A stretch of 63,666 nt of DNA, filler included, from Collodictyon triciliatum (Eukaryota), in NCBI GenBank assembly GCA_043381765.1. It is 8 parts of 8 records of this genome, joined end to end, with 100 filler letters (N's around TTAATTAATTAA, not from the genome) between each part and the next. Parts side by side here need not be neighbours in the genome. Positions count along the whole stretch, not along the records: positions 41,764 to 52,104 come from JBHJMP010002715.1; 7 more parts are not named here. The stretch is one strand, 5' to 3'. Shown piece by piece: positions 1 to 63,666 of this stretch. How positions within the stretch are numbered: the first letter of the stretch is position 1; each line of letters begins with the position of its first letter. Below the pieces are notes generated by a model. It saw nothing but the letters and a program-made list of their open reading frames with translations, was not told the DNA's origin and did no database searches. Made by a program: the position numbers and the translations under genes.

Positions 1-120
1 TAATAGTAATAGTAATAGTAATAGTAATAGTAATAGTAATAGTAATAGTAATAGTAATAGTAATAGTAATAGTAATAGTAATAGTAATAGTAATAGTAAT
101 TGTAATAGTAATAGTAATAA
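1..120. repeat. (TAATAG)n microsatellite at scaffold edge
   Basis: About 20 near-perfect TAATAG units, directly visible. Confidence 0.95.
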
Positions 121-142
121 TACTGATAATAATATTAATATA

Positions 143-174
143 TTCCTTTATTCGATACAAGGAAGCAAGGGTTT
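143..174 (-). mobile_element. Longer copy (3' end) of the short retroposon family; may extend to ~330
   Basis: The reverse complement AAACCCTTGCTTCCTTGTATCGAATAAAGGAA aligns with the insert and adjacent base at 38137-38169 (AAACCCTTCCTTCCCTTGAATCGAATAAAGGAA). The adjacent 175-330 is GC-richer than its flanks. Confidence 0.65.
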
Positions 175-1642
175 TTAGATTTTTCTCCAGTGCGACATAG
201 TTCTGTGCGCCAAGGTTCAAAGCAGTGACACATGTCGGATAGGGGTGCAGGCCGGCTTTGTTCGTTAGCTGGGCTCATGGCTCATGGCTCATGGCTCATT
301 ACTATGCACTTAAGGGGGTCGAGAATAATTAGAATTCTAATGAGCTGCAATCATAATCACAATAGTAATAGTAATAGAACAGTAATAAGATGACGAAAAC
401 GATATATATTTATTAGATTAGGCCTTAATATTCGACTTCAGAAACGTTATCAAAATATTTCCTTTCATATTCAATCATTTACATGTATTAAGTAATTTTA
501 TACACGGAAAAACTATTGGAATCAATATGTATACAATCCTATTTCTATTTGACTTTTTTCTTGATCTTTTCTTTTTCTTAAGAAGTAATTGATGTCGAGG
601 AAACCTTTATATCAATATCCTTATGACTTTTTTTGCAAATGTTTGAAATTTTTATTCATTAATTAATGTTTATTATGGATTCTGGAAAATAAGGATACTT
701 TTTCATTAATTAATTAATAATATTCTATCTGGTTATAATTATGAAATTAAGGAAGTCACCATAGAATAAAAGTATGCCTTAATATAAAAGTAATTAAGAA
801 AACGACTTACTTTCTTAATTTACTTCCATTCATTTTCTAACCGAAATGATCTTACACCCAATTCAATTCTCAAAATATGAATTGCTATATTTATAAAAGA
901 ATTCTTAAATTAATTACTAGATTATATTTATCATATACCGATGTACATACAGAAAAAATAAACAGTAAATAAGTAAAAAGAACACAACCTAATTAGTCTT
1001 GATTCCAGTTAGAAGGTACCGATATGATGCATAATTTACTTACCATTTGATATAGAAAATAGTAAAGGAGTAATTATGTAATTAAATTAGACTAATACAC
1101 TTAAAAATACAAAATCATATCGAGTATTAAATTATTCATCTATGTTGGTAATTTCATTTTAAAATATCATCGTTTAGGAATTATGTAATTTTTCCAAAAT
1201 ATGTATCCCTAAATTTAACAGACAATTAATAATTATTACTGAATGATAACGAAACATATAAACATTTAGTAATAAAAGATAAAAATTTAAGAAATTAAAA
1301 CAGAAAACAAAAATATCTTAATTTAATATCTCTGCAATCTTTTGATATTTTTATTAAATTTTCATCACAACATATATTTTTGATCTTATTTAATGACAAA
1401 CATAGAGTTAGTGTCTTAAAAAAATATCAAAGTTTATTTAATCAGCTTACCCTCTAAAATAACTTGCCGAATTTATATGATGAGAATATTTGAGACATTA
1501 TAACAATTAATTTTAAAAAATTACATAATTGTTTTATATAAGAAGTGTGTGGTTTTTAAGAACAAGGAATACAAGCGTTTTCTTCTGACTATATATAATT
1601 ATTTGATTATCATCGAATTCATTTTTTTTTGATGATTGCATC

Positions 1643-4600
1643 ATGAACAGCATGGTATTATTGTTTCATTTATATAAAAAACATCATCCTCACAGAAAAG
1701 GATCCACTGTGAATCTGAAATGTCTGAAATTTACCTCAACAGCTTTTTTGTTGATATAAATCAACCTTCTCTCAGCAAGCAACATAGGTATGAATAAGGC
1801 AATAGATATATAAAGTTCAGTTATTACACTCAACGTTTCCATTAATCATTTTTGTTTCTCATTAAAGGTCTTGGATATTATTTTTATCCTTGATTACTTT
1901 GTCGGTCATAGCAAATTCATCAGCGCCTTTTAATTCCATCAACAAGTAAGTCCTGAAAAAAATTGTTCAAATTCTTAATACTAAGTCTTCACAATTTTGT
2001 AGATCGACATGCCATTATACAAGAGATGAGTTATTGTCCATGAAGACCGATGACGCATTTCAAATATTACTGAATTTTTACGATGAGATCTGTCCAGTTA
2101 TATTGAATGGACATCATGAAAAGAATTCCTATTCAAATTCCATGTCTAGTCTCCATGACATTCAAAAATGTGGAACTATTGATTCCAACACGTGGGATAA
2201 TAGGAGCAAATATATAACGAAAGAAGACGATTTTTATGATATATATGATGCAAAATCTAAAGTCATAAAAGAAATTATAAGCAGGGATGAAAACAAAAAA
2301 TATAACATGACCGATCATGTTCTTTCAAGTCAAGAAGATATTATTGTTCAATTTTACGATACACTTGGTGGAGAAGATTGGATAGTAAATAACAGATGGA
2401 AAGATGGATATTCTTATATATGCGAATGGTACGGAATAGTCTGTGCACAAGATTGCCAAGATAAATACTATGAGGTAATGCTTATACACACTGATATTTT
2501 GCATGAATTTTTTTGATAAAAATTTTTCTAGAACAACGAGTGCCCCATCGTCGGAATAATAATGCCAGAAAACAACATTCGCGGTAGAATTGAAGATGTG
2601 AATTTGATTTTGGAGCAGCTTCCTTACCTGTTTATTTTAGATTTAACTTTTAATTCGATCCACGGAAATGTCCCAGATTTTTCTTTTTCCAGTAGTATTT
2701 ACTTGAACCTTGGTTGGAATGAAATTTCTGGAAATCTTCCAGATTTTCAAGGAATACCAAATATTTCGTTTTTAAATATTGAAGAGAATAGGCTTGATGG
2801 ATCTATTCCTAATTTTTCTTCTATTTCTAATATTCAAATACTAAACATTCGTTCAAACGAAAAAATCATCGGTAAATTTTATTCGGAATCAAGCAAGTTT
2901 TGAATTATAATACAATAGTTTTTATTCAGGAACAGTACCAGACTTTTCCTCGACTCCTGATCTAAGGATTCTCTTGCTATCTGGTTGCAAAATTCATGGT
3001 TTGATTTGTTATAAATCTTATTCAAGTTTATTTCTTATGAGATTTCTATATAGGAACCGTTCCAGATTTCCATTACATTCCAAATATCGAGTTAATAGAC
3101 CTAGCAGGAAATCAATTAATAGGTTATCTCATTTATTTTCCCTTTAATAATATCGAATTTTTTGTAATAGATATGCCCTTTAGTTATATTCAATTAATTA
3201 TTCTAATTTATTGACGAAAAACAATCCGCCAATCGAAGATTAAAATTTAATTTGCACATTACATTGATCATATGATTGAATTTTATTGCAGGGTCGATTC
3301 CTAACTTTAAACTGATTTCGTTGGTCCAAGATATTCATCTTTCCGAAAATTACCTCACAAGTGAGTCTCCCTTTTGCTTACTTTTTTTTTAAAAAAAAAA
3401 AGCTAATATAATTTTTAGGTGAGGTACCAAACTTTAATGGCATTCAAAATGTTCAGTTCATCGATGTATCCAGTAATCAACTAAGAGGTGGCCTTAAATG
3501 CATAATTTTTCATTAAATGCTTCATTGAAAATATGTTTCTTTCGCAGGGATAGTCCCAAATTTCGAGAGAATTCCTTTGATTCAGGCAATATACCTTTCC
3601 AGCAATCAAATTACAGGTTTTTTTTTATAAAAAGATAATTCAGGTGTTTCAATTTTTATTCATATTTTAGTTATTTTATTATCTAATACATATTTCAGGA
3701 ACAATACCAGACTTCGATGGTATATCTAATATTAGGGACATTTACATTCATAATAATAAACTTCACGGTATATTTTATGTCCTTCAAATAATATTGAACT
3801 TAATAGCAATTGATCGAGTTGTTTCACTTCATATTCTAATTTTATTTATAATAGGAACAATTCCAAACTTCAGAAATATTTCAATTGTCCAGGTCATATA
3901 TGTTTTTGAAAATCGATTGACGGGTGAGTATACAGATACTCTTGGCTTTCTATTTTAACATATTCTAACTTAACTCACAAAACAGGAACTATTCCAAACT
4001 TCGACAGTTCTTTAAATCTAAAGAAAATACACCTAGGAAGAAACCTATTGAACGGCAAGTTTCATTCATGAGCACTTAAATTCTTAAAAAGAAATAAAGA
4101 AATCGGTGCATAATCATATTAATTCGATAAAATAGGATCATTGCCAAAATTTTCAAATCTGTCTAGTTTGGAATATTTTTCTGCATTTCAGAACAGAATC
4201 GAAGGTGAGGTTCCAATATTTGAGAACTGTTTCAATTTGAAGGAATTGGTGTTATTTCGGAATAATATTACTGGGACGCTGCCTCCATTCATAGCACCTA
4301 GACTTACACGATTAGACGTTGGCGAGAATTTCATTTCTGATCCTATTCCCGAGGACATGTTTATTCCCTTAATTCAATATATTGAGCTGTCCAGGAATAA
4401 GTTTAAAGGGACCATTCCAACATTCTTTGAAGACTTTGTCAAAATAAAATCGCTCATTTTGGCTCATAATCAATTTCATGGAGTTATGCCAGAGAAATTT
4501 TGGATATTACCAAACCTTGTGACTGTTAATTTGAGAAACAATTTATTCTCTGGTAATGTTGGAGATTTTGTTAGGCCGTCATTAAATGATTATGAATATG

Positions 4601-7600
4601 CTTGCGAAAATATTATTATAGATGACAATATGCTTGATGGGGAGCTTAATTGGTTGATTTTTGATTACCTTGATAACCTGAAAATATTAAGTTTAAAGAA
4701 CAATAAAATATCGAGGCTTGGAGAGGTCTCAAATTTATTAAAATGGGACTCCCTGGAGCTCTCTGGTAACCCAATTGCTGGCTCTATACCAGAATCCTAC
4801 AGTCGGTTCATAAAACTCCAGTATCTCGGACTGCAAGACACGCCCATGAGTCATGGCACAGCACATTTCATTCCATCCTTCATGACACAATCTGTCTCTA
4901 ATATTCTGGAAAAGTCGACGGATAGATACACATGCCCCTCAATTATATCCGATCTGGGCTCCATACAGACCCAAGTAAACATCAATCCAAAATATCATGG
5001 TTACGGTCTTTGCAAGTGCTTGCCTGGATACTTTGGATTCGGTAGCAAGTGTGTCAAATGTCCTCGAGAATGCGACTGCAATGACGGAGTGACGCTGGAA
5101 AGATGCTACTTTACGCCAAGCGTCCTTGATATTGTAGCAATCGCCCCTTGCTTGAACCCGACTGTTTGCAAGTTCACCATCCCAGACCGTATGGACTATA
5201 GAATGATGATAGCAAACGGCTCGTATGAGTTTCCATGCCAAACAGGCTACACAGGAAAGGACTGCGCCGCATGCGATGACGGATATTTGTTTGAGAGCGG
5301 GGACTGCTCGTCTTGCTCCTCAGACTACTCCTTCGTAAAAACTGCAGCCTTTGTCATCTTGTTGATAACAGGCACGGTGTACCAAGTCGGCCTAGCTTGG
5401 ATTATCGAGGGCTCGGGTGAGGAGGATGATGAGGATAAAGACAAGCAGGTAGGAGAGCAAGAGCAGCAAGACTCAGGTAAGAATCAGCATGTGGAGTGCG
5501 ATGCTGGCGATGCTGTGTACTTAAGTTTGTATTTTTGTAGCCTCTTTGGACATCTTTCTATTCTACACACAAATACTGCAAGTTTTGGGCAACATCGTGA
5601 GCCTACCAGACTTGAACGCTGCTGGTAAATTTGTCGGCAATGTGTTTTCACTCAAGCTACCCACGCTGGAGTGCGCGGTCGGCAACCGTCCTCACGTTAT
5701 GTCGCTGCTGAATCTGGTGCGGATTCCGTCCATTTTTGCGATAGGCGTGATTGGACTGCGACGATTCATCTCGAGAAATGACCATAAGAATGTGGAGAGG
5801 GTCTCGTTTATCTTTTGTTGTTTTCTCTTTACTTTTTCTTTTCCTTTTTGTCTATTTTTCTATTGTCATTTTTATTTGTTTCTTTTTCTTTTTCTTTTTG
5901 TTTATTTTTGTTTATTTTTGTTTATTTTTGTTTATTTTTGTTTATTTTTGTTTTTTTTTGTTTATTTTTGTTTATTTTTTATTTTTGTTAATCATTTGTT
6001 TATTTTTGTTTATTTTTGTTTATTTTTGTTTATTTTTGTTTATTTTTTATTTTTCTTTATTTTTCTTTTTCTTTTTGTTTATATTTGTTTATATTTGTTT
6101 ATCATTTCTTTTTCTTTTCTTTTTCTTTTTCTTTTTCTTTTTCTTTTTCTTTTTCTTTTCTTTTTCTTTTTCTTTTTCTTTTTCTTTTCTTTTTCTTTTC
6201 TTTTTCCTTTTGTTTATCATTTTGTTTATCATTTTGTTTATCATTTTGTTTATCATTTTGTTTATCATTTGTTTTTCATTTTGTTTATCATTTGTTTATT
6301 TTTGATTTTCCTTTTGATTTTCCTTTTGATTTTCCTTTTGATTTTCCTTTTGATTTTCTTTTTGTTTCTTTTTCTTTTCTTTTCTTTTTCTTTTTGTTTC
6401 TTTTTGTTTATCATTGGTTTATCATTGGTTTATCATTGGTTCATCATTGGTTTTTCCTTTTGTTTATTATTGTTTTTTTACTATTTGCATATCCACATAT
6501 ATGCGACTGATACATCCATCGCCGCCGCACATAGGTCGTGGTGCTGATGTTTGTTTTCCTGGAGGCCACCTACTTTTCGGTTGTCCAAGATGTAATAAGC
6601 TCGTTCGGCTGCACTCTGTACAACCAAGGCTCGGGTGCCTGGTTTGTGAACGCCTATCCCTGGATACAATGCGACCCTATGACAGATGATTACGCAAAGA
6701 TCGTTGGCGCTGCCATCCCGGGACTGATATACATGATTCTGTACCCGAGTCTCTTGTGGTCGATTGTCGTGATTGTTCGTAAGGTGAGCTAGATTTTGTG
6801 AGGGCCACACGTGTCTAATGTCTGCTAGCCCTTTGTATTCTTGTTAAGCCCATCTTTCTGAGGTCTGCAAAAATGTATAGGGAAAGTTTGACCTAAGGAG
6901 CAGCGAATCAAACGAAATAGAGATGGTTCAGGTTTCTCCGTCAAGTGGCGGGAAAGACCGTGGGTCTCATGAATTGCACATAGAGCACACTGACAATACA
7001 GAAGTGTCCGAGGGCATCACAGAGGCGAATCAGGGAAATCACACAGAAGACGCCCGGTCCGGAAGGGGTGCAGCACTCCAAACCATAGACCTGAATCAGC
7101 CCATATTCGACCTCATATGCAAGATTCAAGCCAACCGAATCTCAGCAATCTACGAAGAGGTAAATGGATGGGAGAGGACGATTTATTGAATGCTTCGTTA
7201 CCAAATAGAATGATTTAAAGGATAGTTTTGTTTTCCTTCCATGATTCCGGCCAATCCATGACTTTTCTTTAGCTTCCGTTCATACTTTAATGAGGTTATG
7301 TTTTAACGTTTGTTTGTCTTTTCATCGCTTTTTTATCGTCTTTTCATCGTCTTTTCATCGTCTTTTCATCGTCTTTTCATCGTCTTTTCATCGTCTTTTC
7401 ATCGTCTTTTCATCGTCTTTTCATCGTCTTTTCATTGCTTTAATCATTTTTAAACAAATATTGTGCATTTCCTAGCAATATGACTGGTGGGTCGTCGTCC
7501 GAGTTTTCCAATCCATCCTTTTCGGATTCACGGCGTTTGTTGTTCCTTACACATCGCCAGCCATCCTGTATTTTGTCTTCTTTGTCCTGATACAGGTACA

Positions 7601-8031
7601 AGCTCGCTGATATATCCAGAAACGAAGCGACTGTGTGGTTTATCAACTGGCCCTCTCTTTCTTTCTTTTTTTACTATTCTTCTGATTGGTTTTTTTTTTC
7701 ATACCAACAGCTGTCAATATCCCTACAGAGCCGCTTCGAGCCTTATCTGCTGGACTCGGACGACACTCTGTCGACTAACTGCTGGCTGCTGCTCTATGTA
7801 TCTTTCTTTGCAGCGCTTGTACAGGAGCTTGTGCCAGGGAACAACTGGATTTCGTTTGCAGTGGTCGGAGTGAATGCCGCCTTTATACTGTCGTTTGTGG
7901 TAACTTTTGCCAAGGAGATATTAGAATCCACAGTCGGGCTGTTCTTGATGGTCATGAAAAAGCTCTACTTCATCATTCCAGCAGTATGGCAAACGAGAGA
8001 GAAGGCTCCTTCAACCATGGAGATGATGTAG
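1643..8031 (+). CDS. Spliced LRR + cysteine-rich + multi-pass transmembrane receptor-like protein
   Basis: Hydrophobic N-terminal segment (WILFLSLITLSVIA), LRRNT-like 'W...ICEWYGIVC', many LxxLxLxxNxxxGxIPxF repeats, Cys-rich CKCLPGYFG...CQTGYTGKDCAACDDGY, then several TM exons ending in a WWVVV...FEPY..D..STN pattern. GT-AG introns join the frames; stop TAG at 8029-8031. Start codon uncertain (1643 or 1720). Confidence 0.88.
5860..6480. repeat. Compound T-rich microsatellite (TTTATTTTTG, CTTTTT, TTTGTTTATCAT, TTTTGATTTTCC) inside an intron
   Basis: Visible tandem arrays between donor AGG|GTCTCG (~5801) and acceptor CATAG (~6534). Confidence 0.9.
7318..7434. repeat. (CATCGTCTTTT)n 11-bp minisatellite, intronic
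   Basis: About 10 tandem units visible. Confidence 0.9.
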
Positions 8032-8454
8032 CCACTAATATCAGCTATTCTTCAAGGCACATGGGATGAGAGAGAGCGATGGAGTCCGAGTGTGGAGAAT
8101 AAACCTTATGACCCGGTGGGCTAGAAACTTAGCGTCTCTGAAAAGCTTGAAGTATGTTTATCTTTCGTTGGTACATAATATAATGACATAGACATGAGGG
8201 TGCAGAACGTATTGTTGAAATGGATAGCACGCGGAAAACCATGGGCACACAGCGAGATTATATTGATGAGCGTTCTTGATAAAAGACTTAAACATGAGCT
8301 TGAGAGAGCGTCATAAACAAAATGAGCATACCTAATAAGAATGAGAATGAGAGGGATAAGAGAGATAGCTGCACTTCAAATCGCTTTGCAGGTATACTAG
8401 ACAAACATTTATTCGAGATAGACCAGCGGTGTAACACTCGTGGTGCCACGCTTA

Positions 8455-10191
8455 CTATTGAGGTGGCGCCACGGAAGAAGCATCTGTGGGTGCTTTGCGG
8501 TTGAAAGGAGATTGAGCACTCCACAAACGCAGCGTTTGCTCTCTCGTGCGAAAAGCAGTTTGCATGTTTGTCACAGAACCCCCGCTGAATGCACGTCCGA
8601 ACGGCATCGTCGCCAGGGAAGAAGGCTGGGCAAGTTGAGCCTGGCCTGCATCTCCGAGAATGCTTTGGTTTGAGCTCGATAGGCTCTGAGAGTCCGTTTG
8701 AGGCTTCTTATTCTTGACATTGGTGTGAAGGCTGTGAGCCGGTGTGTGGTTGTGGGATGAAAATCTACTCGAGAACATCAGCGCTATTATCGGCTTTGTG
8801 TTCTTCTGAGGCAAAGCATGTTGTATGTTTGTTTGAGATTGAGTTTGAGTTTGAGTTTGGTTCTGATTTTGAGTATGGGTTTTAGTTGGGGATTGCCTTG
8901 GAATTCTAGATGAAGATGGATACGGAGATTGAGATTGAGAAGGAGATTGAGAAGGAGATTGAGAAGGAGATTGAGAAGGAGATTGAGAAGGAGGTGGAGA
9001 TGGAGTCTGAGATTGAGATGGAGATGGAGATGGAGATGGAGTCTGAGATGGAGATTGGGATTGAGATTGAGATGGAGATGGAGATGGATATTGAGTTTCT
9101 GTTTGAGTTTGAGATTGAGATTGACTTTGTGTTTGACTTTGAGCTTGAGTTTGAGCTTGAGTTTGAGCTTGTTTTTGGGGTTGAGCTTGAATTTGTGATT
9201 GACTTTGGGGTTGAGTGTGTTTTTGGGGTTGGATGTTAGGTTGAGGTTGGGGTTGTGTTTGTGTTTGTTTTTGGGATGGTGATGGCTGAGTTTCTGGTTG
9301 GGTGTTAGTTTGGATAAGTGATTGTACTCTTTTATCAACTCTAGCCAGAGACGGAGTGTCTTTAAGTAACACTTTGTTATTACTTGCGTGTTGTTCAGAT
9401 TCTTTGAGAGACACTATTTCCAAACCATAATTAATTTCATCAGGCAACTTTCTATCAAGACTTTTACCCTCATGAGTGACAACTCGTGGTGTGCTCAACT
9501 TGGAGGATTTAGAAATGGGAGCAGAGGCAAAACATGGACTTTTATCCGACGGGTTTGTAGCCGAGACGTGTATCGATTCGCGCGGTTTGCGATTGTATGG
9601 AGATGGCGACCGTGACTTATGTCGAGACTTCCCAACAAACAATGTCCTGTATTTGTGTCTAGGCCGGGCTCGATGCGGTAATGCTACTATCGGCTGCCTT
9701 TCGAAGACATCTAATCCAGCAGCTCGAAGAGAACTCGATGGAGCAGAGGCACGATTATTTCGACCGTGGTATTGATGCCTGTCCTTCCGTGTTGGACTTA
9801 TGGCCAGTGCTTCAAAGGAGGATTCCATCGACTCCACGGGCTGCGAAGCAACAGAGGCAAAAAGGGAGGATGGCTCGTGGGAATATGCATTGGATGTTGT
9901 CTGTCCCGTTTGTATCGATGAGGTTGAGGATGCCGTTGTATTGGCAGATAAGACGAGAGAAGTTTGATGGAATAAGACGGCTTCATTAGTTGGGCTAGTG
10001 ATTGTCGAGGCAGAGTCTGTTGCCGGTGTTAAATCTACTACTGTTGCCTGTGCCTGTGTTTGCGTTTGCGTTTGTGTTTGCGTTTGTGTTTGCGTTTGTG
10101 TTTGTTGGGCTGGGGGTGTTGAGTTGTTTGACGGCAGGTTGAAGACAGGCTGCAGCCGAGCAAGGGCGCGGACTCTGGGCACCACTGACAT
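8455..10191 (-). CDS. Hypothetical low-complexity Q/T/S/P-rich protein
   Basis: 578-codon ORF with non-repetitive coding-like segments between QT and SPSQ repeats. No recognisable domain; may be a terminal exon. Confidence 0.55.
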   Translation of the reverse strand: MSVVPRVRALARLQPVFNLPSNNSTPPAQQTQTQTQTQTQTQTQTQAQATVVDLTPATDSASTITSPTNEAVLFHQTSLVLSANTTASSTSSIQTGQTTSNAYSHEPSSLFASVASQPVESMESSFEALAISPTRKDRHQYHGRNNRASAPSSSLRAAGLDVFERQPIVALPHRARPRHKYRTLFVGKSRHKSRSPSPYNRKPRESIHVSATNPSDKSPCFASAPISKSSKLSTPRVVTHEGKSLDRKLPDEINYGLEIVSLKESEQHASNNKVLLKDTPSLARVDKRVQSLIQTNTQPETQPSPSQKQTQTQPQPQPNIQPQKHTQPQSQSQIQAQPQKQAQTQAQTQAQSQTQSQSQSQTQTETQYPSPSPSQSQSQSPSQTPSPSPSPSQSQTPSPPPSQSPSQSPSQSPSQSPSQSQSPYPSSSRIPRQSPTKTHTQNQNQTQTQTQSQTNIQHALPQKNTKPIIALMFSSRFSSHNHTPAHSLHTNVKNKKPQTDSQSLSSSNQSILGDAGQAQLAQPSSLATMPFGRAFSGGSVTNMQTAFRTREQTLRLWSAQSPFNRKAPTDASSVAPPQ

Positions 10192-10352
10192 GGTTCAGGG
10201 AGAGAAGTTGTTTGTGCCCGCCTGGAGAATAGGTTTTTTTGTTTTTTGTTTTTTTTTTGTTTTTTTTGGTTTTTTTGGTTTTTTTGGTTTTTTGGTTTTT
10301 TGGTTTTTTGGTTTTTTGGTTTTTTGGTTTTTTGGTTTTTTGTTTTTTTTTG

Positions 10353-10452
10353 NNNNNNNNNNNNNNNNNNNNNNNNNNNNNNNNNNNNNNNNNNNNTTAA
10401 TTAATTAANNNNNNNNNNNNNNNNNNNNNNNNNNNNNNNNNNNNNNNNNNNN
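10353..10452. other. Artificial scaffold linker N-TTAATTAATTAA-N (also at ~20775, 31226, 41664, 52105, 57023, 62530)
   Basis: Identical ~100-nt pad with six-frame stop TTAATTAATTAA, recurring about every 10.4 kb. Confidence 0.97.
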
Positions 10453-10556
<104 letters not shown>

Positions 10557-10632
10557 AGTTTTTGTTGTAGTTTTTGTTGTTGTTTTTGTTGTCGTTTCGT
10601 TGTCTAAACCGCCGCCATGCCCCATAGACAGC

Positions 10633-13600
10633 ATGGAAGACTTCGAGGCACACCCTTTCTGCAGCAAGTTGAAGGTATTCCTCAAACCATCAACGAATCG
10701 CTTTTGTCCATGCCCAAGTTGTAATCCCCTTCTCTTCGTTGGCATTTTACCTCGGGTATTTTGTCCCTATTGTTAAAAGGCAATCCTACAATAATGATTA
10801 TTACCGAGTAGAATGAATACGTTTTTGCGTTCGATCGCTCGCATCGTCTCCGATTCACTTTGCTTGTTCCGCCACTCTGCGATGTTCTTGACCTGAGCGA
10901 CCTTACCACAACGATGGGTATGAAGGCATATTTATACATTATATCGGCAAGCTATCTCGAATCCATTCTAATAATTCCCTCTTATGCATGCTTTTTTCTT
11001 TCCAAACTGGAATGTTTGCCAGACAACCATCTCATCAGAACTGATCCTATTGGAAATCGCTACGCAACCATGAGTGGGAAGTGGATTACAATTGACGCGC
11101 ATCGTGTAATGACAGAAGATGGTACAGTTTGTTAGGGATGAATGACATACAATAATTACTTGCACTTGTTATTCATATATTCCTTCGACCTGTTTTTTTA
11201 ATTTACATTTACATTAATTTCTTCACTTAATGATGCAATCAAATCTAATGCATACATCACACTTGGATGAACGGCATCTCTTAAAACCTTCATTTAAATA
11301 AACTATCTACCAATTTAAAAAACAGGATTCGAGAACCAAAATATGGCCATCATTTTACTGGAAACTACTTATCAGAATGACAGGAAACAGTAATGTTGTT
11401 AGAAATGTTTTTTTTTTTTTGATTGTCTCAGAGTTCTAAATTATTTTATTTTTTAAAAAAGTTCAATAGGGTTGGTTTTCATCGACACAGCAATCTATTT
11501 GCCGTCAGAAGCGGTATGTCATCACAATCGCTTCAAAATCAATCAAAATGAAATTTAGTCAGATCATCACAATCAACGAGAAACACGTTGTATAGATGCA
11601 CAATTTGTTGACAACCCTTTTCAAACAGATTCGACACTCTCTATTGAATATGCAAGAAACTGTATTTCGCATGTTTCCAAATGACCCTAATCTTCACTTG
11701 TAAATACTTCAATATCGTCATGCCATAGCTTATTTCATACCAACAAATACAGTTTTCATGTCTTATTGTCTTGCTTTTTATAATACTGTTCTGTTATGCG
11801 ATGTTCGTATGGTCTGAATATGTAATTTCCCTCCTACACTCGATTCAAAGTGTAAACTGGCTAAGTATCTGAATTCTTAGTTACAAGAGCTTCCTTGAAA
11901 TGTTCCACGAGAATAGAGATGTTCTCCACCAACTTGGGCTGTACATATCAGATTTCAACGAAAACTATATTATGGTTCAAGGATGCGAGAGTCAGGTTTG
12001 GAAAAGAGTAAAGTCGATCTGGGTTGATACAATGGAGGTAGGTACATTTGATGTTAATTTGATTAACTTACACATTCGTTTACCAATTATTCTTTTTTTA
12101 AACATACACAGTGCCTAACCAATTGAACTGGAAACATCCTTTTTAAAGCTGAATTTTTTTCCCCACAAAAAAAATTAAAAATAATCAAAAATGCACGGGT
12201 ATGCAAAAGTCTCTTGTGAACCAAAATCCATCGTTCTCATGCTGCAGAAGACATACAGTGTATATGAATAATCTGCAAATGGCAGTCGAAAGGTTCCTCA
12301 CATAAATTATTCATAGATTTATTACTTTTATGTTCCTTTTTTCTTCTTTTATCACACAATACCATTATAGTATTGAATCCTGCATAAGAGATGTCCTCAC
12401 AATATTAGTTACCTGCTCGATCAGCTCTATGATGTAATTCATGGGGGCCTCTTGCTAATGTACGGAAGTGAAGATGCCTACATGTACCGGAAGTGTCAGG
12501 CCTTGTCAAATATATCGCTTGAAGAGCTTGGTATGAAATAATGACCATTTAAAAGCTAGCGCATATTTGAAACTGTAAATATAGATACCATAAACAAGCG
12601 GGTTGTTACTCTAGGCTTGCCTGCTGTATTCGTCTGCGATCTAAACCCTGCTATCGATATTATGGGAGAATTAACAGAAATGGTCAGTGTATATTTAATT
12701 AGCTGAATATCAACTCTAAGCATTTAGTTGCTAGCATTTCCCTAAACAAGATTTATTTCCTAAAACAAATATACGATGCTGTAACCAGAGAACTCCGATT
12801 GATATGCTCCAGTGTATGCAGCGAATGATAAAATTGGTTACAGAATTGATAACCGTTCAAGCGGACTTTACCGCATCTCAAAGAGGTGCCTTATTAATTT
12901 TTTTTTGTAATAGTATCATAATTATCAATATGAACATGATGATTATATTAAGTCGCTATTTTCCTGACAACCCAAAATTAGAATACTGAATCCATTTCTG
13001 TAGACGAACCGTTGCCCATAACAACAGACGACCTTCTTTGTTGTATTTCATTTGTCATCATAAAATCTTGCCCGATGCATATTCATGCAGATTTGGATTA
13101 CATGCAAAACTTTCGGTTTTCAAACACAAGTACAGGTGAACTCGGGTACGTTTAAATTTGAATAAAGTCGTGCTCTTCCAAAAGTAACAATCCTATTTGG
13201 TTCAGATTTAATCTTGTAACGTTTCACGCCGCAGTATCGTTCATACAGACAGAAATCGATTTTCCAGGTTTTTTTGTTATTTTATTCATTCTTCCCTTTT
13301 TTTTTTCTTTTTCGAATGATATTCTTTCTATAATTTACAAAGTCGTATCAGTTAATTCTTCATAATCTAATCTGTGCATAAATATTCCAGATATCTTTTA
13401 TAAAACACTGACTTCAATAGCTTTTTGTTTTTTTACTTACACAATTCCTTTTAATAACTGAGCAAAGTCGAAGAGGTGCCAGAGAATCCCACTCACTCCG
13501 AGCTCGACATAGAGTTTAAAGGCATCCCTGGACAGGCTGATGAAAACGAAACAGAACACCTCAATTATCCATCATCTTGTAATTCCAATGAAAGCGATAA

Positions 13601-13763
13601 CAAATCGGAAGTGGGCAGCACCACAAAGCAAGCAACAAGCGTTCTATGGAAAAAGCAAAGCTTCATCCATGTCGATGTAATCGTCAGCGTGCTGGAATCA
13701 TGCTATCTAATGGATGATTTTTTCGACGCAACAAGCTCAAATGTAGAGTGGAGACTGCTCTAG
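10633..13763 (+). CDS. VPS9-domain Rab GEF, ANKRD27/VARP-like N-terminus
   Basis: Spliced exons read MEDFEAHPFCSKLK..TLLVPP..HLIRT..YATMSGKWITID..GF..IILLETTYQND (VARP-like). The VPS9 core reads ITTDDLLCCISFVIIKS..ADLDYMQNFRF..GELGFNLVTFHAAVSFI. Confidence 0.8.
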
Positions 13764-14632
13764 ACAACAAAATTTGTGATGCAGAGGACTTTTAGATTAC
13801 CTTGAAAATACTTCCACATGGGTTTTTATTTCCAAGAAAAAGACCTCGAAAAACCAATTATACAAGTATTCTTTTCTTGGGAGTCGGAAACATTTCAACA
13901 ATTTTACACTGATGTCATCTTCCCCTATATATTCCATCATAGAGCACAACATCATAGACTTTGCGTAACCCTTTCCATGCTTAAGCCATTTGCCACTTAG
14001 GAAAATAAAAATTATTCAATGTTGAAACTGAACTGGGCGCGATGAGAGGAAACGATGGGGATTATTTAGACAGTTCCATTTATTATTTTTTCGAATACTT
14101 TGTCTGAATTCTTCTCTTTGTGTCATTGGGAAAGCTATGTATTAAAATGGTTGGATTATAGGATGACTTGTAAATCCCCAAGGATTTTCCTTCTCTTGTT
14201 TAGAGTCAAAGAACTACTTGACTTTCAGCAGTCTTTGGATACACCTGTACCAATTTAGCAGTCTTTTAGCATGCATTCTAATGATATATCCTAAACGTAG
14301 GCATGGTCATAAGGTTAAGAGAGGAACAATTTATGATTAAAGTATTTCAGAGTAAAGCAACGTGCAAATCCCACCCTTTTCCCTGTTCCTTTTGGCTTCG
14401 GTTCTGGAGGCTCAACACCGTAATGGTCGAAAACAAGATTGGTTTTATTTCGTGCGTTTCTAGTGTGAATTTAATTTATTATCGCCATGTCGGAGTCATG
14501 CTGACGGAAATATCTCAACTAATTTGAGACAGATACAAACGAAAGATAGGTAGGGATGTATGTGAAAAGCAAGAATGCATCCTAAAGCAAAGGATGTTCC
14601 ATAAGAAAGAGATGGATGAACAAATGAATAAA

Positions 14633-15938
14633 TCAGGTTAGCGGGTCATACTTGCGAGTTGATGATTGAATCTTTTGAGCTCGGTCATAGTGGGGAGTTG
14701 CCTCTGAAATGAAAAATATGCAATAGTTGATAAAATCATACGGTAAAATTGAAGCATATTTTTGGAGTGAAACTGGAAATTAGAATATGTTGCCAGAATA
14801 TAATAAAAATGGTCGTGGATGTGAAATCATATCTACCAAGCATCTCATTCGACCACATTTTGGGGTCTAGAACCTCACGCTGCCGTGGAGGGCCAACAGG
14901 GTCTTCTCCTCTGAGAGTTCTCTCAAAGTCGAGCTGGGTATGTATTCAAGGAGTTGAGTTAGCATAAGGGCTATGAAAGAAACGTAGGAACATTAGAGAA
15001 ACCACTAGAATAACATAGATTTCACAAATCAAACTCATTCTCCAAACCTTGTTCATCTCTTTTCGGGTAGGGTCCATCTCAATCATAGGATTATATCGAA
15101 GCGATTTTCTTGCGACTGTGTCTATCATTTAAAAAATAATCAGATTACGTGCGAGGTGAATATAATACAATCTAAGAGGAACTCTACCTCCATTGCCGAC
15201 TGTGATTGATTGCCCAAGTGTATACCTCTGGTTCGATTTTCAAAAGACAGGAAATAAGTCATAAATATATATTATAATATAAATAATCTAATAATCAATA
15301 CATACAAAAAGAGCGACGATTTAAAATGCTCTGACAATATAACGATTCATCAAATTGTTCATTACAGCTGGGGGAAGTGAATCGACTTGGGTTTGAATCT
15401 GTTTCTGAACATTATCGTAGATTTTTTCATGCCACTCTCTATGTAGCTTTTCTTTCTTTCGATAATCAGCCTAGAATTGAATATTTTAGTGAGTTGTTTG
15501 TAATTAAATGTTTGTAAATTAAAGCTAAAATTGTGATGATTGGTGGCACCGCTGGCTATTTTATTTTATTTTTGTTTTGGTGTTATAACTAACTCTATCT
15601 TGAAGTTCCAACATGTCATCGATCTCACGCACGATAGTGCTTCTTTCAGTTTGAAGTTGGGTGAGCGACTGTTTAAATTTAATCTCGTCTTTCTTTGCTT
15701 TTTCTTGAGCAACTTTCTACGAATAGATATTGTACATAAGTTTTAAGAATTTTGCCCGTCGCATCATATTCAGAGAAAAAGGGTCGGTGGGACAGCGAAC
15801 GGTAGGCAAAAGATAAGACAGAAGGAAGGAAACGCTATAGACCTTCTTTTTTTTTCATCTCTTTAAAGAAAACACATCGTGCTAAACACTTCTCCGAAGT
15901 AAGGCTTTACCTGGGCGTAAGTCTTCATATCAGTTGCC
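14633..15938 (-). CDS. Partial spliced gene, FAM228-like coiled-coil protein (5' end in gap)
   Basis: Exons read ADYRKKEKLHREWHEKIYDNVQKQI and REVLDPKMWSNEMLEATPHY...; stop TGA at 14633-14635. Family assignment is from recalled motif resemblance only. Confidence 0.5.
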
Positions 15939-16868
15939 NNNNNNNNNNNNNNNNNNNNNNNNNNNNNNNNNNNNNNNNNNNNNNNNNNNNNNNNNNNNNN
16001 NNNNNNNNNNNNNNNNNNNNNNNNNNNNNNNNNNNNNNNNNNNNNNNNNNNNNNNNNNNNNNNNNNNNNNNNNNNNNNNNNNNNNNNNNNNNNNNNNNNN
16101 NNNNNNNNNNNNNNNNNNNNNNNNNNNNNNNNNNNNNNNNNNNNNNNNNNNNNNNNNNNNNNNNNNNNNNNNNNNNNNNNNNNNNNNNNNNNNNNNNNNN
16201 NNNNNNNNNNNNNNNNNNNNNNNNNNNNNNNNNNNNNNNNNNNNNNNNNNNNNNNNNNNNNNNNNNNNNNNNNNNNNNNNNNNNNNNNNNNNNNNNNNNN
16301 NNNNNNNNNNNNNNNNNNNNNNNNNNNNNNNNNNNNNNNNNNNNNNNNNNNNNNNNNNNNNNNNNNNNNNNNNNNNNNNNNNNNNNNNNNNNNNNNNNNN
16401 NNNNNNNNNNNNNNNNNNNNNNNNNNNNNNNNNNNNNNNNNNNNNNNNNNNNNNNNNNNNNNNNNNNNNNNNNNNNNNNNNNCATTGCGTTTTAATTGCT
16501 CTTAATACTTGAATTAACAGGAACCGAAAACAAGAAATAGTGGTGAAATGATACTCTGTGGGCGTATACGTCGGGAAACTCGATCAAGTCTCTTGCGACA
16601 CCCTCAGAGTGTATGGAAACATTTCCTCCCTATTTTTTTTAATGTTTCAATATATGAAAAAAAGTGAACATGTACGTAAATGCTCCGTTTATAGAAGGAT
16701 GATTTTATATTTACTTTAATCTTGACTATGTAATAAAATATTATGTCCGTTATTTAGAGGCATCTTAAATATATACTGAGAGAAAGCTGAATAGCCCGAT
16801 TGAAATCCAATTATTTGAAGAAAATACAATGACAGATACTACGATTTCATCCTCAAAAAAGAAAAGAC

Positions 16869-16967
<99 letters not shown>
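16869..16967. repeat. (TAAA)n microsatellite
   Basis: Visible. Confidence 0.95.
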
Positions 16968-18060
16968 AACCTCGCTCGGGTGATGCCAGTGGGTATCAAG
17001 TGTAGACTTTACGGGAGACGTAGGCTGCAGAGTGTGTGGCCAAAACGACCGCGGTGAATTCGCGCCGTGTGCTTTATCACTGTGGGTGTGCAGAGGGAAC
17101 TTTGGCAGCGCTGGCGTTTGGCTCTCCATGGCCCTTTTCTGTCTTAAATCCCTGTCCCGTGTTTTCAGTGGCATCAGCTATCTCACAAGGACAGTTTTTT
17201 TCTTCACAGCATCTTCCTTCCTTCTTTTCTTTTTCCCTTCCTCCTTTTTTTTTTCTTTTCTTTTTTTTTCATTTTGCGGATAGAATCTCCGATGTGGCAG
17301 ACTTGACCATCAGATTCGTTTCTGCTGACAATGATCGCAGACGCTTTTTTTCTCATCCGCAAAATAAAATCCAAATATAGAAGTCGTTGAAGGGGAAAGG
17401 GTGGAGTGAGTTCCTTATATCTACAGACCAGGGCAACGCAACAAGCCAAGCCCTCACTGTGCGAAAATCAAGACAAGGCCAGGTTGGATATACATCGGCT
17501 CTTTTCTTCTTTTTATGGAACAGTGATACTTTTGTCAAACAATACGTGGTGTATTGATCGTATTTAAAGAGCATTTGCTCAAAAGAAGGAACGTATGAAT
17601 GCTATCGTTTTGTTTACAGCCATTCGCATGGGCTATCAGAGACTAGTAGACGAAAGTGTTCTTTGTGCTTCGTAGTTTATTGCAGGCGTTTCTTTGGTGT
17701 TTTTGCGCATCTTTTTAAGTACAATATTTCAAGATTTCCTTTTCCTCTGAAAAAAATGCTCTGGTCTAAAAAGAGAAAATCAAAAAATAGGGAAAAGGAA
17801 ATGAAAATAGAAAGAGAAATTGGAAATGCTTATAGGTACTGGGACGGGACTCAGTTTGCAAACGTGGTGACTAGGTCGATGGGGAAAGACACGACCTCTC
17901 GCCAACCATCTAGGAATTAGAGTCTAATATATACATAAGTACTTAACATGCTGTGGTACAATCAAAGCGCATAAAGAGTATAAGAAAATCGGACAATTGC
18001 AATATGGATGCAGAGAAGATAGCAAAATGGGTGCCTCGTTGATATTTTCTCTTGTTTGGG

Positions 18061-20514
18061 TTAGGTTTCCAAGTATGTTAAATTCTTTGAAACAGGCGAT
18101 AAAAGGTAACCTTCTGTTGTTCGTGGTGAATATGAATTCATGGATGCATTTAAACATGAGCTGGATTGCCCCGGCATTTTCTTGGCGCGAATATCAATCA
18201 TGCTATTATGTCTTGAGCGGCCTGCCAAATGCAGAAAATAAAATAAAATAAAATAAAATAAAATAAAATAAAATAAAATAAAATAAAATAAAATAAAATA
18301 AAATAAAATAAAATAAAATAAAATAAAATAAAATAAAATAAAATAAAATTAGAAAATAATATAACGAAAGTAAGAATATTAAACATATTTTAAATATCAA
18401 AATTTGTGTGGAAAAATAATATCACGCTTGGTAATTAAATAAGGATGCTCACTCAAGACAGGTCTGTTTGCTGTTGCATTCAACGGACTTTCTGAAGTGC
18501 TCGTGTTTTGGGTATCTTTCTTTGCGAATCTATCGACTGCTATTGGTACTTTGTTAGCATTTTGTGGTGTAGTAGTTCTCTTTGGCGCGTTTTGAGACGT
18601 CTTTGGTCTTGTGGAAGAGGCTGATGAAGGTCGTTGCGCTATACACAAGGGCGTTCATGAATTAGATTGTTTTACTTTGAATCGAACAAAGGGGAAAAAT
18701 GAATTAGATTGTTTTGCCTAATGCCACATTGAAATGCCTCACATTAAAGCATTACAGAGGAGATAGAATGTAATATTAATTGAGTCAAGGGAAAATGATT
18801 CAATAAAGCGTTTTCAGAAAATACGATAACTGCAATGATTATATACGTATTTTGGGTGAATCTATGGACTGTGGGTCTGGCACTTTCATTTGCTTTGGTA
18901 AGGCTAGGGCACTGATGCGGTCTGGTGTAGGTGGTCTCCGTGGTTGGCTGTAGGATATGATTTTTTTTTTTGATTTCTCGAAGTAAAATGCGAAAAGACT
19001 TTCATAGGGTCGCATCACATAGTTCATTCATGACTGTTTAAGTGGAAAGTGTATTCATAAGAATAAAATATTATACTCGAATATCTCTGACTTTTGTGTG
19101 CTTAAAATAGAAGGACTCGGTCTCTAAAAGTTATTCGGTTCATCATTATAGTCTTTCTTTACAGTCATCGAGGAAAATTCATGCAAGAATTCACGTAATA
19201 TTTTAAGTTACTCGAACGGAAAGATTTGAACTCGAAGAGCGCTTCTGAAGTAGCTCATTTGAACGGGCAGGTGCCTGATTTGATTATTCATTTACTATAT
19301 AATTTTCTCTTTATAGTATTACAATATTGCAGCAAAAAATTAATTCCCAAACGAGATTTTGAATTCATAAATGATGGCTCCGAAGGGTATTTTACGGGTG
19401 ATGGAGATGACGGCCTTGACTTCCTATTGGCAAACTCTGTAATTGGCTTCATCATGGAAAATTGCTTCGCATGTATCCTGTTTGGAAAGCAGAAGAAAGA
19501 AAACGTTTAGGTTGCTTGGTTTCTTCGGTAAGAAACTTATCATTATTGATATTGATGTAAACCAACTTATCAAAGTCAACGATCTTGTTTTTTCCCGCAG
19601 TTAGTCGAGCTCGGGATTCATCGCTTTCGCCACCCAATTGGAGGGGCTCAAAGTTAAACTCTGGTGAAACAGTGTAGGATTTCAGATTCATAGCTGTTTG
19701 GGCCACGAGCTCTTGATAAGCTTTTAAATCGATGTCTGGAGGAAATTGAGTTCCGTAATCAGTAAACTTACGATGAAATATTGATATTCTATGAAGTACA
19801 TAAAGCTACACAAATAAATGCAGGGGAATATGAAAATCCATAATCATAATTCACCAATCTCAGAGGAATTCATGTCCCCTGATAAATCCTTTCCTTGTTC
19901 TGCTGAAGAATCTTGCTCCTATAAAGGAAAGAGATAATAATTAAAATGGTCAGTTTTTTTTAATTCTTTTGAAGTCACCATACGCTAATGGTTTGTGACA
20001 TATCACACTCAAGAGGAATAGCTCTCTTCACCAACTTCAAGTGAATTTTCTTCGTCAACAAAACTCCTTGTGAACGAGGCAGCAAACCTGCAGCATCGAT
20101 CCCTCTGAAAGATCGAGAGGAGTTTGTTCAGGGTATTCTACTCCAGATGATTGGGATAATGAAAAGGTGGCACCAAGTCTAAAGGAAGATGAATAGCTAG
20201 GTTGAGGGTTCAGCACACGCCAGCTCTGACAGAAAGGTTAGGGTTGCTACTAAATAGCGAACGATGCGGGGGAATGACGGGGAATAATAAGGATGGCTGG
20301 AAGGAAAAGAAAGGTAAGTCACAATAACCCTGGGCTGTTGGGAAAAGAAGTGCAGTATTCTGTGCTTGCAAGGATGAGTGGCCAACCTGCTTTGCAAGAA
20401 CTCCGGAGTGGCCTGATCAAACGAAACATTCGAAGCGTTCAGCTCTGAATCGAGCGGAATCGCAGTTGCCTGATCGTTGTTGGGAGAGTTGTTTTCGTGT
20501 CGCAAAATGTCCAT
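18061..20514 (-). CDS. Spliced Ser/Pro-rich protein with a NuSAP-like motif
   Basis: Multiple GT-AG-bounded exons. Removing intron 19478-19566 gives VDFDKIHAKQFSMMKPITEFANRK. Last exon ends in TAA at 18061-18063. Confidence 0.55.
18674..18698 (+). mobile_element. 25-nt micro-retroposon insert with 17-bp TSD
   Basis: ACTTTGAATCGAACAAAGGGGAAAA flanked by ATGAATTAGATTGTTTT at 18657-18673 and 18699-18715. Confidence 0.85.
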
Positions 20515-21113
20515 CCTTCTCGAGTGCGTGTGTTGTGTTCTCAGCTGTCTTTTTAGATGAATCCGTTTAAATAACAGAGGCGAGTAGTTTTCATCTTTCC
20601 TTTTTCTTTTTTCTTTTTTTCTTTTTTCTTTTTTCTTTTTTTCTTTTTTCTTTTTTCTTTTTTCTTTTTTCTTTTTTCTTTTTTCTTTTTTCTTTTTTCT
20701 TTTTTCTTTTTTCATTTTTCATTTTTCATTTTCTCTTTTCTTCTTTTCTTCTTTTCTTCTGTTTTTTTCTTTTTNNNNNNNNNNNNNNNNNNNNNNNNNN
20801 NNNNNNNNNNNNNNNNNNTTAATTAATTAANNNNNNNNNNNNNNNNNNNNNNNNNNNNNNNNNNNNNNNNNNNNTTTTCTCTTTTTCTCTTTTTCTCTTT
20901 TTCTCTTTTTCTCTTTTTCTCTTTTTCTCTTTTTCTCTTTTTCTCTTTTTCTCTTTTTCTCTTTTTCTCTTTTTCTCTTATTCATATTTCCGTGATTATG
21001 ATGGCATGTTCTGTCACCGCTCGTATTTCTACATAGTCAGCATCACCAAATCCATTCAAGTAATTTCCTATGTCCCCAGTGATTTCTGATTCCATCTCTC
21101 TTTTGGATTGTAG

Positions 21114-22513
21114 GCGATAGATATTATATCTGACCCAGAGGGTATCGCCATATCCAGAAGAAGGATAACCCTCTCCACCTCCGGCATAGTACCTTTGATT
21201 CCTGTTGTCGGCTCGGAACTCAACGTCAATCTGGCCATCAGTCTGCATGCAACAACAGATGAGATGCGGTGAGAGCGCATTTTGATTCAACTCACTCGGT
21301 CATCTCTGCATTTGGACAATGCACAGCCTAATGCTAATGAATGAAATAGTAAAGTTAAAGAAATAACCGGATAAACCAATTTAATTGGCTTTATGAATAC
21401 AACAGTATGAGGAAAAATTGCTATAAGTTACCATTTTACAAGGTCTGACTGGGGTTCCACTAGCGTCTATAATCACTCTTTTTCCTTCTAGAAACGAGTT
21501 GGTACCAATCAACAAGCAATATGGACTAGCTGAACTCATGAATGCGTGTAGAGCCTTCCCAACAGCCAAAAATTCAAGAAGCATCACATTTGAATACGTT
21601 TGTTGCTGATAAAATTTGTTCTCTTGATTATGCAAATCCCTATCGTCCTTTGACAGTTGCTTTATGATGACTATGGGGAAAAGGTTATGTTAGATGGCGT
21701 GAACGATACACAGCAGGATGCGAAAAGGCTGGTCAAGTTGCTTCATCAGATTCCATCCAACGTTAACTTAATGTCCGTTTACATTTTTGGTTCTTTTTTT
21801 TTTATATATATTTTTTTACTGTGTAATCTTACAGACAAATTGACCAGCTATTATAATACGATACAAAGATAATAATACTACTACTGAAATGCTTAATGAA
21901 CAACTTTAACCGTCTATAATGAGGAAACTCATTTGATACCAAGCTATGATTGTTTTCCTTGCCTAATCATGCTACTGCGTATATGAATTAAATTAGTTTT
22001 TAACTAAAAATAAACAAATATGTCTCTTGAAGTCCATTTAACCCATGGCCTGGCTCACCGTATTCATGCTCACCTATGGAACGAATCATTGACTTTCAAG
22101 TAATTCTATAAACCACTATCATTATTTGAAATCCCTATGGTATCGCACACAAGCAACTTTTCAACTTACTTCGGTCTCACATTAGAACGTACTCTTGCGA
22201 GCAGATATTCGTACAACCATTCGCTTTCCGCGTGGAAGAGGTGAGTTTTATCACCAATTGTACTTTGATGATTTTTTTTCCTTTATTCGATTCAAAGTTG
22301 TACTTTGATGATGGTGATGATTATGATGATGATTATGATGAATTCTGCACACCGCCAACTCGTATTTAAGAGGGTTTCAAATGCTCAGATATTATGGCCG
22401 CGTGTGGGCAGTTGAAAAGTTCTCAAGACTCCAAGAGGGCAGTTGCACCTAAAGCAACGCCAGAAAGCACATTGCAAGATACATCCAATCAGATAGTAAC
22501 CGCGACCTCATGA
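21114..22513 (+). CDS. rlmN: RlmN-type radical-SAM rRNA/tRNA methyltransferase, 3' part
   Basis: Spliced translation: [80 protein letters not shown]. These are diagnostic RlmN motifs, including the C-terminal catalytic Cys. Confidence 0.92.
22273..22297 (-). mobile_element. 25-nt micro-retroposon insert with 15-bp TSD, in an rlmN intron
   Basis: Reverse complement CTTTGAATCGAATAAAGGAAAAAAA, flanked by TTGTACTTTGATGAT at 22258-22272 and 22298-22312. Confidence 0.88.
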
Positions 22514-22533
22514 ATATAACTTGACGCCAGCTC

Positions 22534-25500
22534 CTAATTATCCAGACAGAATAATGGAAGGATAGAGGAGCCCAAGAAAATCTGCTCAACTCCGCGCCTA
22601 TAAACATACAAACTCTCCTGATAACTGACCCAACAACGGTATATTGACGGAGGTGCCACTGCGGTTAATTTTGGTGTGTTGGCCGGAGACTTTAGACGTA
22701 AGAAAGGTAGAAGAGTGGATAGGGAGTTGCAAGGTGTCATAGGTTTGCATCATGAGACTAAGTCGTTGGGTTGGGAAAAGAAAAAAAACACACACAACCA
22801 CATGGTAAGGAAAACAAAGCAGGAAGAAGTAGATAAGCAGTGAAGAAAAGAAGAAAAAAAGGACTAGTGGCAGGAAAACTAAATAGTGCAGTGGTTACTT
22901 CTTCGACGACAATGGATAAATGCTGCTTGTGAGCACTGCCCCCTTAGATACTGGAGTGCTTGAATGGCTCAATAAAGATGCTGCGCCATCGGATTGAAAC
23001 CTGGACCACTTTGTTTTCTGATGATGAGGAAACTTCCTGTTCTGAAGTATCTGGTTGGTTTTCCCTTGGCTTTACATGCGACCTAGCAGGATTTTGAACC
23101 CAGTCAAATAGAGGCGGTTTAGCAGACGTTTTATAATTGCTCGCCGGACTCATGACGTTTGTATGACATATGATAGATGATAGATGATGTGAATCAAGCT
23201 AAACGAAGAAGCTAGATTTACGATAATAATTAAATCTTGGATCTGTCGCGCCAGTGTCATATTGCGGTGCGAATCCGGACCGATTTGCCACTCTCTGGGG
23301 TGTCTATATACAGAAAAGTATATCGAAGCATATATGAGCGCATAATACGCAAATTTGAGTGCCGTTTGAATGCATAATTTCCATAGCATATATACTGTAC
23401 TTCGCATTAAAAGTGTAAAAGTTCTAATATGCCAAAATGTTGAAGTACTCCCATCAAAACAGAAAAAAGTACTTGGGTCCCGCCGGACATTTCTTTTTGC
23501 AGGCGCTCAATGTATTGCTCCTGCTGTGTTCTTAATTCCTGTGTTTGATGAATGCATACTAGGTTCAAGGGATATGCTGAAGCTTTACATCAGATGAAGA
23601 AAACATTAGTGTTACTACACCGACTTTTATTTAATTGAAGCTGGGTAGATGTAAACCAAACCTCGGAACGTTGAAAGTTTTCGGTCAACCTGTCATAATC
23701 TTTTCGCAACGATTGATACTAAAACAGATAGTGTCCCATCAGTAATTAAGCCATATGAATTTTTATATCATGAAAAACAAAACGCTAACATCCAAGTAGA
23801 ACAAAAACCAACTCAAACACAATTAAAAAATAAATGCTAAAAATAGGAGGCAGCTAAACCAAGAGGTTGATGGGGAATGTAAATGAGAAAATACATAACG
23901 ACATGATTACTTTTATGTTACCTGTCTCAACACTTCATCAAATTTGGATAACTGGACTTTTAGATGCTCATTCTCACTTTTAAGCCTATTGACCTCATCA
24001 GCAGTAATTCCAATCTGTTGCATAAAAAGACTTTGAGGGTATAGCGAATTTAATACAATTGAATTCTTTAAAAATAATAATGGTAGAGTATATATTAGAA
24101 TTAGAGTGAAACATTTAGAGAATTCATAGCAGATTTGCTTGATATTCCTGATTCCTGGAGTGGATCTAAAAGAATTTCAAAGCGTATCAGTCGACCGTTT
24201 GTCAGCTTTTCATCTTTTTTTTTTTATATCTTCGCACTTTGAAAGATAGCAAATATAATGGAAAGAAGACTGGTAGAAAAATTCGGCAATATGACAGGAA
24301 ATTCGCAATTGATATTATAGTGGCAAAGTGTCTCTATTACTCATCGATGAGAAATTTCGCGATCTGTGCAGAAGAGACTGGTGTAGCTGCTCATCGATGA
24401 TTTGGGGGTCGATATCTAAGTTCAGTTTGGAAGTTCGTTTACCAAGTAGTCTGAGTGATGATGGGATGACACCTGTGAAACTGATTAAAGGGGCCAAACT
24501 TAGTCCCGCTTCTCACCATCACCAGCGACGTTTCCTGTCTGACTTTTGCTTTGGGCTTGAGTGTTATGTTGAACACCAAGCGTTGATTGTGGTCCAAGAG
24601 GCTTCATAGTCTTTGTGAAGGTAGAAAAACATCGATGAAAGTCAATTTCAAATATTTCGGATGAAATGATGATGTAAATTAATATATTTTTTTAATGAAT
24701 GTAATTTGGAAAGCTGTCTATTGATTAGGGTATATAGAGGCGAGGGTACCAAAATGGAAGCCTCAAGAGCAGTGCTGGATATTGGAAAGAAAAAAGAGAA
24801 AGAAAGTTACGACATCGATTTTATTGCAATTATTGCTATTCCAGACTGAGTTGGAATATATGCGATGGATTATCTGTTAACTGAGACAAGCGAGTCATAA
24901 ATACTTCAAGGTGGGTGAATTACGACGATTCACAGCGCGAAGAGCAAAATCGTATGAAACAAACAAGAAGAAAGTGGCGAGGGAGCAGACTAAAAAAATA
25001 TATATAAAGAAAAGAAAGAAAGAAAAGTGTGATATGAGATACGGACAAGAAAACAATTAATGGAAGAAAAAAGGATAAGAAATAAAAGGAGAACCTCATT
25101 TCCACTCGGTCCATTTTTTGCGTCACCATCTGAAGCTTTTTTTGAACGTCAACAAGTTCTTTCTTAGAAGTAGATGTGTATTTTATTTTATTTTTGGGGG
25201 GAAATTTACGAAAACAAACTTATTTAGAATTTAATTGATGATTGTCCAGAGAGTGATTGTTCAAGTTATATATACTCCAAAGGAGTGCATATATTTCATG
25301 TAATATAATCGTACATCAATTTCGACTTTCTCATGCGTCTTTAAGGTATTCCCGTCTCCGCTTACTTTTTCATGACCGTCTTGAAAAGGTTGGTGGTTGA
25401 GAACTGGCCTTTCTATGCGCGTCTGGGATGTGTAAGACTGGTATGCGTCATATCCCTGTGAATTATTCTCGTTGCGAAGTGATTGGTGTCGTGTGATTGG

Positions 25501-26817
25501 ATGGCCTGAAAAGATTGTTTCTGAAGGGTGCTTTCTCGTAGTAGTGCTTTTGTTCCAGTCGGTTGGTTGTCTTTGAGTAGACATATCTTGTTGGAATGGT
25601 TCCGCCAGGGGATTAGGACCTCGCTCTCCAAAGTCGTCCAGAGTCTTTATGCTATTATGAGTTGGTTGATATCTAGTCGGCTCCTTGTATCCTTGGGTCC
25701 CAGCGGCAAAGGGCGGTGTTTGGGACAAATTTTGAGATGAACCATAAGCATCATAGCGAGATGAGTGATGTGCCACATCAGATATTATTGTGCCGATATT
25801 CAAGGGATTTTGATTTTCATAATAAGCGGAGGGCGTGGAATATCCTGTGCCTAGCCCGTGGATATTAGGTTGAGCCCCCGCCCTTGCCGAGGGATGATTC
25901 CTCTCAGAATGGCCCATTGGCTGACTCGAAGGCATCCACGTCCTGTCGGCAAGGCCGGATGGAGCACCTGTACGTCTGGAAGGGGATGGTGCGTGTCTTT
26001 GCGAAGGGGATGTCGCGACAAGGCCATGCTGGGCCTGCTGTGTCTGCTGAAGAAATGCCTCGTACGGACGCAGCGGGACAGAGCCTGGACGGGAGGGCTG
26101 ATGAACATAGCCGGGCACATGTCTTGGGAGCGGCTGAGGCGAGTCTGGGCGCGGCGCAGCGTTTGTCGGGGCGGTGGGTGCAATGTGGGCGCTGCCCAGG
26201 ACAGAGGATGCCAGATGCGGGCTACCCAGGACAGGCCGCTCTGGGTGTGTGCGCGCCTGTGCGTAGCTCCCGGTAGCATTTGCAGCTGTCATGCGCGCCA
26301 CCGACGCGTTCAGATCCTCCCGTGCAAGCGGGTGGCCCGGGTCGTGGGCCGAGACTGTGCTTGCTGCGCGGGAGATGCTCTCGCTGGTCTCGTGTGGGGG
26401 CGAAGCGGGCGGCACAAAGCGTCCAGGCGCATCCGTTCTCGTCTGGCGGCTCATCTCGTCGATGAATGCCTGCGCCTGCTGTGCGATGTTTGGTCGAGGC
26501 TCTCCGGTTGGCTCGCTGCCATTGCGTGCACGGCCCTGTGTGCGGGGCTCCGGGGCTGTAGCTGCGGTCTGCCAGTTGGGCCACAGACTCTCCGAGCGTC
26601 GGTCGAGGCTGCGGGGTCGGTCAGTTAGGCCTGAGTGCTGTGGCTGCGCTTGGTTGGAATCCACGTACCTTTCGATGTCGAGGCGGCTGGCAAACGGCCC
26701 GGGCTGGGTGCGATCGGGCGGGGCTGTGGCTGTGGCTGTGGGTTGCAAAGGAGTGATGAGTCGCTGTGGGAGGCTCAGGCTGTCGCTTCGTCTCATTCTG
26801 TGGCCCAATGGAGCCAA
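22534..26817 (-). CDS. Hypothetical multi-exon protein with disordered N-terminus and coiled coil
   Basis: A ~500-codon first exon (25261-26817), then exons reading EVNRLKSENEHLKVQL, YQSLRKDYDRLTENFQRSE and ELRTQQEQYIERLQKE. The 3' end is uncertain. Confidence 0.55.
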
Positions 26818-27010
26818 AGGCTAGCCAGTGCGGCGATATATAGTGTGTGGGGTGTAGTCTTGCGCTGCGAGAATGGGGGATTCTTCGAGTGTGCTTGGGA
26901 AAGGAGAGAGGACAGAGGACAGAGGAGAGAGGAGAGAGGAGAGAAGAGAAGAGGAGAGGAGAGGAGAGAAAAGGAAAAGGAAAAGGAAAAGGAAAAGGAA
27001 AAGGAAAAGG

Positions 27011-27078
<68 letters not shown>

Positions 27079-27613
27079 AAACCTCTCCCTGGGTTGTTGG
27101 AGCTGAGGCGGACCATGTTGTGGGAGGTCATCGAGCTAAGATCGCTCTGGGCAGACAGGTTTGCAGGCGTGCCTGTAGAGCGTTTATTGTGAGTATGCTC
27201 GACGAGAGCCGTTTGCTTCGGCGAGAAGGCCTTGGGATGGAGGTTTGCCGAGAGTCTATGCAGCCCTGCGTCCGAGAAACACAAGATCTGTCGTGGGATC
27301 CGGCGGGGTGGCTGAGAAAAGGGAAACGATCAAAAACGGGCACATCAATCAAGGTGGCAGTCAGGCACAAACAAAGCGGGAGTGGATTGGGTGCTTGTGG
27401 AAAGGCCAGGGGTTAGGGCAGAGGCAGGTCGAGTAAGCACTACACAAAGGAGCTTGTTTATGGGCATTTCTCCGCGAAACGAGGAAAGATAAGAAGGACA
27501 AGAAGGACAAGAAGGACAAGAAGGACGAGAAGGGCAGCGGCAGGACAAGAAGGACAAGAAGGACAAGAAGGGCAGCGGCAGGGAGGGGCGGGGGATTGGG
27601 AAGTACAGGGCCG

Positions 27614-29220
27614 TCAGTCGAAGGGGCGGTGTTTGCAGATGGGGCAGATGGCCTGCAGCAGAAGCCACTGGTCGATGCATTGCATGTGGAACTGGTGCAG
27701 ACAGGGCAGCGTGCGGACGGACTCTCCTCGGCGAAGCGGCTCGATGCAGACCACACACCCTTTGCTCGCGTCTGTGGTTTCCACCTGCTGATGCGACGGG
27801 AGCGACTCGACTTGCGTGCGGCTGGCCCCTCGGTGCGCCCCCATGACGTTGTCGCCATCCAGCGCGAGCAGAGCCTCATAGTCTGCGCATCCCACGGAAA
27901 TACCGTCCCCACATGTTAAAAAAATGCACGAAGGGTGGCTGTGGGTTAGAATACTGCCTCTCTCTCTCTTTCCCACACAGTCGCTCCAAGTATAGGTGCA
28001 CCAAAAAGCATGGTGCTGGCGGGCACAATCTGGGCGAAACAATCTTACCTCGCTCGTTGAAGTCTCTGTCCATTAGAGCTAGGCGCAGATTCACGGGGTT
28101 CATGTTGCGGGCAATCAGGAGCTGCTGTGTGTTTGTAAAAGCGGCTCCCGCGAGGTGCGACTGTCTCTGGTGGCGGAGCTGGTGCATCTCTCGGTATCCC
28201 CGGTAGACGGTGAGGAGCAGGGCAGCCAGTATTAGAAACCAGATAGCATAAGACACAAATACGGAGTCACTATACATCATCCCCATCGTCAAAACAAATG
28301 CTATCAGGTATGGAATGATGCATGTCTGTGCTGATAGGCGGGGTATCGGTGGCAGTTCCTATCAGAGCATATGACCATAAAGATTTGTGTGAGCTATATA
28401 GGTTGAGCCTGAAGAATGAGGAAACGTCTCATAGCATCCCAAAAAGTCTTACCATCAGTCTGTTGGATAAGAAAATAACCCTAGTCGTATGATGTTCCTC
28501 TTTCTTTTTCTTTTTCTTTTTCTTTTTATTCTTTTTATTCTTTTTATTCTTTTTATTCTTTTTATTCTTTTTATTCTTTTTATTCTTTTTATTCTTTTTA
28601 TTCTTTTTATTCTTTTNNNNNNNNNNNNNNNNNNNNNNNNNNNNNNNNNNNNNNNNNNNNNNNNNNNNNNNNNNNNNNNNNNNNNNNNNNNNNNNNNNNN
28701 NNNNNNNNNNNNNNNNNNNNNNNNNNNNNNNNNNNNNNNNNNNNNNNNNNNNNNNNNNNNNNNNNNNNNNNNNNNNNNNNNNNNNNNNNNNNNNNNNNNN
28801 NNNNNNNNNNNNNNNNNNNNNNNNNNNNNNNNNNNNNNNNNNNNNNNNNNNNNNNNNNNNNNNNNNNNNNNNNNNNNNNNNNNNNNNNNNNNNNNNNNNN
28901 NNNNNNNNNNNNNNNNNNNNNNNNNNNNNNNNNNNNNNNNNNNNNNNNNNNNNNNNNNNNNNNNNNNNNNNNNNNNNNNNNNNNNNNNNNNNNNNNNNNN
29001 NNNNNNNNNNNNATTCTTTTTATTCTTTTTATTCTTTTTATTCTTTTTATTCTTTTTATTCTTTTTATTCTTTTTATTCTTTTTATTCTTTTTATTCTTT
29101 TTATTCTTTTTGAGAATCTCCACCCGACAGCACCACCCGATCGGCTGGGTGACATACCTCGTCTGAGAGAACCCCATTTTCCAAATCCCTACGGGGGCGG
29201 TGACCACCACGAACTTGCAT
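27614..29220 (-). CDS. SDIR1-like transmembrane RING-H2 E3 ubiquitin ligase
   Basis: First exon MQVRGGHRPRRDLENG, two TM segments, LRLALMDRDFNERDYEALLALD (intron 27883-28048), and RING-H2 CVVC..LPCLHQFH..CIDQWL..CPIC. Spans an N gap. Confidence 0.85.
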
Positions 29221-30110
29221 CCAGCAGTCGCTCAGGCCTGTGTTCGCGTTTATGCTGTGAGAGTCATGTCCCTCCCTCCCCTCTAACTCCCCCGAAAAGA
29301 TGCTCCGCCGTGTGCTGAGTTGTGCATTTCCAGCCTCCAGATCTGCCTCTCGCTGTCGATCAATAGTAATCAGAGGTGCGCGCTGTGTCTCATTCCCTGG
29401 TGTAACTTGATCAAGTAAGTAAATTATTGATATTTGTCAATATTTCTCCTGGTGGATGATCTGAGCAGTTAATTGATGTTTGTCTCCGTATATATCATAT
29501 TTTCCACAAGTGATATTCATATTTGGAATCCGTTATGCACCACAGCCCCTTGCCCACGATTCAAATCACCAAGGCGATGGGCTCCGACAACCAGATTTCA
29601 AGCCAAGCAGCTGGAAACTCTGCGCCCTGTCGGGAGACATGATCGCTAGGCATCAAGAGCTCAGCTCCCTTTTTGAATGTTGGCCTTCCTCCGTATGTTT
29701 TCGTCTCACCGAGCAACTCTGCGTCATCCATAGCATCCAGCCAGCAAAGCAAGGCCCAAGGCAAGTCACCTTACCAGCAGAAAAGATTCGAGTGAGTCGG
29801 CCTCTGCCCTCCTCATACCCAAACAGCAGCGCATTTACAATATAGAAAGGAGCTTTGAAACATAAAATATTCGCGTATGTTTTTCCACGAGACATGTTTA
29901 GATAATGACTTATCGACTTGTTAATGTTATTTGTTACATAGTTGCTCATTTTCGTCTGATCTTATCTGTTTCTGTCTTTCTCGTAGCACATACGGTAGTT
30001 TTTATTTATTTATTTTCTTCTTTTTCCTTTCGATACGTTTACACTCCCTGCTCAATCTACAGCAAAACATCAATAGTATATTGCAAAATCACAATTTTTT
30101 TTTGTTACAG

Positions 30111-31105
30111 ATGGACGGTAGAATTCGGTGGATCGCACAGCGTCTAATCGACTTCCTGCACGTTCCGTCCTCCCTGGTTGAAAAGTACCTTTCTGAGGAA
30201 AGAACACAATTTACGGTAATTCCAGTCCTAATGATATGACAAGGCATGCCCTTTTATAATTACAAGAAGACTAACCAATAGCATGGATACTTTCTACTGA
30301 AGTGCATTGTCTAAAGACAGCTAAATATATTTCTTTGAAGGTCAACGAATTCTTCACATCGGATGGGCCTCCGAAGTTAATATTCTTTTACCAAAACTAT
30401 GACCCAGACGAATATTCAGACGAGGCAGACGCACATACAGAACCTACATTGTTTCTAACCACCGGAGACACAGAAAGACTTCTTTCACGAGCTCTCTATT
30501 TTCTACGAGTGACACAAAAAGCGGTGGATGTTTCATCAATCGATTCTGACATCGTCACAGGTACAGTTACTCACTCTGGGATGGAAAGCCTCGAGTCTAG
30601 TCTTTGCACTTTATTCTTGCCCGTCTTGAAGGCTCAAGATGACTGGGGCTTAAACCCCGATGAGAATACGAAGGAGTTCCTGTACAACCTCCAGAAGTTT
30701 TCGGAAGTTTTGTCAGACAGTGTCGGATCTTTGCGTTCGGGGGTTGACCTGGCAAAGCCCGAACGTAAATACGAAGTTGAAAACAAGCAACCTGCTTTTA
30801 ACCGAGCTGCTACTGATCCAGAATATCTTGCACACTACGAATATGTTCTAGAAGAATGGTGTAGACAGGTCGAAAAGTTGATTCAGGAAAGTGATGGTGG
30901 GAGGAAGGAGGGTGATGAATCAGGTCCCAACACCGAGCTAGAGTATTGGAAAAACAGATTGTCAAAGTTGAACAGTATTACCGAGCAGCTGAAAACAAAA
31001 GAATGCAAAATAGTCTTGGGCGTTTGCATGGCCGCAAAAAGCAAACTTCTCAGGAAGTGGAAATCACTCGACAATCAAATCACAGACGTAGCTAACGAGG
31101 CCAAA
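30111..31105 (+). CDS. Axonemal outer-arm dynein heavy chain (DNAH5/8-like), N-terminal fragment
   Basis: DHC_N1 motifs GPNTELEYWKNRLSKLNSITEQLK and WKSLDNQITDVANEAK. Truncated by the scaffold end. Confidence 0.9.
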
Positions 31106-31325
31106 GTACCACCACCGAGAAAAAGAATAGAATATAATAGAATATAATAGAATATAATAGAATATAATAGAATATAATAGAATATAATAGAATATAATAG
31201 AATATAATAGAATATAATAGAATATNNNNNNNNNNNNNNNNNNNNNNNNNNNNNNNNNNNNNNNNNNNNTTAATTAATTAANNNNNNNNNNNNNNNNNNN
31301 NNNNNNNNNNNNNNNNNNNNNNNNN

Positions 31326-31389
<64 letters not shown>

Positions 31390-31510
31390 AAAAAAAAAAA
31401 CGAAAAAAAAAAAACGAAACTAAACAAATCAATGGTTTGTCAGTAAGTTGAGCAGATGTAGCAAAAACATATTTGATTGATCATTGAACATATTTATATT
31501 CACACGAAAG

Positions 31511-33395
31511 TGGCAGTACGCTCCGATGCCAAGAATACATGAACTCTGTCTCCGTTATAAGCCTTTAAGTAATCAACCATACTTAGGTGGCGGGCCGGTG
31601 GAGCTAATCGGAAACTACTACGTGGGCCGGTTCCTCGGGAAAGGGGCCTTTGGTGAGGTCCGAATAGCACATCACCGAATCAGCGGAGAAGAGTTTGCCG
31701 TGAAGTTTATCAGGAAGGATGGAATCAAGGATTTTCAGAATGCAGAACGAATGTCAGCTGAAATAATGGCTTTGACAGTTCTGAAGCATCCCAATGTCTT
31801 GCACATGTACGAAGTTTTTGACACGATGGACTCAACTTGTTATGTGATGGAGTATGTCCCTGGAGGAGATCTTTTGAATTATATCGTGCAGTATGGAACT
31901 CTGTCAGAGTATGACATGTTCAAGTATTTTCAGCAAATCATTTCTGCTGTCGAATACTGCCACGGTCAAAATATCATTCACCGAGATCTGAAGCTGGAAA
32001 ACATCCTCCTTGACAAAGATCAGAAGAACATCAAGATTGCTGATTTTGGGCTTTGTGGTGTGCTATTACCTGACCCCACTGACGACCAGGGCGGTACAAG
32101 AGCATATTCAGCCCCAGAGCTTTTCAAGGGGAAGACAGGCATAACACCTGCGCTCGACATATGGTCCATCGGTGTTATTGTATATGCCTTGCTTTTTGGA
32201 AAGCTCCCCTTCAACGCCGATAATGGCCCTGTTCTGGTAGATAATATTATCGCAGGCAAGTATACAATACCAGCAGGGTCTATCTCTCCCTCATTACAGG
32301 ACTTGATATCCAAATTACTCACAGTCAACATTAAGAAAAGAGCTTCGATTATCGATATCCATTGTCATTCTTGGATGCAGCAAATGAGGCGCCGTGTTCT
32401 GATGGAAAAGGCAGATTCAAACAAACACCCCGGCGAGTACGATGAGTTTCATTTGGATCACACAGCGCATGAAATGGGAGATGGAACATCATCCCCACCA
32501 CCAGAGGGGTCCAGTAATGCCGGGGTTTCTGGACAAGCGGGTGAGAGAAGAGGGACCATCACCAGCGGACGTGGAGCCACAAGGAGTGATACCCGTGGGA
32601 CCTTGCCTGAAATTGCCACTAAGGGAGGCCGTCGCGTCAGCAAGCCATCCACAGGAGCCATAGCAGTTTCCCCACGACCGCCTGCAATGCCATCACCAAA
32701 TACTGGCTCGTCTGCATTCCGAAAGAAACCAGGTACCTTGGAATCCAGCACGACGATTTACGATTTGCCATTTTGCAGAGCCCCTTTCCCCTCTTTCCTC
32801 TCTGTTTATTTACTAGCCCAAGCATACCATATTATTTCACCCGTGAATTTTGGAAGACAAACTTTATCTACAACATATTTTTTTTTATCACCTGTTCACG
32901 AAGGGGTAAACCCGCTATTTTATGAGCACACCATCGAAGAACTAAAAACAAGACAATAGAGAAGGAAAAGTCACACCAAGCCTAATAATCACTAAACACG
33001 ATTCAGTGGCCTCATCCGATTATGCTGGACCTGCGTACTCTATCAAGCCTAGGATACCCTCGGAGAGTGCACCAGCACCACCCTCGGCCTCGGCTGAGAA
33101 ATACCCAAAAACAGCGCGTAAACGTGCGCCAGATGTACCTCCTCTATCCTTCCCTCATTCTTCAGCCTCAGGCCCGAATGGATCGCATCTCCCCGAAATC
33201 GCAAATGCATCCAGCTCCAATCTCCCTTCTGTTGGACACAACAGCACCGGCGGCTCGGCTCCTCCCTCGGGCCGTCTGGGTAGAATCTCTGATGACAGCG
33301 ATAGTACACCCGGCAGGAAGGCGACCGACTGGAAGGCTGGGTACAAGGGATATATTCAAAACTATCGCAGATCGAACAATACCACATCATCGTAG
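31511..33395 (+). CDS. CAMK-group (AMPK/MARK-like) Ser/Thr kinase, possibly 5'-partial
   Basis: LGKGAFGEV, FAVK, HRDLKLENILL, DFG, APE and DIWSIG motifs. Intron 32733-33006 joins a disordered tail. Confidence 0.92.
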
Positions 33396-34043
33396 TTTTT
33401 TTTTTTGTTGATGTTTTCTGCAAACAAAGCCAGCTGCAACCAGGTGAATGACGGCGTGGCTATCCGTCGCCTGATGCTGCTGTTGCCTTGTTGGCTTCGA
33501 CGCTCGGGTTTTGATCCTGTGCTCCAAACCTTACGAGTTTGAAATCAATGTCTTCTTCAAATTACATTCAAATAGCAAAGTTGTTGATGGTTACTACCCT
33601 GGATAATATCCAGCTTATGTACGATATAGTGTCCGTGGACTATTCTTTCCCTTCTTTCTCTTTTTTTTTCTATTGTGTGTCAGGCAAACGGGCTCCGCTA
33701 GCAACTGAATAAAGCTGACGAAAAACACCCCAATTATTTCGGCGCTGTGCCTATTCGGGAAACCACATTCGGAGTCTTGGAACATTTTTTCTATTTTTCC
33801 AGAAATGCACATATAACAGAAACGATTCGATAACATCAAATATAGACATGCAGCGAATAATTTACAGCGCATTTGCCGAAAGAACCGATCGGAAAACCAA
33901 AGCCATGCGCGATCACACCCGCACCCAACCCGACAAACACCGCAGGAACGAAGCGAAGAGCCCGGGGCTGAGAATTATAGAAGCTGAGAGTCATGGGAAA
34001 GCCAGCCTGAAACCCTTTGTGCTGCAGGTCCACAGGAAGCATT

Positions 34044-35302
34044 ATGTCTGGAAAGAACCCACGCACAGCCGAGGTTGCCTCGTCCAAGATGGAGAAGATC
34101 GTGAGTTTCTCTTTCTCTTTGAATATCACTTTACTTTTATTTTAGGTAGTGCATAGTTTGGTCTGTATAAAGTTGTCCCATGTGCCTTGGCGCTCCCTCA
34201 AATGTTGCTGTATGTCTCGTTTGGGGCCAAACTTCTATCAGTCTAGGTATTGGAGCTGGGCTGTATGCAAATGCTCTAATGTATCTATTTTACACACCAA
34301 AACTAAAGAACTCAGAACTGCTTACTTTCACATACGGCGCCATTGTGACGCAGCTCATCAAAGACTATGAAGATGTCGAAGAGGTGAATAAGCAGCTTGA
34401 AAGAATGTACGTATTTTAAACCTGCCATGCACGCTGCCAATTTTCTATCTCACAATAGCATTTTGAAATCGACCCGGTCAAAGGTCAAGTTGATTTACTG
34501 CAACAATATGTCTTATATATCATTCTTTCATCCCTTTCGTAGGGGTTACAATATAGGTCTTCGCCTTGTTGATGAACTGATAGCGAAGGCTAACATCGGC
34601 CGCTGTGCTGATTTTCGTGAGACTGCAGATATCATCTCAAAGGTCCTAATAATGAACATATCACGCTGACAAAGAGATACTGAACAGCATAATTGATATG
34701 ATTTTCTAAAGAGTAACATTTTGAAAAATGTTACACTCATCAAGCCATGATGTATCTGGATTATATTATATATTTGTAAAAGGAAATAATCGAATCAGTA
34801 TGGTTGATAGCTGTGGTTGTCCATAGGTTGGCTTCAAAATGTTCCTCGGCATTACACCACAAATCACAAGCTGGAATCAAGATATGAGCGAGTTTAGTCT
34901 GATAATCGATGACAATCCACTTGTGGACTTTGTAGAGTTGCCTGAACAATTCAAAAGTCTGAGCTACTCAAATATCATCTGTGGGGTTATCCGTGGTGCA
35001 ATGGAGATGGTAAATTTTAATAATGATGATAATTTTGTTGTTAATCGCTTTTAACATTGAATTTCTACATGTTGTGCCTTTTTTTTTTTTTGTTTTTGTT
35101 TATCTTTTTACAGAGAAATCTATATTTGAAACCCGTCGTAGTATGATTCAGATGAACAAAAAAAATCGGTGAATTACAGGTCCAGATGAAAGTTGAGTGC
35201 AGGTTTATCAAAGATAGCCTCCGTGGTGATGATGTCACTGAATTGCGCATCACCCTAAAGGAAATGATGAACGAGGAGGTTCCTGCTGGCTATGGAGAAT
35301 AA
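34044..35302 (+). CDS. BET3: TRAPP complex subunit BET3/TRAPPC3
   Basis: Five exons: [76 protein letters not shown]; stop TAA. Confidence 0.96.
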
Positions 35303-36085
35303 ACAAGCACAAGTAATTCATAGTGTTTTCTCTTCATTAATTCAACTAAGTCTATACCTCATTTCTTCGCATCCATAAGGTGAAGCGTAAAGGAATTCTC
35401 AAAAATAAATAGTTCCTGTCGGACTGCTTCTGTGCGTTAGCAGCGCAGAAATTTCTAAAATTATTTGGGTGGTATCCATGGTTTACTAATTGGCGAATAA
35501 TTTTTTTTCCAACATTTTGATATATAGATATATAGAGAACATGAGCGCATTAATATTAGTAGAATAGATAGCGACCATGAGCACGACGAATCCGACAACA
35601 AAACAGAATGATTCAATTCCAGGATTTACCAGAATTGAAAATGAAGAGGGTGTGCATTCCCACGGGGAAAGAGGTCTGGGGGCGAATTATATGGGAGACG
35701 AAGTACGCTTGTTCCACAAGGCTCAGTTCCGTCCATCGATAAATGACGTTCTTATGGGCTTCCCGAATCCCAACCCAACCAAAAACCACCACCACAAACA
35801 GAAAAGAAAAAAACCAACAGAAACCCGCGACAACCCAAACCGCAGCGAAAACATAAAAATATAGTATATTATATACCGCACTATAATCATCATATTTTGA
35901 TCTTTACCCACAGCAACAAGTTTTCTTCGCTGGTGACAAATAAATAAATAAAAAAAAACCCGAAACCCGCCCGAGCGATCGATCTTTCATTGTCCCGTCG
36001 CGGCGCTGGGCGATTGTCGAGCCAGTGAACTTATCCAGAGGCAACGTTCAGGTCGTCAGTCAAGAAGGCAGTGTCTTGGCACCAA

Positions 36086-41549
<5,464 letters not shown>

Positions 41550-41763
41550 GTTAACCCCAGCGGTAGCTTCTTCTTCTTCTTCTTCTTCTTCTTCTTCTTC
41601 TTCTTCTTCTTCTTCTTCTTCTTCTTCTTCTTCTTCTTCTTCTTCTTCTTCTTCTTCTTCTTCNNNNNNNNNNNNNNNNNNNNNNNNNNNNNNNNNNNNN
41701 NNNNNNNTTAATTAATTAANNNNNNNNNNNNNNNNNNNNNNNNNNNNNNNNNNNNNNNNNNNN

Positions 41764-43206
41764 GAATATTACGGAAGCTGTTAAAAAGGCAGAGTTACGA
41801 AAGTTAAAAAAAAGATATCTTCAAGAAACTCGAAATACCGGAACAATATAAAGAATGGACTACAACGCATTTGCATCGTATCATTCCCAGCGATATTGTA
41901 AATGGTATCAAATATATCGTCAAAGTCAATCCAAATAAGTGCATATCATGTCTGATTTACATGTATCGCATTTTTGGGTCATCGGAACCAAACTGTTTCA
42001 AACAATCTCTGTAAGAACTAACAATATACCATATCATATTACTCTAGATACTGCATGTTTGATAGTTCTATTAGGAATATCTGAAAAAAACATCACTAAT
42101 GAAGAATATATACCAGGATGCATAGAGACACTATGGGATGGTTTCTTTGAAATGAAGAAGAGGGTCTTTCGTCAAAGAGACTACAATTTTAAATACACGA
42201 TACAAGCAGACAGCTTGGCGGTGTCATCATTGTTTGGAAAGAAAGGGATTTCAAATTTCAAATTCCAAATATAATGAAAAAAAACCAAGAACATGTTTAT
42301 ATATATGAGCTTTCCGAAGAGCAGTTATCTTTTTAGCGACAAAAAATAGTTGGAGTGGACGCAGGCAAGTTTAATTTGGTTTAGATGGTGGATGAGACAG
42401 GTAAGAAATTATGTTACATGGCGCACCAAAGACGTGATAGCAAATCTCTTAAAAATCACAAACTATTCTTGTGCGAGAAATAAAGTAAAGTACAATGCTT
42501 CAGGGGTATGCATGACAACAGGTTTACAAAGTGCTGTTTCTTTTGGTCCCCTGACTTTTGAGGAGAATCAGCTGTTTGGGACATCGAGAGTATCTCTAAT
42601 CGTTTTAGACACAGAACTGAGTAAACATAATTCATGCATGGTCGATTATGAAAAAATTCGAAAATATGTATCTATGAAATCAAGATTCCAGATAGAATTA
42701 TCCAGATTTTATGAACAAGTAACTTTTCGAAAGATGAGATGGAGACAGTATGTAAATACAAAAAGAAGTGAAGAGTTGTTTATGGACCGAATGGAAAAGA
42801 CATTTGGCGAGGATGCTGTACTGGTCTATGGAGACTGGAGCAGAAATTGTCAGATGAAGCATTTTATGGCAACAATCGGAAGAGGATTACGAAAAATACT
42901 ATCCAAACGCGTTGAGATATTTAGTGTGAATGAATTTAGAACCTCCAAGGTGTGCTGTATCTGCGAAAAAGATCTGGAATATATGACACTGAAAGGAAAT
43001 ACAAAAAAATGTATAGATGTCTCATGTGTAAAGAATGCAATTGCTCAGAAAGCAAACAAACTGTATTCTTGACAAGGGACTTTATCAGCGCTAAAAATCT
43101 ACACAACAAAGTTCTTTCAATCCTTCAAAATATGCATACACCTTCCTCTAAAAAACAGGCTGTCGGGTCTCTACTGGCAGCCTTCATCACTACACGATCT
43201 TTGTGA
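41764..43206 (+). pseudogene. Decayed Fanzor (Fanzor1-like, TnpB-related RNA-guided RuvC nuclease), 5' truncated by scaffold edge
   Basis: Across frames: KLFQ..VRTNNIPYHITLDT, TIQADSLAVSSLF, RuvC-I KIVGVDAG (D 42358-60), FYEQVTFRKMRW, YGDWS, RuvC-II VNEFRTSKVCCIC (E 42932-34), second Cys pair CKEC, RuvC-III TRDFISAKN (D 43078-80). In-frame stops at 42334, 42382 and 42481; frameshifts near 41812, 41975, 42270 and 43005. Confidence 0.9.
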
Positions 43207-43267
43207 ACTAAGTGGTGAGACCTTGGAGACTAGCGCACCAGGTTTACCAATCTTTCGTTTGGTATAC
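43157..43267 (+). ncRNA. Candidate Fanzor omegaRNA scaffold
   Basis: Overlaps and follows the Fanzor 3' end. Stems at 43157-66/43174-83, 43185-91/43211-17 (inner 43193-97/43201-05) and 43245-50/43259-64. Loop 43167-73 is complementary to 43224-30. Confidence 0.55.
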
Positions 43268-43868
43268 TCCTTCCGATGTATTGTATAAAACTTGAGAAAA
43301 ACGCAAAGCAGTTATAATCACATATTCGTATACTGTGAATAGACGACAGAATACAACACCGTCTGATTTGCAACAACACGATACCGATGCAAGCCCAGCA
43401 ACAAGATTTAGATTCTGTTTTACTAATGAGTTTGCCCTGTTTACTTTCACAAACTGGTGGTGCTGCATAATATTTCAATTTCAAAATAAATTCCACATGT
43501 GGTTGTATTTCGATCACGTTCTCATCACCAGCTTCCATTGAACTATCACAAATCGCTTGCGGCTTTCTTTTCGACCAACGGCGGAGGGGTGGAAAAAAAA
43601 AAAAGAGAAGCATAAGGAAGGGGACGCTGTTTTAACATATTGCTTTTTTTTTTTTCCCCCCTTTGTGTGCGTTCTTTTTGAGTTGGACAAAATTTTAGAG
43701 GAATCCATCAGCAATTTAGTCGCCCTGCCCTTCTAATGCTGTTGCTTTGTCCTTTTTTATTTTTATTTTTTTTATTCTATATTTGTCATTTATCTTTTTT
43801 TCTTTCCCCTCTTTGATTTTCTATGTTGCGTCAAAATACTGAAAAGTATCAACACCAGTACACACAGG

Positions 43869-45978
43869 ATGGAAGTTTCTCATGCTGAAAAGTTTGACCG
43901 CGCTGCTGCTCAACTGCTTAGTTCTGATCTAAGTAAGGCTGCTTCTCCCTTATTCTTTTCGTCCATTGTCGAACACCTGCTATCAATTCTCTCTGACAGA
44001 ATGAACATCCCTCCGAATAAATCAATATAATCAACACAAGATCGTTTCCGACTTGAAAGATTAGCACACAAAGATGGCTTTCATGATTGAAACATAATGC
44101 ATTTATTGAAGAAATATTCCAATTGAGAGAAAACATTCCTACCTCATATTATGGTCGATGTCTAACAGAAATGAAAAGCCTCTCATAATTTTCAATTACC
44201 ATTTCATTTATCAAGTTGGAATAAAACGTGCACTAAACTCTTATAAATGCATGCAACCAGACATATCCTTCAAGTACAACACGATTGTGGACATTCGCGA
44301 CTGCATCGAATTAACCCAAGGAGCCGAGTATCCGCACTTTCTTAAAAGTCTGATTCCAGCGTTCACTACGTTTCTCAACAATGTTCCTCCAAATTTTTAC
44401 TCGGAAAGTATCGAGCACAAGAGCCGAAATGCAATACTTGAGATACTCAACAGACTTCCAAATACAGAGGTTTTCTTAAACATTTCGCATATGGTTTATC
44501 AATACATATTTTATCAGCTATTTTCTTATAAAATATATACCTATTTGAATTAAGCATGAGTATCCCACCCTCTTAATTTTTTTCCTGGAACATTTTAGGT
44601 GTTAAGACCTCACGTAATAGATATTTTAAGATGTTGTATGAGTGTGTTCGAAGGGGATAATGAGGAAAATGCTGTTGTTGGCCTCCGGATAATCATAGAA
44701 CTGCATAAAAACTATCGCGCACAATTAGAGAACGATGTCCAGTTTTTACTTGACCTTGTCATCAAAATATTCGAAGCAGTCCCGACAGCATTGAAAGAAG
44801 CTTTCAGCGAGAACCCAACCAATCGGCATGTCCACCAGGGAACACACTCCACTAACACGCCTTCACCACAACATTCAGCGCACATACTATCGAGCTCATC
44901 ATTGTCCCTTTCACTGCCTTCATCATCGGTTATGGGAAATTCCTCTGGAGTCTCACTGCAAATGGGAGTAAATCCACCAAGTGCCCCAAACCCCAACGCC
45001 AGTGCCCAAGATTTGGTTCTGGTAAAAAGGTAAGGCAATCCAATTTTAGTAGTTCTCTTATTCATTTTTATGACCTTCCCGAGATATCAAAACAAACACT
45101 TCCAATTTCCAAGAAGAAAAAAAATCCTTATCGCCGGATTTTTAATAATGTTATTCAAGGAATTCTTTTCATTCGTTACATTTTTAGTTTACATTCGTTC
45201 AAAGTGCTGATGGAGTGCCCTGTGATGGTGGTGATGATACTCCAATTTTATCAAAGGTCTGTTATGGAAAATATTCCAAGATTTATTCCTCTTGTCATGC
45301 AAATTCTGTCTCTAAAAGCCCCAGAGACGAGGATTATCCATCAAAGACAACAATATGTCGATTTCATCTCTGCCCAAGTTAAGGTGATTCGCTTTCATGA
45401 ATTAATGTGATGTTCTTTTCGACTAACGACAAACATTATAAAGCAGACATCGGCTATGATGTAATCTTCTTACCATAAACATAATTCTTTAGATTCTTTC
45501 CTTTTTGGCTTACATCGCTCGACAATATGGTCCCCAATTGCAGCAATACCAAACAAAAATACCAGAATTTGTTATTCAACTTCTTCGTGCTTGTTCTTTT
45601 GAAGCACCATCGATAAGAAAGGTATATTTCCATTTCATATATACATATGTATCACTTAAATGAGGTATATAGCGAAAGATATGTGAGCACTCTAATCGAT
45701 ATATTTGGATTCTCAGGATTTACTGGTTGCAACACGCCATATTCTTTCGTCGGAGTTTCGGAATTTTTTCATTCCCCATATAGATGCTTTGATTACTGAA
45801 GATATTTTGATTGGACCTCCAAGGGTCACTTTTGAGTCATTAAGGTTTCATTTTGACACAATAGCCTTCCTGAAACGTAACATGAATCAGTATTTGCCTA
45901 TTCCTATTTATATATTGATATATAGATTAAAATTCTCCTAAAACATGAAAATTGAATATATTCTATGATTTTTTTATT

Positions 45979-46057
<79 letters not shown>

Positions 46058-49000
46058 GAGCAGGTCCCTAGCTTATGGAACATTAGCTGATTTACTGAAT
46101 AATGCAAAGCATGATTTGTCCCTCGCTCAACTCTCCAAAGCTGTGCATCTTTTTTCGAAAAACTTACACGACAGAACTCTGCCACTGAACATCCAAACTC
46201 TTTCTGTCAAGCTTATCCTAAGTTTAGTGGAAGCGATTGTATCAAAGAATGAAGACCAGTCCGGTTTGTATAAGCACTATTATGGTTGAAGTGAATAAAT
46301 CAATCTCTATGACCTTTTACATCCTAAGCTGTTTTTTTTTTTTTTAAAAAAAAAATAAGGTTTACAAGTTACTATGATTTAAATATATTAAATTGCCAGA
46401 AACAACCTCCCATTACAAGAGTTTCAATACAATTTTTTTGACGAATATGTTTATTTACTCACATTTTTTATCATTTGTTTTTAGCAAGGACTCTTCTTAT
46501 TCGTATCCTTGATACACTCACAAATAAAGTGGCATCTATGAGGAATTATTTGGAAAAATTGGTCAAAAGCCCACCAGAGCCTCCTGTACAATCGAGTGAT
46601 GACCCGTCAGCGTCAAGTGTTGGTGTAAACCAAAGTGCCAATGTGGTTGGTGTTGAGAACATTCGCTACGGTGTTATATCCGAGCCTCCCACCGAAACCC
46701 TACGCGGTATTTCTTTTTGTTCATTTGTCTTCATTACTCATATCATATTTGTATTATTGTATGATTTGAGCTTTCCTTTTTCACAATAATTAATAAGAAA
46801 TAAGTCTATTTGAACCTTCGTTTACAAAGCTGAGAATTTACCTCTTATTTTAGACTACTGAATACATCGCAACTATATACAAAATAGAATGTCGGTCGCT
46901 ATTGAAGTCTCTAATTTGGGGATTGAAGTCTGTAACGATGGGGCTATTTAACGGGTTTTCAAATGTGAGTTTCACATTTAACCCTTTGATGAATTACTCA
47001 TGTATCACATTAGTGGAGTTTATATTTTTTTCATATTCGCAATTACACTTTTTTTATACTCATGCCATCTCAAAGCCCGCAAGTCTCTCTGGTAGCACAA
47101 AGCAACCCTTGTCAGCCGAGGAGAGCTCGATTTTATCTCGCCTTTTTGTGCATGGCTTGAAGTGTCTGAGCCTTTACACTTTGAATGATAAAACAACGCC
47201 TCCCAGTGAAGAGAAGGAGGTTGCTATTATTAATAATTATGAAATGGGAAAAAACGATGAATTCGATTTATGCTTTTTTTAAAAAATTTTTTTATTATGT
47301 TTGAGTTATAGCATGGTTTGATTTTACACTTTACCCATATTCTTTCTTATTGGGGCAAATATTTTCGAAATCAAATCTAGATTTTGGAACCTTTTTCTGG
47401 TATCTATACTATGATTGATGTTAGGACATTTCAAGACATAATGAATCAACATATCGGCTACCTATTTAATATCTTGCTCGAGAATCAAACGATGCTGCTC
47501 GTTCCCCAGCACATCGTAACAATACAAACCGTTTCCAAAAATTTCGTTGAAATCTTGCTGAACTATTTGGTCGATAATTTGAAGTATATTTCTTTTTCTA
47601 TTTCCTTTTTCTTTTACACGAATTTTTAAAAAGAAGTCTTGGAAAAATTGAATTGATATATTTATATTTAACGGTATGTCACTTTACTTGTGCAATAGGC
47701 TTCTTGATACTTCAGATAAGATTCAGTCAGGGGTAGTTTTACGTCTGTTTAAATTGGTATTCAGCTCAGTAGCGCTTTGTTCTGAGAATGAGTCAATACT
47801 CCAACAGCACTTGAATACAATCATTATCGGGAGTTTGAATAATAGCGCAGAAGTTAAGGTTGATACACCTCAGTTTGCTTTATATATTGGCGAATTTAGT
47901 CGAAGATTTCTCCTTCTTCTGAAGGAATTCTAGAGGAAGAATGTGCCACTGAAACAGTTAAACTTACCACAGGACCCGACCAATTATTTCCAACTTTTAA
48001 GGACTTTTTTCAGAAGCACAGGGAGCAATCCACTAGATAATCTGCTCAAAGAATTCATCCCTTTGTTACCAAGTATTTTTTTTTCATATACAACCTTTCA
48101 CGAGCCAACTCTTATCACATATTGAACTTTTTTTTCCTTCATTCGATTCAAAGATCTCATATTGAACTATACATGTACTCATTTAATATGATGCTATTTT
48201 TAGCTTTCTTGGAGAGCCTCAATCGACTCCATATGACTGTTCAACAACCCGCACTGAAGCACTTGATTGTTGAGCTGTGTCTTACTGTCCCTGTGCGATT
48301 GAGCAATTTGCTTCCATACCTCCAGTACATAATGAAACCGCTCGTTGCAGCTCTAGAGACAGAAAATGATTTGGTAACTTCACAATCGCTACCGGATAAA
48401 AAAAAAAAAGAGAGACAATATTCCTTTTTTTTTTTTCCATTCAATATACACGTTATTGGTATTACTCAGTAAATATATAGAAGAATAAAATATGTTTTCA
48501 CTCTATCTTACATACGCAAATTAGGCTCTCCAAGGCCTCCGTACCTTGGAGCTTTTCATAGATAATATCGAGGCGAAATATTTGGAACCATACATCCAGC
48601 CAGTCCAAGCTGAGCTAATGACTGCACTATGGAAACACCTTCGTCCAGAACATCATCACCTGTACCGTCAAGTTTTTTCAATTCTTGGAAAGTGGGGAGG
48701 ATATAACAGACAATTTTTGAAGGAATTCCTCGTAATGGTACGAATTAAGCACGAAAACAAAGCCAATATCATTGGATGATTTACCATATATTTACTTGTT
48801 TATGTGCTTTACTAATTCGCTTTTGGATGTAGTTTAATTTGTTTGTATTACACTTTAGACTAATTTCAATAATGGAAGGGTTGCTGATACCACACTTTCT
48901 TATTTCTATCTCCCATAGCCCTATAAGTCCACTGCGGAAAATTACATGAATTTCCAAATGACATTCATCCAGCCCAATTCCACGGTTACGATGGCTGTCG

Positions 49001-51961
49001 ATAGACTTGCTGAAACAGCACAGGAAGTACTTTTAAAGGACGGTGTTGATATATATTTCAAGGTATGGTTTAATTCTTCTTCTACCAAACCATTTCGAAC
49101 AAGACATCGCCTAGCCTTTTGCAGAAAAAATCAGTGGAAAACTAGTGTCGCATTTTTTTCGTATTGATAAAATGAAAAAGATGAATTGAAAACATCGTAC
49201 CTCAATGTCAGAGACAAGCTGTCACGTTTATTATATCGGCAATATCTTCAGCAGTTAATTTTTCTGGGGACCCGACTGTAATAGGGTAGATTTCATATTG
49301 CTTAAAACTCAGTTAACTACTATACTAGTTCTCGTAGGTACATAAGTGATGTCCTAAAAAAAATTCCACAATACTACGTAGCTTGCACTCACCCGAGCTT
49401 ATGGATACCAGCGACAGGAAATTCAACCCAGCTATGCATATTATCACTAGTCCTACAGAACAGCAAGATATATATAAACCAAAAAAGCTGAGTCCAAATC
49501 AAAGGGCATCTTTGGTCAGACTCATCTCATCACTTATCCAGTCGTCAGAAACAGAGCTTCAGGTAATACATAGAGGAAATATTAAAAATACAATATTATT
49601 AGGATTAATATTCATCTAGACTATTTAACTCAGACTCACAAACTCTGCCTCCTTTTTTTCTTCTCTCTAATACAGAATGAGGTCGTGCCCTTCCTAGAAA
49701 ACCTGACCCGTCACTTTGTTTTAATCGCTGTTTCTCGAGAAAATGAAAAATATCCAAGGCAGTATAAGGTACTTTTTTCCCTCCTTTCTTATAGCTGATA
49801 TAGCAGAAAATAGCATACAGTTGTCATCACCTAATAGTTTCTCTCTTGGAACCTGCGTTAATGTAAATGTGATATGAACAATATTTCAGGTTGAGACGGA
49901 AAGTTCTATCATTCTGGATGCAATCATGGAAACCGTTGCATTAAATTATCGGGAACCCAACAAAGCATCCGTAAAATTGGTGTCAATAATTGTAGAGACT
50001 TGCACTACGCTTCTGGGGAATATCGTGAGAATGATTTTCTTCAATATATTGATATTCTGGTTGTGCATACCATGTATGCTTATCAGTATCCGCATCATAT
50101 CATTTCTATCGTTTTATTACTCTTTTAAGTATTTTCATGTTAGGAACGAGCGTCAGAGCTTGCTCTGTTTGATGAATTGGCAGAAAGGGCATCTTTTTAC
50201 TGCTATAAAACTGACTTGGGGTCCAAAGGCTGTGGATGCATTATTATTGGTCAGCTTGCGGCGTTCTTATCTACCGCGTGGGTCACACGGCACCATTTAG
50301 ACTTGGTTAAAGCAATTCTCATGGTTATGAAGGTTAGTCATTATTCTTGAAAACCATACAATAACACAATACCATATACATACATACATACATACATACA
50401 TACATACATACATACATACATACATACATACATACATACATACATACATACATACATACATACATACATACATACATACATACATTTTTCTTGTTTTTTT
50501 AAAAAAAACCCCATTCACTTTGATCATTCATAATGTTATCTTTTCCTTCATTATTTGGATCTATTTGTTTATACCGTGAGGTTAATTTTAAATTTTGTTT
50601 CTGAGTTCCTTTTCTTTTTAACATACGGCATATAGAATCTTCCTCAGCACTTCCATCATCTGTTATACAGTGACACGGCACCCCAGATTGCATTCCCATC
50701 CATAGAAGAGGGCTTTAACGCCATCATGGTCATTATAAAAAAATGTAACTATCCTGGAATAATAAAGGTTTGTGTCTTGTAATCCCGTCATTCCTTCAGC
50801 TTTTTTCCACTTTTTTTTAATATATATATACATATATTCACCCTTAAATCACATAGACGGAAGACCCAGGCTTCAGTCAATTCCAGTCATTCATTCAGAG
50901 TATATCTCCAGATATGGCTTCCTCTAATGCGTATGTTCGTCATACAATACAAACAGCCCTACGCACTCTCTCAGAAAGTATAAATTGCGAGGTACTTGCC
51001 TTTTTGGATGAAAACCATATTAATCTTACCGAATAAAGCTTTTCTTTTTCAATCTTGAATTTTCTTCATCATAGAAACTAAATAAATAAACAAACAGATT
51101 TCAGATTTGATCCTCATTTGCTGGTCCGTCTCCATTGATTATATCCTGAACAGGAATATATCAACTTTGAATCAAGCAACGCAAATCGGATTCATTGATG
51201 CTGTGACATTTTGTTTGAATTTGAGGCCCCAAATCATCACATTTACACCTGCATTGACTAAATTCCTTCAAGAGGCTCTTAAGTTCGTCGATAATGATGA
51301 GCCTTACACCAAACCAATCACCCAAAAGACGAAAAAGCTAAACGTGACCCTGAAAATCGTGAATATTTATGGAATTTACTCTGTCTTTTTTTTTATTTTC
51401 CCAAGTAGCATGTCATTTGGTACTTTATGATATATGTAAATCATATACCGATATGTATTCAACACAAAATTATTTTTCTATCTCATTTTTTCTTTCGTTC
51501 TTTTTCCAAAAAAAAAAAAAAAAGGTCTCCCTTGATTTACTATCAGCTGCGATGACAACAACAGACTTTCAGAACCTCCAATATGCCGATTTGAGAAATA
51601 AAGTAACAGGTGCTTTTTTCAAGGCCCTTACCGTCAGATCAAGAGAAATTGTAGATGTTGCAAAATCTGGTCTTACTCGTATCGTCCATGTTAAACTTCC
51701 AAAAGTAAATGAAGTTTCTCCACTTTTTATGGAATGTTTTATATTGCATTTTTTGATTATTTTGCTTCACTTAAATTCGTACCAGAGTTGGATTCAACTT
51801 ATTGAAAATATACAATTATCTCATGAAGGACCTGCTGCAGACAAGCCTACGTCCAATATTATTGAATCTTGCAGATCACAGAAAGCTTACTGTTCATCTT
51901 TTGCAAGGGTTGGCTCATTTGCTCGAGCTTCTTCAAAATTGTTTCAATGTAGCTTTAGGAG
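43869..51961 (+). CDS. TRRAP: TRRAP/Tra1 (PIKK pseudokinase scaffold), N-terminal part
   Basis: About 24 GT-AG exons: ILEILNRLP, DNEENAVVGLRIIIELHKNYR, SFKVLMECP, RKDLLVATRHIL, VELCLTVPVRLSNLLPYLQYIMKPLVAAL, QGLRTLELFIDN and LLQTSLRPILLNL. Truncated. Confidence 0.96.
48129..48153 (-). mobile_element. 25-nt micro-retroposon insert with 15-bp TSD (1 mismatch), in a TRRAP intron
   Basis: Reverse complement CTTTGAATCGAATGAAGGAAAAAAA, flanked by ATCACATATTGAACT (48114-48128) and ATCTCATATTGAACT (48154-48168). Confidence 0.85.
50376..50484. repeat. (TACA)n microsatellite, intronic
   Basis: Visible. Confidence 0.95.
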
Positions 51962-52901
51962 GTAAGTTAATTTGGTGCATTTGGATAGCCTAATTATTTA
52001 GCTTCTTTCTTGTCTTTCTTGTCTTTCTTGTCTTTCTTGTCTTTCTTGTCTTTCTTGTCTTTCTTGTCTTTCTTGTCTTTCTTGTCTTTCTTGTCTTTCT
52101 TGTCNNNNNNNNNNNNNNNNNNNNNNNNNNNNNNNNNNNNNNNNNNNNTTAATTAATTAANNNNNNNNNNNNNNNNNNNNNNNNNNNNNNNNNNNNNNNN
52201 NNNNCAAACAAACAAACAAACAAACAAACAAACAAACAAACAAACAAACAAACAAACAAACAAACAAACAAACAAACAAACAAACAAACAAACAAACAAC
52301 CTCCTTATCTATTTCGAGTGGCACTGTACATGTCTTTTTTTTTTTGGGTGCGCGTCAAACACGAAATAAAATGAGACCCAAGAAAAAAAAACACTGAAAT
52401 AGATACATACACTTTCACTGGCCAGACCCTGACTTTAAAATTCGGTACAGATGATTTTTACTTGTATGAACATAGCTCAAACCCGTGTGAAGCTATCTAA
52501 AATCTTAACTAACGCCGGCAAAAGTTCTGTACTGAATAAAAGTAAGAATGGAGTAGAGTGAAAGAGACCCTTCGATGGTGATATTAGCCATTATCGGTGC
52601 AACTTCACAAGCTATTTTAATCACACAAATCAAAGTGGCTCCAAAGTAAATAAAATACATTAATAAGAAAATATAATCGTTATGCCTGTGATTATCAATA
52701 ATTATATTAAAAACAAAGTGGAAAGCAAGACCAGGCATTAGCATTTTACGTTCCATAATTGAATAAAACGTGTAACACAATAATACGAATATGTAAAGGA
52801 AAGCTAATTTCTGTCGTGGCGACAAATCGAGCGAATAAAATACACCCGGTCTATTGTCTCAAATGCATTATCCAATACAACGAATAAAATAAACAATACG
52901 T

Positions 52902-54728
52902 CTATTGCTGATTCTCAATATGCTCGACCCTCAAGTTCTCTGTGATAAAGAGAGACCTATTATGGTTCTTATGGTAACTCCAGAGGAACCGAACAAAGAA
53001 AACTGACGCAGATATAACCGAAGACGAAAGAGTAATTTTTGCAGAAACCAGTTGCCTCCCGCCAATTTCCACGTAGCGGTCTTGGTTGAATGTGCGTCCG
53101 ACGTTCAATTTGCATAGAACCGACACTCCCACACACCATGCGATGCCCAGGATTGATATATACGAGATGTTTCTGTAGTTCACGTGAAAAGTATCTATCA
53201 TGATAAACCAAGTCAGGGCGGTGGATATGAAAAACCAAGCGACCATTCTGTAGTCCCACCTGCACAAAACGCCGGAGCTAAAGAAAGCCTTGAAGACCAG
53301 AAACATCAAAAACCAGAAATCAAACGAACGAACCATATGGTGAAACATAAAAATGTTGCATGTCATCACTATTTGAACAAAAATGTAACTTATCCCTATG
53401 GTAATCGTCGTAATTCCGATGTACTCGAGTTCTTTCCCCATGTTGATACCTGAAGAGAGTGGGAGTGAAAAGAATGTGGAGAAAACATTCACGGTAACGC
53501 CCACGATGTTGTAATATTTTGATTTAAGAATTCTAGCCAGTGTCGGATATTTGTCCTTAATGAAGAAGTGAAAAAATGTTTTCCTCAAGTCATAATCTAT
53601 GCTATTATCCTGCATAATTCCAATTCGCATGTGTAGCTTTGGGTCAATACATACCGACTGCTTGTTTTGTTCTGCTTCATATAATTTCTCTTCATTTAAA
53701 TGACTGTCTTTTGGGTTTGATACATGAAGAATATTATCAATGGGCTGGAAGGGAACAATCGACTCCATATTTTTTCCCAAGTTATTGAAATCGGATCTAG
53801 TGCTCCTAAACCCTTTCTTTATGCCCTTCGACGAGGAAACTCTGTATTTGTTGTCGTTGTCGTCATTACCTTCACCTTTTCTTGAGTGCATAATCTCATA
53901 AAATTGTGAGACAAAGGCGATGGTTGTTGACTGCTTTAGAATCAGATGATTGTACAAGATGCGAAGCAAATACACCACCATTGTGGTTAAATCATCGAGG
54001 GCTTGTAGCCTGACGTCCATCAGTTGTATGTTTGTAGATGAAATGTAAACCTTTTCGTTTTTAAACTCAACACTATGTGAGACGAAGATGTAAAATATTG
54101 GTATGTATGATAAAAAACCATTCAAAACAGCCAGCTTCATCAACCCCATCCGCTTCCCTCCATGAGCGTCAAAGAATATCAAGAGCAGAATGCTTGAGAA
54201 TGAGTGGATAACAGCGCATAGTAGTTCAGGAGACGCTCCCCATAGGATGATGGAGCAGATGTGAAAGGAAACAGAATTCCACATCGTAAACCAAAAATTG
54301 AATGACTTTGCCAGCTCTTTAATCACATCTACCCGAATGAAAATGGAATGAAGAGCACAGAAGTTTGTTGTGTAGATGATTTGATAAGGAACGTAAATCT
54401 CCGTGGGCAGTAGATGGACATTATAGCATAAAGACACAGATATAATTGTACTAAAGAACCAGAGAGAAGTGATAGCAAGAGATATTGGTTTGCTTTTGTA
54501 AAAAGACAAGAGGATTTTGCGCAATCTCTCGTTCTTGATCACCATATTAAACACGGTTTTGTTCTTTTCGATTATCCTCACGTCTTTGTGTATAGATAGC
54601 TTCACCATGGATGGCTTGCCTTTTCCCTTTGCGATGTTGCAAGCCTGTTCTGGTATTTGCGCGGCATCGCCCATGCCAGACTCCGACAGTTGCGGCGGTT
54701 GCTTGCTGGGCCCAGACTCGTCGGTTTC
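52902..54728 (-). CDS. Uncharacterised multi-pass membrane protein with two-fold internal repeat (5' end in gap)
   Basis: An uninterrupted ORF of >600 codons with two hydrophobic halves, each carrying an SF(N/D)FWF motif. Confidence 0.8.
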   Translation of the reverse strand, partial: ETDESGPSKQPPQLSESGMGDAAQIPEQACNIAKGKGKPSMVKLSIHKDVRIIEKNKTVFNMVIKNERLRKILLSFYKSKPISLAITSLWFFSTIISVSLCYNVHLLPTEIYVPYQIIYTTNFCALHSIFIRVDVIKELAKSFNFWFTMWNSVSFHICSIILWGASPELLCAVIHSFSSILLLIFFDAHGGKRMGLMKLAVLNGFLSYIPIFYIFVSHSVEFKNEKVYISSTNIQLMDVRLQALDDLTTMVVYLLRILYNHLILKQSTTIAFVSQFYEIMHSRKGEGNDDNDNKYRVSSSKGIKKGFRSTRSDFNNLGKNMESIVPFQPIDNILHVSNPKDSHLNEEKLYEAEQNKQSVCIDPKLHMRIGIMQDNSIDYDLRKTFFHFFIKDKYPTLARILKSKYYNIVGVTVNVFSTFFSLPLSSGINMGKELEYIGITTITIGISYIFVQIVMTCNIFMFHHMVRSFDFWFLMFLVFKAFFSSGVLCRWDYRMVAWFFISTALTWFIMIDTFHVNYRNISYISILGIAWCVGVSVLCKLNVGRTFNQDRYVEIGGRQLVSAKITLSSSVISASVFFVRFLWSYHKNHNRSLFITENLRVEHIENQQ

Positions 54729-55660
54729 NNNNNNNNNNNNNNNNNNNNNNNNNNNNNNNNNNNNNNNNNNNNNNNNNNNNNNNNNNNNNNNNNNNNNNNN
54801 NNNNNNNNNNNNNNNNNNNNNNNNNNNNNNNNNNNNNNNNNNNNNNNNNNNNNNNNNNNNNNNNNNNNNNNNNNNNNNNNNNNNNNNNNNNNNNNNNNNN
54901 NNNNNNNNNNNNNNNNNNNNNNNNNNNNNNNNNNNNNNNNNNNNNNNNNNNNNNNNNNNNNNNNNNNNNNNNNNNNNNNNNNNNNNNNNNNNNNNNNNNN
55001 NNNNNNNNNNNNNNNNNNNNNNNNNNNNNNNNNNNNNNNNNNNNNNNNNNNNNNNNNNNNNNNNNNNNNNNNNNNNNNNNNNNNNNNNNNNNNNNNNNNN
55101 NNNNNNNNNNNNNNNNNNNNNNNNNNNNNNNNNNNNNNNNNNNNNNNNNNNNNNNNNNNNNNNNNNNNNNNNNNNNNNNNNNNNNNNNNNNNNNNNNNNN
55201 NNNNNNNNNNNNNNNNNNNNNNNNNNNNNNNNNNNNNNNNNNNNNNNNNNNNNNNNNNNNNNNNNNNNNNNNNNNNNNNNNNNNNNNNNNNNNNNNNNNN
55301 NNNNNNNNNNNNNNNNNNNNNNNNNNNNNNNNNNNNNNNNNNNNNNNNNNNNNNNNNNNNNNNNNNNNNNNNNNNNNNNNNNNNNNNNNNNNNNNNNNNN
55401 NNNNNNNNNNNNNNNNNNNNNNNNNNNNNNNNNNNNNNNNNNNNNNNNNNNNNNNNNNNNNNNNNNNNNNNNNNNNNNNNNNNNNNNNNNNNNNNNNNNN
55501 NNNNNNNNNNNNNNNNNNNNNNNNNNNNNNNNNNNNNNNNNNNNNNNNNNNNNNNNNNNNNNNNNNNNNNNNNNNNNNNNNNNNNNNNNNNNNNNNNNNN
55601 NNNNNNNNNNNNNNNNNNNNNNNNNNNNNNNNNNNNNNNNNNNNNNNNNNNNNNNNNNNN

Positions 55661-56701
55661 ATTCTTCTTCGCTGGTTTGTCCTCGACACAACTCTGTCCT
55701 TCCTGACGTGGATCGATCCACGGGATCACCGAGCTGCAGAGTCTGGTGAGTTTCTTTTTCTTTTTTCTTTTTTCCCTTTTTTTCCTTTTCTTTTTCCTTT
55801 TCCTTTTCCTTTTCTTTTTCCTTTTCTTTTTCCTTTTTTTTCATTTTACTTTTTCTTTTCTTTCTTTCCTTTTTCTTTCCTTTTTCTTTTCATTTTCCTT
55901 CTTTTCTTTTCATTTTCATTTTACTTTTTCATTTTCATTTTACTTTTACTTTTAATTTTCCTCTTTTTCTCCTTTTTTTTTTAGCGTTTCCTTTTCTTTT
56001 GGCCCATTCAACGAAACAAAAGGATGAGTGTACATTCATGGAGTACAAACATAAGATGTTCACTTTTATACGTAAAGATAAATGGTATATATATGTTCTT
56101 ATTTCAGATAGGTTTCCTATAATGATGAGAGCTCTTTCTTTCTTTCTTCTTCTTTTTTTTTTTTTTTTTTTTTTTTTGTGAGAAACACATATAACCCGCC
56201 GGAACATACGATTGAAAGAAAAAATATTCGATTGCAAACGCATTCCCCTTCGTTCAAACAAAGGGAAAAAATCTTCATAACAAGATAGCTTTGCTTGACC
56301 ATTATGTAAATCTGTTTATTCGAAAGAGCATGCTCACAAAACGAGGATGCACCTTTAGAAAATATGAATCTTAGGCAGGACTGATGACTTTTGAACGCAT
56401 CCTAGTTTCCTTGTCTGACATCGAGGACATCACCTGCCCAGAAGGTGGTTCAGGAGGTCAACCAAATGCAACGGCATCTCCTTCTTTCGTGCTCGTCATC
56501 AAAGGAAACAAGGCATATATTTTATCATTTTCATCATATATAAGTGTTCATAACTTACTAGATGCACAAAGACATAACTATGTATTTTCTAATAGATTAA
56601 CTGCCACGTTTTTTATATAGAAAATCGATATCGTCGCATCTAACTGGCGAGAATTCGAAGTGTGGTACCAGGGCCTTGTTTTTCTGACAGGTATCGGGGC
56701 G
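55661..56701 (+). CDS. PH-domain-containing protein fragment
   Basis: Exons LRWFVLDTTLSFLTW / ILVSLSDIEDI..SFVLVIKGNK / KIDIVASNWREFEVWYQGL give PH strands plus the C-terminal helix Trp. Confidence 0.75.
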
Positions 56702-57231
56702 GTAAGTATATTTTAATTCATTATGAAGCCGCATGTCAAATATTTTATAGCGATTGCCTGTGCTGTTGTTCTCTTTTTAAAAAAAATTCTAAAAAACTAC
56801 TCTACAATCATTCTAAATGAAATAATTTTGCATCAAAATCATCTTGCATGTCCTCTTTCCTCTTTCTTCTCTCCTCTTTCCTCTTTCCTCTTTCCTCTTT
56901 CCTCTTTCCTCTTTCTTCTCTCCTCTTTCCTCTTTCCTCTTTCCTCTTTCCTCTTTCCTCTTTCCTCTTTCCTCTTTCCTCTTTCCTCTTTCCTCTTTCC
57001 TCTTTCCTCTTTCCTCTTTCCTNNNNNNNNNNNNNNNNNNNNNNNNNNNNNNNNNNNNNNNNNNNNTTAATTAATTAANNNNNNNNNNNNNNNNNNNNNN
57101 NNNNNNNNNNNNNNNNNNNNNNCTTTCCTCTTTCCTCTTTCCTCTTTCCTCTTTCCTCTTTCCTCTTTCCTCTTTCCTCTTTCCTCTTTCCTCTTTCCTC
57201 TTTCCTCTTTCCTCTTTCCTCCATAATCTAG

Positions 57232-63666: not shown

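Follow-up and report, generated by a model that had tools for sequence, protein, structure and literature searches.

A probable decayed Fanzor1 copy upstream of TRRAP in Collodictyon triciliatum, with a candidate guide-RNA remnant

Organization of the locus

The window, as we call the whole 63,666-nucleotide stretch of Collodictyon triciliatum DNA (GCA_043381765.1) analysed here, contains seven artificial spacers of the type N44-TTAATTAATTAA-N44 and so consists of eight pieces, the first five about 10.3 kb each and the last three shorter. The piece at 41764–52104 carries on one strand a broken gene related to eukaryotic TnpB-like nucleases, referred to below as the relic, and the 5′ part of TRRAP/Tra1. 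Its features are as follows, with residue numbers referring to P0001, an intact 648-residue relative of the relic.

41664–41763, no strand: artificial spacer of 100 nt, parting two unlinked pieces
41764–41807, plus: start of the piece; read in frame 2, similar by eye to P0001 residues ~165–179, over a length too short for a statistic
41808–43206, plus: Fanzor1 pseudogene body, colinear with P0001 residues 180–646; stop codon TGA at 43204–43206
42334–42336, plus: in-frame stop TAG, opposite Ser356
42358–42360, plus: RuvC-I Asp in GVDAG; column D364, invariant in 15 relatives
42382–42384, plus: in-frame stop TAG, opposite Tyr372; a sense codon in nearly all other copies in public runs
42830–42841, plus: GDWS; G521 and W523 invariant in 15 relatives; Gly at the place of the RuvC-II Glu of most TnpBs
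42932–42934, plus: alternative Fanzor-type catalytic Glu (by homology) in NEFRTSK; E555 invariant in 15 relatives
42953–43029, plus: C4 zinc finger; C562, C565, C587 and C590 nearly invariant in 15 relatives
43075–43080, plus: RuvC-III Arg-Asp in TRD; R603 and D604 invariant in 15 relatives
43151–43269, plus: candidate omega-RNA scaffold remnant; top match in the whole window of the covariance model R1 described below, both strands searched
43263–43290, no strand: approximate right edge of the repeat family; depth drops here and one loose end diverges after ~43275
43869–52104, plus: TRRAP/Tra1, 5′ part; ATG at 43869

The relic begins at the first base after a spacer (41764). At the other end of the same piece TRRAP is cut at 52104, and a domain search of the following piece returned no Tra1, FAT or kinase domain. 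Because TRRAP has no continuation beyond the next spacer, the pieces are not contiguous, and the DNA to the left of 41764 is therefore uninformative on the Fanzor1 locus. As the 5′ cut of the relic is the piece boundary itself, it does not demonstrate a genomic truncation, and the missing first ~165–180 codons may lie just outside the piece. The assembly is fragmented, with microsatellites at the ends of pieces.

The position of the relic upstream of TRRAP, proposed in an earlier sequence-only reading of this DNA, is borne out by domain matches to Tra1_central (E = 1.4e-22) and Tra1_ring (E = 4.3e-13) behind the ATG, which lies 662 nt past the relic's stop codon on the same strand. To the region 41764–45500 we aligned Logan contigs of four public runs, namely two metagenomes (X1 and X2), a run labelled 'organism A' (X6) and a metatranscriptome (X7), which match the window with word shares of 0.12 at most. 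Two TRRAP introns, 43933–44260 and 45028–45185, have GT..AG joints that are spliced in contigs of X7, and near the first joint these contigs show 0–1 differences from the window.

A Fanzor1 protein across broken frames

A frameshift-aware alignment places residues 180–646 of P0001 on DNA 41808–43203, with 271 of the 460 aligned residues identical, and tblastn agrees with this colinearity, the frames following one another in the order 3, 2, 1, 2, 1. The longest open frame of the relic, at 42350–43069, encodes 240 residues. Compared with all PDB chains at E ≤ 10, this frame matched three proteins, all of them Fanzor1, from Parasitella parasitica (8.2e-11), Spizellomyces punctatus (5.8e-10) and Guillardia theta (0.047). 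Among 1.84 billion representative proteins it had 1749 matches at E ≤ 1e-3, 725 at ≤ 1e-10 and 5 at ≤ 1e-30; a word-indexed search among longer proteins yielded 13 proteins out of 477 candidates, led by P0001 (E = 3.6e-62, 61% identity).

P0001 in turn matches the Fanzor1 proteins of the PDB at E values of 2e-28 to 4e-23, and a profile built from 15 full-length relatives matches the Parasitella protein at 2e-86, the Spizellomyces protein (SpuFz1) at 5e-86 and a further Fanzor1 at 4e-62, covering SpuFz1 over its full length (profile positions 4–613). Among the PDB chains compared, the matches of the relic, of P0001 and of the profile are to Fanzor1. General libraries returned little: the best Pfam match to fragments of the relic was OrfB_IS605 at E = 0.076, under its cut-off, NCBIfam and PHROGs gave no meaningful match to the same fragments, and Pfam assigned no family to intact P0001. 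Together, the alignment to P0001 and the PDB matches confirm the colinear Fanzor1-type protein that had been stitched from the frames by eye. Assignment of the relic to the Fanzor1 type, as judged by sequence, is supported.

The motifs agree with this assignment in kind and in order. Fanzor1 proteins have been described by the motif D-X(125,275)-[TS]-[TS]-X-X-[C4 zinc finger]-X(5,50)-RD (Bao and Jurka 2013, PMC3627910), every element of which is readable in the stitched frames of the relic with spacings in the ranges given there; the TS pair, at 42941–42946, corresponds to T558/S559 of P0001. The same paper describes two extra conserved residues, a Gly and a Glu, and a later account (PMC10530073) a rearranged RuvC-II, with Gly or Pro at the position of the usual Glu and a Glu further along the chain taking over its role. 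This rearrangement is present in the relic, with the Gly in GDWS and the Glu at 42932–42934, 34 residues further on. Of the two halves of the zinc finger, the first CxxC lies at 42953–42964 in frame 2 and the second at 43018–43029 in frame 1, a frame change near 43001 falling between them. All the motifs named in the sequence-only reading (GVDAG, GDWS, NEFRTSK, the two CxxC pairs and TRD) were thus located.

A multicopy family with a common right edge

Within 41764–45500 we found 113 contigs of X1, 46 of X2 and 225 of X6, most of them 85–95% alike, and single positions inside the relic are covered by as many as 14 distinct contigs. The summed depth in X1, X2 and X6 falls from 28.3, 10.9 and 61.1 in the bin 43139–43263 to 0.23, 0 and 1.16 in the bin 43264–43388, depths of contigs here not being copy numbers. 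Because many variants of 85–95% similarity stop near 43263, we take the relic to belong to a multicopy repeat whose right edge lies ~60–80 nt past the stop codon. In organism A (X6) the summed depth is very high, with up to 14 variant contigs per site, an observation to which we return with the reading of a young, active family.

Further fragments of the family come from three short NCBI-sourced proteins (P0041, P0043 and P0149), encoded on contigs of 513–629 nt and 72–77% identical to the relic's frame, which carry breaks of their own at places other than those of the relic. Within the window, tblastn gave no second copy and self-repeats were of low complexity only; contigs of the RNA run X7 did not cover the relic or its 3′ RNA region. 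The variants in three public runs and the three decayed fragments speak, if only indirectly, for the current or past system that had been suggested for this protist lineage.

Pieces of the TRRAP region that are near-identical to the window (1–3 differences in 151–241 nt) occur in X1 and X2. Since these two runs contain such pieces and also the window's own letter at position 42384 (see below), they seem to include the organism or one very closely related to it.

The linkage of the relic to TRRAP is that of the assembly, because none of the public contigs runs across the right edge into unique flanking DNA; 43264–44139 is left uncovered in X1, X2 and X6. We consider it very unlikely that the join is a chimera of a repeat end with the region upstream of TRRAP, or that contaminant DNA is involved. 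The piece does start inside a repeat, where assemblers often break or misjoin, and 43264–43900 is bridged by no public contig. Against a chimera, however, 41764–52104 is free of N, G+C content is alike on both sides of the join (0.35–0.38), and X1 and X2 contain both the near-identical TRRAP pieces and the family variants.

Lesions of the window copy

Along the best alignment path the relic is interrupted by two in-frame TAG stops and changes frame six times, near 41988, 42095, 42120 (25 nt from the preceding site), 42269, 42481 and 43001. Judged by eye, the match goes on through 41764–41807 in a different frame, so that a further change of frame would lie at the A-run around 41806. With these lesions, and with the first ~165–180 codons outside the piece, the relic holds no open reading frame for the nuclease. 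The sequence-only reading, which had called the copy dead after counting three or more stops and some four frameshifts, was correct in its verdict and in the order of magnitude, the exact counts being two and six.

The breaks can be compared with other copies in the public runs. At 42384 a letter other than that of the window accounts for a depth of 48.2 of 51.2 in X1, 41.1 of 43.3 in X2 and 431.7 of 431.7 in X6, the window's letter being kept in a minor part of the depth in X1 (3.0 of 51.2) and X2 (2.2 of 43.3). At several frame-change sites, or close by, public contigs also differ from the window by one base in length. Because other copies carry at 42382–42384 a sense codon, one that agrees with the Tyr of P0001, and show these length differences, the breaks are private to the window copy. 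Recoding of the stop was considered and rejected, the TAG at 42382 standing opposite a Tyr in P0001 and other copies having a sense codon there.

Could the gene nevertheless be intact in the organism, its stops and frame changes being errors of sequencing or assembly? Several frame changes fall at or near A-runs (~41806, 42275–42283 and 43003–43010), in an assembly that is fragmented and whose pieces end in microsatellites. Both stops, however, are base substitutions; the window's letter at 42384 recurs in part of the depth of X1 and X2; independent contigs fit the adjoining TRRAP exons with 0 gaps (records 8, 15, 16 and 25); and other fragments of the family are broken too, elsewhere. We therefore regard an intact gene as extremely improbable, and the conclusion that the relic is no longer able to make the protein is supported.

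Relatives in giant viruses and their carrier element

Metagenomic and viral collections were scanned with an alignment of the closest proteins (A2), a broader alignment (A1) being too diverse. In JGI metagenome contigs 385 of 597 candidate stretches encode relatives, and in IMG/VR 262 of 328 do so, many of them on contigs named as giant-virus MAGs (GVMAG) and up to 255–289 kb long; a viral scan with P0001 alone gave 36 pattern matches, none of which was confirmed. Identity of the viral group to P0001 is ~44–47%, the best match reaching 47%. Genes adjoining the viral relatives include a VLTF3-like gene and genes for an mRNA capping enzyme, a ribonucleotide reductase small chain and a topoisomerase. 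The earlier suggestion that giant viruses also carry this Fanzor1 group is supported by the IMG/VR stretches and their viral-type neighbours.

The relic was placed among its relatives in a FastTree tree of 119 rows and in an IQ-TREE quick tree of the 36 rows nearest to it by path length, its own row being read with X at the breaks. It forms a clade with P0001 and a fragment, P0014, at 99% support (SH-like in FastTree and SH-aLRT in IQ-TREE), which adjoins the giant-virus group; the three share an insertion of ~33 residues. The trees are unrooted and most of their rows have no known host, and they give no direction of transfer between virus and host.

The relatives indicate the kind of element that carries the gene. 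An open reading frame of 300–346 residues with DDE_3 and helix-turn-helix domains lies divergently upstream of the Fanzor gene in five of six loci examined (five of seven open reading frames scanned), and tblastn matched the transposase in 49 of 160 fetched loci, which come from two overlapping collections and are not all distinct. Inverted repeats of 32–38 nt, 92–100% complementary, flank a transposase–Fanzor unit of ~3.3 kb in all four loci examined for them; in these loci no target duplication was made out. No open reading frame for a serine recombinase was found beside the relatives scanned.

For the window copy itself no transposase, inverted-repeat partner or target duplication is demonstrable, because the left side of the element is outside the piece. 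The side on which relatives carry the transposase is the side missing here. The inverted-end motif of the relatives has no match in the window at up to three mismatches, and 41764–44000 contains no informative repeats. The sole transposase-like match in the window, at 43324–43377 on the minus strand, was rejected as a chance match (18 residues, E at least 0.18, in an open reading frame without a Pfam match). By analogy with the relatives, a DDE_3 (Tc1/mariner-like) carrier is likely for the window's family too; for the window's own subfamily we see the chances that it used a mariner-type transposase as about equally balanced. This subfamily may be non-autonomous, as P0001 is encoded on a contig of 2610 nt, too short to hold a transposase as well.

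A different origin for the locus would be an integrated fragment of a giant virus, the relic then belonging to an endogenous viral element and not to a cellular family of transposons. PMC3627910 describes virus-integrated Fanzor elements, the nearest large set of intact relatives is found on giant-virus contigs, the window's small clade adjoins the viral group in the trees, and the locus to the left of 41764 is outside the piece. Yet the many divergent variants in three runs share an end ~60 nt past the stop codon, as a transposon family would; a spliced cellular gene begins 600 nt downstream; no viral hallmark gene was seen in the piece; and the viral group is just ~44–47% identical even to P0001. 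We judge such a viral fragment improbable and prefer a copy of a cellular transposon family.

A structured RNA at the 3′ end

Seven relatives, viral or metagenomic, share a consensus fold of 50 pairs in the final ~230 nt of the open reading frame plus the right inverted repeat, and 18 of these pairs show compensatory double changes. A covariance model, R1, was built from six of the seven and comprises 159 positions and 51 pairs. Of 33 loci of relatives, 28 contain a match to R1, each time at the 3′ terminus of the Fanzor open reading frame. In the alignment of 30 matches fitted to R1, a fit that biases the pair counts towards the structure, 85.7% of cells pair, against 44–55% when partners are slid by 1–3 columns, and double changes occur in 36 of the 51 pairs, against 13–17 when slid. 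Rfam has no family for this RNA of the relatives, and in the window Rfam gave sub-threshold matches only, to an A-run/T-run hairpin at 43570–43674.

The R1 match in the window, at 43151–43269, is weak (13.2 bits; E ~0.0014 in 2.2 kb and ~0.039 in the whole window), and draws part of its score from homologous coding sequence, with which its first ~55 nt coincide. It begins in the last codons of the relic and stops at the end of the repeat family. Two hairpins are kept, at ~43157–43222, overlapping the last codons, and the minimum-free-energy fold of 43000–43290 contains the same two (z = −2.57; 1 of 200 shuffles as good). In the first stem about five of nine pairs differ from the viral consensus on both sides, as read from the alignment by eye; where R1 has 70 positions for the viral inverted repeat, the window has 32 nt. 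On this modelling, 43151–43269 is a candidate remnant of the family's omega-RNA scaffold.

Discussion

Taken together, these results leave us confident that 41764–43206 is a decayed Fanzor1 copy, accompanied by a candidate remnant of the 3′ guide-RNA module, that it belongs to a multicopy family of DNA transposons and that it is inserted ~600 nt ahead of TRRAP, in the orientation of that gene.

The ancestral element can be sketched as follows. Its gene would have encoded a TnpB-like nuclease of ~650 residues with a rearranged RuvC (Asp, Gly in place of the usual Glu, Glu 34 residues on, and Arg-Asp) and a C4 zinc finger. The 3′ end of its transcript, overlapping the last codons and extending to the right end of the element, would fold into an omega-RNA, and RNA read through into the flanking DNA would direct the nuclease to matching DNA. 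What has been published on SpuFz1, GtFz1 and TnpB leads us to infer that the ancestral nuclease would have been RNA-guided and TAM-dependent and would have cut double-stranded DNA.

The RuvC and zinc-finger half of the solved Fanzor1 proteins, SpuFz1 (PDB 8gkh), Parasitella Fanzor1 (9cf0) and Guillardia theta Fanzor1 (9cer), aligns directly with the relic, and they have the same set of motifs, namely the Asp, the GDWS-type Gly, the later Glu, the C4 finger and the RD. Unlike them, the relic is broken and belongs to a small clade of its own with P0001 and P0014, its intact relatives having ~600–670 residues. In GtFz1, as described in PMC10432273, the gene lies near the right end of the element and a structured RNA overlaps its 3′ end; the relic likewise ends close to the right edge of its repeat family, and the candidate RNA remnant overlaps its last codons.

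Elements of the Mariner/Tc1 type that carry Fanzor1 are described by Bao and Jurka 2013 (PMC3627910), among them PGv-1 from Phaeocystis globosa virus and PUl-1 and PUl-4 from Pythium, and PMC10530073 reports a clade, Fanzor1c, associated with Mariner/Tc1. The nearest intact relatives found here resemble elements of the PGv-1 type, as units of ~3.3 kb with a DDE_3 and helix-turn-helix transposase, a Fanzor1 gene and inverted ends of 32–38 nt, whereas the window copy has no visible transposase or inverted end. Prokaryotic TnpB (IS200/IS605 and IS607) belongs to the same superfamily, with a RuvC nuclease whose guide RNA is encoded at the gene's 3′ end and extends to the transposon's right end. 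The relic differs from it in the Gly that stands for the RuvC-II Glu and the later Glu, in its eukaryotic context and in a match to OrfB_IS605 that stays below threshold.

Earlier papers (PMC3627910, PMC10432273 and PMC10530073) already cover Fanzor1 genes, the decay of such genes, the way Mariner/Tc1 elements have captured them and their occurrence in giant viruses. The relic is a real but ordinary member of Fanzor1, and published lists of loci may already include the host or viral elements.

A bolder reading is that a young Fanzor1 family is still active in a freshwater eukaryote lineage and shares with the mariner-borne Fanzor1 of giant viruses a common origin and a conserved omega-RNA architecture. 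We hold this to be doubtful. If true, it would mean that RNA-guided mobile elements have been exchanged between host and virus, and would provide a natural host–virus pair in which to study Fanzor in vivo.

A by-product that may be more useful than the relic is R1, with which candidate guide RNAs and the right ends of such elements can be annotated. Because the copy is without function, the value of the relic is as a marker: it marks past activity of a Fanzor1 family in this eukaryote or its close relatives. Large viruses have been proposed in print to spread Fanzors among eukaryotes, and the finding that the nearest large group of its intact kin resides on giant-virus genomes, within Tc1/mariner-like elements, is in keeping with that proposal.

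Fanzor1 elements of giant viruses and their structured 3′ RNA

Relatives of the window's Fanzor1 pseudogene are encoded at viral and metagenomic loci (L-numbers). At four of these loci the gene lies in an element of about 3.3 kb in which a DDE_3+HTH transposase gene (minus strand) is paired with the Fanzor1 gene (plus strand, 605–634 amino acids) and inverted repeats of 32–38 nt flank the two.

Transposase + Fanzor1 elements
L084:4627-7949
L081:4637-7952
L001:6588-9912
L083:4638-7919

These elements are found on separate giant-virus contigs, where they adjoin core viral genes. Recurrence of one end sequence at all four loci suggests that the elements have recently been mobile among these giant viruses.

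The 3′ end of the giant-virus-borne Fanzor1 genes is overlapped by a conserved, structured and covarying RNA that extends into the right inverted repeat. It comprises 51 pairs, with double changes in 36 of them in an alignment fitted to the model, and matches no family in Rfam; we consider it a candidate omega-RNA.

3′ RNA at Fanzor1 loci (plus 22 more loci)
L084:7793-7949
L081:7796-7953
L001:9755-9911
L083:7760-7920
L003:3346-3504
L004:3194-3363

A single viral locus, L126, has two matches to the RNA model, on opposite strands and about 7 kb apart; the second may belong to an additional Fanzor element or be a solo right end.

3′ RNA model matches at L126
7706-7838, plus strand
833-985, minus strand

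Composition of the window and the TRRAP region

Seven identical spacers of 100 nt, N44-TTAATTAATTAA-N44, separate the window pieces, most of which end in microsatellites. The first five pieces measure about 10.3 kb each, and the three that follow are shorter, at 4.8, 5.4 and 1.0 kb.

Spacers
10353-10452
20775-20874
31226-31325
41664-41763
52105-52204
57023-57122
62530-62629

TRRAP is cut off at 52104 with no continuation beyond, and adjoining pieces are therefore not to be taken as linked. Two ordinary cellular genes lie on pieces other than the one with Fanzor1 and TRRAP.

Other genes
31481-32956, plus strand, protein kinase domain (E=2e-67)
58969-59943, minus strand, PP2C phosphatase (E=9e-30)

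Spliced contigs from the freshwater metatranscriptome run X7 confirm two TRRAP introns, showing environmental expression of this host gene. Some 200 nt before the start codon of TRRAP lies an inverted repeat, one half of which combines a G-rich arm and an A-run, the other a T-run and a C-rich arm; its Rfam matches are below threshold (MIR6024, 26.3 bits versus a cut-off of 72) and are most likely due to chance.

TRRAP region
43585-43662, inverted repeat, arms 19 nt, 95% complementary
43933-44260, TRRAP intron, GT..AG
45028-45185, TRRAP intron, GT..AG

Decayed copies among annotated proteins

Three protein matches to the pseudogene (P0041, P0043 and P0149) are short annotated ‘proteins’ sourced from NCBI, on contigs of 513–629 nt. 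The single open reading frame of P0149 includes the DAGKF motif in the correct frame and then continues in a wrong one, and the entry is therefore an annotation artefact of a pseudogene. All three are frames of further decayed copies of the window's Fanzor1 family.
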